A stretch of DNA of 64,000 nt from Hyaloraphidium curvatum SAG 235-1 (GCA_025558095.1 JAIVFI010000022.1:1-64000), one strand, 5' to 3'; counted from the first letter of the stretch, positions 1 to 64,000 are shown. The notes: generated by a model not told the origin, from the letters alone. Numbers and translations: made by a program.

Positions 1-2
1 GT

Positions 3-908
3 GGCATAGCGCGCCACATGCACGTTGACGACGGAGTCGTAGAAGCCGAGCCCGCCGTGGCGACGGGGCAAGAAGATCTGGTTCGTGAGGTCGCCATCTG
101 CGGGCGTGTTGGGGGCCGGAAAATGAGTTTGAGGAACGCCCGTAAGGGTGCGAAGGTACGTGTCGCGCATGGCCGCCCGGATTCGCATCGCTTCCGGGGC
201 CGTGATGCGGGCCGGCACGGTCTGCGCCGTGTAGGTGAACTGCTGGGCGAAGCACTTTTCCAGTACCAGGCCCAAGCTATGGCGAAGCGGCAGCTGGCGG
301 CCGGCTGAGGTGACGAGGCCCTGCTGGAGAGCTCTCCCCAGGGAAGGAAGCATGTCGATGATGCTCTGTGCGATGCCGTGGACGCGCTGCCGCAGGAAGT
401 CGTCCGTGCCGATGGGGATGCCGACGACGATGAAGCCGGCTGGGGCGTAGCGAAGGCGGTGTTCCTCGGCCATCGCGGCGAGGCGTTGCTGGGCGGTGGG
501 ATCGGGATCCGGCGAGAACACCTCCGACTGCTCCCTCGAGATACTCATGCCGTGTGCGGTGTAGGTCTGCTCGATCACCTCCACCGCCTGGAAGGCCGCG
601 GCGGGATGCCCGAGCACGGTGCTGTTGTCCGAGATCGAGAGGATGAAGACGCCGGGGAGGTCGCGAGCCGGCTGTAGGAGGCGGGAATTGGTGAGGTCGA
701 AGAGCATCCCGGCGTCTGCGCCGCCCTGGAAAGCGCCCGCGCAGCTGGAGATGGTCAGCGGTTCCCTCCGCGTCCCCGACGGGTCCGAGAACGTCACGGT
801 TGAAGGCCGGGAGTACATTGTCCGGGCCCATGGCGCCATACCCGGAACGTGCGCTCGGATCTCCTCGAAGGCGATGGCCCGCGGGAAGTTATTGTGGGCG
901 TTGGTTGT
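3..908 (-). mobile_element. 5'-truncated CRE-like non-LTR retrotransposon reverse transcriptase fragment (runs off window start), non-canonical catalytic motif
   Basis: Manual translation of the minus frame is open for ~300 codons: TTNAHNNFPR..MYSRPS..GAFQGGADAGMLF..ILSISDNSTVLG..GFIVVGIPIGTDDFL..QIFLPRRHGGLGF. It is collinear with ORF3 at 24403 (DSRNAFNTLRR, VYSRPS, GNIQGDPLSSAIF, ILGYLDDLTVVG, GLKVVGAPVGT, QVFLGLHYSGMGL). Confidence 0.85.
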
Positions 909-970
909 TCCGTTTGGCAAGTGATGGCAAGGCTTCCGAACGCCGTTCGCAACCCGGTCCAGGGTATAGG

Positions 971-1048
971 ATTCCTGGCCGTCACCGTCCGTTTGGTGAC
1001 TGGTGGCGACTGCCAGAATCGCCGATTCTGCGCCCAACAGGGTACTAG
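971..1048 (+). repeat. 78-bp double-hairpin repeat ending in CTAG, copy 1 (possible Helitron-like or other DNA-transposon terminus)
   Basis: Ungapped match to 1855-1932 (17 mismatches in 78). Hairpins GTCACC-N8-GGTGAC (981-1000) and CAGAATC-GCC-GATTCTG (1014-1030); CTAG at 1045-1048. Confidence 0.7.
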
Positions 1049-1854
1049 GCCAAGGACGACCACGGCGGGGGCCCCTCCCCCCACACACCAACCTCGTAGT
1101 CAGCGTCCCCCATCGCCAGAGCGTGTAAGCATGATACCGGCGAAGGCACAGGCACGTGCGCGGGAGCCCTAGAGCGGTACCCTCCGAGCGCGGACGCGGC
1201 GACGGTCCGGGTCCACGGACTTGGCCCACGCGCAAAACCGCGTCCCCGTTCCGGCAAACGGCAGAGGACACGCGCTTCGGTCGCGCAAGGCAACGGGTAG
1301 CGTCGCAGGGCGGGGCACCGGTGGGGAAGGGGGTGGCAGCCGTGTCCGTGTCCGGTTTGGTCGCAGCGCCGGCGCCGGTTCCCCAACCGTCAGCGGACCC
1401 CGCGCCGCCGCCAGCCGGTAGCGCGCCATACTGCGTCGAGCCCATGGGGGCCGCGGAGCCGGCAGAGGGGAACTCGGGGTGTGGGCGACGGCGCCGCAAG
1501 GTCGTCCCGCGTCCGTCCGCCCCCCGCGCAACTCGACCTCACCCCACACCCGGATACACCTCGGGTGCCTTCGTTGCGCCAGCAGCGGCAGCGCGCTATA
1601 GCATTGAAGGCGCTGTGAGGACCGCGGACCGCGCTGAGGGGAAGGGGCGGACCTCTACTAGTCGGGACCCGGCCCGCGTCTGCCTTCCTCGCCGGCGTCC
1701 GCGCACTACACCTCCTCTCGGGCTATCAGCCTACTGGTGCATAGCGCTGGAGCTGGCGGTATCGTCAGTGCCCAGCGGCTCCGTTTCTACGCGGAGTTGT
1801 GGGCAAGGCTGCGTTCCGGAGTTGGGCGGGACGGAGGTGACGCCAAGAAACGCC

Positions 1855-1932
1855 GTTCCTGGGAGTCGCCACCCGTGTGGCGACTTGTGGCGACTCGTAG
1901 AAACGCCGTTTCTACACCCAACAAGGTACTAG
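1855..1932 (+). repeat. 78-bp double-hairpin repeat ending in CTAG, copy 2
   Basis: Hairpins GTCGCCAC-CCGT-GTGGCGAC (1865-1884) and GTAGAAAC-GCC-GTTTCTAC (1897-1915); CTAG at 1929-1932. Directly abuts a 5'-truncated host gene. Confidence 0.7.
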
Positions 1933-2567
1933 AACCCATCCAGCGCGGACCTCCAGGGCCAGGCCGAGCTCCACGTCCGGCTGCATCGCGCCGTTGCAGC
2001 CGTTACTCGCAGGGCCAAGGACTACTCGCGGATCTTCAAGATTGTTGTCTTGATGCCCGCGGCCGTGGCTGGGGTCATCGTCAACGCCGTGAGCTCGCAC
2101 GCCTACAAACGCCTCGTGCCTGCTCACCGCCGGCCCTCCAGGCAACCGGCTCCTGCATCCCGGCCTACCTCGTCATCGAATCCGCCAACATCCTTGCCTT
2201 CCACGCCATCCCCCTTCTCGACGCCGCGGCCTCCAACGCCGGTTTGGACGCGCTCGTCGGTCTCTACCGCGGCGCCCGCTCGCGCCTCATCCGCCTCCTT
2301 GCCGACTCGTCCGCCGACGCTTTGCACTCCACCTCCCTGCCGGACCCCGCCCTCCCCGCCGTGCGGAAGCTAGTTTCGGACCACGCGGACCTGCTCCTCT
2401 CGTTCGAGTCGCTGTCGGCGTACCGCGCGACGTTCCTCGGGTTCGCGGTCGAGTTCGGCACGCTGCGGGCGCTGGCCGCCGGGCTGTTCACCGTCGGAGT
2501 CGGGCTGTGGAGCGTGTTCCGCGGGGCGGGGGTTGGCGTGGTGATGGACGTGTTCTGCCCCGCGTGA
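1933..2567 (+). pseudogene. 5'-truncated multi-pass membrane protein gene (C-terminal part)
   Basis: Strong GC3 coding frame, intron 2089-2141 (GTGAGC...CTCCAG), hydrophobic segments (IFKIVVLMPAAVAGVIVNA/ATGSCIPAYL; FLGFAVEFGTLRALAAGLFTVGVGLWSV). No N-terminus upstream of the CTAG junction. Confidence 0.6.
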
Positions 2568-2779
2568 GGGCGGATTGGGCGCGACGCTGGCGCGAGAGGC
2601 GACGCACGCGCTTGTGGGGAGCATGCGAGCGGGCGGATCACATGTAAGGGGTACGATCTGCTTCTAGATATGGCTTCGGTGCCTTGCATCTGCTCTGCGG
2701 GAGCCGGGGCCGTCAGCTCGGCGGCCCGCACCGTCCCCGGCCGCGTCCGCTTCAGCTCCTCCCGGCCGAGGAGTATGGG

Positions 2780-2882
2780 CCGAAAGGCGAAGAGCACCGA
2801 GGTCCGTACTCGCAGCTCCCGCAGCGCCGTCGGCATGTGAAGCTGACGGCTCGCGGAGTTCCCGGTCGCGTCCATGGTCAGC
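2780..2882 (+). promoter_or_regulatory. Dispersed ~100-bp upstream element with CATGTGAA (ICRE/UAS-INO-like E-box), copy 1
   Basis: Homologous to the reverse complement of 36069-36192 (shared blocks CCGAAAGGCGAAGA, GAGGTCCGTAC, GGCATGTGAAGCT, GGAGTTCCCGG, CCATGGTCAGC). Ends ~250 bp upstream of the kinase ATG. Confidence 0.45.
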
Positions 2883-3135
2883 GACCCGACGCAGATCCGC
2901 AATCGACTCATTCGTCCGGAACCTGTGTCCAACGAGCCTCGACGGATCTCCCCCGACCCGGCTGTCGGACGGCCCCAACGGTTGAGGAGCCGGGCTGGTT
3001 GCGCACAGCCGCCTGTCCTTGCGAGATTGCGCTCCCCCGCCGATACCGGGCCACCAGGGGGCGATGGGGCTCGTGGAGGCGTCGTAACTCCTTGCCGTGG
3101 AGGCGGAGACGGCGATTGCCGGCGGGGAGGGCGAG

Positions 3136-4206
3136 ATGCCGCCGGGGGAGCGTGCGGAGGGGGTGCCGCCGCCGGTCCCCCCGGACGGGGAACGGCTCGA
3201 GGGCGTGCACCCCGCGGACCCGGCCGTGGCCGCCGCTGCCGCCGCCCTGCTCTCCAAGATGCCGTTCCTCGACTCCGCGGCGGTGTTCGGCGCCCTCGGC
3301 GGCGGCATCACCAACCGCAACGTGTTGGTCGCGCACGGGCCGGGCAGGCAGCTCTCGGTGCTCCGCGTGCCGGGGAAGGACACGGCGCTGCTGTGCATTT
3401 CCCGCGAGGCGGAGCGGGCGGCTGCGACGGCGGCGGCGGGGCTGGGCATCGCGCCCGCCGTCCGCGGGCACCTGGCGAACGAGGGCGTGCTCCTCACGGC
3501 CTTTGTCCCCGGCGCGCGCACTCTCGATCCCGAGGCGGCGAGGGACCCGGCGGTGCTGGCCCGCCTCGCCGCGATGCTGAGGAAGTTCCACGCGCTCCCG
3601 CCCCTGCCCTCGCGGTTCGACGCCTTCGAGGTTCCCGGACTGCACCTCGCCGCCGCGCTCTCCCGCGGCATCCCGGAACCCCCGCTGTACGCCGCCGCCT
3701 CCGCCATCGCCGCCCGTATCCGCCGCGCGTTCGACGCGAGCCCGGAGCCCAGGGTGCCGTGCCACAACGACCTGCTCCCCGCCAACGTGCTCGTTTCGCC
3801 CGGGCGGGCCTGGTTGATCGATTGGGAATACGCCGGGACGAACGACAAATACTTTGACCTGGGCAACCTGAGCGTCAACTGCGGCCTCGGCGGTGCCGAG
3901 GAGGACCTCCTCCTGCGGGAGTACTTTGGGGGCCGGCCCACCGCGCGGCGCAAGGCCAGGCTGCGGCTGATGAAGGTCATGAGCGACTTCCGCGAGGCCA
4001 TGTGGGGCACCGTGCAGCGCGCCATCGGGCTCAAGGGCGTGCTCGACTACGAGGAGTACGCGGAGAAGCACTTTTCGAGGATGATGGAGAACGCGGCGGA
4101 TGCGGGGTTCGGGAAGCTGCTGGAGGAGGCGGCGGGGCCGGAGGAGGGGGCTGTGGAGGGGTTCGTGGGGGCCAAGGCGGACTCGGAGGGCGGGTCCGAG
4201 GACTGA
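3136..4206 (+). CDS. Choline/ethanolamine kinase (APH/ChoK phosphotransferase family), intronless
   Basis: LGGGITNRN loop, Brenner motif CHNDLLPAN, IDWEYAG..FDLGN, C-terminal MSDFREAMWG. The start is uncertain (first ATG used). Confidence 0.85.
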   Translation: MPPGERAEGVPPPVPPDGERLEGVHPADPAVAAAAAALLSKMPFLDSAAVFGALGGGITNRNVLVAHGPGRQLSVLRVPGKDTALLCISREAERAAATAAAGLGIAPAVRGHLANEGVLLTAFVPGARTLDPEAARDPAVLARLAAMLRKFHALPPLPSRFDAFEVPGLHLAAALSRGIPEPPLYAAASAIAARIRRAFDASPEPRVPCHNDLLPANVLVSPGRAWLIDWEYAGTNDKYFDLGNLSVNCGLGGAEEDLLLREYFGGRPTARRKARLRLMKVMSDFREAMWGTVQRAIGLKGVLDYEEYAEKHFSRMMENAADAGFGKLLEEAAGPEEGAVEGFVGAKADSEGGSED

Positions 4207-4249
4207 TGGTCTGTGGAGGAGTCAACTATCTGGCCTGATTCGAAACGTA

Positions 4250-4341
4250 ATGTAGCGCGCCGAGCCGGCCGGTGATGTAGCAGCGACCGCCTTACGCGGA
4301 ACATGTAGGCCGCATGACATGTAGCATGTAGCCCAATGTAG
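4250..4341 (+). repeat. Cluster of six ATGTAG hexamers
   Basis: ATGTAG at 4250, 4275, 4303, 4319, 4326 and 4336, just 3' of the kinase stop. Confidence 0.7.
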
Positions 4342-4476
4342 AGACCCAACGGCATCTCCAATCATGTGTGATCCGCCTTTGCTAAGAAGGCCGGCCGCTT
4401 CACGGGGGGATCGAGTCACATGCCGCCCGGTCCCCTTCAGCCGAGTGGCGGTGCACCAAGCAACCACGCAACCGAA

Positions 4477-5226
4477 ATGCCGAGGCGAAAGGCACAATAC
4501 CGGCGCCGGCGACGCCGGCGGACGCTCTTCAGGCGGAGACCTGCCGCGATGGCCGGCGCGAGGGCGGGCAGGCGGCGCGGGCGGGCGGCGCGGGCGGCGG
4601 ACGCGGGGCGAGTCACTCCCGCAATTCCGGCCCCAGAACAGGCGGGCGACGGAGTGACGGACGGATGCGGGGCGTCGAAGGCGGCGCCCGCGGGAGGCGC
4701 GCTGCTGGCGGCCCTCACGTCGCTGCGGATGGCGCTCCCCGGGGCGCTGCTCTCCTTCTTCCCCGCGCTCGGGCTCGCGCTGCTCGTCCGCGGGCAGCCG
4801 CCGGTCCCCGCCGCAATCGCCGCGCTTTACGCGATGAAAGCGACGATCCGGGACGTCGTCTGCGGGACGCTGGCGACGGCGGCGCTCGCGGCCGCGGGGG
4901 TGGAGGACCGGCTGCGGCCCGCGGCGGAGCGCGCGGCACCCCGGGGCAAGGCGGACCTCGTTCGGTCGGGGATGCTGGGAACGATCGCCGGAATATGTGT
5001 GCTTGTCGTCCGCGAACTGTTCGCCCGGACACACCCCGCGAAGGCGGCGCGGGACCTCGCCGGCGCCGCATCGGCATCCGCCGCCGCGCTCGCGGGGCTG
5101 GTGGCCGCCGACGTCGCGCTGCCGTGCCGCTCGTTCCCCGTGGGGATCGCGTGCGGGATCGTCGGGGGACTGGCGGGGAGCGCGGGGGGTTGGGCGGCGG
5201 ATGCGGTGACGGGGAGGGCGGGGTGA
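4477..5226 (+). CDS. Hypothetical multi-pass membrane protein
   Basis: Several Ala/Leu/Gly-rich hydrophobic stretches and high GC3; start uncertain. Confidence 0.4.
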   Translation: MPRRKAQYRRRRRRRTLFRRRPAAMAGARAGRRRGRAARAADAGRVTPAIPAPEQAGDGVTDGCGASKAAPAGGALLAALTSLRMALPGALLSFFPALGLALLVRGQPPVPAAIAALYAMKATIRDVVCGTLATAALAAAGVEDRLRPAAERAAPRGKADLVRSGMLGTIAGICVLVVRELFARTHPAKAARDLAGAASASAAALAGLVAADVALPCRSFPVGIACGIVGGLAGSAGGWAADAVTGRAG

Positions 5227-5633
5227 GGGGCGGAACAGCAGACGTGGGGGGCCGTGGGAGGAGGGCAAAAAGCAAGGTGGATGTACGGCACGCAAGTGCC
5301 GATGCCAATCCAGCTCGTCCTGCTCCTCCTGCGGTTCAGGATCGGCCGACCGGGCCTTGAGCAGGCGCTCCGGTCCGACGACTCGCCGCCACCCGGAAGC
5401 CGCCACCCGGAAGCCGCCCGCCGTTTGCCGCTTCCCCGCGGACTTCCCAGCGGCACGCCGAAAGCCGGGTCGGTCGGCCGGACATTGCCGATAGAAGTTC
5501 TGTAAGTGCGGTGGCGGTGTCGCCGTGTCTTCAGCGGTGGAAGTCGCCGGAACCGGATCGACCGGGCAAGGGCACGACGGGGGAAAGTCGGGTGCAGCTG
5601 ACGGAAGGCCCCGTTTCCCCCCGTCCCCGCGAT

Positions 5634-6460
5634 ATGCCGCGCGCCTCCCTCGCCTTCCTCGTCTTTCTCGCGCTCGCCGCCTCCCCCGCGGCCGCCCGCA
5701 CCCCGTGCGCCAACGCGACGCTCCCCGCCACGCCCGCCGACTTCTCCTCCCCCTTCTTCTGGAGCGGCAACGGCACCACCGCCACCCTCCGCGCCACGGG
5801 GGCGCGCCTGTTCAACTGCTCGACGGGCACCCCGCAGCCGCAGTCCGGCGGGCTGGTGGCCGTCGAGGGCGGCGTCGGCGTGTGGCAGCCGCCGCCGGGC
5901 ACGCCGCCGGGGCAGAGGCTGCCCAGGTGGACGGGCGTCGGGTTCTACCCGGACGCAAATGGGAACGGCACGTTCGTGCTGGAGAGCACCGGGGACGAGG
6001 GGCAGTTCAACCTGACGCTCAACTACGCGACCGTGGGCTGTCCTTGCCCACCGCACCGATTTCCGCCCCTCCTCACTGACTCTCCCGCCCCTTGCGTAGG
6101 TCCTCTTCGTCGACTCGCCGACGGGCCAGCTGCCCTGGGCCCGCTGGCTCGTGTTCACCTCCCCGTCCAGCGTCGCGGACAAGTACGGCCTCGACTTCGG
6201 GGTGCGCTTCGAAACGCAGGGGGGCGCGGTGCCGGCCAACTGCTCGCGGGCCGTGAACGGTGTGTCCGACCGCGACGTCGTTCGGGGGGTCAGGCTGACG
6301 GACCGCGATGGGGATCGCAGGTATCGTCACGGTGCCGTACAACGCGACGTACAGGTTCGGATCGTGCCCGCAGCCGCGGCCGGGCTCCGCGGCAAGGATC
6401 GGCGGGGGGGCGGGAGGGATGCTGGCGGCCGCCGCGGCGGTCGTGGCGCTCCTCTTGTGA
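5634..6460 (+). CDS. Secreted, probably GPI-anchored DUF3455-family protein (exons 5634-6032, 6100-6259, 6321-6460)
   Basis: Signal peptide MPRASLAFLVFLALAA; motifs LRATGARLFNC, QLPWARWL, RFETQGGAVPANC, VPYNATYRF; hydrophobic tail MLAAAAAVVALLL*. The introns splice in frame. Confidence 0.7.
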
Positions 6461-6620
6461 GGGACGACGGGGGATCAAGGTGGTGGAGGCGGACGAAGCC
6501 GGCCGAAGCGGAGCCATGAAGACATTAGCTTGTTGGAGAAAGGGACGGAGGAAGTGGGAAGAGGTGCTCGATTCGCCAGAAGGATCCAACGTGCCGAGCC
6601 CTCGCAGCCTTTGCAGCCCG

Positions 6621-7322
6621 TCAATGCCCCCCTCCCGCGGCCTTGGGTTCGACGTACGACGAGCTCAGGATGGCAAACACCTCCTGCGACGGCCTCCACG
6701 TCTTCTCCATCGGCGGCAGCGCGGCGTCGAACTCGTCCGCCGCCTTGCCGTCCCCGCCGTAATGGTCGAAAACCTCGCTCTGGTGGAACGCCCACGTCCT
6801 CCCTTCGAGCGCCTCGTGCCGGAGCACGCGGACGAGCAGGCCGGTAGGGTGCCGGCCTTCGGGGTCGGTCACGCCGCAGGAAGCGGAGCTGCGGAAGCCG
6901 GAGGAGCAGTAGTTGTTCGGGTCCCCGAGGATCACGATGGCGGGGCAGCCCTCGGCCTCGGCGAGAGCGACGGTCGCGCCGATCAGGGCCTTGCCGATCC
7001 CCTTGCGCTGGTGCGCGGGGTCCACGGCGATGGGGCCGAAGGTGAGGGTCTGGAGGACCTCCCCCGTGCCCGAGGTGAGGGTCGAGCGGGTGTAGGCGAT
7101 GTGCCCCGCGACCGTCCCGTCGGGCAGCTCCGCCACGCGGCACAGGTCCGCCCTGAAATCGGGGTGATCGCGCAGCACGTGCAGGAGGTAGTGCTCGTCG
7201 CAGCCGGGCCGGTAGATGTTGTAGAAGGCGCGCCGGACGAGGTGCGTGACGGCGTCGCGGTCGGCGGGGGTTTCGGGGCGGATCGCGAAGCCGGCCGAGG
7301 GGGAGGTGGTGGAGGGAGGCAT
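6621..7322 (-). CDS. GNAT N-acetyltransferase (YhbS-like), intronless
   Basis: IRPETPAD N-terminus, acetyl-CoA motif A GPIAVDPAHQRKGIGKALI, motif B IVILGDPNNY..GF. Confidence 0.85.
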   Translation of the reverse strand: MPPSTTSPSAGFAIRPETPADRDAVTHLVRRAFYNIYRPGCDEHYLLHVLRDHPDFRADLCRVAELPDGTVAGHIAYTRSTLTSGTGEVLQTLTFGPIAVDPAHQRKGIGKALIGATVALAEAEGCPAIVILGDPNNYCSSGFRSSASCGVTDPEGRHPTGLLVRVLRHEALEGRTWAFHQSEVFDHYGGDGKAADEFDAALPPMEKTWRPSQEVFAILSSSYVEPKAAGGGH

Positions 7323-7499
7323 CGGACGCGTCCCAGATGGCGTTGGAGGAACGATGGCACTTTATTTGGCAGAGAGCGGGACCTCTCCACCGCGGACGAA
7401 CCGCGGGCCAAATCGGCCAAGGGACTTCCGCCACCCCTCATCCGGCCCGATGGCGTCTCCGCTGTCTCCCTTCCCGCCGCTAAACCCGCTCGTCGTCCG

Positions 7500-7915
7500 C
7501 GTCATGGCCGCGGCGCTGACTGCCCCAATCGTGGCGCGGCTGGATCGATGGCGTGGACGGGCTGGTGCGCGTCCGAATGCCGCTGGTGAGGTGCTACGAG
7601 CCGGAGGAGATGTGCCGGGGCCGCGGCCGCGCGGCGACCTCGGCGCTGTGCGCGTGCCGGTGTCTGGGCTCGCAGCCCTTTTCGTCATGCTGCTCTCAAC
7701 CGCGGGGCACGGCGGAGGGACTGGGACCAGGACTACGGGCACTTCCCTCGCGCTGCTGGGCGATGGAGGGCCGCTGTGAGGACTGCCGACCCGTCCGCTT
7801 TTCGGCACGCCGCCGCGCCATGGGCTGCTCCTTCGGGCTGTCCGCTATTACCCTCCCGCCGTGGCTGCGCGCCCACGCCCCCGACGCCGGCCGCGGCGCG
7901 CTGATGGCAAGGTGA
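7500..7915 (+). pseudogene. Degenerate membrane-protein gene fragment, paralogous to 14280-15100
   Basis: Nucleotide similarity to the reverse complement of ~14780-15060; FGLSAITLPPWLRAHA vs FGLFAVALPLWLRAHA; stops and frameshifts. Confidence 0.5.
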
Positions 7916-9282
7916 CGCTGAACCGCTCACGGGATCGACGCGCCGTTCCGGCTGCGCGCGCTCTCACGCGCCAAGGCCGTAAGGTTGACGGAGGTTGGCG
8001 GGGTTGGACAAGATCGTGAGGCTCGCTGCTTGGGGCAGGCTTTTCCCCCGAGCATGGCAAGGCGCTGGACGGGCTCTTTGCCGACCCGCCCGTACCCGGG
8101 AAACCTGTCAAAACCGAGCGTGCCAGTCCCGGGGCTCGTGCCGGGCCACCCGTACCTGCCCAACTGCTCCCTCGCCCGCCCACCGCCGTCGGACAACGCC
8201 TGGGTTAGGATCGCACGTTCCTGGCCACTCGCAGCACATACGACCGGCCGCTCAGGGTGGTTCTGACCGTGAGCGCCGCTGGCGGGGGGTACCTTGCCGG
8301 GAAAAGGAGGAGCGTTTCCGCCCCACAGCATTGGCGCCTCGGTGCTGGTGGCCAGCCTGGCCTTGCCGACTCCCCCCGCTCGGGCCGGGGAACGCCGCCC
8401 GCCGCCTGGGCTCGGCAGGTCCGCCTTCCCCCGCGCCTCGCGCGGCGCCATATCGCTCGCAGCCTTGGCCTGCCTGGACATCCGCGAGCGGGACCTTCGG
8501 AGCGACGCCCGCGCCTGAAGCTCCTCCGCGTGGACTCGGCGGGTCCTACCGACGGAGCGTGGGAGAACGACCATGACGGGGGCGGAGCTTCGAGCCGTGA
8601 AGCTCGTGGTCCCAGCGGTGTCGTCGGGGCCCTCAGCCGGATCGGAATTCGGACGGAGATCGGGCCTGGAGCTGGTCGTTGGCCGGTCTGCGCCGATCGT
8701 TCACGAAGCATCCGGCCGACGCAGGTGTGGTTCCACCCCGAGGTGCTCGCTAAGCCTAAAGTGTCTATCAGACGCGGATATGACCACACTAAACGTGCAA
8801 TATAACACAGAAGAAACGTAATTATTCACGTCATCCTCTTCTTCAAAGGCCGCTCCAGGAGAGTGCGCGACTGCGGCTGCAGTCGGCCCCGTGCAGGTCT
8901 TGCCCAGGCCTGTACACCTGACTCACGGCCGTCCGCCTTCGCACTTGCGCTTGCCCGTCTTGCACTGCATGCTGCTTCCGGTGTCAGGCCCCTCCACCAC
9001 AGCGCGAACGAGGGGCTCACCAAGGGACGGTCCGCTTCCATCCTTTACGAGTCGGTTCAGGGCCCAGTTGCGCCTCCGTGTCGAGCTTGCGCTTCCGCGA
9101 GGGAGTGGCGATGACACCGGAGGGCCGAGTCGCGCTGGCTGCCCAAGAAAAGGTCGGGATGTGCTGCGCAAGCGGTGAGCACCGCTACGCCGAACAGCAA
9201 TCAGGGCCGTACTAAACGAGGGTCGAGGAATCTGAGGTAGGCGTAGTAGACAAAGCGCCCCATCGAACGTCGGAGGGCATTA

Positions 9283-9790
9283 GGATCCACGCCGGCTGGG
9301 TTTCGAGGAACTCGCGCGGGGTGAGGACCGGGGAGGAGGAGAAGGCGAGGAGGGTGAAGAGGCGGCCGAGGGCCGCGAGCGGGGTGGCGTCGCCGCCGGC
9401 GGGGAGCGGGTGCTCGCGGCGGAAGGCGCCGAACGCGAACGCCATGGCCTCTTCGCGCAGCAGGCTCTTTGTCGGCGGCCCGTCGGAAGCGGCCGGCTCG
9501 TAGAGGGCCACCCCGCCGGCGGCAAACACACTCTGCAGCAGCGCGTTCATGAAGCACGTGTTGCCGAGGTTCGAGAGGCCCTTGGGCTCGGGCGGCAGCG
9601 CGTCCAGGGCGTCCGAGTACTCGCGTGGCGTGCTCGCGGGCCCGTGCGCCGCACGCCGCCGCCGCCGGGGATGCCCGCGAACGCGTCGTCGAAGAGGGCG
9701 CGCAGCGCGGCGAGGCGGGCGTGCTCGACGGAGGGGTCGGCGTGCGCGTGGTTGCGGAGGAAGGCAAAGGCAGGGGCGAGCACGGGGCCG
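9283..9790 (-). pseudogene. Ubiquitin-specific protease (peptidase C19) N-terminal fragment
   Basis: Cys box GLSNLGNTCFMNALLQ; truncated at ~9283, just before the QQD motif; no His box. Confidence 0.8.
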
Positions 9791-11229
9791 GCGTCGCCGC
9801 GTCGTCACCGCCGCGAGTTCGTGGTCCGGCTTCAGAAAGGCAGGCGGCCGACCGCGTGCCGTTGACCGGCAGTCGGTGCGGTGGCGCAGCCCGCAACACA
9901 GTGGAGCGCGCTGGCGATGGGAGGGGGCAGCAGCGTGAGGGGGCGAAGTAAACAGACCTCGGGGGCGAAGCGATCGCACTCACTCTTGCCCTGAGAGTGC
10001 TCCCACCATGTTGTAGCTGCATTCACTCGGACCTACAACACGACAATCATCCATCTAGGGTCCCGGCCGATCCAACGGCGTGAAGTGGCGGGAGGGATGA
10101 CTCGTCGTGTCCCCAAAACTCTCCGCAACTATCGTGGCGCTCTTTGGCTGCACGCACTGCTCCGAGCATCGGAACGGGGGCGGCGACTTCAAACCACCTA
10201 CATGCGTGTACTGGCGAAATAGAGGCAACGGTTACCGAGAAAAGGTCGTCCGGAGGACACGTCACAAGTTTTGGTGCATGAAAGCCACCGCTCCAGCCCA
10301 CCACCCTGCCCGAGAACCGGACCGGGCGTTCCTTTCCGGAGTCGCTCTCGGCGGGGAACGGCGGCTGCCGAGGGTGACGACGCGCGGGAAGGCGATGGCG
10401 GGCGGTGCGGCGGCGGGCGGCGCGGGCGCCCGGGGCACTGCGCGCTGCTTCGTGGCGACGGCGGGCGCGGCGAGGCGGGCTGCTAGTGCGTCGGAAGGGT
10501 GCGGAAGATGCGGCGGCCGGGCCGGGAGGAGGGTGACTAAGAGCATGGCCGACCCCTCGTGTGATGCGGTTGAGCGACTAGGCCAATCGGACTTGCCGCC
10601 GGGCCGAAAGCCACTCCGACGCGTCCGTGTGGCTTCCGTGCGTGGACTCCGTGACCGCACGGCAGCGACCGCCCGCCATTGCTGTCCGTTCTCATCACAC
10701 CATTTTGCCTTGTGGATATGTCCGTACTCGCATTCTTGGCGCACTTTCGAGGAGCTCGCCTCCATTGCCGCCAAGGTCGTCCGTGATGCAGATGGTCCTC
10801 GAGGGAACCGAAGTCACAGAGAACCGCCAGCACACCCCGCGGAATGCGAGGACGCTTCCCGACGCCTAGATCGGGTTCAGGTTGAAGTCGCTGTAGTTTG
10901 AATCTGAGGGGCTGGCTCTAAATCTGCACTTCGCGCAGTTTTGGTCCCCCTCGGGCTCTCCAGCCCCGATGTCCGGATTGCGCGGCGCGCCGGCCGAGCC
11001 GCCGCGGCGGTCTCGATGGCGCGGCCCGGAACAGCCGATCCCTGGGCAACGGACCCGCGCCTCCCCTTCTTCCCGCTGGCCTCGGCGGCCCTCCTCTCAC
11101 ACCGCCGGAGCCGTGCCCCACATGCTCGGCATCGTACGGATCGCTGCCGTCGCGCTGGGCTGCCGCGTGCTGCCGCCCTTTCTTTCCTAGGGCGGCACGG
11201 CGGCGGTGGGAGGCGTATCCCGCCGCGTG

Positions 11230-11945
11230 CACCCCCTCTCGTCCCTCTCCGGCGGCCCCAGCCCGCTCGCCGCCGTCGACTCGCCGCCCTCGACCGCCTA
11301 TTCCCCCTCTCCTTCTCCTCCTCTCCCGTCCTCACCCCGCAAGCTCCTCCTCACCGGCGTGGACCCGCAGAGTGGCGCACGGCCTGCACGCCCTCCGACC
11401 CGCGAGCACGCCGCGCGAGTACTCGGACGCCCTCGACGCGCTGCCGCCCGAGCCAAAGGGGCGGTAGAACCTGGCAACACGTGCTGCCGAGCGTGCCGCC
11501 AGCGGGGTGCCCCTCTACGAGCGCAACGCCGCCGCCGAAGGGCCGCCCACCAAGAGCCTGCTGCGCAAGGAGGCCATGGCATTCGCGCTCGGCGCCTTCC
11601 ACCGCGGGCACCCGCTCCCCGCCGGCGACCCCACCCGGCTCGCGGCCCTCGGCCGCCTCTTCACCCTCCTCGCCGCCTCCCCGGTCCTCACCCTGCGCGA
11701 GTTCGGCGAAATCCAGCCGGCGTGGATCCGCAGCAGGACGCGGCCGACTTCATGATGCTGCTCTTGGACCTGGACCAGGTCGAGACGGATGCCCCGGCCG
11801 CGGGGAAGCAGCTCGGCGCGGGGTACCCCACCCGCTGCGGCACTTCAAGGGGCACGCGGTAACGGCGATGCGCTGCGAGGGCGGGTGCGGGGGAACGTCG
11901 AACCACGTCGAGGAGTTCAAGGACCTGTCGCTGCCGTTCCGGGTC
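11230..11945 (+). pseudogene. Second, disrupted USP (C19) fragment; inverted copy of 9283-9640
   Basis: Near-identical GAGTACTCGGACGCCCT..CCGCCCGAGCC block, Cys box broken by a stop and deletions, then QQDAADFMMLLLD and RCEGGCGGTSNHVEEFKDLSL. An extra partial duplicate lies at ~11260-11370. Confidence 0.75.
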
Positions 11946-12244
11946 GGGGAGCGCCCGCGCACGCCGCCCATGCCGATCCCCGACCCCGGGCGAGTTCTGG
12001 GACAGGGTTCCTCCCGCGGCAGATGCCCCGGGGTCGCCGCCCGGGGGTGGGGGGGAGAGGGAGCCAAATGCGAGCCGCCGTGGGAGGTGCACGAGATCCA
12101 CCTCGAGGGCGGGGACAAGAGCGACGGCAACGCGACGGAGCTGGGCACTGAGGGCGGGCTGCTTGCCGAGGAGGGCGCCAAGGCGGCGTGGAAAGGCCGG
12201 TCGGAGAGGACGGAGGCGGGGGAATTACGACGAAGGAGGGGTCA

Positions 12245-12326
12245 GACGGGAGCGGCGCGGCGGTGGGCTGGAGCGACGCGGCGCGGCGGTGGACGGGAGC
12301 GACGCGGCGCGGCGGTGGACGGGAGC
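12245..12326 (+). repeat. 26-bp tandem repeat (2 perfect + 1 degenerate unit)
   Basis: GACGCGGCGCGGCGGTGGACGGGAGC at 12275-12300 and 12301-12326. Confidence 0.8.
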
Positions 12327-12747
12327 TACGCGGGTGGGGACGGATTCCCGAACGCAGGTTCTAAACCCGCGCTCTGCGCCGTCCTGCGCCGTCCTGCACC
12401 GTCGCTCCGACCCCGATCGTGGCCCGCAGCCTGCCTTAACGGAGCCGGGAGACACTCTATGTGGGTTAGACCGTCGGGGCGCCGGACCTGCCTGCTGCAG
12501 GAGCGAGGTTGTCGCGCGGCTGCTCGTTGTCCTCGCGGCGGGGGCCTGCTTTGCGGCGACGTGGTGGATGGCCTGCTGATCTTTGTTGCTGTACGCCCTC
12601 CACCAGTCCCATTGGATCCAGTGACGGGGCGGAGAGCTGCCTGAGCCCAGCTCGTCATTACAGGGGAAAGCCCTCTTCCAACGTCTTCTACTCGCTCAAC
12701 CTCCGCAGTCAGCTACACGCTCGCGTCTTCGAATCGCCCTAGTTCAG

Positions 12748-13575
12748 ATGCTTCCCTTCGTTGCGTTCGTGGCCGGTCTCGTCGTCGTGGCCGTCGTCTC
12801 CTGGTTCGGCTACCGCCACCTGGCGGTCAGGCGACGTCGCGTTGCGCCTTCCGGCCGCCGCATCGAAGCATTTACGGATGCCGACGGATTTTCTTACCTC
12901 GGGGGCCGTGCCGCGGGCGGGACGCAGTCCGCTCCCGCGTTCTTCGGAGGCGGACCTCGGCCGCCTGCCCGTCGCCGCGCACCGGCCCGCGCCGATGCCG
13001 GTCTCCTCGGCGCCCTGGGACCCGCCCCGCTTGTTCCGCCTGCTCCCGCGCCTCCGCCGTTGGATGTGGCGCCGCCGCCGCCGCCGGTTCCTCAGGCCCA
13101 GCACGACGCCCCGCACCCGGCCCCCGCCGCTGCTGTCCCGCCGGGCGCCGTGGAAAACCCGGACCTCGTCGTCGATGTTCAATACCCTCCTTTTCCCGTC
13201 GTTGATCTACAACCTGCGAGGGCCGCGCAGCCGCCGCAGCCGGTGGTTGACCTCGCTTGGTTAGCCCAGCTTCTGCAGGCCCCTGCTGCTCCGGATGCCG
13301 GAGGGTATGCGCAGCCAGCGCAGGTCGTTCTGGATTTCGACAATCTATTCCTCGGATTGGAGCCCGGTCACCCGATGTTCCCCCCGAACGACCAGATCAA
13401 CGACGACCCCAACCTCGGGATGCTACCCGGGGCGCTCCCGAACGCCGTCGCCGGCATTCATCCGATGGGAGCCCCCATGGTTGCGCACTACGAAGCGGAT
13501 GCGGAAGGCGACTTTGCGGATGCCGTCCAAGGCCGCGATCGCCCTCTTTTGCCGTACACAGGTCGCAAATGGTAA
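12748..13575 (+). CDS. Hypothetical protein with N-terminal membrane anchor and Pro-rich tail
   Basis: MLPFVAFVAGLVVVAVVSWFGY followed by RRRR. A possible GTAAGC donor at the stop suggests a further exon. Confidence 0.45.
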   Translation: MLPFVAFVAGLVVVAVVSWFGYRHLAVRRRRVAPSGRRIEAFTDADGFSYLGGRAAGGTQSAPAFFGGGPRPPARRRAPARADAGLLGALGPAPLVPPAPAPPPLDVAPPPPPVPQAQHDAPHPAPAAAVPPGAVENPDLVVDVQYPPFPVVDLQPARAAQPPQPVVDLAWLAQLLQAPAAPDAGGYAQPAQVVLDFDNLFLGLEPGHPMFPPNDQINDDPNLGMLPGALPNAVAGIHPMGAPMVAHYEADAEGDFADAVQGRDRPLLPYTGRKW

Positions 13576-14279
13576 GCGTGGAGGTACTTCCCAGACAGGC
13601 TCGACTGACCACTCGTAAAGTAACCACTGCTACGCCACCAACGCCCCGTGCAGCACAACACGGCCGTGCGCAACGTGCATTCGTCTCAACGTGGCCTGCA
13701 TCCCTCCGACGCCAGAGACGCTGAGCAAAAAGCGAAAGCAGACTCGGGAAAATCAGCAGAAGAGACGCAGGGGCTAGGCGCAGTTCGGATAGTTCAGAGT
13801 AGAGTGCTGTGAGAGTGCACAGAGAGCAAGTAGATCGCATCGGATGCTTCAGCGGAAGCGCGTCTCCAGCGCGGAATCCACGTGGGGAAGCGCCAGGCCG
13901 CCGAGGCGCGCGACGTCCATGGCGCGCCCACAGGCTCTGAATCCCCGCAGGCTCCGATTGTAGACTCTTTAGAATGTCATTCGTTCGCTTCGACGTCATT
14001 GGTGGTCGTTTGAGTCTGGGAGGCGCAGCAGCTCTTGGGTGGGCACCCCCGGTCGTCGCCCCTCAAGGACCTGCGCATGACGACGGAAGGGCGACGTGCG
14101 GCGAGCCCGAGAGCGGGAGAGAACACAGCGCAGTCGGCCACTCCCGCCGCACGACGCAGGGGGCCCTGAGAGGCGGCGGCGCCGGCTGTCCCCTGCCCAT
14201 CATGGCTTCGCTCGAGCGCCGCGGGGCGGAGATGCGCGAATCGTTCCCGGAAGAAAAGGTACAGGTAGAGGAGCATCGC

Positions 14280-15100
14280 AGCCGGTGACGGCGGCCCGCG
14301 GGGCGGTGAGCGGGGCGGCCTTCGCGCGGGGCGGTACGATCGGGGGTCGGCGAGGGCAGAATCGGAACGGCGCGCGATCGCGTCGCGGTGCAGCGCCACC
14401 TGGCCCGCGAGGTCCATCAGCGCGTCACGGCAGCAGGCGTCGATCGGGCGGGACTAGTCGCAGCCGTCGAGGCCGGCGCGGTTCCGGAGGAGGAGGGAGG
14501 CGAGGCGGCGAGCGCGATGGCGACGCCGCGAGAGATAGGCGGTCGGAGACTTCGGAGACGGCCTGCTCGGACGGTGCCCGCGGCCGCGGCGTCAAAGAGG
14601 AAGGCCAGCAGCACGTTGAGCGTGCCGATGGTGATGATGCGCGAGGCCGGGATGCGGGCCGACGCCCAGGTGCTCACGGCGCCCGTGGCGCCTACGATGG
14701 CGATGCAGAGGAGGTCGGGGAAGCCGGCGCAGGCGCCGCGGGCGTCGCGCAGGAGGCGGCCGGCGGCGAGGTCCGCGGCGTGGGCGCGCAGCCACAGGGG
14801 CAAGGCGACTGCGAACAGCCCGAAGGGGCTCATTGCCGCGCGGCTTCTTGCCCAAAAGGCGGGTCGGCCGACACGTCCTTGCTGCGGTCCTCCGTCGACC
14901 AGCAGCGCGAGGAAAGTGCCCGTAGGGGTCCATTGTCGATCCCGGTCCCGGTCCCGGTCCCTTCGCGGTTGAGAGCAGGACGACGCTTACGACACCGCGA
15001 AGGGCTGCGAGTCCAGATAGAAGACACCGGCACGGCCCACAGCGCCAAGGTCGCCGCCGGCGCGGCCTCGGCCCCCGGCGCCCAGCAGGCGCGTCGTGAA
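14280..15100 (-). pseudogene. Degenerate multi-pass membrane (transporter-like) gene
   Basis: Hydrophobic segments in several frames (FPDLLCIAIVGATG, IITIGTLNVLLAFLF, MLLYLYLFF); paralog of 7500-7915. Confidence 0.45.
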
Positions 15101-15639
15101 GAGCTACAACATGAGGGAGAGGCGGCGGCCGAGCGAGCGCGTCGCGTGCCCTTCCCACTCCCGCACCACCTCCTCCGACTCGTACGAACTCGCCAGTGGG
15201 TCGCCTCCGATCTGCCGCGGCGCGAGGCGGGTTCGGGGTGCGGAAAGCGAGCAAGATGGTCGGGCGGAGGGTTCCGCCTGTCCAACGCGGCCCGGAGCGC
15301 TGCCTAACCCGCCCGAAGGTGAGCGGACGTGGCGAGCTCCCCGAGCAGAGAGCAAAGGCAACTTGATGGCGCGTTGCGTTGCGTGCTCAGACCCTGCGCG
15401 GTGGGCCCTGATCGGTTTTCACATCGAAAGCAAATCAAACTCCCGCTTTCGGCGGATCCAAACCCCACATTGCGGGCGCCGGATGCCGATAAAACCCGCC
15501 ATCGTATCTGTTTCTGGTCTTTCCGGATGATGTCCGGGGATTTCGGCAAGAATACTATTCACCGGCTGAGCTGCAGCCGTGCGCCCGCAACGACTGGCAG
15601 GGACTAGATTTTAAGGCGGGCGTGCAAAGGACCCGACCA

Positions 15640-16434
15640 TGTGCGCTATGATATCTTCAAGGGGCGTATTTCGCTGCACGGGGGCTCGATTTACCCTTGC
15701 GACCCTGCTAATGACGGTGCATCCGGTCCGGACCGATCAGGAGGCCGGATTCTTCTACGCCGGCGTCACCCGCCTCGCATTCGTGTTACCTTCGGTTGCA
15801 TCAACTCGCTCACGCACTACCTCGGCGAGGCCACCTACACGGACCGCCTCACCCGTCGCAACCACTTCCTGACCGCCCTGGTGACCGGAGGCAAGGGCTA
15901 CCACAACTTCCCACGAGGTCCCGCACGACTACCCCAACGCGATACGTTGGTGGCATCACGATCCGACCAAGTGGCTCATCCGGGGCGCCGCGGCGCTCGG
16001 CCTGGCGCGTGGGCTCGCTCCGGTCGATGCCGGCGGCTGCGATCCGGAAGGGCGAACTGTTGCAGTTGGAAAGGGAGCTGGCGAAGCAGAAGGCGCAGCT
16101 GAACTACGGAACCGGCAAGGACGAGCTCTTATCGTGGACGTGGCGAGTGTGGGTTCGCTTCGAACGTTGCAGTAATGGCCGCATCGGCTCACCAACGCCT
16201 CTCGCATCCAGTCCAGGCACGGCACATCGAAGGTCGCAAGCTCGTCTGCATCTCATCTACGACGTTGCGGACGTCCTCCAGCACCACTCCGGCGGCTGCC
16301 ACCTCCTCAAGCTCAACGTCGGCCGCGACGCCACGGCGTTGTTCAACGGCGGGGTTTACTTCCACGGCCAGGAGGCGAGGCACCTGTGGCAGTCGCGAGG
16401 GTGCATCCGCCGGTGGGGCCTGATGTGGAGCTGA
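15640..16434 (+). pseudogene. OLE1: Delta-9 fatty-acid desaturase / cytochrome b5 fusion (OLE1-like) pseudogene, 3' part
   Basis: CINSLTHYLG, TALVTGGKGYHNF, DYPNAIRWWHHDPTKWLI, YDVADVLQHHSGG..GRDATALFNGGVYFH spread over three frames; third His box and HPGG are degraded. Confidence 0.8.
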
Positions 16435-18032
16435 TTCGGACGGGAAGCCGACGTCCGCTTGATGGCGGCCTTGAAAGCTTAGATCTTGGCTTGGGGCCGA
16501 CTTCTTGAGGAGTACGAGCTATTAGACATAGTAGCATTTCTCGGCACCGATCCCGTAGACTGACCATCCGTGTGGGGGTCACATCGGAGCTCAAGGCGAA
16601 GCTGGAGATGCGGACGCGTCGTCCGTCCCGTTTCCTTCTCCTCAGTCTGCCCCACCTCCCGCCCCTCCCGCCATGCTGGCGACCACGTCGGCCCGCGCCA
16701 ACAGCGCCGCTCCCCCAGCCACGCCGAACCTCGATGCCCCGCTGCCGGTTTCCCCCGGCCGGGCGGCGGCCCTCCTCGCCCGCATTTACCTCCCCCCGAC
16801 TCCCCTCTTCGGCGCCAAGCGCCCGACCGCCGCCTCGTCGTGGTGAGATGGTGGAGGCCGAGCAGGAACGGGTGCGCAACGCCGGGGGCCGCCCGTGCTG
16901 GCCGAGTTTGCGCCGTCGGACCGGGCCGCGGGGCTGCTGGCCGTGGCCACCGCGAATGCGATTATGGTGCTCAAGCGGGATCTTGAGGCGGAGGCGAGGG
17001 CCGAGCAGCCGGGCTCGACGGCGGCGAAGAGTTGCGTTCTTCGTCCGCACGCGTCGGTGACGGGGGTGACGCGTCCTTCACTCCAGCAAGTGGAAGTACG
17101 CGCTCACCAAGGCGTATCAGGCCGGGGGGCACGCCCCGAAACGCGCTGGGACGAGTGGGGTGGACAGGTCGACGCCGAGCCTAGGTGGGTTCTCCTCGGT
17201 CTCGCTCCGCTCGGGATTCTGTCGGCTCGCCCTCTTTCGGCCAGCTGCACGGTCGGCTACGCCTCGTCGGACCTCACCTTCCACCACAGCGAGACGAGCC
17301 GCACGGTTTCGCTGCTGAGAGGCCCCGTGACGGCACTGGCCATCTCGCACGCGCCGGGAACGGTGGAGCACATCAGGTGCCGTCGAGACGCGGGCGTCCT
17401 CTCCATCTTCCTCTTCACCACCACCTCCGCTCCTCCCCACCTCCTCACGTGGCACCGCCTCTCCTCCCCCGCCCTCGCTCTCTCTCGTTCCACTCGCAGC
17501 GCCGGCACCTCCTTCTCTGCAGGTGCGGTGACGGTCGCCTTTTCCCCACCACGGCCCGCTCTCGGTGTGCCACCCCGCCGACTCGCTCTTCAGCCTCCCG
17601 GTGGTGCTCGCCATCCTCGGCTGGCAGAAAGTGGGCGAGGACGGGGAGGGGACGTGATTCATGGTGGCCGGGGACAGGGTCGGCGGCCCGTTGGGTACGC
17701 GAGGCTCGTGGCCGACGCGGACCCGAGGCGGCGGAGGGGGACGATGTGGCGCTGGAGATCGAGGCGGCGACGCCCGAGCTGGGGCCGGGGGAGATCCGGA
17801 CGTCGCTCAACTGGGGAGATCCGGAAGTCGCTCAACTCGGGTAGCGGGAGCGCAGAGATCTCGACGCGGCCTCGGCGCCGTTCTTGCAGCTCGGTCACGC
17901 GGCACAGGGGAGCCCATATGTACCGTCAAACAGCAGCAATTCGATATGGCCCTTGCAATTTCAGGACGTGGAAGGTGATGGAATTGTGAGTGGCTTTTGC
18001 CACCGCTGACGACCACCATCTGGCGAGCCACG

Positions 18033-18977
18033 ATGAACACTCTGGGCGGCGGCGACGGGGCGCCGGGGCCCTCCCACCTCCGAAACTGGGGCTGCGTTCA
18101 GTGCCGGGAGCGCGAGCGGCGGGGGGGCAAGGGAGTGCCCTGCGATGGCCAGAGGCCCTGCCAGCGGTGCTTCCTCCTTGGCGAGGCGGACTTGTGTCGG
18201 GACGAGGAGGAGCCTCCCGCCGGCCCCCATGACGGTGCTACCTCGGCGGCTATGGTACACGCCGACGCGGAGGACGGGCCCGACGCCGACGAAGAGGACG
18301 GGCCCGACGTGGAGGACGGGCCCGACATGGAGGACGGGCCCGACGCCGACATGGAGGACAACAACGCGGACGCCCTCTTCGCCCCGGCCCCCGACGCGGG
18401 CGGCGCGTGCTGGGCGTGCGATCGAACCGATGTTGAACTTAAACCTAGTTACCGGCGCCCGGACCCGGCCAAATTCCCGGAAACCGCCAAGCGCCTTTGT
18501 TATGGCTGTGTGAAGGGCTTCGACTCGATCTTTACTTCGCAGCCGCCCGATCTTCGCGAGCGTCGGAGTTGCCAGTCGGTGCTCGATCTTCTCCGCCGTC
18601 ATCGTCACGTCACGACCGGAGGGCGTGGCGGAATTCGGGCCGTACTGGCGAACCAGTTCCGCTGCCACGACCACATGGTTCGCGGCGACCGCCGGACTCT
18701 GGCAGAGCTGAGGCAGTCCAAACAGCACTTCGTCTCGTATTTCGCGTACTGGGATCAGGAAACGGGCGAGGCGGTTCTGATCCTCGTCCGCTACAAGTGC
18801 GGCAGGTCCCGTACGGATCTTGACCACCGAAACTTATGGTTGAAGGCGAAGAAGAAGGCCTTGCTCAACGCGAGTGTCGCGCAGAATGCCGCTGACATCG
18901 ACCCGACCTTCTATCCCCCCGATCTCGTCCAGGTACGTTTCGAGGAAGGTGCACACCCGCCTCAGGGCATTTCCTGA
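18033..18977 (+). CDS. Orphan zinc-finger protein: Zn(II)2Cys6-like cluster, acidic repeats and a C4 finger
   Basis: C-x2-C-x12-C-x5-C-x2-C-x8-C (CVQC...CDGQRPCQRC...C), EDGPD repeats, CWAC-x26-CYGC. Confidence 0.6.
   Translation: MNTLGGGDGAPGPSHLRNWGCVQCRERERRGGKGVPCDGQRPCQRCFLLGEADLCRDEEEPPAGPHDGATSAAMVHADAEDGPDADEEDGPDVEDGPDMEDGPDADMEDNNADALFAPAPDAGGACWACDRTDVELKPSYRRPDPAKFPETAKRLCYGCVKGFDSIFTSQPPDLRERRSCQSVLDLLRRHRHVTTGGRGGIRAVLANQFRCHDHMVRGDRRTLAELRQSKQHFVSYFAYWDQETGEAVLILVRYKCGRSRTDLDHRNLWLKAKKKALLNASVAQNAADIDPTFYPPDLVQVRFEEGAHPPQGIS
18270..18359 (+). repeat. Coding minisatellite GAGGACGGGCCCGAC (EDGPD) x4 plus a partial unit
   Basis: Direct reading of the sequence. Confidence 0.8.
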
Positions 18978-20456
18978 CAGAATCCCCAGATGCCAGTTCC
19001 CCGACACGCTGCGTCCGACCTCCCCCATGCGCTCGAGGTCGCTACCGCCGTAGAGCAAGTCAGCGTCGCCGATGTCGTGGCGTGTCCTCCCGCCGTGACA
19101 CTGAGTCCCCGGGAGGCGGTGCTGGCTGCACTCGGGACGGCGCTCGGGGCTGCGCTAGGATGCGTTGTGTGGCTTTTGTCCTGCCTCTTTCAGCTTTTGG
19201 AGATTGTTCGGGCCCGATTGCTGGGGAACTAGAGGATCGGGTTCGCAGATCGATCGTCCGGTCCCTCTCCACCCTCGTCCGACCCCTCGTCGGCCCTCCG
19301 CGCCGCCTGCCCGAGCGCGTGTCCAAAAGGGGGCTCCACCCGCTGGGCGCGCCGCGACGAAAAGGGCCGGCGCGAGGGGCCACGACGCCGCCGCGAGGAT
19401 GCTGGAGGGGTGGGCCGGGAGCAGGCCGAGCCCCCGCGGCCTGCCCCGCGGCACCCGAGCCCCCGCCGACCGCTCGGACCTCGCCGCCGCCCACCCCGCC
19501 GGGGACTCGATCCCCCCTCCTGCCACGTGCAGCTCCCCACCCTCTTGTCGGAGCTCCCCCGCTCGACGCCGTGCTCTCGCGGTGCTCGGCGTTCGAGCGG
19601 GCGGGTGGGGAGGAGGAGGGTGGCGCTGGCGGAGAGGTTCGCCTCGCTGCAGCACGACGCTGTGGCCGCGGCCTACGCCGGCGAGGTGCGGGCGCTGGAG
19701 GAGGCCCGCGGGAAGCTGGAGGAGACGGAGCATGCGAGGGCGGAGCTCGAGGGGGTGAGGGCGAAGCAGGTGGAGTTAGATGGGCCCCTCGGGCTTCCCA
19801 GATCCGCGGCCGAGGGCGTACTTGCTGCCTGCGGGGAGGCCGAGCGCACGTTGGCCTCCCGCGCGGCGGGGATGGACGCCGAGGCGGCAGTCAACAAACG
19901 CCAGCTGGCCAGCGCGGAGCGCACTGCGGTGCTCGCGGGGGCGCTGATGACCCGCGCGGCGTAGGAGGTGGCTGCGCTGGGGGACGACGGGGCGGCGTCG
20001 GGGAGGGAGCTGGCGGCCGCGGAAGCAAGGACGCGGGGTACCTGAGGGAGCGGGTCGGCACCCTTCACCCGTGATGGGCACCCTGCTGACCTCAGTATCT
20101 CGGTCCGTGCGTTATCTGCGGACAATTCGCCCCGACCTACGCTCTGCCGACCTCATAGACCCGCCTGTCTCGAGCACCTCCGCTTTCACGGCATGCAGCT
20201 CCTAGCCCGCCTCTCGCCCCTCAATACCCCGCGACCGAACCCAACTCCGCCCTCGATCTCCTTACATTGTTCGCTCTCGTTTCGGCGCGGCCGAAGGCAG
20301 CGGACTAGCTCGGCTGCCGACCAGCTTGGATGCGCCGGACCGACATCGGAAGCGGAGGCGGCCAGGGGAGCTGCGAAGAGGCCGGTTAAGCGGGACTGAT
20401 CTGGATGCTCCAGCAGGGGAAGATGCGGCGCAAAAGAAATGTAGTTCTGCCAAAGT

Positions 20457-21347
20457 CTACTCTTCCATCAAGTCGTGCCGCGCATCCCCTCGGACATCCT
20501 CGGGCTGGTCCTGCTCGCGTCCGGTTTCCTCTTCGGGTTGTACTATGGCCTCCTGCAGCTGCTGCTCCCGGTGCTCTCGCATCTCGGCAATCTCAGGAAA
20601 TGCGAAGCGAGTGACGGCGCCTCCTACTCTCCCCGCAGCGTGCAAAAGGGTGCTCCCGACAGCTGCCGACGCTTCTTGGATGGTGGCCGACGGCTGTCTC
20701 CACAGTTTCTCAGCAACTCGCGCCATTGACTCCATCAAGCCAGAGGACTGCGGCGCCTTAGCGGCGAACTTGAGCGCGAGGCCGTACGCCTGTGCGTTCT
20801 TGAGCTGCGTGACCACGTCCGCCGCCGACCGCGGGTCCGACAGGTCGCGCCCGTGAAGCAACCACACGACCTCCCGCGCGTCGGGGTCGAGATTCTCCGG
20901 ATGGGTGCGAGCGAGAGCCCTCTGGTTGAGCAGGATGGGTGCGGCGACGTTGCGGACCGGCGCCAGCTCGGCATTGCTTCCGACAGACGCGCCAGCAGCG
21001 CCCAGCTCCGTCTCGACACTGCCCTCGGCGGGGTCTTGCTCGTCGCCGCCACCGCCGTCGGCCTCCGCTTCGACAGGAAGGGGTTGGAGCTGGTGCTTGC
21101 CCAACAAGAGCGGGCCGACGACGAGCCGCTTGGCGGCTTCCTCCTCGACCGACTCCTCGTTCCGCCCGCCTTTGACACGCGTCGGAGGAAAGAAGGTGAC
21201 GCTGGCGGCCGATGGCCCGGCCTGCGCGGTGCCGCTTTGGAGATTGCGCGCGACGGGGCCAGAATCCGGCGCTGCAGCCGTTCTTTTGGGCCCGGGAGTG
21301 AGCCCAGTGTTTCCTTCGTGGGCCCTTTTGCCCTCGCCGCCCTCCAT
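20457..21347 (-). CDS. Orphan protein (~296 aa), divergent from the retroelement and outside the putative TSD
   Basis: ORF from ATG 21347 (MEGGEGKR...) with a helical-looking core (EVVWLLHGRDL..LKNAQAYGLALKF) and an acidic tail. Confidence 0.5.
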   Translation of the reverse strand: MEGGEGKRAHEGNTGLTPGPKRTAAAPDSGPVARNLQSGTAQAGPSAASVTFFPPTRVKGGRNEESVEEEAAKRLVVGPLLLGKHQLQPLPVEAEADGGGGDEQDPAEGSVETELGAAGASVGSNAELAPVRNVAAPILLNQRALARTHPENLDPDAREVVWLLHGRDLSDPRSAADVVTQLKNAQAYGLALKFAAKAPQSSGLMESMARVAEKLWRQPSATIQEASAAVGSTLLHAAGRVGGAVTRFAFPEIAEMREHREQQLQEAIVQPEEETGREQDQPEDVRGDARHDLMEE

Positions 21348-21395
21348 CGATGCGGATGAGCGACGGGAAGGGGCACCGGCTCTGAGATGCCGCTT

Positions 21396-21406
21396 GCCAC
21401 GTACCC
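21396..21406 (+). repeat. Putative target-site duplication, left (GCCACGTACCC)
   Basis: Identical 11-mer at 28353-28363; ends 17 nt before the ORF1 ATG. Confidence 0.65.
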
Positions 21407-21423
21407 TTACATGGTACGAGAGT

Positions 21424-23562
21424 ATGGACCCCCCTGACACAGGGCAGGGGCCCAATGATGCGGCCGCTCCCGTGGTCCTGCCTGATGGCAAGGTCTCCCC
21501 TGCGCTCGCCGCGGCCTCCTCGGAGGCGCTTGCGAATCCCGTCCACTCTTCCCACGCTCCCGGCGTCGCTGCCTCTCCTCGCCTCCCTGGCGCGGCAGAG
21601 GAGCCCGCGCCGGCCCCCGCTGGTGCTACGGCTCAGCTGACAGGTTCTAAGGAGGACGCTGCTGAATCGACCACTGAAATCCGCCCCGCGTCCGCCAACG
21701 GCGGCGCCCGGGAGGAGCCGGCTCAGCACAATCGTCTCCCGAAAGCAACCGCCCCCGCCACGCGCCTGGGGTCTCGCTCTTTCGCCGCAGCAACGTCGCG
21801 CACCTCGCCCGACCGCCCGATTGTTCGTGTCACGGACGGCGCGATGGCGGAGCATCTGGCTTCTGCCATGCCTTTCTCGGCGCCCACCAACTACGCCAAG
21901 CTCATCGATCGGGTGCAACCGCACGCCAACGGTCGGGGCTACACGCCGGCCTTCATTGGGCCTGTCCCCCACTGCCTCATCGACCTCAACGGTGTGCCAA
22001 AGGACCGACGGCGCGTCGTCGCCGAAGCCGTGGCGAAGGCGACCTTCCCCACCACCGTCTTCACGACCGAGACGCGAGGCTACAACCCGCGTTACTCGCG
22101 ACTGGACCTCTTCTGTGTTGTTGGTGCTGTCGACGGGGCAGACGCTATCAACGCCTTGGTGGAGCAGGGGGTGCTGGAGGTCAAGTTCCCAAACGGACCG
22201 ACGCGTCGGCTGCGCATCCACCCTGTCTTCAAGGACACGCACGCCGAGCTCAAGATCGGGCCCATGATCGTCCCTGGTTCGGTGCACGAGTGCCCGGACT
22301 GGTGGGCCCGCCTCTACGCGACTTTCCAGAACCACTATGGGGCCCCTTGCCAAGTCATTGAAGCGGCTCCCATCTCGGGCACCGACAGCAACGCCTTCTG
22401 GCGGGTCACTTTCGACGTCTCGCAGTGCGGGGTTGATGCCTTCTTTGACCGCGCAGCACGCATTGGCCCACCCTCGTACTGCTTCCTTGACTCGTGGGGG
22501 ACGCTCCTCCAGCACAAGCTCCTTCGCCCAGCTGTCCGCTATGACAGTAGCAACGGACAGTGCGGCCACTGCAAGCGCACAGGCGGCCACGTCGGTGACG
22601 ATGCCACGTGCACCAACTGTGCTTACTGCCCAGACGGTCTCAACCGCATGAATCCCGGCGCCTTTGCCAGCCCGCAAGCACGCCGTGCACACGAGGCGGA
22701 CTGCATTCACAACCCGGCCAACGTACGGCTCTCTCCCCCAACGGTGGAGCCCGCCACGACCCCACGGCTGCCCCCCCTGAGGGAAGAGGTCGTTCCTCCG
22801 CATCTGGCTTCCCCCACCGCCCCTGCGGCCGACGAGTGGCTTACAGCTGGGCCGTCCGGCAAGCGCGCAGGCTCTGCGCCCCCAGCTCTTGCCCAGCCAG
22901 TGGCCAAGGCGTCCCACAACCGGTTTTCGGCACTTGGTGGTGGTAGTGCCGGTGCTTCGGTCGATTGGGGGGAGTCTGACGCCGCCGAAAAGATGGATTT
23001 CCATGGTCTTCCCATTTTGGAGCCGGCTGACAAGGATGGGGACGAGGACATGGGTGGTGCCGACCAGCTGGCCGCTGAGAACGCCATCAGCAGTGCTGCA
23101 CAGCAGGTTGCAGCCAATACCGCGCTGGAGGATCTGGAGCTTGCTGCTCCCGCAATGGAGGGCACGGAATCTGCGATGGAGGAGGATGCCACCGGCTCTG
23201 AGGCCTCGGGTGGAAACGACGCTGCCTCCGAAGCCTCTGCTGAGGGCGATGGTTCGAACTCGGAGGCACCAAGCGAAGACATGCACACGGCCGATGAGGC
23301 CGCTGGGGCATCCGCGGTTGGTGATCCTACGATGGCCCCAGGCCCCAAGCACGCAGGCAAGGGCCGTCCCGTGGAGGATGTGGCAGGGACAAACCCGGAC
23401 AAGGTTGCCAAGCCGTATCAGCAAATCGACGTCAAATCCGCCAAAGCGGAACAGAAGGCCAAGGCGGCCGCTCGCAAGCCCGGCTCCCCCCAGGCCAAGG
23501 CCACCTCCATGTCAACCGGATCCCTGCTGCCGGCTCCTGGCTCACCGTCCTTGAATGCCTAA
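21424..23562 (+). CDS. Retrotransposon ORF1 (gag-like, RRM-like region + CCHC knuckle), 712 aa
   Basis: VRYDSSNGQCGHCKRTGGHVGDDATC knuckle, further C/H ligands (CAYC..HEADC), NRFSAL motif often seen in LINE ORF1 proteins, disordered termini. Confidence 0.75.
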   Translation: MDPPDTGQGPNDAAAPVVLPDGKVSPALAAASSEALANPVHSSHAPGVAASPRLPGAAEEPAPAPAGATAQLTGSKEDAAESTTEIRPASANGGAREEPAQHNRLPKATAPATRLGSRSFAAATSRTSPDRPIVRVTDGAMAEHLASAMPFSAPTNYAKLIDRVQPHANGRGYTPAFIGPVPHCLIDLNGVPKDRRRVVAEAVAKATFPTTVFTTETRGYNPRYSRLDLFCVVGAVDGADAINALVEQGVLEVKFPNGPTRRLRIHPVFKDTHAELKIGPMIVPGSVHECPDWWARLYATFQNHYGAPCQVIEAAPISGTDSNAFWRVTFDVSQCGVDAFFDRAARIGPPSYCFLDSWGTLLQHKLLRPAVRYDSSNGQCGHCKRTGGHVGDDATCTNCAYCPDGLNRMNPGAFASPQARRAHEADCIHNPANVRLSPPTVEPATTPRLPPLREEVVPPHLASPTAPAADEWLTAGPSGKRAGSAPPALAQPVAKASHNRFSALGGGSAGASVDWGESDAAEKMDFHGLPILEPADKDGDEDMGGADQLAAENAISSAAQQVAANTALEDLELAAPAMEGTESAMEEDATGSEASGGNDAASEASAEGDGSNSEAPSEDMHTADEAAGASAVGDPTMAPGPKHAGKGRPVEDVAGTNPDKVAKPYQQIDVKSAKAEQKAKAAARKPGSPQAKATSMSTGSLLPAPGSPSLNA

Positions 23563-24406
23563 AACACCACCAAGCAAGTGGCAACGCCGAGTAGTGGGCT
23601 GCTCTTCTCGGCGCCGAGCTCGTCCGGATACCTCCCGGGCGCGGTCAGCCCCTCCATCTTTTGCTGTTTTGCAGTCTTCACCGGTACGCCAACTACCACT
23701 ATCTACAACGTCTCACCGAGTTCCGAGGCCGTTCGCGGCAGCAGGGGAGACTTCCGACATTGACCCCGCGTCCCCCGGGGCCCCTCGGCCAAATGCCGTG
23801 CCTAGCTTGGCCGAGGGTCACACTCTGCCCACGCCGCCCCGCGGCTCCTCCCGCTTGCCGGCACCAGCGGGGGGGAAAGGGGCGGCACGCTCGGAAGTAT
23901 CTCCCTCCTCGTCATCGCCGATCTTGATCGCTGATGCCCCGGCTTCGGCCGCTTCCATGCTCCCGGCGCACCCAGGCCATCCTCCGTGGGAAACCCCAGC
24001 TGCAACCGCCGTGCCGAGCTTGCAGCTGCCGCCTGCGCCGCCCCGCACAACCCCCGGCACGCCGCCGGCACCAACGGCCGGGGGGGGGCAGAGCTCCTCG
24101 GAAGTATCCACTCCGACGCGCACCTTGCCTCCTTGGTATGCTCACACGGAGCCCGGTTCGCCGGCGCACCTCGAATGGCCAGGTTCCGAGCTCCTCGATG
24201 ACGGCGGCCGTGATGCTATCGGTGACGCGTGGTCGGCGCTTGCGGCCTGGCACAGGGCGGGGGGCGACCTGACCGAGTCCCAGGAGGTTTGGATGCGGAC
24301 ACATGCGCTCGACGATTGGGATATCTCGTCGGACAAAGCACCGTCCGCGGTAGCTGATCCTGGCGGTGGGACACCGGCATCGCCGCCGCCACCGTATTCG
24401 CCATGA
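23555..24406 (+). CDS. Retrotransposon ORF2, orphan Pro/Ser-rich protein with Trp-rich C-terminal segment, 283 aa
   Basis: Fills the ORF1-ORF3 gap exactly, with an ATGCCTAA overlap on ORF1 and an ATGA overlap on ORF3. Confidence 0.55.
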   Translation: MPKTPPSKWQRRVVGCSSRRRARPDTSRARSAPPSFAVLQSSPVRQLPLSTTSHRVPRPFAAAGETSDIDPASPGAPRPNAVPSLAEGHTLPTPPRGSSRLPAPAGGKGAARSEVSPSSSSPILIADAPASAASMLPAHPGHPPWETPAATAVPSLQLPPAPPRTTPGTPPAPTAGGGQSSSEVSTPTRTLPPWYAHTEPGSPAHLEWPGSELLDDGGRDAIGDAWSALAAWHRAGGDLTESQEVWMRTHALDDWDISSDKAPSAVADPGGGTPASPPPPYSP

Positions 24407-27400
24407 GCCGCACGCCGCTCCTGCCTTACAGCTGCCACCGCTGCGCGGCAGCTTTCGCCAACATCGGAGCTCTATCTCTTCATCACCAATCTTGCATCGA
24501 CGGCGATGTGCCGATGGCGGAGGCGCCTGCTGAACCCGGCCTCCATGCGTGCCCGGTTGATGGTTGCCGCTTCCAGCCAACTCCAAACAAAAACAAACGG
24601 GACGGTCATCTTCGGGTCACACGGAGCCCGGAGCACTGGTTGGCGATGCAGCGCCTGTCTGCCGATGCGTTGCGCGCCATGGGGCTCGCGCGGTGCGGGG
24701 GTTGCCGGCGTCCCTACGCCGCAAACGCCTCTGGTGCCGGTGTTTCTGGACAGCACACCTCGTGCAACCCGGACGCAGCTAACCCGCCACTCGGCGTCTC
24801 TTTAGCTTCGCTTCCACCCGATCTCGTCGAGTTCCTCGACCGCGTGCGTGCCGAGCGGGCGGCTGCCACGGGACGCGCGGAGGGACCGGCGTCACCGGCG
24901 GCATCGTCGGCATCTCCCCGTGCTTCGCCACCCGCGCCCGCGCTGATGGCGGCCCTTGCGGCCGCCCGGGTTGCGGCCGACGCCCCGCAGGACGTCCAGG
25001 CGCAACGGGCGGCGCTGGCGGCGGCGGCGGCGGCGGCGCGTGCCGCCCCGGACGGCGGTGATCCCCCAGGCGGCGACGGCGCGCCGGGCGGCAACGCCGC
25101 GGCTGGCGGGCACGGCAACGGCGGTGATCCGGGCGACCCAGGCGACGGTGGTCCACCCGGGGGTCCCGGGCCTGATCCGCCGCCGGGCGGGGGCGCGGGG
25201 GCGCCGCCGCCGGAGCCGCTGAAGCAGCGCTACCGGACCACCACCTGGAGCACGCTCGCCTTCCGGGCCAGCGAGTCTTTCCAACGGGCCTACGAGGACC
25301 CGGCGGCACCGGAAACCGACCTGCACCGCACTCTCACCGCCTACCTTGCGTTTGGCGGCTACGTCATGTCGGGGGACTACATGTACGAGCAGAACTACTT
25401 CGCCGCCCGTCAGGTCAACCGGGGCGCGCGGCGGGACGGGCTGCGGCCGCTCAACTACCAGCTCTTCAAGGCCATCGTGCTTGCCGCCTTGAAGGGCGCT
25501 CCTGGTGCTGCGTCCGCGGCGCTCTCGGGGGAGGCCGTTCCGGCTGGCTTCACGCCCACGCTGCAGGCGGAACTGGAGGAGCTGTACCCGGGGCCGCGGG
25601 AGGGAGAGCCGCTGTGTCGGCTGTCTCTGCCCCCCAACGCGCCCGCGCCCTGCCCTGCCTACACGGACGCGGCTTTCCTGGAGGACATCTGGGCCCGGTT
25701 GCGCCGGAAGAAGGACGGCGTGGGGGCCGGCATGTCGGGTTTCAGCATGGCCAAACTTTTCATCGTGCACAACTGCGAGAACGACGCGACGCGACGGAAG
25801 CTCCGCCCGCTGGCGGCCATGGTGCACGGCGTGTGCACTGGCCGACTCGACACCCCCATGCTCCGGCCGCTCCTCACGGATCAAATCCTCGTCCCTCTGC
25901 TCAAGCCGGAGGGGGGGCTCCGGCCGATTGGCATTATGGAGGGCATCACGCGGCTCGCGGGCTCGTACCTGGCCGTGCGGCACAAGGCTCTTCTGAGGAA
26001 GCTCCAACAGCAGGAGGACCTGGGTCACGGGGTGGACGGGGGCGCGGAGGCGACCGCCCACGCGGTGAACGCGTGGCTGGCGGCCTTCCCCGACCACGTC
26101 GTCATGAAGGTCGACTCTAGGAACGCCTTCAATACGCTGCGCCGCCTCTTCGCGCGCGAGGTGGTCCGCCAGGTGCCTCAGCTTATCCCGTACTACAACC
26201 TCGTTTACTCGCGCCCTTCCCACGCCTACTTCCGCGACCGGCGCTCGGCGGAGCTCCTTTTCCGGATCACCATGTACGAGGGCAACATCCAGGGCGACCC
26301 GCTGTCGTCTGCCATCTTCTCCTGCGCCATGAGCCGCATGCTGCGGCCCATCCGCTCTGGGCACCCCGACTGCCTCATCCTTGGGTACCTCGACGACCTC
26401 ACCGTGGTCGGGCCGCTGGACTCGGTCATGGCCGTCCTGGGAGAGGTGCGTGACGGCCTTGCTTCCCTCGGCATGACCCACCGCCCGGACAAGAGCTACC
26501 TGCTTTCGCTCTCGACGAACCCGGCCGTGCTGGAGCGGGTGCGCGCGGCCGGTGCGGCCCACAACATCCGCGTCGCTGGCTTCCCGCCTCACGAGGCCGA
26601 CCCCGAGGTGCATGCCACGGCGTCGGCCCCGGGCTCGCCTGACTTCGCTCGCTCGTGCGGCCTCAAGGTGGTAGGTGCCCCGGTCGGCACCCCTGCCTAT
26701 GTGGAGTCGTTCCTCGCGGCCAAGATCGACTCCATTGCCGCTCTTCTCGATGAAATCGAGCGCGCTGCGCTCGGCTACGCCATGCCGGCCGACATCCCCT
26801 CCCTCCAGGGCCTGTACTCCCTCCTCCGTCTCTGTGTGACCCAGCTCTTCTCGTTTTGGCTCCGCATTCTCCCCCCCTCGGTTACCCAACCCTTTGCTCG
26901 ACGTCTTGACAACGCGCTTTTCACCACCTTCTTGCGCTTGCTGGGAGATCGGGCCGAGGATCTGGATCCGCTGTCGGTGGAGGGTCGGACTGTGCGGGAG
27001 CAGGTATTCTTGGGTCTGCACTACTCGGGGATGGGGCTTCTGTCATCGGAGAAGGTGGCCTCGGCGGCTTACCTGTCTTCACTCAACCTCACGGCGGGCC
27101 CCTTGGACGCCATGCTTGGTCTTCGAACCTCGGCCCGGGGTGTGGGCGTGGAGCACGTGCGGGAACTGGTTCCCGTCATCGAGGCCCTCCGCCCCGCCTT
27201 TGAGCGTGTCGAGGATGACACGGCCGCAGCGTACGCCGAGGCTGCGCGTGCTGGGCAACCGGTGGGCGCCGCGCCCGCCCGCCGTACGCTCCCTGCGGAC
27301 GCCAGTTTCTTCGCCCAGCCGGTTTGGCACGGCCTGCAGAGCGACCTTACGCGTCTCGAGGACCAGCGCCGCCTCGCGGCTCTGATTGCCTTGCAACCCA

Positions 27401-28314
27401 CCACTTCCGCTGGTCTGGAGCGCCGCAAGCGGCTCGTCCAGGCGCAGGACGGCCTGTCGGCTTTCCTGACTGCCTCTCCCGCGCTGCTTGCCAACCACAT
27501 TCGCAACAACTTTTTCCGCTTACTTGTACGCTTCCGGCTTTGCCTCCCGCTCCTGCACGAGGCCGACTACCCTGGTCTTTCCTTGCCCTGCCGGCGGGGC
27601 TGCAAGCGATCGGCCATGTCGCTGACGGGGGAGCACGCGTTCTCGGGCTGCTATGGCCGGGATCTCTTCAGTCCTGGTCACGACGACATTTGCGCGGCCA
27701 TCCGCGCGGCGCTTCGCTCCATCCCGCTCCTCCGCGTGCACCCCATGCCGCCAAACCTCCTTGCGCATGGCTACGAGACTGTCACCCCGCCCACGCCTGC
27801 GGATGCTGGCCGCCTTGGCGACGTTCTCATCACGCACCGCGAAACCCGGAAACGGTGGTTGCTCGAGATCAAGACCCTCACCTCTATGGCCCATTTGCAC
27901 ACGGGCCTGGTCTTCTCGGTCCCGGGCCACGCAGTCGAACGGCGGGTCGAGGCCGCCAGGAAGGACTACTCCCGTTTCGTCTTCAACGCCAACTTCTACC
28001 CTCTGATCGTGCTTGCTTTTGATTCGTACAGCGCTGTCTCTGCCACTTTCTCGCGCTTCTCCTCGGAGATGGGGCGCATCCAGTATCCCGGGATCGTCGG
28101 CCGCGATGGGCAGCCCGTGGACCTCGATGGCCTTTACTCTCGTTTTGTGCGGCGCTTCCGCGAACGGATCGCGGTGGCCTGGGCTCTTGGCGTCGCGGCC
28201 CAACTCCAACACTGGCTTCAGCTGTGCACCGAAGCCGCCGCTGTCAACGCTCCGGCCCCCGCGCCGGTCGCATTTGGTTTGAATGTAGATGAGGAGCTGA
28301 TTCTTGGGGCGTAG
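24403..28314 (+). CDS. Retrotransposon ORF3: N-terminal zinc fingers, RT (YLDD), CCHC, restriction-like endonuclease, 1303 aa
   Basis: CHRC..HHQSC, CPVDGC..HLR, LKPEGGLRPIGI, DSRNAFN, QGDPLS, YLDD (26386-26397), CRRGC..HAFSGC, HDDI, RLGDVLI..LLEIKT. Confidence 0.95.
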   Translation: MSRTPLLPYSCHRCAAAFANIGALSLHHQSCIDGDVPMAEAPAEPGLHACPVDGCRFQPTPNKNKRDGHLRVTRSPEHWLAMQRLSADALRAMGLARCGGCRRPYAANASGAGVSGQHTSCNPDAANPPLGVSLASLPPDLVEFLDRVRAERAAATGRAEGPASPAASSASPRASPPAPALMAALAAARVAADAPQDVQAQRAALAAAAAAARAAPDGGDPPGGDGAPGGNAAAGGHGNGGDPGDPGDGGPPGGPGPDPPPGGGAGAPPPEPLKQRYRTTTWSTLAFRASESFQRAYEDPAAPETDLHRTLTAYLAFGGYVMSGDYMYEQNYFAARQVNRGARRDGLRPLNYQLFKAIVLAALKGAPGAASAALSGEAVPAGFTPTLQAELEELYPGPREGEPLCRLSLPPNAPAPCPAYTDAAFLEDIWARLRRKKDGVGAGMSGFSMAKLFIVHNCENDATRRKLRPLAAMVHGVCTGRLDTPMLRPLLTDQILVPLLKPEGGLRPIGIMEGITRLAGSYLAVRHKALLRKLQQQEDLGHGVDGGAEATAHAVNAWLAAFPDHVVMKVDSRNAFNTLRRLFAREVVRQVPQLIPYYNLVYSRPSHAYFRDRRSAELLFRITMYEGNIQGDPLSSAIFSCAMSRMLRPIRSGHPDCLILGYLDDLTVVGPLDSVMAVLGEVRDGLASLGMTHRPDKSYLLSLSTNPAVLERVRAAGAAHNIRVAGFPPHEADPEVHATASAPGSPDFARSCGLKVVGAPVGTPAYVESFLAAKIDSIAALLDEIERAALGYAMPADIPSLQGLYSLLRLCVTQLFSFWLRILPPSVTQPFARRLDNALFTTFLRLLGDRAEDLDPLSVEGRTVREQVFLGLHYSGMGLLSSEKVASAAYLSSLNLTAGPLDAMLGLRTSARGVGVEHVRELVPVIEALRPAFERVEDDTAAAYAEAARAGQPVGAAPARRTLPADASFFAQPVWHGLQSDLTRLEDQRRLAALIALQPTTSAGLERRKRLVQAQDGLSAFLTASPALLANHIRNNFFRLLVRFRLCLPLLHEADYPGLSLPCRRGCKRSAMSLTGEHAFSGCYGRDLFSPGHDDICAAIRAALRSIPLLRVHPMPPNLLAHGYETVTPPTPADAGRLGDVLITHRETRKRWLLEIKTLTSMAHLHTGLVFSVPGHAVERRVEAARKDYSRFVFNANFYPLIVLAFDSYSAVSATFSRFSSEMGRIQYPGIVGRDGQPVDLDGLYSRFVRRFRERIAVAWALGVAAQLQHWLQLCTEAAAVNAPAPAPVAFGLNVDEELILGA

Positions 28315-28352
28315 GGGGATTGCTAAGTGTACGGTGGGATTGCTAGCTCCTC

Positions 28353-28363
28353 GCCACGTACCC
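28353..28363 (+). repeat. Putative target-site duplication, right (GCCACGTACCC)
   Basis: Begins 38 nt after the ORF3 stop; matches 21396-21406. Confidence 0.65.
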
Positions 28364-28541
28364 GCCCAGATCATCTTCTCGCGCCTCGAGCTCCTCTGGA
28401 TTCACTCGGACCGCCGATAGGAACCTTCGGAACTTCTTTCTGTGGACTTTGGCACGACCTCCGGGGAGCGGACCGCGCCAGATTGCTCCCTGCTGCGCTT
28501 GTCTCCCTCGCACAACCACCGCCCATCGAGTGCTCGCCGCT

Positions 28542-30518
28542 ATGGCCGATGCGTCCGTCGCCGCCGTTCCTCCCACTGGCGCGTCCCCTGCTGATGCCCC
28601 GGGTATCCCCTGGCGTCTGAAGAGCATGGTGCCGGGCCTGCCGTTCGCCTGGCCAAAGATTCTCAAGGACCTCTCGACGCCGCTGGTGCCCATCACGAAC
28701 GGCTTCATGGCCATGCAGAAGGACGTGCTAGACGCCTACGAGAAGGCCGTCGCCGGTGTCCCTACGGCGGGCGAGGATCTCTACGAGGCGGCGACCCGCG
28801 CTCTTCAGTCCCCGTACCTGCGCGAGGCGCTCGCGGAAGCGGAGACGCGGGAAAAGACTCGCGCCGAGATGCGGCGCGACGCCTTCATCGAGCGCGGTGC
28901 GCGCGGGGACCCCTCGCTCTACGGATCTCCGGACAGCGGGCGCGTGTACGAGGACATCGCTCGGCTAGAAAACGAGGTCTACCGGCGCTTCGTCGAGGGG
29001 GACGCGCTCAACTACATGAGGCTTACCTGCGGATCGGATGTCAAGGATCTCAACCCCGACATCCTATCGGAGCCCTCCAAGCGGCACGTCCCGCCTCGCG
29101 GACCGCGGCGCGCGGGGTTCGGGACGAGGGAGGCCGAGAACCCGCGGCTGGCCGGGCAGCAGCAGGCCCGCCCTACCTCCACCTCCGGCACACGCACTAC
29201 GAAGCCTGACTCGGAGTACCTCATGACCGTGGACGGCTGCCGGCGTTACCTCGTGGACATGAACCTACGCTGCCCCGGCGTCTTCGCGGACGCCGCGGGC
29301 CAGGCGATGCTCGCGAAAGCGCTCGAGAGCTTGGACCCGGGGCCCCGTTGCGACTGCTTCGAACGCATCCGCCAGTGCGCAGCGACGGACGCGGACGTTC
29401 ATGAGCGGCTCATCGAGGGGATCGACGAATACCTCCTCGACGCTGTTCTCAAGGGCGGGGATCGGGCGGCTCTGGACTTCAAGACCGACAGTATCATCAC
29501 CGTGGTACGGAGGCCGCAGCAGCCGGAGCTCCTTGCGGACTTGAACCGCTTCACCCCCGTCATCTACGACAATGATGGCCAGGCCTTCTCGGTCGTCTTC
29601 TCGACGTCCTTCGACCGCATGGCCGTTCGCCTCCCCCCACCATCCCCCGACGGCGTTGCGGACCCGTACGCGCCGCTGCGGGCCTACGTCAAGGCCGAGG
29701 AGGACGCCGGCCGAGCCGCCTACTTCGACATCGTCCCCGCTTACGCCTCCCAAGCTGCCCTCCTTGAGGGCTTCGGTGCGAGGTTCGAGGACATACAGGT
29801 CGTGCTTATGATGGCCCTGCACCAGGACCTCCAGACTCGCCGGCCGCGCTCTGACTGGGAAGTTCAGCCTCACATGAACGCCGGCTGGCCCGGGGTCCAT
29901 CGCGTCGGGGACATTGCTACGCTTCTTGTGGGCAACGTCGTCGCAAAGGCTGCCTTCTGGTGCTTTTGGTGGATCTACATCATCGCCCTACTTTTCGGAC
30001 TGTTGCCATTCAACCGTGTCACGGACAGCATTCAGAACATGCTGATCGGCTGGGGCGGCCGGGTGCGGAGGGCAGGGCAGCAGGTGGACCGTGAGTTTCG
30101 TTGACGACCATTCACTCCATTTGTTGAGTCGTTTCCGTCTTCAGCGGAGCTACGTTCCGGCAGCAACAGCAACAGCTATCAGCCCGATCGCCCTGGTCTT
30201 GTTGGATCCGGCACGCTTACCGGACCACCGGTAAAGTTCTATCTGTACTGCCCGGGGACCAAGCTAGGCGCGCGCCCCTGGATCGAGGGCGTGCAGCACT
30301 TCTTCACGTGCTCCGCCGGCACCCCCAACACCGTGCACGCAGCCATGGCTGAGAGCGCGCAGGTCATCCAGGCCTGGAACGTTGGTTTGCGAGTCGAATC
30401 GCTTTTCCGCTTTGGCATCGACCCGGGGAAGGCCGCGGAGATTGTGGCGAAGGCGAGGTTTGTCCGGCGGCAGCTGTTGCGCCAGGTCGTCAAGTGGCGC
30501 GGTTGGCCCCAGGATTGA
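28542..30518 (+). CDS. Orphan protein (~640 aa), intron 30091-30144
   Basis: Long high-GC3 ORF. A 54-nt GTGAGT...TTCAG intron removes the stop and joins the 30291-30518 frame. One hydrophobic stretch, FWCFWWIYIIALLFGLL. Confidence 0.7.
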
Positions 30519-30849
30519 ACCCGAATAGATCACCTAGATACGACTGCAGGCCGCGTCAGTCCCTCCGCCGCGGTCCAGATGACGATGCGCAGCAAGATGG
30601 GTGATTCACCGTTCGGAGGCTGAACGTCGGTGGAACTCGCCATTCGCGCCTTCTTCCATGCACGGAACGAGCTGAGGTGCTCAGATTGCGTAGATATGGG
30701 CACCATAATGTTGACCTTCACGTGCCGCGGGGTGCCTAACCCTCTCGTTTCGTGGCCCTCTGCCGAAGACGAGTCGCCCGGGGTTCAGGCCCGACAGCTG
30801 GTCCCTGTCGCGCACCAACAACCCACTCACACCGAACACCAACCGCGAG

Positions 30850-31401
30850 ATGCTTGCTTTGCTCCTCGCCCTCGTGCCGCTGCTGTTCGCGGTGCTAGGC
30901 GCGCGCTCGTTGCTGGAGGCCGCGCGCTCGCCGACGGAGGCCGTGCGCGCCGTCGCCCGCGGCGCGCTCATCTTCTCGATCTGCACCGCGGACGGCTTCC
31001 ACCGAGTCTGGGAGGGCCAGCGCTTAATCAACGTCGTCGCCACGCCGCTCCGCGCCCTACCATTGCCTGCCGACCAGCCCCGGGCGCGCGGCAGCCCACT
31101 TCGCACCTCGGACGCTTCCGCAACCACCCGCGCCCGAGCCCCGCCCGCCCTCGCGCCCACCAGCGCGCCGACCCTTCCTGTTGGCCGCACGTTTCCTCCC
31201 TTTCGCCGCGCCGCACAGGCCGCCCTCCCGCTGGCTTTGCAGACGACGCTTCCCCCGGCCGGCCCCGCAAGTCCGCCTTTCTCCGCCAGCCCTGCGAGCC
31301 CACCTCCCTCCGCCCCGTCGAACCACAAGGCAGTGAAAAAGAGGAAACGCGGTGTACCATGGTCGGTGCTTTGTGCTCGCGACCTACGATTTGGTCTTTA
31401 A
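30850..31401 (+). CDS. Hypothetical protein with hydrophobic N-terminus
   Basis: MLALLLALVPLLFAVLG followed by Pro/Ala-rich sequence; weak support. Confidence 0.3.
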   Translation: MLALLLALVPLLFAVLGARSLLEAARSPTEAVRAVARGALIFSICTADGFHRVWEGQRLINVVATPLRALPLPADQPRARGSPLRTSDASATTRARAPPALAPTSAPTLPVGRTFPPFRRAAQAALPLALQTTLPPAGPASPPFSASPASPPPSAPSNHKAVKKRKRGVPWSVLCARDLRFGL

Positions 31402-31639
31402 CGTCCACCATCCGTCAGCGTGCCTTGCAAGAACTCCCACAAGCGCTGCGATACTTCAGAGTTGGGGGAGGGGGAGGCGTGTCCCCGTTGCGACCGTGGG
31501 AAGCTTGAATGCATCAGGCAGAGCAAGAACAAGAAGCAGAGGACGACGACGACTGACTAGGCGACATAACGTTCGATTGATTATTGTACGCGTAAAGGTA
31601 GATACTGGATGTCGGCTAGCTTTCTCACGGCTGGTTCCG

Positions 31640-33314
31640 GTCCTGCGGCCGTCGTCGTGGCTGGGATGGTGAGCAGGTGGTTCTCACCCTCCGGCCAGGG
31701 GGTGCTCTTCACGTCGCTCGTGACCTCGGCCGCCTGCCTGCTGCCGCGCGTCCTCGTCGGCCCGCGCTTCCCAAAGACGCCTGACGAGCTCTGCACCCCC
31801 GGTATCGCCCGCTGCTGCTCGAAGCGCACGGCCTTCTGCACCTCCCTCGCGCGCCAGCTGGCCAAGGTGCCCGCCGACGCCCGCCTGCACGTGCCGACCG
31901 CCCGCCGCGTGCTCTCCTCGCCGGTTTCGGGCGCCTCCCTGATCCTGATGGACCCCGCGCCCGCCGGCATGGTCGGCGGCTCCGAGGTCAAGGGCGCCAG
32001 CTCGAGCCGCCTGCTCGGTCGCCCGGCGCTACGCCTCGCTGCACGCCCTGCACTGGGGCGCGCCCGATTCCGCCGGCCTGCCGATCGCCGAGATTTCCGT
32101 GTCGCTCCGGGCGCCGGGATAGCGGTTCCAGTACCTAGGCCTGCGTCAGTGGGAGCCGGCGAGGGGACGCGTCGCGGCCCACCAAATCCCGCCGACGCCC
32201 TCGGCATCGTCGAAGGCCCGCACCGAGAGGCCCAGAACGTTCCGGAAGCGGTGGATCGTGTAGAGCCCCGCGACTTCGGCGCCGACGACGGCGACGTCCA
32301 CCTCGGTCGCTTTTGCCGCCTCCGGCGCTCATCTTCCCGAACTCGGCGGCCACGCCCCATGCCGCGCTGAAGGACACGCTCGCCGTCGTCGGCGTGGTCG
32401 ACGGGCAGCGCGGCACTGCGGGGAGGGCGGGGACCGGCGTGCGGGGGTGGTTCTCCGATCGCGGTTTCGGAAATGGGGTCGACGATTTCGGCGTGGAGGA
32501 TGTCTCGGGGGGAGGTCCCACCCGGCCCCCTGGAAACGCGATCGACACGACATCGCGCCGCGAATACGTGACGGCTGCCGTCGCCTCTCGGCCGCCCGTG
32601 GCGCCATTTGGCTCTCCTGCCTCCCCGGGCGCGGGCCTGCTCCTGTCGGGCCTCCTCCTCTTCATGCCCAAGGCCTCCCCCCTGACGCTCTCGCTGGACC
32701 TCGCCTCGCCCTCCCCCACCGTCGACGTGCCCGTCTCGCGCGCCGGGCTGTCCGCCGCCGTGTGGACCGCCGTCTCGGTATGGCAGCGCGTGGCGTTCCC
32801 CCTCTGGGAAGGCAGGCTGGCCGCCGACGAGGACCCCGAGGGCGAGCTGCTCCGCGAGGCCACGTCCACCGGGGACGAGGTGCGCGTGGGCAAGGTGTAC
32901 GGGTTCACGTGTCTGCCCGTCGGGGGGGACGCGGTGCTCAGCATGCCGGACCGGCCGGGCGGGGAGGAGGCGGTGCAGGTGGCCTACCTGGACGTGCAGG
33001 TGTCGTTCTGGGATTACCGGCCCGCGGGAGGGGAGGGCGGCGCGGCAGAGACGAGCACGCTGCTGGCGACCGTCGTCAGGGTGGTGCTGGACCGGAACCG
33101 CAGGCCGGCGAGGTTCGGGATCGATGGCGGGCGAGGGGTGGAGGCCGTCAGAGGGACCGCGGGGACGGACAAGGACGGGACGGGGATCTACGACGAATTC
33201 GACGTCGGAGAGGCGGGCGACGATGGGGAGGAAGACGACGAGCTCGAGATCGAGGACGCTATGGGCGGGGACGGCGGTGAGGACAAGGAAGACCGACCGA
33301 AGGGAAAGCTCTGA
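31640..33314 (+). CDS. Hypothetical protein or gene remnant (exon structure unresolved)
   Basis: Strong GC3 in frames 31609-32370 and 32313-33314; acidic C-terminus; no recognised motif. Confidence 0.4.
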
Positions 33315-33380
33315 ATCCCACGTCGCGCGATACAGTAGAGATCGTCCGATAGATGAGATCGCCGGATACACGCCCGCTCG

Positions 33381-35884
33381 CTAGTCCCGGATCGACGCGT
33401 ACATGGCCCGGAGGTCCTTGTCGAACTTGTCCTTGAGCGCGGACCGCTTGTTCTTGAGGCTCGCGGTGATGAGGCCCTCCTCGACGGTGAAGGCGCCGGG
33501 GTAGAGAACGATCGCCTGTGGGGTACCCGACGGGAGGGGTTCCGTCAGGTCTGATGGAACTGATCGGTCTCCCGCACGCAACCCACCTTCGGGATTTCGT
33601 ACCCCAGCAGCCCGTTCGCCTTGCCCACCGCCGCCACGTCCTCGTACACCTGCGCCACCAGCTCCGGGTCCGCGCACAGTTCCACCAGCCCGCCCGTCTT
33701 GCCCTTGGCCTTGCCCCACGCCAGCACCCGCTCCGGATCGGGCGCGAGCACGGCGACCAGCCACCGCTGGACGATCTCGCCATAGACAAAGGCCTGCGCG
33801 AGCCACGGGCTGCGCATCAGGATCGTCTGCCGGGCGACGGGCGGTGGTGAGCGGCAACCTCGTCGGCAAGCCGGTCCGCCGCCCACCTCGATCTTCTCGG
33901 GCGCCACGAACTCGCCCTGGTTCAGCTTGAACACGTTCTTTGCCCGATCGATGATCCGGAGGGTCCCGTCCGGCAGCAGCTCCGCCACGTCGCCCATCGC
34001 CAGCCAACCCTCCCTGTCCACCGTCTCGGCCGTCTTGCTTGGCTCCTTGTAGTACCCGGCGAACACGTTCGGCCCGCGGACGAGGATCTCGCCGCGCGGG
34101 TTGGGGCGGTCGGTCGCGCGGTAGCCGAGCTCGGGGACGTCGACGAGCTTGACCTCGAGGTAGGAGTAGGGGATGCCGACGTTGGAGCCGTGGGGGGTGT
34201 AGGGGTTGCGGGAGCCGGTGGTGGAGGTGACTGCGGGCGCGGCGGGAGGTCAGCTGGCCCGGTTCGGGGCAACGCGCCGGCGAGGCTCACTGGCGGAGCC
34301 CTCGGTCTGGCCGAACGCCTCGATGAACGGGCAGCCAAAGACGATCTGCGCGGCGCGCGGCAAGGATCAGTAGCCGCGCGTCGCGCGAGCCCCGCAGCAA
34401 CCCACCCGGCCAAACTCGAGCGCGTTGACGTCCACCGCCGCCGCCCCCGCGGTGATGTACCGCACCTTCCCCCCCAGCAGCGCCTGCATCCGCCCAAACA
34501 CCTTCTGGTCCCACTCCGTCTCCCTCGTCACGATCCCCTGCCCCAGGAGCAGCTTCCGCTTGGCCGCGTACGCGGCGTCGAACGCCCCCTTGACCTGCGG
34601 CCCCTGCGCGTCCACCATGGCCTTGATCTGCCCCACCACACGGTTCAGGATGCGCGGGACCATGACCAGCACGGTGGGCTTGGCGGCCTGCATGTCGGGG
34701 AGCAGGTCCGCGACGTTGCCGGTGCCGAACGCGATCCGCAGGCCGGCGTACATCATGCTCCAGCTCGCCAGGCGGTCCGCGGCGTGAGCCGAGGGGAGGT
34801 AGCTGAACCACGTGTCGGACGGGCCGATGGTCCAGCCGGGGTCGCTGCCGAAAACGTGCATGGCGAAGGTGATGTTGCCGTGGGTCAGGATTGAGCCCTT
34901 GGGGTTGCCGGTCGTCCCCGAGGTGGAGATGATGGAGAAGGGCGCCGAGGGGTCCGTGACCGGGGTGATCGGGGCCGGGGAGCGGGCGCCGAGCGAGACG
35001 AGGTCCTCGAACCCGTGGAGGGCGATCCCGGCGGCGGTGGCGGCCGCGCGCTCGGCATCCGTGGGGACGTGACCGACGATGACGAGGTGCGCCACGGTGG
35101 GAGTCTTGTTCTCGGCCTTGAGGCGGATCATGCGGGCGAGGTTGACCTGGGAGAGGACGACGATGGGGAGCTCACACATGTTGACGATGTGGAGCGTGAA
35201 CTGGTCGTCTGTAACAGGCGCGGCGGGGGTTAGCGAAGCGGGACGAGAGCCAGCAAGAAGAACGCCTACCTCCGGTCACGTAGAGCGGAACCGAGACGTA
35301 GTTGTATGCCACGCACGCCAGGTCGGCCGTGTACCACTCGGGCGAGTTTCCCAGCATGATCCCGACCATGTCCTTGGCCGAGCGGAGCCCGAGCTTCAAG
35401 AGCCCCGAGCCGAAGCCCTTTGCCCGGGTCTCGGCGCTCTCCCAGGACTCGTAGACGTAGTCCGAGCCACGCTTCACCCCAAACAAGTCCGCCGAGGCGC
35501 CGGCGATCGTCTTGCCACGCTGGAAGCCCTCCCACATGGTCTGTGGCTTGCCGGCCTTGTCGCGGTTCCATTGCACGGGGCCATCGGGGGTTGTGCTGTG
35601 GTGCGAGGGATGGGAGACACCGGGGGAGGCAGGGCCGGTTGACGGGTCCGGAGCGCGAGCAGGGCCATCGAAAGGGTCGGAATAGGCGAATCGCGAGCAG
35701 AAAATGAGAATCGGGCGGCTCGAGGAGGCGCGGAGACCCACAGGCTGCGGATGATGCCCGATTCGCCGGCCTTTTGCGGCGGCAGCACCAGCGCGAGCTT
35801 CCGCGCGCCGGCCTCGCGGACGCGGGCGACCTCCTCGGGCGAAAAGGCCCCGGGGTTGGCATCGACCTGCGCGAGCGTCGTCAT
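33381..35884 (-). CDS. Long-chain-fatty-acid--CoA ligase (ACSL/FAA family), multi-exon
   Basis: STSGTTGNPKG, SYLPSAH, EAFGQTE, GEILVRGPNVFAGYYK, GWLAMGDV, IIDRAKNVFKLNQGEFVAPEKIE; several short introns. Confidence 0.92.
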
Positions 35885-36068
35885 GGCCGCGGTGCGCTCT
35901 GCGGGAGAGGGGTGTTTGCGGGGCGGCCCTGAGTGCGCAAGGACTCCCCAGTCTGGCGGCGCGCAACCTTTGGGGCGATCCGACACCGGAGGCAGGTAGG
36001 ACCCGTCGGGGCCCGCGGGATGCAGGTCACGGCTTGATGTATCAAGTGCTGAGGTGCTTCGGGCCGCT

Positions 36069-36192
36069 GCTGACCATGGGCGGGGCCGGGAACTCCGGGG
36101 GCCGCGAGCTTCACATGCCAATACGGTCAATACGGGCGATGCGGGAGTCGCGAGCCCGCCGGGTACGGACCTCAGTGATCTTCGCCTTTCGG
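36069..36192 (-). promoter_or_regulatory. Dispersed upstream element with CATGTGAA box, copy 2
   Basis: Homolog of 2780-2882; TTCACATG at 36110-36117; ~185 bp upstream of the ACSL ATG, in the same relative orientation as copy 1. Confidence 0.45.
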
Positions 36193-36335
36193 CAGATGGA
36201 CGAGTCACTCTTCGACCCGTAGGCGCCCGCTTTCGGGCGGGCGCCCGGAACGTGCAGCTTAGCCCGGTGGAGAAGCGAGACTCAGTTCGGCACAGCACGG
36301 GAGAATAAAAGCGCCAACGGAGACCGACCGATCCC

Positions 36336-36355
36336 CAGACCAGACCAGACCAGAC
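36336..36355 (+). repeat. (CAGAC)4 microsatellite
   Basis: Direct reading of the sequence. Confidence 0.85.
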
Positions 36356-36361
36356 CACAGC

Positions 36362-37235
36362 ATGAACGCACCACCCTCCTTTGCTCCGTGGTGGCCTGCT
36401 CAGCGGGGCCTTCCCACACTCCGCGAGCTGGCGTTCCGCGCCGCCAACGCCGCGTGGACCCGCGAGAACCGCCGGCCGGGCTCGCTCTCGTCGCGGCCTG
36501 GGTTTCGGGAATGGCTGCGCCAAACGGGACTCGTCCCGCCCCGCTGTTACGAAGACGTCGCGCCGGATGTGGGAGCGGTGCGCGTGGTGGTGGAGTCGTG
36601 GTATTGGACCTGCCACTGTCAATTCGCCGAGGAGTCCGTGTCGCGACTGCCAGGTTGCGGCCCTCCCCGGGCCCAGGGTCTTCCGCTTCCCGGAGTTCTC
36701 GACGCCGCACGACATAATGGAGGCCCTGGCAAGGTCCCGTTTTGGCCATGGACATCATTGCTACAGGCGCTACCGCTGTGACGGATTGGAGCGCTACTTC
36801 GCAAGCGACTGGGGTCCGACCGTCCGCATTGCCGCCAACGGCGATTGCAGAGGTCTTCGGGTCCCCCCCCGGGGATTCGACACGCCCGTGGTCAGTCTCG
36901 CTCGCCGGGCCGCGCTGCCTTTGGAACGGGGCCTTGTGGTTGGGGTGTGGTTCCGCAAGTGCAAGCAGGACCGCGAGGAGGACGAGGCCTACGAGAGATA
37001 CCTCGACAGCGCCGCGGGAGAGCTCGAGGAGGTGGTGGAGATACGCGAGGAGGAAGAGCGGATGTGTTCGAGATGGAAGGCGCCGAAGGCGGTCAAAGAG
37101 CGTCCCTGGCTTCGGGTTGAGAAGGGACGGCCCACGAAGTCTCGGAACGGTCGTCACAGGGCACGGGCGGAACACCGCTCCGACTGCCGGCGCGGCGCTT
37201 GGGATGGATGGGACCACGAGGTGCCAATGTTGTAG
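36362..37235 (+). CDS. Hypothetical protein, probably frameshifted
   Basis: Coding-like sequence switches from frame 36362 to frame 36381. Confidence 0.35.
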
Positions 37236-37336
37236 TTCCCAATGTACCACGTACCGAAAGCGTCCCGCTTCTCCGTGTGCGTGACCCGGTCGGGACGTCT
37301 CAACCGACCGCACAGCAGCCAAGCGCCACCTCCGTC

Positions 37337-38500
37337 ATGTCCTCCTTCGGCCCGTCGGGGGACGCCTTTGGCGTCACATCTGAAGCTGTTCCTTCGCTGC
37401 TCGGTGCGACCGGCCCCGGAGTCAGCGCGGAGGAGCCGTCCGTCGAGGCTGCTGCGGCCCCAGCCCGCCCCCGCGCAGCGACGGCACCACTTTCCGGAGG
37501 GACCACAGACCCAGTGTTTCCGGAAGGCATGTAGACGCACGATTCGGACTCGAATTGGGACTCGGAGCCCCCTTCACCGGCCAGCCCGGACAGCCCGGAA
37601 CCGCTCCCACCCGAAGTCCCCGCTCTGCTCGAGCTCTGCATCGGGGAGCTCTACCTGCGGTGGTGCCGCGAGACGCGCCCCTCCCACGCGTCGGGTGATG
37701 GCCCCGGGGTTGCGTTCGGATCGTGGCTTTGCCGCATGGGTGCGCCGGCCAGCGCGTGCAGGACGCCGCAGGCGGCGGGGCCGGTGATCCAGCCCGAATG
37801 GGGATTCGCGGACACGGTGCCGGCGTGGAACACGCTGGCAACCCCTAGAATGATCCTTTCCCACCTCGTCGCGGATTGGGCCCCGGGGAGCGCCGTCGCC
37901 ATTGCAATCCGCATTGGGCGTTCCCAACCCCACGTCGTTCCGCCACAACACCTCGACGTTCCCCTCTACAAAAACGTGCCGCCTCTCTTGAGAAACCTGC
38001 CAGGCGCGGGCGGCGACTGGCATGCGGAGAAGGGGGTAACTTACCTTGCTACCGAACCTCTGGGAGCGTCGGGGTCCGCGCCACGAGAGCGCTCGTGGGC
38101 CGAACTGATCTTGATGTCCCAGCTCAGCGATCACGACGCGGCGCCGTTCTGGGGCGGAGCGGCCATTGTTCCGATGCACCGCCTCCGGATTCCCGGCGGG
38201 CTCCCCGACCGTGCCCTCCGGGCCGCGGAGGCCCTGTGGCGGGCGGCAACGGAATCCCCGCCCGACGCAGTATTCCGATCGTTCCAATACTGGCTCCTTG
38301 AGAACAGTGTGCCGGCCTGTGCGTTTCCTTCGCGGCCGGATCGGAATTGGGGGCGTCCTGGGCCCGGACGCGCCGCTGAACGGTCTGTGGGGCCGGGAGA
38401 GTGGGGCGAGTAGCCTGACGGATCCCGTCGAGTGGTAGTGGTGGGGGGGACGGCTCGATGGTGCGCGGGATGCTGCCCTGGCTCGCCGGACCGGGCAGGT
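37337..38500 (+). pseudogene. Disrupted orphan-family gene, paralog of 43294-44571
   Basis: QPEWGFADTVPAWNTLATPRMILSHLVADWAPG..LDVPLYK aligns with EPQWG..DTMVFWNALATPRTILAHLAEDWAPG..LDVPLFK; stops and frameshifts on both sides. Confidence 0.6.
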
Positions 38501-38825
38501 TCCGTACGGCGATAGCCCTGATCATGTGCGGCTACGGCCCGCCGTTCCGTCGGCATGCCCGAGGGGCTCTTCGGGACGCCGCTGCCCGCGCTCGCCGCGG
38601 ACGCTCGTCTTCCCCTGGAAAGCGGGATGATAGGTCGTCGGATGGTGATCGGCATGCTGCGGATGTCGAGGAGGGCGCGGGGAAGGTGGGCCGCCGGCGG
38701 AGGTGGCAGAGCACGGCGGACGACACGTCAGAAAAGGGGGCCGGCGGTGCATGCTAAAGATGCCTCTTGATTCGACACGCGCTACTATACAATCTTCCTT
38801 GTTGCAATCCATGCTCTTCCCGCGG

Positions 38826-41800
38826 CTACTCGGTCGTGTCCATCGCCTCGGCTTCGCCACGCCCCTTGCCCGACTTCCAGTCGTCTATCTTTTGCTTCAG
38901 TTCCGTATCTGCGGGACAAACGATGGCATGAACCGGAGCACGCCAGGTCCACGACGCCGACACCCACTCGGTATGACGTCCTCGTACTTGAGCGGCTGCC
39001 TGTTGAACGGGTCGTGCGCGTCGCTCAGCAGGTGCGACCGAATCGTGGTGCGGTCCACGGTCGTCTTGGAGCCCGGCAGGATGACGGGGTCCGACATGAG
39101 CGTGAACATGATGGGATCTGGCGGGTGCAGGCGGGTTGAGCGACTGCGAACCGCGGGCGGGGACCGTCACCCACCCAGGAACTCGTCCGGCACCTCCCCC
39201 AGGTCCTCCTCCGCCGCCGTGTCGTGCTTGGACACCGACTCCACTCGCGCCACGAACGCCGCCAGCGTGTCCGCATCCTCCCTCTTCAGCAGGTTGTTGC
39301 GCATCAGGATCGACGCGGCGCGGTCGAAATGCCGCTTGTGGTACGACCGCCCGTCGCGCGCCACGGCCTGCACGAACTCGTCCCGGTGCTCGAGGTGGAG
39401 GTAGGTCCGCACGAGCTCCGACAGCATCCGCTTGGGGTCGAACCGGTACTTCTGCGGGTTCTGCACCTTGAGCTCCGTGCACCGCGGGCCCACCAGCGCG
39501 GCGAGGTTGAAGTCCATCATGGCCGCCAGCCGGTCGACCACCTCGGGCGCCATGAACGGCCCGACGATGGCGGCCTCGGCCGTGAGGTACTGCAGCATGT
39601 GCAGGGTCTCGTTGCCCAGGGAGAGGTACGACGTGGCGGCACGCTCGTCCGTGCGAAGGGCGGCCTCGCGCTCCTGCCGATGCTGCTGCGGCTTGGCGGC
39701 GAAGGAGGGGTCGGCCATCTCGAGCTGGATGGCGCGGATCTCGGCGAGCTTGGTGAGCGACTCGTCAAGGAGGAAGGTGGTGTCGTTCATGAGCAGATTG
39801 ACGAAGCGGACGAAGAAGTCGTGGTTCCTAGCAAGGCGGGTGAGATCGGGTCGACGTGGTCGGCGCCGCGAGGACCCACTGCGACACCTCGATCATCCTC
39901 TCGCGCTGCTCGCGGATCTCCCACACGGCCTTGAGGATCTGGCTGATGTTGTACCGGATGTTGAACTTGTCGTAGAACTGCGAGTGCATGCCCGTCTGCT
40001 CGACGTCTGTGGGGAACAAGGAACGACATGTGTCAAATCCGCGCCGGATCCGACGTCGCCCGAGTCCACCCACCGACGTAGAACCTCGTCAGCACCTCGA
40101 TCAGCTTCCTCCTCGACAGCGGGTGCGACGAAAACACGCCGTCCAGCCGTCCCACGGGCCGCCCCTGGGCGTCGCGGTACATGGGGAACGTGAAGGAGAA
40201 GAGCACCTCGACGAGCTTGGCCTTGAGGTACGGGTTGCGGACCAGGTGGGCGTTGGAGAGCACGACGAGGGCGAAAGTGACGAAGGGGTCGATGGGGTGG
40301 TGCTCGAAGAGGTGGAGCTGGTACCTGTGGATCATCACACCGATTGCCGTCAGGACAGACCGTCCGACCGCCCGCCCGGACGACCCACCTGGTCAGGAAC
40401 GTGTACCACTCGCACACGTCCTCCACCATCCACTCGGGCAGCGCCTTCCACCTCCCGTCCGGCTCCCCCAGCTGCTCCAGGTCCACCCCCCCGACCTTGG
40501 TCTCCCCCCCGCGCATCACCCTCCCCCAATCCACCCCGTCGACCTTGCCCCCGCACGCCTCGGCGGCGACCCGCAGCAGCCACGCCATCTCAAAGTCCAG
40601 GAACCGCAGCACCCGCCCCAGGAACTCAGGGTCCAGCAGCGCCGCGTCGCTCGCCAGCTTCTCCGCCGTCATCTTGTCCAGCTGCCCCTCGAACCGCGCC
40701 AGCATCGCCTGCGAGATCGCTGCGGTGTTGCCGCCCCAGGCACCGGAATCGCGCTCCCGGCGGAGGCGGGCCACGTGCCGCGAGAGCTCCGCGGTGTCGC
40801 GGACCTGCCCCTGGTACGCCCTCAGCGTCGAGAGCGGGCCCAGGTGGGCGAGCGCGAGGGCGAGGTGGAACGCGAGGGTGACAAAGTGCGGCGGTTCTCT
40901 TGGCCCGGCGGCCTCGAGCTGCGCGAGGTAGGCGTCGGCCGAGGGCTGGTCGAACACGATCCGCGTGGCCTGCGAGGTGAGCTGGCGCCACCCCGGGTCC
41001 GCCACCGGGTACCCCGGGTCCGGCACCGAGACCTTGGCCATCCCGCCCGTGAAGGGCTCGCAGATGCGGAGCAGGGCGCGGTACCACGCGTACAGGAAGC
41101 CGTGCGAGGAGACGGTGGCGGGGTCGTGCTGCAGCCGGCCGCGGGGGGCGTTGGCGGCGAGGATGCGGAGGAGGTGCGCGGTGAGCTGCGGACGGGCCTG
41201 GCGGAAGAGGGCGAGGAGGATGGAGTGGTGGTTGTTCTGTGGGGTATCCCGAAGCGAAGGACGGTCAGCTCGCTGAGCACACCTCCAGCAGGTCGAGCCC
41301 CACCTCGAGGGCCTGCATCGCCTGCCTCAGGTTGGCCCACGCGACCTTGACGTCCCCCGCGTTCCTCCCCTGCCACACCACCCCCATCGCGTCCGCCTCG
41401 CCCCCCTCGCCGACGCCGATCCCCCCCGCCGAGAACATCAGCTTGGCCACGTCGGGGTCCGAGTCCGGGAACACGCTCAGCCGGCCGAACGCCGGGCCCA
41501 GGAGGGAGAGCACCTCGATCAGCCTCGCGTTCGGGGGGTCCGGGTCGAACGCCGGGTGGTTTGTGAAGGCGGCGGCGAGGGCGGGGTGCGCGAGGAGCGT
41601 ACCCAGGGCGGCGAAGAGCGGGGGATGCTCGAGCTTGCCCGTGGCGAGGGAGGGGAGGGCGCGGAAGCGGCCGCTGAGGGAGGAGAAGACGGGGCGGAAT
41701 AGGGAGGAGAGGTTCTCAGCGGCCGAGGAGGCCGATATGAGGTCCGTGAGGAGGCCGTCGGGGAGGGTGGAGGCGAGGAGGGCGTCGAGGATGGCGATCG

Positions 41801-42859
41801 GGCCGAGCGTTCGTCCTCTGTGGGCCAAAACGAAATGTGGGAGACCGTCAGAAGCGAACGCTTCAGACGCCCCCGGCCGACGACCCACCTCTCGTTCTGC
41901 ACGACCATGTCCCCCATGTCCGGGTCCAGCGCCAGCACCGCCCACCGCGCGACAATCTCCCTCGCCCTCTCCACCGGCTCGGCCCTCTCGGCCACCTGCG
42001 CTGCGCTCCCGGGGTTCTCGGCCAGCACCTGCGCCAGCTTCCGCCTGTGCCCCGTCAGCCGCGCGTAGCATCCGGCGAGGTACTCGAACGCCGTCTCGGG
42101 CTGGTCGGCGTTGGAGGGGAGGGAGAGCCGCGAGACCAGGGCGGGTTCGAGCGTGTCGAGGGACAGCTCGGGGGAGCCTATTTCGTCCTTCAGACCGGGG
42201 AGGTAGGTTGTGCCCGACGGAGGGTTGGGCTCGAGGGAGACGGCGAGGGAGGAGGCGAGCACGCGGGCTAGGAACTGCGAGACGGGGAGGAGAAGCACCG
42301 CCGGCGGGCCGTCCTTGGGCTTAGCGGGGGCCGAGACGGTGGAGCGGGGTGGGCCTGAGACGGCCTGCCGTGCGGGGCCTGGGTCCGAGGCGGTGGTTTT
42401 CGGGGGTGCGGGGGCGGGCAGCGAGCGGGCGGTGGCGGGAGGCGGCGCCGGCACCGGCTTCACCGCCGTGGTGGAGGCCGTGGAGGTCACCGACGTCATC
42501 GACGAGGAGGCAGCAGCAACCGCCGTCAGATCCGACCGCTCCGGCTGCTCGACGTTGGCGGCCGTCGCGTTCGAGTCCGTCGACTCGTTGGAATCGCTGT
42601 TCTTGGGCGGCTTGGCCTCGGCGTCCGCATCGGCTGCACCGCCGGCCGGCTGAGAGCCCTGCTGCAGTTTGGCGAGCCGCTTCTGGCGGGCCTGCGGGGG
42701 GAAAGTGTGAGAACGCGGTCGACTGCAGGGCCGGCAGCGGGGGCCGGCACGCCAGATCCGCCGACTGGGCGGCCCTCCACCCTCCTAAACGCCCTCTTAA
42801 ACTGCAGTTAAGCGACTCACCCGCTCGCGCTGGGCCTTCTCGGCCTCGGTGAGGTCCAT
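38826..42859 (-). CDS. UFD2: Ubiquitin conjugation factor E4 (U-box), multi-exon
   Basis: [55 protein letters not shown]-box [43 protein letters not shown]. Confidence 0.95.
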
Positions 42860-43293
42860 CGCTATCCGCCGCGCGACGCGTCGGTCGCGGACCCGGCAAA
42901 CGGAGAGGGCCGCCCGGACGCCGCCCGCGAGAACGCGGCGCGGAAAAGGAGAAACCCGATGCGGCGCGCGAGAAACGCGGCGCGGCGGCGGGGTTTCAAA
43001 TGCGCCGGGGGCGGCGGGAAAGGTTGGCGCGTCGGCCGCTTCGCTGGCAGCCGCTACTTGGGCAGAGGCGTCAGGCTTCACGACGCCCGGCACACAGGCC
43101 AAGGATGGCAAGAGGGGAAGACATCCATCGCGGTACCTCTGGATCTTGGAATGCCGGCCCAGGTTTGAGAAGGCTCGCAGCCAGGACTCTCAACTCGAGT
43201 ACCTCGGGTCTCAACTGACTGCGGCGCCGATGTCATCCGCGTCTTCTGAAAGAAGATATGAAGATCGGAGGCCGTGTGGAGTAAATCATTCAA

Positions 43294-44571
43294 CTAGTCC
43301 AACAACGTGCGGTCATCTCCGGGTCCGTCCGCTTCCGCCTCGTGCCCTTCATTCTCGTTCCAGTCAACCTCATCCCCGCCAAATGCGTCCCCGTCGAGCT
43401 CGTCAGGATCATCCCCGCCATCCCAGCCGTGCGGACCTACCCCAGCGGCCGCCCATTCGGCCAGCTGCCGGGCCCGGAAGTGCTCCCACTCGCTCTGGGG
43501 CAGCTGCCACGCGTCCCGCGGGTTGCCCAAGTAGACCGTGCCCCTGTCTGCGTGAGCTTCCGCCGCCGTGATGACAATGACCCCGACCCGGATATTGCGC
43601 AGACTCTCGCCGTCCCTGAGGTGTTTCCCGAGTCCGTCAATCGTTGCGAAGAGCGGCTCATCCGGATCTTGAACCGGTAGTGCGCAGCAGGCCGGTTGCT
43701 GTGTCTCGTCCCGGAACCAACCATCGACGCGCCTTTCCCACCTCAGACAGACGAACCAGTCGTGGCGATCCATTCTTCCCGCACTACCAGTGAGGATCAT
43801 ACGCGGCGTCTCCCAGGAGTTCCACTCGCTTGGGGTTTCCGAACCGGATCCGGATCCGAAAGCCCGCGTGCACCGAATGATTTCGTCCATGGCTGGGTAC
43901 GAAGGATATACACAGGGCGGGACACCGCGCTGGTGGAGCCAGGCTGTGAATCCACGACACGATACGGGCTTCGCGATTCTGCACCACAGGACATACGAGG
44001 CCCGGAGGGCGCCTACGGCGAGTCCGCCGGGCCGCTTTGCGTCGTCCCAAGGGCGGATCGCGCCTCCCTCGGAGTCCAATCCTCCTTGGGCCTAATAGCA
44101 AATCCGGTCCTCCACCTGCCACTTCTGACGGAATCTGTCGTCCGGGCGGGTCCTTCGAAAAAGGTCCGGCGCGGCCTTGAAAAGGGGAACGTCCAGGTTC
44201 TCAGCCTGAACGACGTGTGTCTCCCCCGTCGCCCGCGCGGCGCACCAACGTTTCAAGGCGACGGCATGCAGGTTTCCCGGTGCCCAGTCCTCCGCGAGGT
44301 GGGCAAGTATCGTCCTCGGTGTGGCGAGAGCGTTCCAGAACACCATTGTGTCCTTCACGTTCCTTTGTCCCCATTGGGGCTCAACCGGCGGGCCCCAGGA
44401 CGGCGGCGGCCGGCAGACGCCCGCCGGGGCGCCCAAGGAGCGAATCCACTTTTCGAACGCCTTCCCTGGTCCATAGAGGCGAAGCACGGTGTAAAGACCG
44501 TGGCGTTTTGGGAAGCCCACCTCGAGCGGCCACTCCTCGCACTTGTTCACCACGGTCCGAACCAGATCCAT
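43294..44571 (-). pseudogene. Orphan-family gene with a single in-frame TAG (44092-44094)
   Basis: ORFs 44092-44571 and 43294-44079 are in the same frame; ICY*A aligns to VTYLA in the paralog. Confidence 0.6.
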
Positions 44572-44848
44572 GGTCGAGTCGCATGCCCGCCACCATCACC
44601 CGTGCTCTCCCGTTCCGAACGAGCCGCTCGAAATCTCCAGGCTCAACCGCGTTCATTCAATCAAGAACCAATCCATTTTGCAAGAGTCATGCCGCCATCG
44701 TACCTTCCTCCCAGGATCCCGTCACGCTTTGTCCCCCTCGACGGCGTCGGTCACGGATCCGTGACGCACGTACCGCCCAGCAAAGCGAAAAGAGAAAACG
44801 GGACGAGGTCGAAAAGACCAATGTCGATCATTCAATGCAAAATATACA

Positions 44849-47800
44849 TCAAAGACCCTCCGCAAGAATCACGCCGCCATCCTCGGCCTCCCAAAACTTG
44901 TCGTCGTCGTCCTCCGATTCTGCGCTTTCCCCCCAGCTCCCCGCCACCTCCTTCGCACCCGCGATGTCCTCCGCCGCGGATCTGGGGTCCGCCGCATTCT
45001 CCGCAACGCGCCCCGTATCGGCGGCCGCGGCGGTGTCCTCGCTTCCCGGCCCTGCGCTCGCTTTAGAACCCGGCGGCGCGATCCCTGTTCCGTACCCGAG
45101 AGGCACCTTCGACAATCCCGGCGTCAACCCGATCCTCAACATCGCCTCGCTCCTGCGCCTGCCGCCGGAGAACACCTCCATCTCCATCTGTTCCGGCTCG
45201 GGCGAGCTCAGCAGGTCAGATGCCGCGTCGTTGTTGTCGTGCCCGGCGGAATCCAGCGCTGCGTCGGCCACCACGTTTTGATCGGAAAGGAGGATTATCG
45301 TCGAAGCTAGCGCCGGCGCAATGGCATCCGACACCGCGGCGGGGCTTCCCGCCAAGGGGCTTGGTACCGCGACCTTCGGCACCTCCCTGCCCGGAGCGCC
45401 CTTGCCCATTCCCACCGGGTCCGAGTACCTTTTGCGAACCACGGCGCTGGGGCCCTGCTCCTCTGGAGCCTTCGAGGATGCTGTTGGCGCAGCCGTAAGC
45501 TGCTCCGCTGGCGATCCCGTCCCAGCCTCCGGGCCCGGTCCCGTTCCGGTGTCCGCTTCTCCGACTTCGCGGCCAAATGTCGGCTTCGGCTTCTTTGGCC
45601 TTGCCGTAGCGCGCTCCGGTACCGAGATCGGGCCGAGTTGCGGCGGTCACAGCTCCCGGAACGTTACCCTCACGGCCTCCAGGAAGGCAACGGCGCGGTC
45701 GCGGGGGATGCGGGAGCCGCGCTCCCTGGGAGCGGAAGTCAGGTGGGGCCGCGGTACAGAACGGCGCGCTTAAGACTCACGTATCGCCGGCGTTGAATTG
45801 CTTGGCGAAAGCAAGGAGTTTTCTGGAGAAGCTCCTCATCTGAAATGTCGTCAGGATATCCGCGGGCACCAGCGTGGCACATGACAAGGGCCAGCTGCGC
45901 TCCAAGTCGAAGCGGACGAGGGGCGTGACTTGGTAAGCCTGCGGCGGAGTATCCAGTTCCGTGTCCACCAGCTCGTTGGGAGTGGCCTCGGCGTCATGCG
46001 GTGCCCGCGGCGCGGCGGCAGCTCCAGCGGCCACCGCCACCTTGATCTTGATCCGCTTGGGCGCGCGGGGCATAGCAATGGGACCGGGGCTCTGAGGCCA
46101 GAGACCCTGGAACTTCTGCCGCGCGGCCTTGAGGAATGCGGCCGCCCGATCAGGGACAATGTTGTACGAGAAAATCCTGATCGGGAGCCAATCAGCCGAG
46201 CTGACGGAGAGGATGAGCAGACACGATACAAGGTACCCACCTCTCGCTACCGTTGAACCGTGCCGCAAAGTTGCGGAGGTTCTGCTGGAAATTTGGGCGC
46301 CGCAGGTTCGCCTGGACGTCCGCGGGGAGCACGGCAGCCCCAGTGCCCCGCCAGCTCACCTCGACGTCGTGGCGGACGAGGGCCAGCACCTTGAACGGCT
46401 GCTTGCCGGCGTCCGCTGCGCCCGCGTTCGCCTCGGCCACTTCCGCTCCGGCTGCCTTGGGCTTGGGCGTCCGCTCCGCGGCCGCATTCCGCTCCTTGAT
46501 CGGCCTAAGTTCCGTCGGCTTGCCGACCTGCAGCGCCTCCAGCTCCCGCACCCTCCTCTCCGCCTTTTCCGCGCGCACCTCTGCATCTGCCGCCCGCACC
46601 GCGAGCGCCGCCTTGGTCGCCTCGAGCGCGGCGATCTGCTGCGCCGCCTGGGCGGCCTCGGTTCGCTGAAGCTCGGCTATCGATCCATCGGCCTGCCGGA
46701 GCACAGTCTCCAGGGATCCCCCGAGCTCCCGGATTTGCTCCTCGAACGAGATTTTGGCGGCGACGACCTGGTCCCAGGATCCAGCCCGAAGGTCGGCCGC
46801 GTCCGCGCGGAGCTTGAGGGCCCGCTGCTCCGCCTTGGCCTGCCGCGCTTCGTCCTCAATCGCCTCGGCGCGCTTCTTGAGCACGTCGATCTCCTCGTCA
46901 CGCTTGCGAAGATCCTCCGAGAGCTTTCCCAGCTCTGCGCGGTCCGCCTCGTGCGCAGCGTGCAGCTTCCCGACCTCGGCCACCGATGCTTCCAGGGCCG
47001 TCTTGCGAAACACCGCTTCCGTCGCCAGACGCTGTCCTTCTGCCCTAGCAGCGGCGGCCTCCTTTTCTGCGGCATCGGCGCGGCGCAGGGACGCGTCGGC
47101 ACGGGTCTCGGCGGCCTCCTTGGCGGTCAGCAGGCCTGCGGCCTCAGTTTCGAGCTCATCGCGCTCGGCCATCACGCGTTCGAGCTCCTGGCATCAAGAG
47201 GAGGGTCAGCGAGGGTTGCGATGGCGCAAACGCTCAGATTACCGCCTCGAGCTCGCGGATCCTGGCTTCGAGGGCGGCGTTCCCGCCCGCACCCGTCCTC
47301 GCGGCCGGACCATTCTTGATCGACTTCTTGGCATCCTCCCCGTCCGATAAGGCGGTCAGATCCACAGTCTCGACAGGCTTCGCCGGCGGCTTGCAATCCC
47401 CCGCCGCGGGCCTGGCCCGCTTCGCTTCCCGTTCGCCTTCCGGGCTGCGGGACTCCAATGCGCGCTTCTGCCCGACACTTCCCGCCTCGCTGCTTGCCGA
47501 CCGCACGTAATCCGCCTTCAAAGGCACCTCGATCCTGCGAATGAATAGTCCATTGGCGGGGGCCCGGCGAGGGGGATCCGGCCACCCACGTCTTCGGCTT
47601 GTCCCCCTCCGCCATCCTCAGCATCACGCGGACCTTTCTCTCCCTCAGCAGCCTCCCCGCGTGGGCGACCGCCGCGTCCTTGAGCTTCCGCACGCGCGCA
47701 GGCAGCCACGCGTTGCCCTTGCCCTCCGGGCGGACCTCGGCGCGTGCATCGGCGGCCAGGCCGTGGGATTCGAGCAGGGCAATGTAAGTGGAGAGCGCAT

Positions 47801-47855
47801 CGTCCATTTTGGAGCACTCGGCGTCCGACGGCCGGGCACCGCGGGCCGATGCCAT
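44849..47855 (-). CDS. Hypothetical multi-exon coiled-coil protein with possible N-terminal Tudor/Agenet-like domain
   Basis: AEVRPEGKGNAWLPARV..KVRV; long Glu/Ala/Arg coiled coil at about 46500-47190; GT-AG introns near 47590, 47240, 46240 and 45780. Confidence 0.55.
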
Positions 47856-48331
47856 GGAGTGCGGGTCGGGGGTCCGAGCGCAACGAGAAGACGGAGACGC
47901 TTTGGAGCGCTTGCACACAACCCAGCCGATCGGACGCCAAAGAAGAATATCATGCAATGCATTTCGGAACAATGAATCCAGCACATGGGCTGAAACTGTG
48001 ATTGAGCATCCTTGTAGCAGGTTTGGCGGCCGGAGAACGGGGGGAAAACCTCTGGTCTTGCGGTGACCCCAGTGCCTTAGCATTCGGGGGACAATATTCG
48101 TGCGAGGTGTCACATGGCATCTATCTCTTGCTGCGCCCGATGGAATTCCGCGGCTTTAGGGGAACTTTCCCCCGTTTGTGGCGCGGTGCTGCGCCGAGCG
48201 TCCCTCCGAAGCCGCCGAATCCCGTCCACCAAAAGAGCAAAAGGACGTCTCCCGCCGTCGCCGACCTCCATTCACCCTTCACCGGGCTCGGAAACCACTT
48301 GCAAGAGCACTCGTGACAAGGCCGGACCGCG

Positions 48332-50112
48332 ATGCACCCCGCTGCTGCGCTGCTTGCCCTCGCGGGTGCCGCGCTGGCGCTCGCCCTGCCCGCCGCCGCC
48401 GGCACCGTCAACGGGCACGAGGTCCTCGTCCGCCCGCCCAACTCGATGCGGGAGAATGCGATGGGCACCGCGCACGTCGACCAGGCGGTGCTGGACGCCG
48501 CAGCCCGGAGGAGGCTCGCGAGGCGGGGCAACAATGCGGCGGCGAACTACAAGTACTCCCTGTGGGCCCCCTGTTGCTCCCCGTCGGAGAGCGCATGGCC
48601 AGGCTAATCGCGCCCATTGCCGTCATCAGACAAACGGACTGCTACGGCGCCTTTGTCCCGACGCCGGGGGAGTCGACCTTCGAGGCCAACTCGGCCGATC
48701 CGTTCCTGCAGCCCTTCAAGCCGTACAAGTGCCCCGAGGGCACCTTCTGCCTGGTTGACGTCCGCGACAACTGGAGGCCTTTTGTGAGCTCCTTCGTCGA
48801 GTTCCTTCGTTGCCCGAAAGCCTGACCGTTCCGTCGCGCCAGTCCTCCAACTTCATGAACCGCGGTCGCTGCCAGGCCTACTCGCAGGAAGGCGACTCGT
48901 GCACCTCCCCCTACACCGGCCCCGCCTTCCACCCCATCCAGGCCGACGGCACCTACTTCAAGCGCGGCACCTACTGCGACCCCGCGGGCCTCGAATGCAC
49001 CGGCGACACCGTCGCCGTACTCCCCCCCACCTGCGTGCAGCGCCGGCCCAAGGGCGTGTGCTACACCAACTCCATCCAGGGCTGGTCCCGCACCGGGTTC
49101 GACCCCGCCAACGTGGCCAACCTCCCCGGCTCGGACATGTGGTGCCCGTCCTCGGCGGGCCGGGCTCCCAACCGGACCGAGATCGAGTTTGCCGCGCGGT
49201 ACTTCCTCTCCCAGAACGGGGAGAACGCGGTGGCCAACAACCAGAGCCAGATGGAGATGGTGCCCGTGCCGGCGGGGGCGGGGATCGTCAACTTCTACGG
49301 CGGCGCGCAGGCGGGGAACTGGAGGGTCGGGAACGAGCTCCTGCTGGAGGTTTGGCCGTGGCCGGTCTGCTTCAAGGCAGACGGTAGCTGCCCGGCGCCG
49401 GGTGGAAAGTGCGTCAAGACCGACTGCACGTCGTTCCCGCTCGGCGCCCTGCCGGCCCCCTTCCTGGCGGGCACCATGAACTACATTTACCTCTGTGGGT
49501 CTTCACCTAACACCTGGCCTTCCCTTCCTCACCCCCTCGCCTCGCAGGGGCCCTCTTCCACACCTTGGTCCACAACGCTCCCGATCTCCCCACCCCTCGC
49601 CAGCTCCGCGCCGTCGACGGCCTGGCCTTCCTGCTCAAGCAGACGCACGCCTGCGTATTCTGCCGGTGGAACTTTGGCGAACTCGTGGACATCTACGGCC
49701 CGCCGTCGCGCGGCTCTGAGCCCGGGAACGCGGGGACGCGGGAGGGGCTGGCCAAGTGGTTCTGGCGCGCGCACAACAACGCTAACGAGTGGGATTTCGA
49801 CTTTTGCCTGTCGCACCGGATGAGCTGACCCTCGCTCATCCAGGCACGCGAGGATCACCCACCGCACATCCGACGCCCTCGCCTGCGCGCCGGACGACGA
49901 GTTCTGCGTGGGCTGGGACGTGTGCCAGAACGCGGGCAACCCCGAGGGGCTCATGTGCAACGCTGCCGGGAAGGCAACGGTGTTTGAGGTGGGACCGGTG
50001 GGGGCGCGGGCGGGTTCGGATCGGGTGCTGACTGGGTCTCCAGAACCCGTCCTACACGAGCCCGTGGTTCCTCGCGTGGGAGGACGCCGAGGACATCTGG
50101 CGCTTCAAGTGA
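48332..50112 (+). CDS. Secreted Cys-rich protein with C-terminal ERV/ALR (QSOX-type) sulfhydryl oxidase domain, multi-exon
   Basis: Signal peptide; the spliced product (intron 49495-49547) gives YLWALFHTL...HACVFCRWNF...KWFWRAHNNAN. Confidence 0.7.
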
Positions 50113-50665
50113 AAACATATTTAGCCGAGTGGAGCGGTGTGGAGCGGGGCAAACAGGCGCGGAAATGTACGGCTGGTTTGGGATCCGAAGGGGTCCTCGA
50201 ACAGCGCGGCGGTGGCCCGGACGTAAACACCCGCCCAAACAACGAGCGTCCCGCCCAGCCCCGCGCCATCGGGGACCAAAGCGGCGCCATCGGTGCGAGC
50301 AAAGAGCTCAAAAGGTCAGTGCTGGGCTGCCCGGCGGCGCACTGTCCCGCGCCGGGTTCCGCCGGTGTTTGCGAGCGCCGCTGACAGCCGGTCTTCCGCC
50401 CTCCGCTCCGCTCGACGCCGTTCCCGCTCATCGCCCGGCTCGTCGGACCCGTTTTCCGATCGGCGGCTGCTTTGTTTCGACCGATTCGCTGGACTTGGCT
50501 CTTTCCCGGCGTTGCCCCGGCTTGCCCGGAATTCGGGTCGGGACCTCCCTGCCCAACTTGCCGCGGCCTTCGTTTTCCCTTTCGGTGCCAACCACATCTG
50601 TTTTCGACTCTTTCGGGTGTCGCAGCCAGCTGCCAGAGGACCACCGGACGCCGCCCCTCCCCGCC

Positions 50666-52186
50666 ATGCCCTCCCTCCGCGCCGCCGCCTCGGCGGCCGC
50701 CGCCCTCCTCCTCGCCGCCTCCTCCGCCCTCCCCGCCTCTGCACAGGCCGGCGGCCGCCCCGGCGTTCCCGTCTACTGCTGGCAGGGCTCCTCCTACGTC
50801 AACATCACCTCGCAGACGGACGACCGCGTGTGCGCGGACCTGTACGTCGTCTCGCCCGACAAGAACCCGACCTCCAACTACTGGGAGACGCGGATGACGA
50901 TCGAGGGGCTGGTGCTGCAAAACAGCACGATCACCAACATCTGGCGGTTCGACCCCGTGCCCGGGGCGCCGGGGTCGCCGTCGCCCGACTCGGTGATCGG
51001 CCAGTATAAGATCCGCAGCTGGGACGTGCTCAGGCCGCAGGTGCCGTTCCGGGCCCTGTCGCTGTGCGGGACGATCAACTTCAACCACTGGGGATTCTCG
51101 ACGGTGGGTTATGATGGCCTGCCGCCCGGCCTGCCAGTCTGACGTAGTTCCCCCCATCCGCAGTCCCGCAACATCATCTCCTCCGACGGCGGCCACATCT
51201 GTGAGCTCTCCTGCGCCGCCCCCCTGACCGACGGCTTCGGCTCGGGCTGCGTGTGGGGCAACTGGTCCGACACCGACTGCGGCTGCCGGTGCAACCCCGG
51301 GTTCTGCGCCAACCCCATCACGGGCCAGTGCACGGTGCAGCAGGGCGTGGACACGGAGAACAACAGACCCATCAGCTGCTCGATCGGTGGGTTGCTGCCG
51401 TCCGGAACTCCGATTCGGAATGCCGACCCGCCCTTGATGGCAGCCGGCTCCGGCATCCAGCTCGACCCCGAAGGGCAGCCCGTGGGCCCCGCCACGGCCG
51501 AGGCCCCCAAGACGACCTCCGCCGCCGCTCCCGCGACCACCTCGCGCGCCGCCGCCGCGACCACCTCCCGCGCCACCTCTGCCGCCCCCGCGCCCACCTC
51601 GGCCCCGGCTTCCGCCCCGCCCGCCGGCTCGACCGCCAGCGAGGCCACGCCTCCGCTGATCGTCGTCACCACCTCCACCCCCAACCCCGAGCCCGCCCCC
51701 AGCAAGGGCCTCAGCGCCGCGGCGATCGGCGGGATGATCGCCGGCGCCGTCGCCGTCGCCGCGATCCTCGTGGGCTTCGTCCTGTGGCGCCGCGTGTCGG
51801 CCAACCCCGCGGCCAAGACCATCTCCAAGGGGCGGAAGGAGGAGGCGCTGGAGGAGGGCAAGCCCGGGGACGCGCCGGCCCCGACCACCGCCAAGGCGTC
51901 GTCGCCAAAGGCGTCCAAGGTCGCCCCCGAGGCGGTCCCCGCCTTGGTCCCCGTCTCGGCGGCTACCATGCCCCGCGACCCCGCGTCGCCGATCAGCCCC
52001 GCCATGTCGGACCGCGGCGTCTCGCCGGTCACCTACACCCCGCTGTACCAGGTGGCCCCGGCGGTCAGCCCCGCGGGCGCGGATGCGGCGGCGGAGGGGG
52101 TGATGTTCGACAGCGGGGAGGACAACCTGATGAGCGGGGACAGCCTGCTGCCCAGCGAGGCCGAGGTCGTGGGCAGGAGGGAGTAG
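50666..52186 (+). CDS. Type I membrane protein (signal peptide, Cys-rich ectodomain, Ser/Thr stalk, TM), intron 51104-51163
   Basis: GLSAAAIGGMIAGAVAVAAILVGFVLWRR TM segment; in-frame splice. Confidence 0.75.
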
Positions 52187-52392
52187 GCGGGACAGAGGAG
52201 AGGATGGGCCCGTCGGGCCCGACGATACCAGGGAGGCGAGGGACACATGTAGCGTACCACGGGGGCTATACCGGCCGCATGTATTCTGATTTTGGACAAC
52301 GAAGAGGAGGACAACGAAGCGGAGAGGGACCCGTCCACACCGAGCTGTCCGTCGATAGACAAAGGTCCTCAGTTGGCAGTTCACGAGACATT

Positions 52393-55300
52393 TCACTGAT
52401 CGGGCTCCAAAGACACGTCCGAGCCCTGCTTCCCCTTGTGCACAACACGAGATGGGCGACCGCCCGCCTCCTCCGCACTCGCAGCCTTCGGCTTCGTCCC
52501 CGCTTCCTCGAACCCGGCGTCGGAACGCCGCCTTCCCTTGCCAACGATCCGCGAGCTGGGCAGCCCATCGTCCCGCTCCGCGGCAACGTCCCCGACCGCG
52601 TCCTCGTGCTCGCCGTGGACCTTGATCCCCTGCTTGCCCTTGCCCACGATCCGCGACGGCGCCTCGGGATCGTCGGGGTCGAGCTCCCGCGCCTGCGAAC
52701 CCTCTTCGCTGCCCGCGTCCAGCGCGACCTGGCCCGAGCCGTTGCCCCTGTCGCTTCCGGCGGTCCGCTTCTGCAGGCTCTCGACATGCTTGTCCTTCTC
52801 GCCCGTCCGCGCAGCAGTGACGGGCGCGCCGCTCGCGGGATCCACCTCTGTAGGACCCACCGCGCCCTCCTCCCTCCCCGACGTCGGGGGGTTTAGGGGC
52901 GGGACCCGCTGCTTGGCCTTGCTGAGAATCCGGGACGGAGGCGGTACGCCCTGCGCGGGTTCGCGCACGGGTTCGGCGTCCGAGGGTTTGTCCGCGAGCT
53001 CCTCGATCCCCTGCTTGCCCTTCCCAACGATTCGCGCCTCCGGAGATTCGGCCGCCATCGCGGCCCCGTCCACGGATTCCGAAGGCGCAGGGGCAGCCTC
53101 CTCATCCCCGGTGCGCCGCGCCGCGCGCGACGCCGACGCACCCTTGCGGGCCCTCTGCGGACGGAGCCGCTTCCTCGGCTTGGCCAGCGCGCTTGCCGAT
53201 CCCGAGTCGCCCGCCGCCGGCCCCGAGTCCCTCCCCGCACGCGCGGCCTGGTTCACGGCCGATCCTCTCTCCGCGGGCGCCGTGATCGACCCCGACCCTG
53301 CGTCCGAGCCATCCCCAGCATCCGCGGCCGGCCGGACATCCTGCGCCGGCTCCTCCTTGGGCGGATGCTCCCGATCCCACGCCTCGACCACCCCCCTGCA
53401 CACGCCCCACCCGCCCCTCGCCCCCCCACCCCCGTCCGCCAGCTCCTCCCGCATGGGACACACCTCCCCCGCCTCCGCATCGTAGACAACGCCCTCCTTC
53501 GACTCGTCCACCTCGCGCTGCGCGCCCCACGCCGCCGCGCGCCTCCACCGGTGCGTCCGCCCGGCGACGTGCATCGCCACGCGGCACTTCCACGGCACGT
53601 TCGCCATCCGCTCCAGATCGACCCACGTGTCCTGGAACGGGTGCTTCTTCCACTCCAGCAGCCGCTCGTAGGCGGCGTCGTCGGCCATGAGCTCCTCCAG
53701 GCGCCTGGCCAGCGCCCCGAGATCCGGAAAGCTCTTGAGGAGGACGATCCCCGTGCGGTTGGGAACCTTGTGCAGCACCTCCGGGTCGCCGTAGTACACG
53801 GGCACCGCGCCGGCCGTGAGCACCTGGTACAGCTTCTCGGTCACGTAGTCCTTTGCTTCCGAGTTTTCCACGACGAGGGCAAACCGGTAGCCCGCCGTGA
53901 GGTTCATCTTGACGTCCCACCCTGATTTGCCCGCCAGCTCCGGGGGAGGGTCGGCGTTGTGCCCGCAGCCCCCGTACGAGTGGAGCTTCCCGTCCAGAAG
54001 GGCGGTGAGGTTCGCGAGGATGGCCTCGCGGCCGTTGCGGGAGCCGCAGTTGGAAACAAAGGCCGACATGACGGCGTCGGTGCGCTTGGCCGAGAGGGGG
54101 AGGGGGGGCTGGCGGAGGCGGTAGTAGGGGGGGTCGAAGTAGGTCTGGGGGATGTCGGAATCGAAGCGGTAGGTGGCGGAGATGTTGAACCTCCCGTGTT
54201 CCTGGACGGGGGGGGGGGGGGGGGACCGATCAGCTTCCATGCGGCGACAAGCCGGCGCCCTCCGTTCCCACCTTGCCGTGGACGAAATCGGGGTAGTACC
54301 CCTCCGACTCGCCCGTGTACCCCACCGTCGCCCCCCTCCCGCACGCCCAATCCAGCGACCCGAACGGCGGCGGCGACCCGTGCCTGAGCATCTCGTACAC
54401 CCGCACATCCGAGGTCGCGCAGTCGTCCCAGAAGGTCCAGGGGACGGAGCAGTTGTACTTTTCGGGGGCGTCGCGCGAGCCGCGGGTGCCCATGCAGAGG
54501 CGGATGGGGTCGGAGGTGAGGTTGCGCAGGGGGGACGAGGGGGGCGGGGGGCAGGAGGGTAGGGGTGGGGCGGTGGCGTCCGTGGTGGGTGTGCCGGGCG
54601 GGAGGCGGGTGACTGCGGGTTTGGTGGAGGGCTGGTCCGAGTCCGCCGGCGCCGAGTCGCCTTCCTGCTCGGCCTTTTTCGGCTCGCCCGCCTCCATCGA
54701 CTCGGCCACCTCCTTCGGGTCGTGCTCCTTGGAATGCTCCTCGGGAGGAATGTCCGGGCGGGGCACGCTTGCCTTGGGCTCCTTCGGATCCGCGACGGGC
54801 TTGGAGCCATCCGCCGGCTTCTCCGACTCCTTGTCCGACTGCAAGTCCGACCCGGAACTTTGCGAAATGGTACCCGAGGTGCCAGAACCCTTGTTCTTCG
54901 GCGCGGCCTCCACCCCGTCGTCCTTGGTCTCGGCAGAGGGGGGCTTCGTCTGTCCATCGTCGTCCGCCCGTTTGTCTTCGGCAGCCTTCTCCTCCGATTC
55001 CTCCTTCGCCTTCGAGCTGCCCATTTCCTTCCCCACTTCAACCTGCTCGCCATCGTCCGACGGCGGTTTTGCCCCCGCAGACTCATCGTCCGAGTCGCCC
55101 GGCTCGTCCTTGGGAAGCGGAGGCGCCCCTGCCCCGTCCATGGCCAGCTTCCGGCCCGCTGTCGCACCCCCCGGCAGCTTGAGCACCGGCTTCTGTATGT
55201 CCGCGTCCACGGCATTCGCCCCCTCCCAGTCGTCGGCAATCCGCGGCCTGGGCCCCGTGGGCGGCCCGTCCCCGCCGACGAACACCGCCTTCCCCCTGCC

Positions 55301-55705
55301 CCCGGGGCCCTTCCTGCGGCCGCCCATCCTCAGTGGGCCCCTTTGTGGCGGACCCCTCGGTGCCGGTATTTCGGGGGCAGCTTCGTCCTCCTGGTCGGCC
55401 AGCACGGCCATCGGGTGCCGCTGCGGGGGCGGCGGCGGCACGGCGGGCAGCGCCGGCCCGCCCAGCGCCGCCCTCTTGACAGGCGAAGCGCTGCCCGCCG
55501 TCCACTCCGTCCAGCCGCCGCGCGCGCCGAGCCACGCGGGCCCCGCCTGCCACGCAAAGTCGGCCGCGACCGCGACCGCGAACGCCACGGCGAGCCACCG
55601 CGCGGGGCCCGCGAACCGCCGCCGCGGCGGCTCGACGTCGGCCGCGTACGCGAGCTGCTCGGCACGGCGCGCACTTTTGGCGCGCTCCTCGTCGGCAGCG
55701 ACCAT
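52393..55705 (-). CDS. Glycosyltransferase family 10 (alpha-1,3-fucosyltransferase-like), type II membrane, intron 54202-54271
   Basis: ATYRFDSDIP, FVSNC, YRFALVVENSEAKDYVTEKLYQVLTAGAVPVYYG, YERLLEWKK; N-terminal TM and long acidic stem. Confidence 0.9.
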
Positions 55706-55941
55706 TATTGGGTGGGCGGTTGGCGTGTGATTCTAGCACCGCACAGGGCCCGACCCCGATCGGCCCCCGCCCGACTCGAATGCGACAACCAGGACGCCAG
55801 GGGCACAATTGATCGACCCGGTGATCCATCAACACTCAAAATGTACATGCGATGCAGCAGACCCGCTTAGTGGGGTCGTAGGATGCCCGGTTGACGCCCC
55901 ATCCGGTCGCCCCGCAACGCCACCCCGGAGGCCCTGCGGGC

Positions 55942-56915
55942 CTACTCATCCTCGCCATCCCCCCCGGCCTGCCCCAGCCGCTCCTGCTGCTCCTCGTAGC
56001 CCTCCTCCCCGGGGTCCAGGATCTCGAACTTCTTGCTGTCGGCGTCGTCCTCGGACGACACCGGCACGGCCGAGATGGCGGACTGCGCCGACGAGCACGA
56101 GCCGATGCGGGGGAAGCGCGCCTTGTGCTTGGAGACCGGGTCGGGCGGGCCGAGCATTCTGCGTGGCGCGGGAGCGGAGGTGAGTGGAAGGTGCACAAGC
56201 GAGTCCCCGGCCGGCCACGTACAGGCACCCGTCCTTGGGCGCCTTGTCCCCCTGCTTCTTTGCCCCCGCCAGCCCCCTGCGCCCCATCCTCCCCTTGCCC
56301 TCCTTCTTCTCCCTGGCCTCCCTCTCCTTGGCATCCTTTCTCAGCTTTTCCGCCGCCGCCTTGAGCTTGGCCGCCTCTTCCGCCGCCCGCTCGGCCTCCT
56401 CGGCCGCCTCGCTCCACACCCTCTCGTCACCGTTGGCGGTCCCAAAGTTCCAAAGGCAGGATGGGGTGTAGCATTCCTCCAGGTTTCCGCTGCACCGTCG
56501 GCGGGAGGTCAGCTTTCTCCGGTCCGCGGCCCCCGCCCCGTGGCACCCACAAAGGCATGATCGCCACCTCCCCCTCCTCCTTCTTCCCCCCCTCCTCCCC
56601 CGCACACACGCAGACCTCCTTCCCGTTGTTCAGGAACTTGGGCAGCACCTGCCCCGTCGAGAAGAGGCGGAAGTGCTGGTGCGGGTCGTCCGGGTCGCAT
56701 GCGCGGAAGCCCAGGCCCGAGGGGCCGAACCGCAGGCACTGCGCGGAGGAGTGGCGGAGGAGGTGGAAGGAGGACATGGCGGTAACTTTGGGTTTGGTGG
56801 ACGCGGCGGCCCGGGCGAGGGGGAGCAGCGCGAGGAGGGCGAGGGCGAGCAGCGGGGGGAGGGGGGCGCGGCGGCGCGTGCCGCCTGAGGATCTCGAGGT
56901 CGGTGGGCGCGGCAT
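55942..56915 (-). CDS. Secreted protein with ricin-B-like (beta-trefoil) Cys pattern, 3 exons
   Basis: Signal peptide; three C-hydrophobic...C units (QCLRFG..RACDPDDPHQHF; VCVCA..LCSG..LWNF; GCLMLG..IGSC) with a charged helical insert. Confidence 0.5.
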
Positions 56916-57526
56916 CGCGGCGGCGCGCGGAGGATGCGCGGGGGGGCGCCGATGCCGGAGACGAGACGGGTGCGGCGAAAGCGGGTCCAGGGCCGGAGGT
57001 CCGGGCGACCGTGCGGAATGGGCGATCGAAGCCAGGGGCTTTGGCCCGGGAGGAACCCCTGGGGGGACAAAGGACAGCGGAAGATGGGATTGTCGTGTTG
57101 CGGTCGATGCGACGATGGGATGCGGCGATCGACGTGGCGTAGCGGCCGGACCGCGGCGCAGAGGAGGACCGTGGGATGTGGCAACGGCATCGCGCCGGCG
57201 GAGCCGCGGCATGCTGCCCTTGTGGGGAAATGAGGCAGTATGTCGCGGGAAAGCTCGCGGTTGAGCGCGGTCGTGGGCCTTTTTTTCGTGGACGGTTCAA
57301 AAGGACGGCGCCCCCGACCGTCCACCAGGCGAGGGACGACGGCAGGCAAAACCGATATGAACTCAGCAACAAAACAAAAGTAATCGGCTCGGCCAGAGAG
57401 CGCGTCGCCGCTTTAATGTCTCGGAAGTGACCGCTCTGCTGCCCCGCCGTCGGTCCCCGGTGACCCCTCAAAGCACGTCCGTACTGCGCTGGACCCCCTA
57501 ACGTTTCTAGATTGGACCAAGTGCTA

Positions 57527-59092
57527 CTACAGGACTATCTCCCAGTCAACAATGTACCGAGTCTCGTTGACCGCCGCGCGGCTCACCTGCCAGCCGCGGC
57601 CAACGAGCTTCGGAAGGAGGAAGAAGTTCAAGAAAAATTCGTCCACGCCCCAAGGAAACTCGTGAACCTGGAGCGCTGTGTTGTTGTGAGAACGCGGGTA
57701 CCGAATCCCTATCTCTGAAGGAAGTACGTGAAACCGGCTCCACGTCGGGTGCTTCCGGCCGCTCGCATCCGGGGCGGCGCTCCTCAGCCGGTCGAGCTCC
57801 TCCTGGTACGCACTGAAGTCCGCCTCAGCATTCGGGTCGCCTTCAGCCACCTTGTCCTTCAGCTCTTGTACCCTCAGGCCTCGCGTCAGGCCAAGGCTCC
57901 GGTTGCGGAATCCAAGGGCACACCCCGACCCTTCCGCACAGGCCTTGGTGTGCGCGCTTGGTCTGAATCCTTCATCTGCAAGGGTCCGTGCTTCGGTCAT
58001 CGCGTGTCGTAGGAACCGAACAAGATCTTCCAGCGGAAACGGACCGGTGAACGCGACGCGGCCCGCCATGATGGAAAAGCGCTTGCCGAGGCGAAGCTCC
58101 GAAAGCTTGGTTTTCCTCTCGGCGGCAGGTCCGTCGCCAAAGCCGAAGACGGCGGGTGACGGTCCCCGGTGCGCGAGCGCTGCCCGCAGGAGCTGCTCCG
58201 AGTCGAAGGCACGAAGCACCTCGAGCCAGCCGGCGTCGACGCAGATCCGGACGTCCGGGCCACGCGGCGCGAAACGCCAATCCTTCGGCAGCTGGTCCGT
58301 CGCGTTGGTCGCGAAAAAAGTGCGAATCGCCGCGCCGTCGTGGTTGAAGTAGGCGTTCCGAGGCCGGAACATCGGGCCGCAGACCACGTCCACGACCACG
58401 ACCGGCACGCGCGCGTCTGCCACCACTCCATCAAGCCTCTGACGCACTCGATCAGGAACACCGGGCTCCGTGAGCACGACCCAAATCAGCTCGACACCGG
58501 GAAACGCCGAGGCCAAGTGCAGCCCATGTGCAAGCCGTCCCTTCAAGTTCGGATCCACATGGCCGAGCAGAGCTTCCTCGGTAATCGTGTCGGAAAAGTA
58601 CAATGGTACCAGGAATATTGCTCGGCGTGGTGACTCCGGTCCGGCCGACAGGGCGAGGTACGGGTCGCTCCAGTTCTTCACGTCCACTGTAAAGTCCCAG
58701 TCTCCGCAGAAGGCGGTTGCGGTCCTCGGAAACACCTCCGCAGAATCTGATGTTCCCGGCTCGTGATCCGGGAGCTCCGCGTACGTGTTTACGACTTCCA
58801 GAACCGCGTCGGCATTCTCGTCGGGGGGAATCAGCTCGTCAAATCGATCCAAGAGATCGCTAATGGTGGCGGATCCCTGTGTAGCGGTCCATATGAATGG
58901 CTTGGACCATTCTATAGCGCCCGTAGAGCTCACTTGAGGGAGTTGTCGCCCCGCGCGAATGAGCCCGCGACTGGCGTCGGCGCGGCGAGCATCTCCGGCC
59001 CGGCCGCCGAGTGTGTCCCGGGTAGGACGGGGAGCTATACGCATTCCGTCCTGTCCCGGACGCTGTCGGCGGTGTCGCTCCGGGCCGGGCAT
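57527..59092 (-). CDS. Orphan protein (~500 aa), probable 57-nt intron 58877-58933
   Basis: Long globular-looking ORF; start at 59092 or 59044. Confidence 0.6.
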   Translation of the reverse strand: MPGPERHRRQRPGQDGMRIAPRPTRDTLGGRAGDARRADASRGLIRAGRQLPQVSSTGAIEWSKPFIWTATQGSATISDLLDRFDELIPPDENADAVLEVVNTYAELPDHEPGTSDSAEVFPRTATAFCGDWDFTVDVKNWSDPYLALSAGPESPRRAIFLVPLYFSDTITEEALLGHVDPNLKGRLAHGLHLASAFPGVELIWVVLTEPGVPDRVRQRLDGVVADARVPVVVVDVVCGPMFRPRNAYFNHDGAAIRTFFATNATDQLPKDWRFAPRGPDVRICVDAGWLEVLRAFDSEQLLRAALAHRGPSPAVFGFGDGPAAERKTKLSELRLGKRFSIMAGRVAFTGPFPLEDLVRFLRHAMTEARTLADEGFRPSAHTKACAEGSGCALGFRNRSLGLTRGLRVQELKDKVAEGDPNAEADFSAYQEELDRLRSAAPDASGRKHPTWSRFHVLPSEIGIRYPRSHNNTALQVHEFPWGVDEFFLNFFLLPKLVGRGWQVSRAAVNETRYIVDWEIVL

Positions 59093-59125
59093 CGTGGGGT
59101 TGAAGGGCGTGACGTGTCAAGCACA

Positions 59126-60959
59126 ATGAGCGACGGTGATCTGGCAAATTCGACCACATCATCTCCGACGGAACGAATGATGGAGCAGGCGGACTACCTG
59201 CGCCTTTTGCCGGAATCTGTTGTCGATATGCGCCGTCTGCAGCGGGCGATGTACCCGTCCCCAACTCCCTCGCGAGAGGCGCGGGAGGCTGCATTCCGCT
59301 CGACCATCGTGCGGCACTGCGCAAACCTGGCCCGCCATGCCCGCGACCACTATGGGCAAGACGACTTCAACGTCTTTCGCAACGAGCGGCTGACGAGCTC
59401 CGCTTGGCTTTGCGCGTGGTTCGCCACCCTGCCCGACGAGAGCCAGACCGCGCTCCTCCGCGCGGACGTTTCCCTTCTTCCTTTCGCCCCCCTGCGGCGC
59501 GGTGACCCGCTCCCCAAAGACCTGGTGCTCTACGTGATTCGTGGACTGGACAATCGCCTGTCGGCCCTTCTTCCGGACGAAGCCCTGGCGGTGTTCTACG
59601 GCGGCGAGGGCGCGGGGGAGGAAGGTGCGGCCGGACGGTTGCGGAAGCACCTCTCTCCTGCGCATCGCCATCGCCACCCGAGGAAGAGGCTCTACCGTTG
59701 GACGCGGGTCCGCGACTGGCACCTGGCGTACTTTTCGCGTTTTGGACGGGACCTGCTTCCTGACCACGGGCCGGCGGTCCGGGAGGCCATCTCCGTCGGC
59801 GAGCCCATCATGCTGCACCTGCTTGGCCTCTTCTTTGTGCAGTATGCGGCTCTTGCCGTGAGCGAGACGGGAACCGAGGAGCTCCGCCGTCTCTACGCGC
59901 CGAATGCTCGGCCGCGGGGCCTGAACGCGAAATCCGAGCTCCAGGGCGGGGTGGCGCCCAAGGAGGTGCTCGCAGCCAACGGACGGGCCAACGGACGGGC
60001 CAACGCCGCGGCGCTGCACGGACCGGACGGGGCGTTCGGGGAGTTCCGAGCTCTGACGAACGAGGCGTTCATCGGCCGCGTGGCCGCCACGGCCAACAGC
60101 CGAGCCGCCAACGCTCGAGCTGGGCATCGGAAGGGATCGGCGAGGGCCCGAGAGGGCGGCAAGGTGTCTTTGGGGAGCTCCAAGAACGTCACGCTGCAGT
60201 TTGAGGTCCACGGCATTAAGGTCTGTTGGCCGTGCGGAAGGTGTGCCCCAGCTCCTGATCTCTCCCTTCAAGATCCCGATCGGCGCTCACACCGTGGAGA
60301 AGGCCCTGTCCGGCTGGGACCGGCGCTGTGGATTCACGATTTCGAACGAGAATGTGGTCTACCTAGCTCAACAGGCGGACTTTGAGGCGCACGTGGAGCT
60401 CATGTCGGAAGCATCTGCCGAAGCTTTTTTGGCCGGACCCGCCGTAGGGTTGGAGAAGGTCCGCAGCGACCAGCGGAAGCATTTCCTTGGGGACACTGCC
60501 GAGGAGACGGATGCCAAGGTCAACAGTGTCATGAGGCTGCGGGTCACCGTCGATTTCAAGAACCCCGACGGCACTTCGCAGTCGTGGATTGTTCAAAGGG
60601 AGAACACCCAGTCAGGACTTAGAGCCGGGAAGTACTGGGACCTTGCGCGGTACCTCACGGGCGAGTCTGTGGCCGGGACCGCCGAGCTGCAGCTAGCCAA
60701 GGGCGCAAAGCCCAACGTCACCCTTCACGGCGAGCTGGTTCGCGAACGCGAACTGAAGCGGAAGAGGGAGGCGGAAGCACGGGAGCGGGAGCGGGAGCGG
60801 GCGCAGGAAGGAGAGGAGCGTGAGGCGAAGAGGGCCCGGGTGGATCGGATTTCGCCAACAGAAGCCGCGTCGCCTCCGGCTCCCGCTGAGGGGCAAGCCC
60901 CTGCTCCGCCCTTCAACGCCATCGCGGCACTGATCACAGGACGACCGCTGAGCCATTAG
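59126..60959 (+). CDS. Putative GIY-YIG-like nuclease domain protein, intron 60221-60272
   Basis: VLYVIR...VFYGGEG..GRLRKH...GEPIML...PRGLN pattern. The splice joins ORFs 58763-60385 and 60201-60959 in frame; basic ERKRKR-like tail. Confidence 0.55.
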
Positions 60960-61007
60960 AAGAGTTGCTGACATTCGATGTAGATTCGTTCGATTGATCT
61001 GTTTAGG

Positions 61008-61889
61008 TCACACTGGGCACCTCCCCGACAGGTCTGTGAGCAGCCGTAGTACGCGAGACCCATGAAGAGGCAGTGGCACCGGTCCGCGCGATGCAGAAGG
61101 CCCTGAAGCCGGCGGCGTGTAGGAGGTGCAGAAGCCCGGCGGCGCGGAGGCGGTCAGAATGTAAACCTCGGAGAAGAGGTGAGAGCGCAGGAGCGCGTAG
61201 GGGTGCGCCGGGTGCGGGGGCTGCCGGGATCGGAGGATCGGGGCGGGCCGGACCGCCCTACGGCAGTGCGGGCGGAGATCCGGAGACGAGCGCGGAAAAC
61301 GGCGTCGCACGCGCCCAGTAGCCCGCCCGCGGCGGTGGTGCGGTGGATCAGCTGCAAGGTGGAGTCGGAGCGGCCGAAGGCGACGCGCTCGTGGGTATGG
61401 TGCGCGGTCGACAGCAGCGCGGGTCGCGGGGAGGGGCCACGGCGCGCAAGGAGGGGGCAGAATGAGATCCATTCGACGTCCACAGAGGGGAGTCCGCCGC
61501 CGGCGGGGTGCACGGGCGCCTGGAAACGCGTGCGTGGCTGCCCCTTTCCGACGAGGCGGGGAGGCGCGGCGGTGCGGCAGCCCCGCCAGCACGCGCCAAG
61601 CAAGAAGCAGCGCGCCCGTAAAGCCCACCAGCACGCCCGCGCGCCGCGACGCGAAGTCGTCCGTGAAGGGCGGGGGGTCCACCGGGTTCGGGGCCCACCG
61701 CGGTTCGGACGCGATGGCGGCCCGCAGCTGAGCCGCAGCCGCCAGGCATGGTGTCGGGCCGCTCATCAAGCGTGAGCGCGGTGGCGGGGAGGCAGCACGG
61801 CGAGGAGAACGCTTCCCGGGGAGCGGCGTGCACAGGGCCGCGATGGTCACGCGCCGCAAGGCCCCGGGAACAGTCATCGCGGCCTCCAC
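61008..61889 (-). pseudogene. Degenerate membrane-protein gene remnant
   Basis: Hydrophobic segment GVLVGFTGALLLAW with frame switches. Confidence 0.3.
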
Positions 61890-63068
61890 GACGGAAGGAA
61901 GCTCCGCGGCGCGCCACAGATGGGGTTGCGCCGATGCTCAAGACGGCAGCATCGAGGGGGGCGGCTTGGCTGGGCGGCGAGACGGTGCGGCTCGGCAGAA
62001 GTCGGCGCCCGCTGAGACCCGCGACGCAAAATGGTCGTCCATAGCAGTGTGCCAGTGCCGCGACTGAAAGTGTGTTAGGATTGCATCATGCCGGACGCGA
62101 ATGGGAAGACTCCGTCGGGGCCGTTCGGACCGCGAGTAGCACCGCCCAGCCGGCTTAAACAGCGCCAGGAGGCGCGCCGAGAGCCCATAGGAATTTTGGC
62201 CGAGCTAGGAGGGGATTCGAGGGGACAACAAGGAGGTGTGAGCGCAGGGACAGCGCGCTCAGAGTGAGTGGAGGCCACGGCGCTCGCGGCGTAAACAAGC
62301 GACGCTTCGCCGCGAGCGCCTTCAAGCAGACCAATTAGTCTGACCGCAGAAAATCCTTCACACAGCGCCCGCCTCGATTGCTTGCCCCCCGATCCGCCTT
62401 CAAAAATTCCGCTGGGCCTCTTCTATACTACCTAGGCCGCCTCACAGCCGCGCTGCTCGCTTCCGCTGCCCAGATCGGGGCGCCGGAGATCGGACCAATG
62501 GCTCGGGGGCGGCCACGCGGCACCGTCGCGGCGGATGGCACCCAGATCGGAGCGCGCCCGTTCACGCTCTGCTCGTATCACGCTCATTCCCGTAGCGGGC
62601 GCGCCTTCGGGCGCGATGGGCCTCCCCCCCGGCGCGCCGCTGCCGCGACTCCGCCCACCTGTCAACCCCCCTTGCACCCCTCGGCGCCAAAGTAGGGGAC
62701 GGAGATGTCGATCCAGCGGCCGGGAAACGACCTCAACCGCCGAGGGGAGCTGCCGACGGGGCTGTCGGAAGCCGGAATTGCGCCGATGGATGCGGGAGTC
62801 GGGGGGCGCCAGACTGGCCCAGCGCGAGGACTCTCTGGACGCGCGGTGGGGTGGCCGGCTGCCCAACCACCGCGAGGACACTGTCTCCTACATCGCCGCC
62901 ACCGTCTCCATTATGTCCATGGCGGGGTTCCACGGTGTTGGACCTCGGCCTCCCTCGATCACCGGCGCTCCCGCGACCCGTCAGGGTGATACACTCCGCG
63001 GAATAAAAACCTCCGCGACCTCCGGCACCTCCATAGCGCTTTAGACCACCGACGCATTAGAACCCAAC

Positions 63069-63110
63069 GTCGACCACGTCGACATCAACCCCGTGGACGG
63101 GTAGCTCTAG
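63069..63110 (+). mobile_element. Possible Helitron-like 3' end
   Basis: GTCGAC-CAC-GTCGAC, then CCCGT-GG-ACGGG (63090-63101), then CTAG (63107-63110) followed by T. Confidence 0.3.
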
Positions 63111-64000
63111 TCACTTCGAGGCCGGTCGGGCAGGCCCAGCGCGGGGGCCCCGCCGAACCACAGATTGTTGGATCTGAGGCAACGCCAGCGTCATGACAGA
63201 GAGCACTTTAGTCAGATCGCGCGTCATTCCAACGAAGTCCACGTGGAGATCGCGTCGAGGACCAAACGCGACGCTTCGTCCCCGCAGACGCGTCCCCGCG
63301 CGGTGCCTCCACGTTCGGCGCCCGCCTTCAGATGGACCGTGCGGCCTCCGCAGGAGACGCCCCGTACGCCGCGGCACGTGCCCGTGTCTTATCGTGAGCG
63401 TGGGCCGCGTTTGCCCGTGGCGGTCGACGTGTGTGCCAAAATGTTTGCGCCGCTCCGGGCCTCTCTTTGTTCCTTCGCCCGACGGCCCAATCCGAAGCGT
63501 CGAGGGCCGCGGTCACCAGGAGGTGATCCACACGTACTCCTGCCATCGCGAATCATTGGCCCTGCCTGGTGGAAGTCGGCACCAAGACACCCGGTCCTCG
63601 GCATTTAGCGTCCCCGGACGACGGTCTCCGCAGAGTCATCGTCCACGCGCCGAGTCCAGTCGGATTCTATCAACCGGCCCTGAAATGAAAACTTGGGTGG
63701 TGCCACGCGCCTCGCGGGGGACGGCTGTCGACGTCGGCAACTGGATCCGTCTCCGACGTGGGCGCTCGCACGTCCAAGCACCCGGCCACGCGGGGGCATT
63801 CCTTGGATGCCGGATGCGAACGAGTGCGGTCATACAACCTAGAGCATTTAAATCGGGTCCTGCCGAGCCCCTTTTCCAAGACGCTGAGGCCGAGCTGCCG
63901 AAGATAATCCCTGCACGAAGGTGTGCGAGCACGGTCACAGCCGAAGCAGTGCGCGGTACGGATGCGAGGATAGGCCAGCCCAGGAGGAAAGATTTCGAAA

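Follow-up and report, generated by a model that had tools for sequence, protein, structure and literature searches.

A young, R2-like, site-specific LINE family with three overlapping open reading frames in Hyaloraphidium curvatum

Structure of the element and of its family

The DNA analyzed here, hereafter the window, is a stretch of 64,000 nucleotides from Hyaloraphidium curvatum SAG 235-1 (GCA_025558095.1, JAIVFI010000022.1:1-64000). Positions 21407-28352 correspond to one full-length non-LTR retrotransposon, flanked by an 11-bp target duplication, GCCACGTACCC, whose two copies (21396-21406 on the 5' side and 28353-28363 on the 3' side) are identical. Ten extra nucleotides at the 5' junction, TTACATGGTA (21407..21416), are private to this copy and are followed by a leader of 7 nt, CGAGAGT (21417..21423), common to the copies of subfamily A (L001, L002, L014, L027 and, in part, L012); the copies of subfamily B carry short leaders that differ from it. 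Three open reading frames (ORFs) come next on the plus strand, namely ORF1 (21424..23562, 712 amino acids), ORF2 (23555..24406, 283 codons), and ORF3 (24403..28314, 1303 amino acids), position 21407 being the start of the element and not that of ORF1, at 21424. The 3' UTR (28315..28352, 38 nt) lacks here the ATTAC(AC)n tail in which other copies end. No 5' ribozyme was detected in the element.

At least 20 copies of this family, 99-100% identical, falling into two subfamilies and almost devoid of indels, are found in the H. curvatum genome, scattered across many contigs within unrelated flanks. Many are truncated at their 5' end, and the truncated copies also have duplications. ORF1 is intact in 19 copies, and all ORFs are intact in 7 of the 8 full-length copies examined, although intactness alone carries little information because the copies are so young. 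The recent activity proposed in a first-pass annotation of the locus is borne out by the number and near-identity of these copies with intact ORFs. The element thus belongs to a young, recently active, site-specific LINE family of H. curvatum, of the type encoding a restriction-like endonuclease (RLE) and resembling R2.

Target site and insertion junctions

In the host DNA upstream of the element lies the recognition word CTGAGA (21382..21387, plus strand), preceded by CT; the first-strand nick falls 8 nt downstream of it. The pattern CT[G/T]AGA is found upstream of the 5' junction in 20 of 24 cases and is exact in 18; the base at -1 is a T in 15 of the 20, and that at -2 is a C or a T in 17. 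The word is on the sense strand of the element every time, which means a single insertion orientation, and it is separated from the duplication by 8 nt in every copy whose duplication could be defined. Insertion in one orientation, with a nick 8 nt after (Y)TCTGAGA, adds to what the first-pass annotation had described. Duplications are 6-14 bp long in the other family copies, and 0 to about 40 nt of extra sequence, differing from copy to copy, lie between duplication and leader; such extra 5' nucleotides, like 5' truncations, occur frequently.

The family spreads through target-primed reverse transcription. Its ORF3 protein (ORF3p) reads (Y)TCTGAGA, presumably via its N-terminal zinc-finger-like motifs, and nicks the bottom strand at a distance of exactly 8 nt downstream of this word. 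The cDNA is then primed on an RNA whose end is ...CTCCTC-ATTAC(AC)n, and the second strand is cut 6-14 bp further on, so that duplications vary in length.

ORF3 encodes an RT-CCHC-RLE protein

ORF3 has the hallmarks of a protein-coding gene, with a pN/pS of about 0.2, 17 synonymous versus 9 nonsynonymous differences between subfamilies, and a GC content of 0.70/0.48/0.81 at the three codon positions. Its N-terminus harbors three zinc-finger-like Cys/His motifs (amino acids 11-31, 50-78, and 98-121; 24433..24765), which were found by pattern search and have no Pfam match; C2H2-like motifs occupy the equivalent N-terminal place in its relatives. The reverse transcriptase (RT) core (Pfam RVT_1, amino acids 501-718, E 7e-10; 25903..26556) includes the motifs QGDPLS (26290-26307) and YLDD (amino acids 662-665; 26386-26397). 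Between the RT and linker and the endonuclease lies a CCHC motif (amino acids 1063-1083; 27589..27651), whose C, C, H, and C residues are near-invariant among 43 relatives. The core of the restriction-like endonuclease (27817..28032) comprises D1140, E1155, K1187, and D1207, which fall in alignment columns that the relatives conserve as D, D/E, K..Y, and E..G.

Structural comparisons agree with this domain architecture. The AF2 model, which covers ORF3 beyond its N-terminus (pLDDT 83.7, pTM 0.85), presents the endonuclease as a beta-beta-alpha-beta core, and R2 proteins are its best matches both in Foldseek (E 1e-16 to 1e-14) and in VIA (Z 22.1-22.7, 659-690 residues aligned). Model residues 1-853 match residues 398-1107 of R2Bm, from the RT through the endonuclease and up to the R2Bm C-terminus. 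The fold as such reaches a Z of 21-23 with R2, L1, and group II RTs, and a family profile search gave an E-value of 2.8e-41 for R2Tg versus 1e-25 for the L1 ORF2p. No APE domain (Exo_endo_phos) was detected in any of the three ORFs with E-values allowed up to 0.1, nor in the relatives. ORF3 is thus a genuine ZnF-like/RT(YLDD)/CCHC/RLE protein, and the assignment of the element to the RLE-type non-LTR retrotransposons, made in the first-pass annotation from the sequence, is upheld by the structural and profile matches and by the conserved CCHC and D/E/K columns, its zinc fingers being identified as pattern matches.

ORF1 encodes an orphan gag-like protein

ORF1 is also under purifying selection: its pN/pS between subfamilies is 0.3-0.4, with 7 synonymous and 8 nonsynonymous differences, and the GC content of its codon positions is 0.69/0.57/0.72. 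No homologue was found in Pfam, PDB, or protein database searches. Its product is a gag-like and probably nucleic-acid-binding protein. A single-sequence AF2 model predicts, at low confidence, two beta-alpha-beta-beta-alpha(-beta) units of RRM or ferredoxin-like type (amino acids 183-347; 21970..22464); its pLDDT is low (42), yet the order of secondary structures is clear. The only matches to this model in Foldseek are tandem RRM, Cas6, or ACT folds, at a TM of just 0.15-0.24, and in the Atlas the clusters that come up as leads, at 0.85-0.90, are ZCCHC3-like and zf-CCHC. A pattern search located a Cys/His knuckle downstream (CX2CX5HX6C, amino acids 380-396; 22561..22611), whose spacing is non-canonical and which has no match to Pfam zf-CCHC, and an NRFSAL motif can be read further on (amino acids 499-504; 22918..22935). 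ORF1p may combine two RRM-like units with a non-canonical knuckle, although support for these domains is weak.

Type I ORF1p, defined by one or several RRMs directly upstream of a CCHC knuckle, are found in the I, Jockey, R1, Tad1, plant L1, and L2 clades (PMC4120745). The predicted order of ORF1, with a Cys/His knuckle downstream of two beta-alpha-beta-beta-alpha-beta units, resembles theirs, although the model is of low confidence. ORF1 nevertheless differs from them in having no sequence or Pfam similarity to this type, in the spacing of its knuckle (CX2CX5HX6C versus CX2CX4HX4C), and in its partner enzyme, which is RLE-type here and APE-type there. As to the L1-style ORF1 with RRM and CCHC motifs that had been proposed, the knuckle and NRFSAL strings are present and the secondary-structure order fits, but the knuckle is non-canonical and the low pLDDT and TM values make the RRM assignment tentative.

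ORF junctions

The three ORFs are joined by two short overlaps that were correctly located in the first-pass annotation and that were now compared among copies. The stop codon of ORF1 and the start codon of ORF2 overlap within ATGCCTAA (23555..23562), identical in all 17 copies covering it, whereas the stop of ORF2 and the start of ORF3 overlap in ATGA (24403..24406), identical in 20 out of 20. The AUG of ORF2, which lies 5 nt before the stop of ORF1, is directly preceded by a TGA in its own frame (23552-23554). No copy was seen in which ORF2 is fused to a neighbor, an outcome that the first-pass annotation had named as refuting its reading. Relative to the common frame of ORF1 and ORF3, ORF2 is read in the +1 frame. 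Seven further stops occur in the ORF1/ORF3 frame between these two ORFs, and there is thus no simple read-through from ORF1 to ORF3. No significant stable RNA structure was found at either overlap (z +0.4 and +1.3). The sole candidate for a reinitiation helper is a single UGGGA (24367-24371), 31 nt ahead of the AUG of ORF3, and such a motif might occur there by chance.

This arrangement could in principle be read as a device to fuse the ORFs, either by recoding, with a +1 shift at GCC-UAA-A and then a -1 shift before the ORF3 ATG, or by an intron removing the stops. A ribosome that skipped the U in the stop codon of ORF1 would enter the ORF2 frame, ORF1 and ORF3 are in frame with each other at a distance of 843 nt (3 x 281), the 17 codons of frame 0 that are open upstream of the ORF3 ATG leave room for a -1 shift, and a single giant ORF is usual in RLE LINEs (PMC5678591). 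However, neither a slippery heptamer before the ORF3 ATG nor a stable stimulatory structure was found, the +1 event would have a window of only 5 nt, and an intron of about 800 nt with no good GT/AG consensus would be unusual. Moreover, splicing would delete the segment from new copies, whereas all copies retain it. Fusion is thus highly improbable.

ORF2 as a putative translated relay

ORF2 encodes an orphan sequence rich in P, A, and S and fills the gap between ORF1 and ORF3 exactly. Its reading frame is open in all 21 complete copies, with no stop in the gap versus 4 and 8 in the two other frames. According to dinucleotide shuffles, the chance of an open frame across the whole gap of about 843-845 nt is about 0.011 if the frame is fixed and 0.031 if any frame counts. 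Long chance ORFs are common in the window, whose DNA is 68% GC, and stop-free stretches of at least 283 codons make up 27% of its six-frame space.

Signs of a conserved protein are limited to ORF1 and ORF3, and no amino-acid constraint is detectable in ORF2. The codon-position periodicity of GC seen in ORF3 is absent (0.68/0.71/0.65), the pN/pS of 0.5-0.8, which comes from 6-8 differences only, is indistinguishable from that of other frames, and the differences fixed between subfamilies are 1 synonymous and 4 nonsynonymous. The composition is what a GC-rich random sequence encodes, the Atlas recognition score is low, and no homologue was found in Pfam or among the billions of proteins searched. 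ORF2 is thus an orphan, as had been noted, and so is ORF1; its presentation as a functional extra protein, by contrast, is not sustained by these data.

Two other readings of ORF2 have to be weighed here. In the first, ORF2 would be an 843-nt non-coding spacer open by chance, and expression of ORF3 would depend on internal ribosome entry within this spacer or on an RNA of its own, separate or processed, as proposed for most LINEs with an intergenic region. The missing periodicity, the excess of nonsynonymous differences, the random-like composition, the absence of a homologue or recognizable feature in the searches, the abundance of equally long open stretches in the window, and the plain spacers of the relatives all favor it. 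Set against this are the probability of 0.011-0.031 for the openness of the whole gap, an ATG that follows a stop of its own frame and lies at most 5 nt from the ORF1 stop, an ORF2 stop that coincides with the ORF3 start, the invariance of this arrangement in both subfamilies, and the fact that the search for RNA structure turned up nothing resembling an IRES. Such a spacer is rather unlikely, if by no means negligible.

In the second, ORF2 would be a real third protein needed for retrotransposition, a disordered accessory factor expressed by the same stop-start coupling, for instance an adaptor. Openness and overlaps would speak equally for it. The C-terminal third is less repetitive, includes a segment rich in Trp and acidic residues, and ends in PPPY (24386-24397), but a PPxY motif is expected by chance in a sequence that is 18% proline. 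Among private substitutions, synonymous changes are in excess when read in the ORF2 frame (12:9, with an expected fraction of 0.317, P 0.014) but not in the other two frames (3:18 and 6:15). This P value is lost after correction for nine tests, however, and no comparable excess is seen in the private changes of ORF3, whose coding status is certain. Since the lineage-fixed differences are mostly amino-acid changing and neither a homologue nor a good Atlas score was obtained, a third protein appears improbable.

The preferred reading, to which we assign a probability of about one half, is that ORF2 is a translated relay that brings ribosomes to ORF3 in a young, motif-targeting, R2-like LINE. A single mRNA of about 6.9 kb, whose leader would measure just about 0-13 nt, would serve all three ORFs. 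The first AUG would direct translation of ORF1; of the ribosomes terminating there, part would resume at the AUG that lies 5 nt before the stop and read ORF2, and a second restart at AUGA would give ORF3. With two inefficient restarts, ORF3p would be much scarcer than ORF1p. Selection would preserve the openness of ORF2 and both overlaps and not the peptide sequence, making ORF2 a relay and not a conserved third protein.

The relay is favored by the open frame, by the ATG placed right after a stop of its own frame, by the ORF2 stop within ATGA, and by the invariance of both overlaps, together with the missing codon periodicity and homologues. Against it stands the length of the upstream ORFs (712 and 283 codons), reinitiation after a long ORF being normally very inefficient in eukaryotes and dependent on helper elements. 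An openness probability of 0.01-0.03 is also not overwhelming where chance ORFs abound, and the private synonymous excess fits poorly, hinting at a peptide constraint or a mutational artefact. Finally, the closest relatives have only 20-158 nt, with no bridging ORF, between their upstream ORF and the RT ORF.

Comparison with known elements

Stop-start coupling through UAAUG has been described for the LINE SART1 (Kojima 2005, as cited in PMC3894237) and for the fungal hypovirus CHV1 (PMC2699510). In both, the stop codon of one ORF overlaps the start codon of the next on one RNA, as is the case here. Both systems are bicistronic, however, with a coupling demonstrated experimentally, whereas the present element has two successive overlaps, AUGCCUAA and AUGA, read from the sequence; SART1, of the R1 clade, is in addition APE-type whereas the enzyme here is RLE-type.

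A single ORF is typical of RLE LINEs (PMC5678591). The present family departs from this feature, with three ORFs in all its full-length copies. A single ORF is nevertheless the usual and not a strict rule, and RLE elements with two ORFs have been reported, such as SLACS and CZAR, trypanosomatid elements of the CRE clade inserted in spliced-leader genes. Compared by description only, these share with the present family a separate ORF upstream of the enzyme, but differ from it by their target and by having two ORFs instead of three.

The resemblance to R2 (8GH6, 9NL2, 9NL3, 9DOU) extends over the superdomain made of RT, linker, CCHC motif, and restriction-like endonuclease (Z 22-23, about 660-690 residues), the N-terminal Cys/His motifs of DNA-binding type (here pattern matches) with a sequence-specific first-strand nick, and the variable 5' junctions and 5' truncations in elements devoid of LTRs and poly(A). 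By contrast, sequence identity is just 12-16%, insertion occurs at an 8-bp word dispersed across the genome instead of in the 28S rDNA, and there are three ORFs versus one. Membership in the R2 clade proper was rejected, as insertions are dispersed and a single-sequence PDB search retrieved no R2 at E up to 1.

Taken as a whole, the element may tentatively represent an undescribed RLE clade in which an R2-like, motif-reading RLE protein is combined with a gag-like ORF1p bearing RRMs and a knuckle, and in which three proteins are made from one near-leaderless mRNA by two stop-start reinitiations. If true, it would be a living intermediate between the single-ORF RLE LINEs and the two-ORF APE LINEs.

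The closest sequence relatives of the family are metagenomic and algal RT-CCHC-RLE proteins (P0007, P0008, P0009, P0025, and others), with 26-31% identity from RT to RLE. An ORF upstream of the RLE ORF is not unique to the present family, because several of these distant metagenomic relatives also have an orphan one, but none of those ORFs is related to ORF1 or ORF2. One of the RT-CCHC-RLE relatives comes from Closterium sp.

Organization of the element

The element occupies positions 21407-28352 on the forward strand of the window, limits that follow from the 11-bp duplication GCCACGTACCC flanking it at 21396-21406 and again at 28353-28363. The window itself covers the initial 64 kb of contig 22 in a genome of 31.9 Mb and roughly 68% GC. 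ORF listing and direct reading bear out the claim of the first-pass annotation that three intact, consecutive ORFs are joined by start/stop overlaps: ORF1 (21424-23562, +, 712 aa) overlaps ORF2 (23555-24406, +, 283 aa) at ATGCCTAA, and ORF2 overlaps ORF3 (24403-28314, +, 1303 aa) at ATGA. ORF1 and ORF3 share a frame and ORF2 lies in the +1 frame; simple read-through from ORF1 into ORF3 is ruled out by 7 further in-frame stops within the gap between the two. Two long antisense ORFs, of 888 aa opposite ORF1 (20758-23424, -) and of 709 aa opposite ORF3 (24892-27021, -), were treated as GC-composition artefacts, a usual side effect of GC3-rich coding sequence, rather than as genes. The element is without annotation in the public H. 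curvatum record, where only fragments are modelled: KAI9023127.1, KAI9008734.1, and KAI9002193.1 cover only the final 232-310 aa of ORF3 and are labelled 'hypothetical protein'.

Copies, subfamilies, and recent activity

A whole-genome search recovered, at 99-100% identity, at least 8 full-length copies of this family together with many incomplete ones. There are 19 loci with an intact ORF1 and 21 with an intact ORF2, and at no fewer than 15 the ORF3 frame stays open for about 1,300 codons. Indels are almost absent among 20 aligned copies, all three ORFs are kept in 7 of the 8 full-length copies fetched, and the copies form two subfamilies, A and B, separated by about 48 shared sites. The family is evidently young, active, and intact. 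Fusion of ORF2 to a neighbour, named by the annotation as a refuting condition, was looked for in other copies and not found: the stop/start overlaps are unchanged in every copy covering them (17/17 for ORF1/ORF2, 20/20 for ORF2/ORF3), and the presence of the same structure in every copy excludes a local frameshift artefact of the window copy. Many copies are 5'-truncated and bordered by duplications, the signature of target-primed reverse transcription. Older subfamilies by which the conservation of ORF2 could be gauged do not exist in the H. curvatum genome; an apparent '81%' copy on contig C13 is really 98.6% identical DNA with indels, and apparent matches at 83-84% reflect alignment overhang.

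ORF3 and its relatives

In Pfam, ORF3 matches RVT_1 alone. An exhaustive HMMER search found 5,110 relatives, all distant (the best 30% identical) and nearly all unnamed metagenomic proteins, with one from the alga Closterium. In an alignment of 43 of them the CCHC residues hardly vary and D, D/E, K..Y, and E..G columns are conserved downstream, and ORF3 carries D1140, E1155, K1187, and D1207 in the nuclease columns. The AlphaFold model of residues 431-1303, built with the relatives' alignment, is confident (pLDDT 83.7, pTM 0.85). R2 proteins head the Foldseek ranking for this model (E 1e-16 to 1e-14), and VIA-align aligns 659-690 residues with R2 at Z 22.1-22.7, model positions 1-853 corresponding to R2Bm 398-1107, that is, the RT through the endonuclease. 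The family profile likewise scores better with R2Tg (E 2.8e-41) than with L1 ORF2p (1e-25). No APE domain was found in ORF3 or its relatives, and the N-terminus, outside the modelled region, contains three Cys/His finger-like sequence patterns. The earlier description of ORF3 as an RT/CCHC/RLE protein thus agrees with the RVT_1 match, the conserved columns, and the Foldseek ranking, and by every enzyme-level test the element is an RLE LINE. Membership in the R2 clade proper was rejected, because a single-sequence search of the PDB with ORF3 misses R2 and the insertions lie outside rDNA.

In the textbook layout, RLE LINEs have a single ORF and APE LINEs have two. RLE LINEs, whose clades are CRE, R2, R4, NeSL, and Hero (PMC4640811), are described as single-ORF elements (PMC5678591), whereas the present family has three. 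From R2, with which it shares the fold from RT to endonuclease, it differs by inserting outside rDNA at a short-word target. Three ORFs, a short-word target, and at most 30% identity to any entry of the searched databases set the family apart, and the literature search turned up no paper on Hyaloraphidium transposons. The closest ORF3 relatives also have an orphan ORF upstream, with a spacer of only 20-158 nt before the RT ORF. Large orphan ORFs of 569, 714, and at least 277 aa likewise lie just 5' of the RT ORF at loci L035/L036 (ENA metagenome contigs), L021, and L023, where environmental eukaryotes carry distant RT-CCHC-RLE relatives. This points to a wide and little-described group of RLE LINEs with several ORFs. 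The three-ORF layout bears on how LINEs gained ORF1 and keep their enzyme far scarcer than their RNA-binding protein.

ORF1

No homologue of ORF1 was found in Pfam, by PDB sequence search, by word search of 5.8 billion proteins, among Atlas features, or by tblastn against the relatives' contigs. A pN/pS of 0.3-0.4, with codon periodicity in the core, shows purifying selection. The single-sequence model, though poor (pLDDT 42), predicts two beta-alpha-beta-beta-alpha(-beta) units; the only structural matches of the model, at low TM, are tandem RRM, Cas6, or ACT folds. Atlas leads are ZCCHC3-like and zf-CCHC clusters, and a CX2CX5HX6C knuckle and NRFSAL lie downstream of the predicted units. With its knuckle and low-confidence fold, the predicted layout resembles the Type I ORF1p described for APE LINEs, RRM+CCHC ORF1s being those of APE clades (PMC4120745).

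ORF2 and the expression of three ORFs

The frame of ORF2 has no stop over 845 nt, the other two frames having 4 and 8; in dinucleotide shuffles such openness has P 0.011 for the given frame and 0.031 for any frame. Its ATG follows immediately after a stop in its own frame, 5 nt ahead of the ORF1 stop, and its own stop lies in the ATGA of ORF3. Openness and both overlaps are invariant across the two subfamilies. Openness, exact placement, and invariance count as evidence that ORF2 is translated and count against a rather unlikely alternative, in which ORF2 is an untranslated spacer between ORF1 and ORF3 and ORF3 is reached by internal initiation.

Other evidence counts against a conserved ORF2 protein. 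GC by codon position is flat (0.68/0.71/0.65, versus 0.70/0.48/0.81 in ORF3), and P, A, and S make up 18%, 14%, and 13% of the residues. The sequence is the orphan it had been taken for: neither homologue nor recognisable feature emerged from Pfam, PDB, 5.8-billion-protein, or Atlas searches, tblastn against the relatives' contigs gave nothing, and blastx in all frames against 180 relatives gave no match that would mark a frameshifted remnant of a conserved N-terminus. In selection tests on only 5-26 ORF2 substitutions, counted against the per-column majority base, subfamily-fixed changes are nonsynonymous:synonymous 4:1 (9:17 in ORF3), pN/pS is 0.5-0.8 on 6-8 differences and no better than in alternative frames, and private substitutions are 12 synonymous and 9 nonsynonymous (expected fraction 0.317, P 0.014 uncorrected). 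This last excess, absent from ORF3, runs opposite to the other evidence; it would suit a true third protein, an improbable reading.

The simplest account of a frame that bridges exactly, is invariant and open, and has no detected constraint would be that ORF2 is translated to pass ribosomes on, its peptide being unselected. Ribosomes ending ORF1 would restart on ORF2, and those ending ORF2 would restart at AUGA on ORF3; restarting twice would produce a steep gradient, with ORF1p above ORF3p. Reinitiation after long ORFs is normally inefficient, and this, with the missing helper structure, constitutes the weakness of a ribosome-passing ORF2. RNA folding revealed no helper structure at either ORF junction: neither the junctions nor the 5' and 3' ends of the element fold more stably than shuffled sequence (z -0.7 to +1.3). 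No Rfam family passed its gathering threshold anywhere in the window, and relaxing the cutoff to E 5 for the element brought up no meaningful match and neither an HDV-like nor a hammerhead ribozyme. The sole helper candidate is one UGGGA at 24367-24371, 31 nt upstream of the ORF3 AUG, which corresponds to the core of the calicivirus-type reinitiation motif; it is absent ahead of the ORF2 AUG, and chance alone would give roughly 0.07 occurrences per 70 nt. For the LINE SART1, stop-start coupling at UAAUG is documented (Kojima 2005, cited in PMC3894237), and so is stop-start coupling in a fungal hypovirus (PMC2699510). Joining of the ORFs by recoding or splicing is very improbable. A +1 shift at GCC-UAA-A would carry ribosomes into the frame of ORF2, but ORF3 has no slippery site ahead of it. 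Double stop-start coupling, if true, would be a rare case of eukaryotic tricistronic translation in a cellular genome, and ORF2, if it only passes ribosomes on, would clearly illustrate selection that keeps a frame open without regard to the protein.

Target site, junctions, and ends

Target-primed reverse transcription has its model in RLE LINEs such as R2, which are also under development for RNA-templated gene insertion. When the 5' flanks of 24 copies were aligned, CT[G/T]AGA was present in 20 (18 of them exact), always on the sense strand of the element; the base at -1 is T in 15/20, and that at -2 is a pyrimidine in 17/20. In the window copy the word CTGAGA lies at 21382-21387 (+). Wherever a duplication is definable, it starts exactly 8 nt past the word. 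By the geometry of target-primed reverse transcription, this fixed edge is the first (bottom-strand) nick and the variable edge, 6-14 bp further on, the second-strand cut. Recognition of so short and simple a word, with the nick at a constant 8-nt offset, offers a new, compact specificity for study.

The conserved leader ahead of the ORF1 AUG is only 0-13 nt, and 0 to about 40 extra 5'-junction nucleotides are frequent among copies. Other copies end in ...CTCCTC followed by ATTAC(AC)n; the window copy alone is without this tail (28352/28353) and has 10 extra 5' nucleotides at 21407-21416 instead. Its 5'-junction sequence, TTACATGGTA, looks like an ATTAC(AC)n tail and may be a template-switch product.

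Head-to-tail tandem copies occur at G000:C1:231869-245722 and G000:C2:~530500-539500 (L026, L028, L031), the 3' end and ATTAC(AC)n tail of one copy being followed by 18-24 nt and then the ATG of the next, an arrangement that would follow from renewed insertion at the retained CTGAGA word. Three copies, L011 (C43:~367333), L012 (C2:~171038), and L016 (C35:~437950), break off at differing internal points against one foreign sequence starting TGCGAAGGTACAGGACGTCTGACATTCGG, probably one end of a different mobile element with repeated insertions into the family. Three identical ORF3 3' fragments on contig C11 (G000:C11:512273-513424, 523351-524502, and 534430-535581) are spaced 11,078-11,079 bp apart; a truncated copy was apparently multiplied there along with an 11-kb tandem repeat of the host. 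Finally, two full-length copies about 290 kb apart on C1, L007 (C1:~521983) and L028 (C1:231869), have an identical 5' flank (…CACTCTGAGAGCCCTTGG/GACGCCC), reflecting either a target inside repeated host sequence or a segment duplication.
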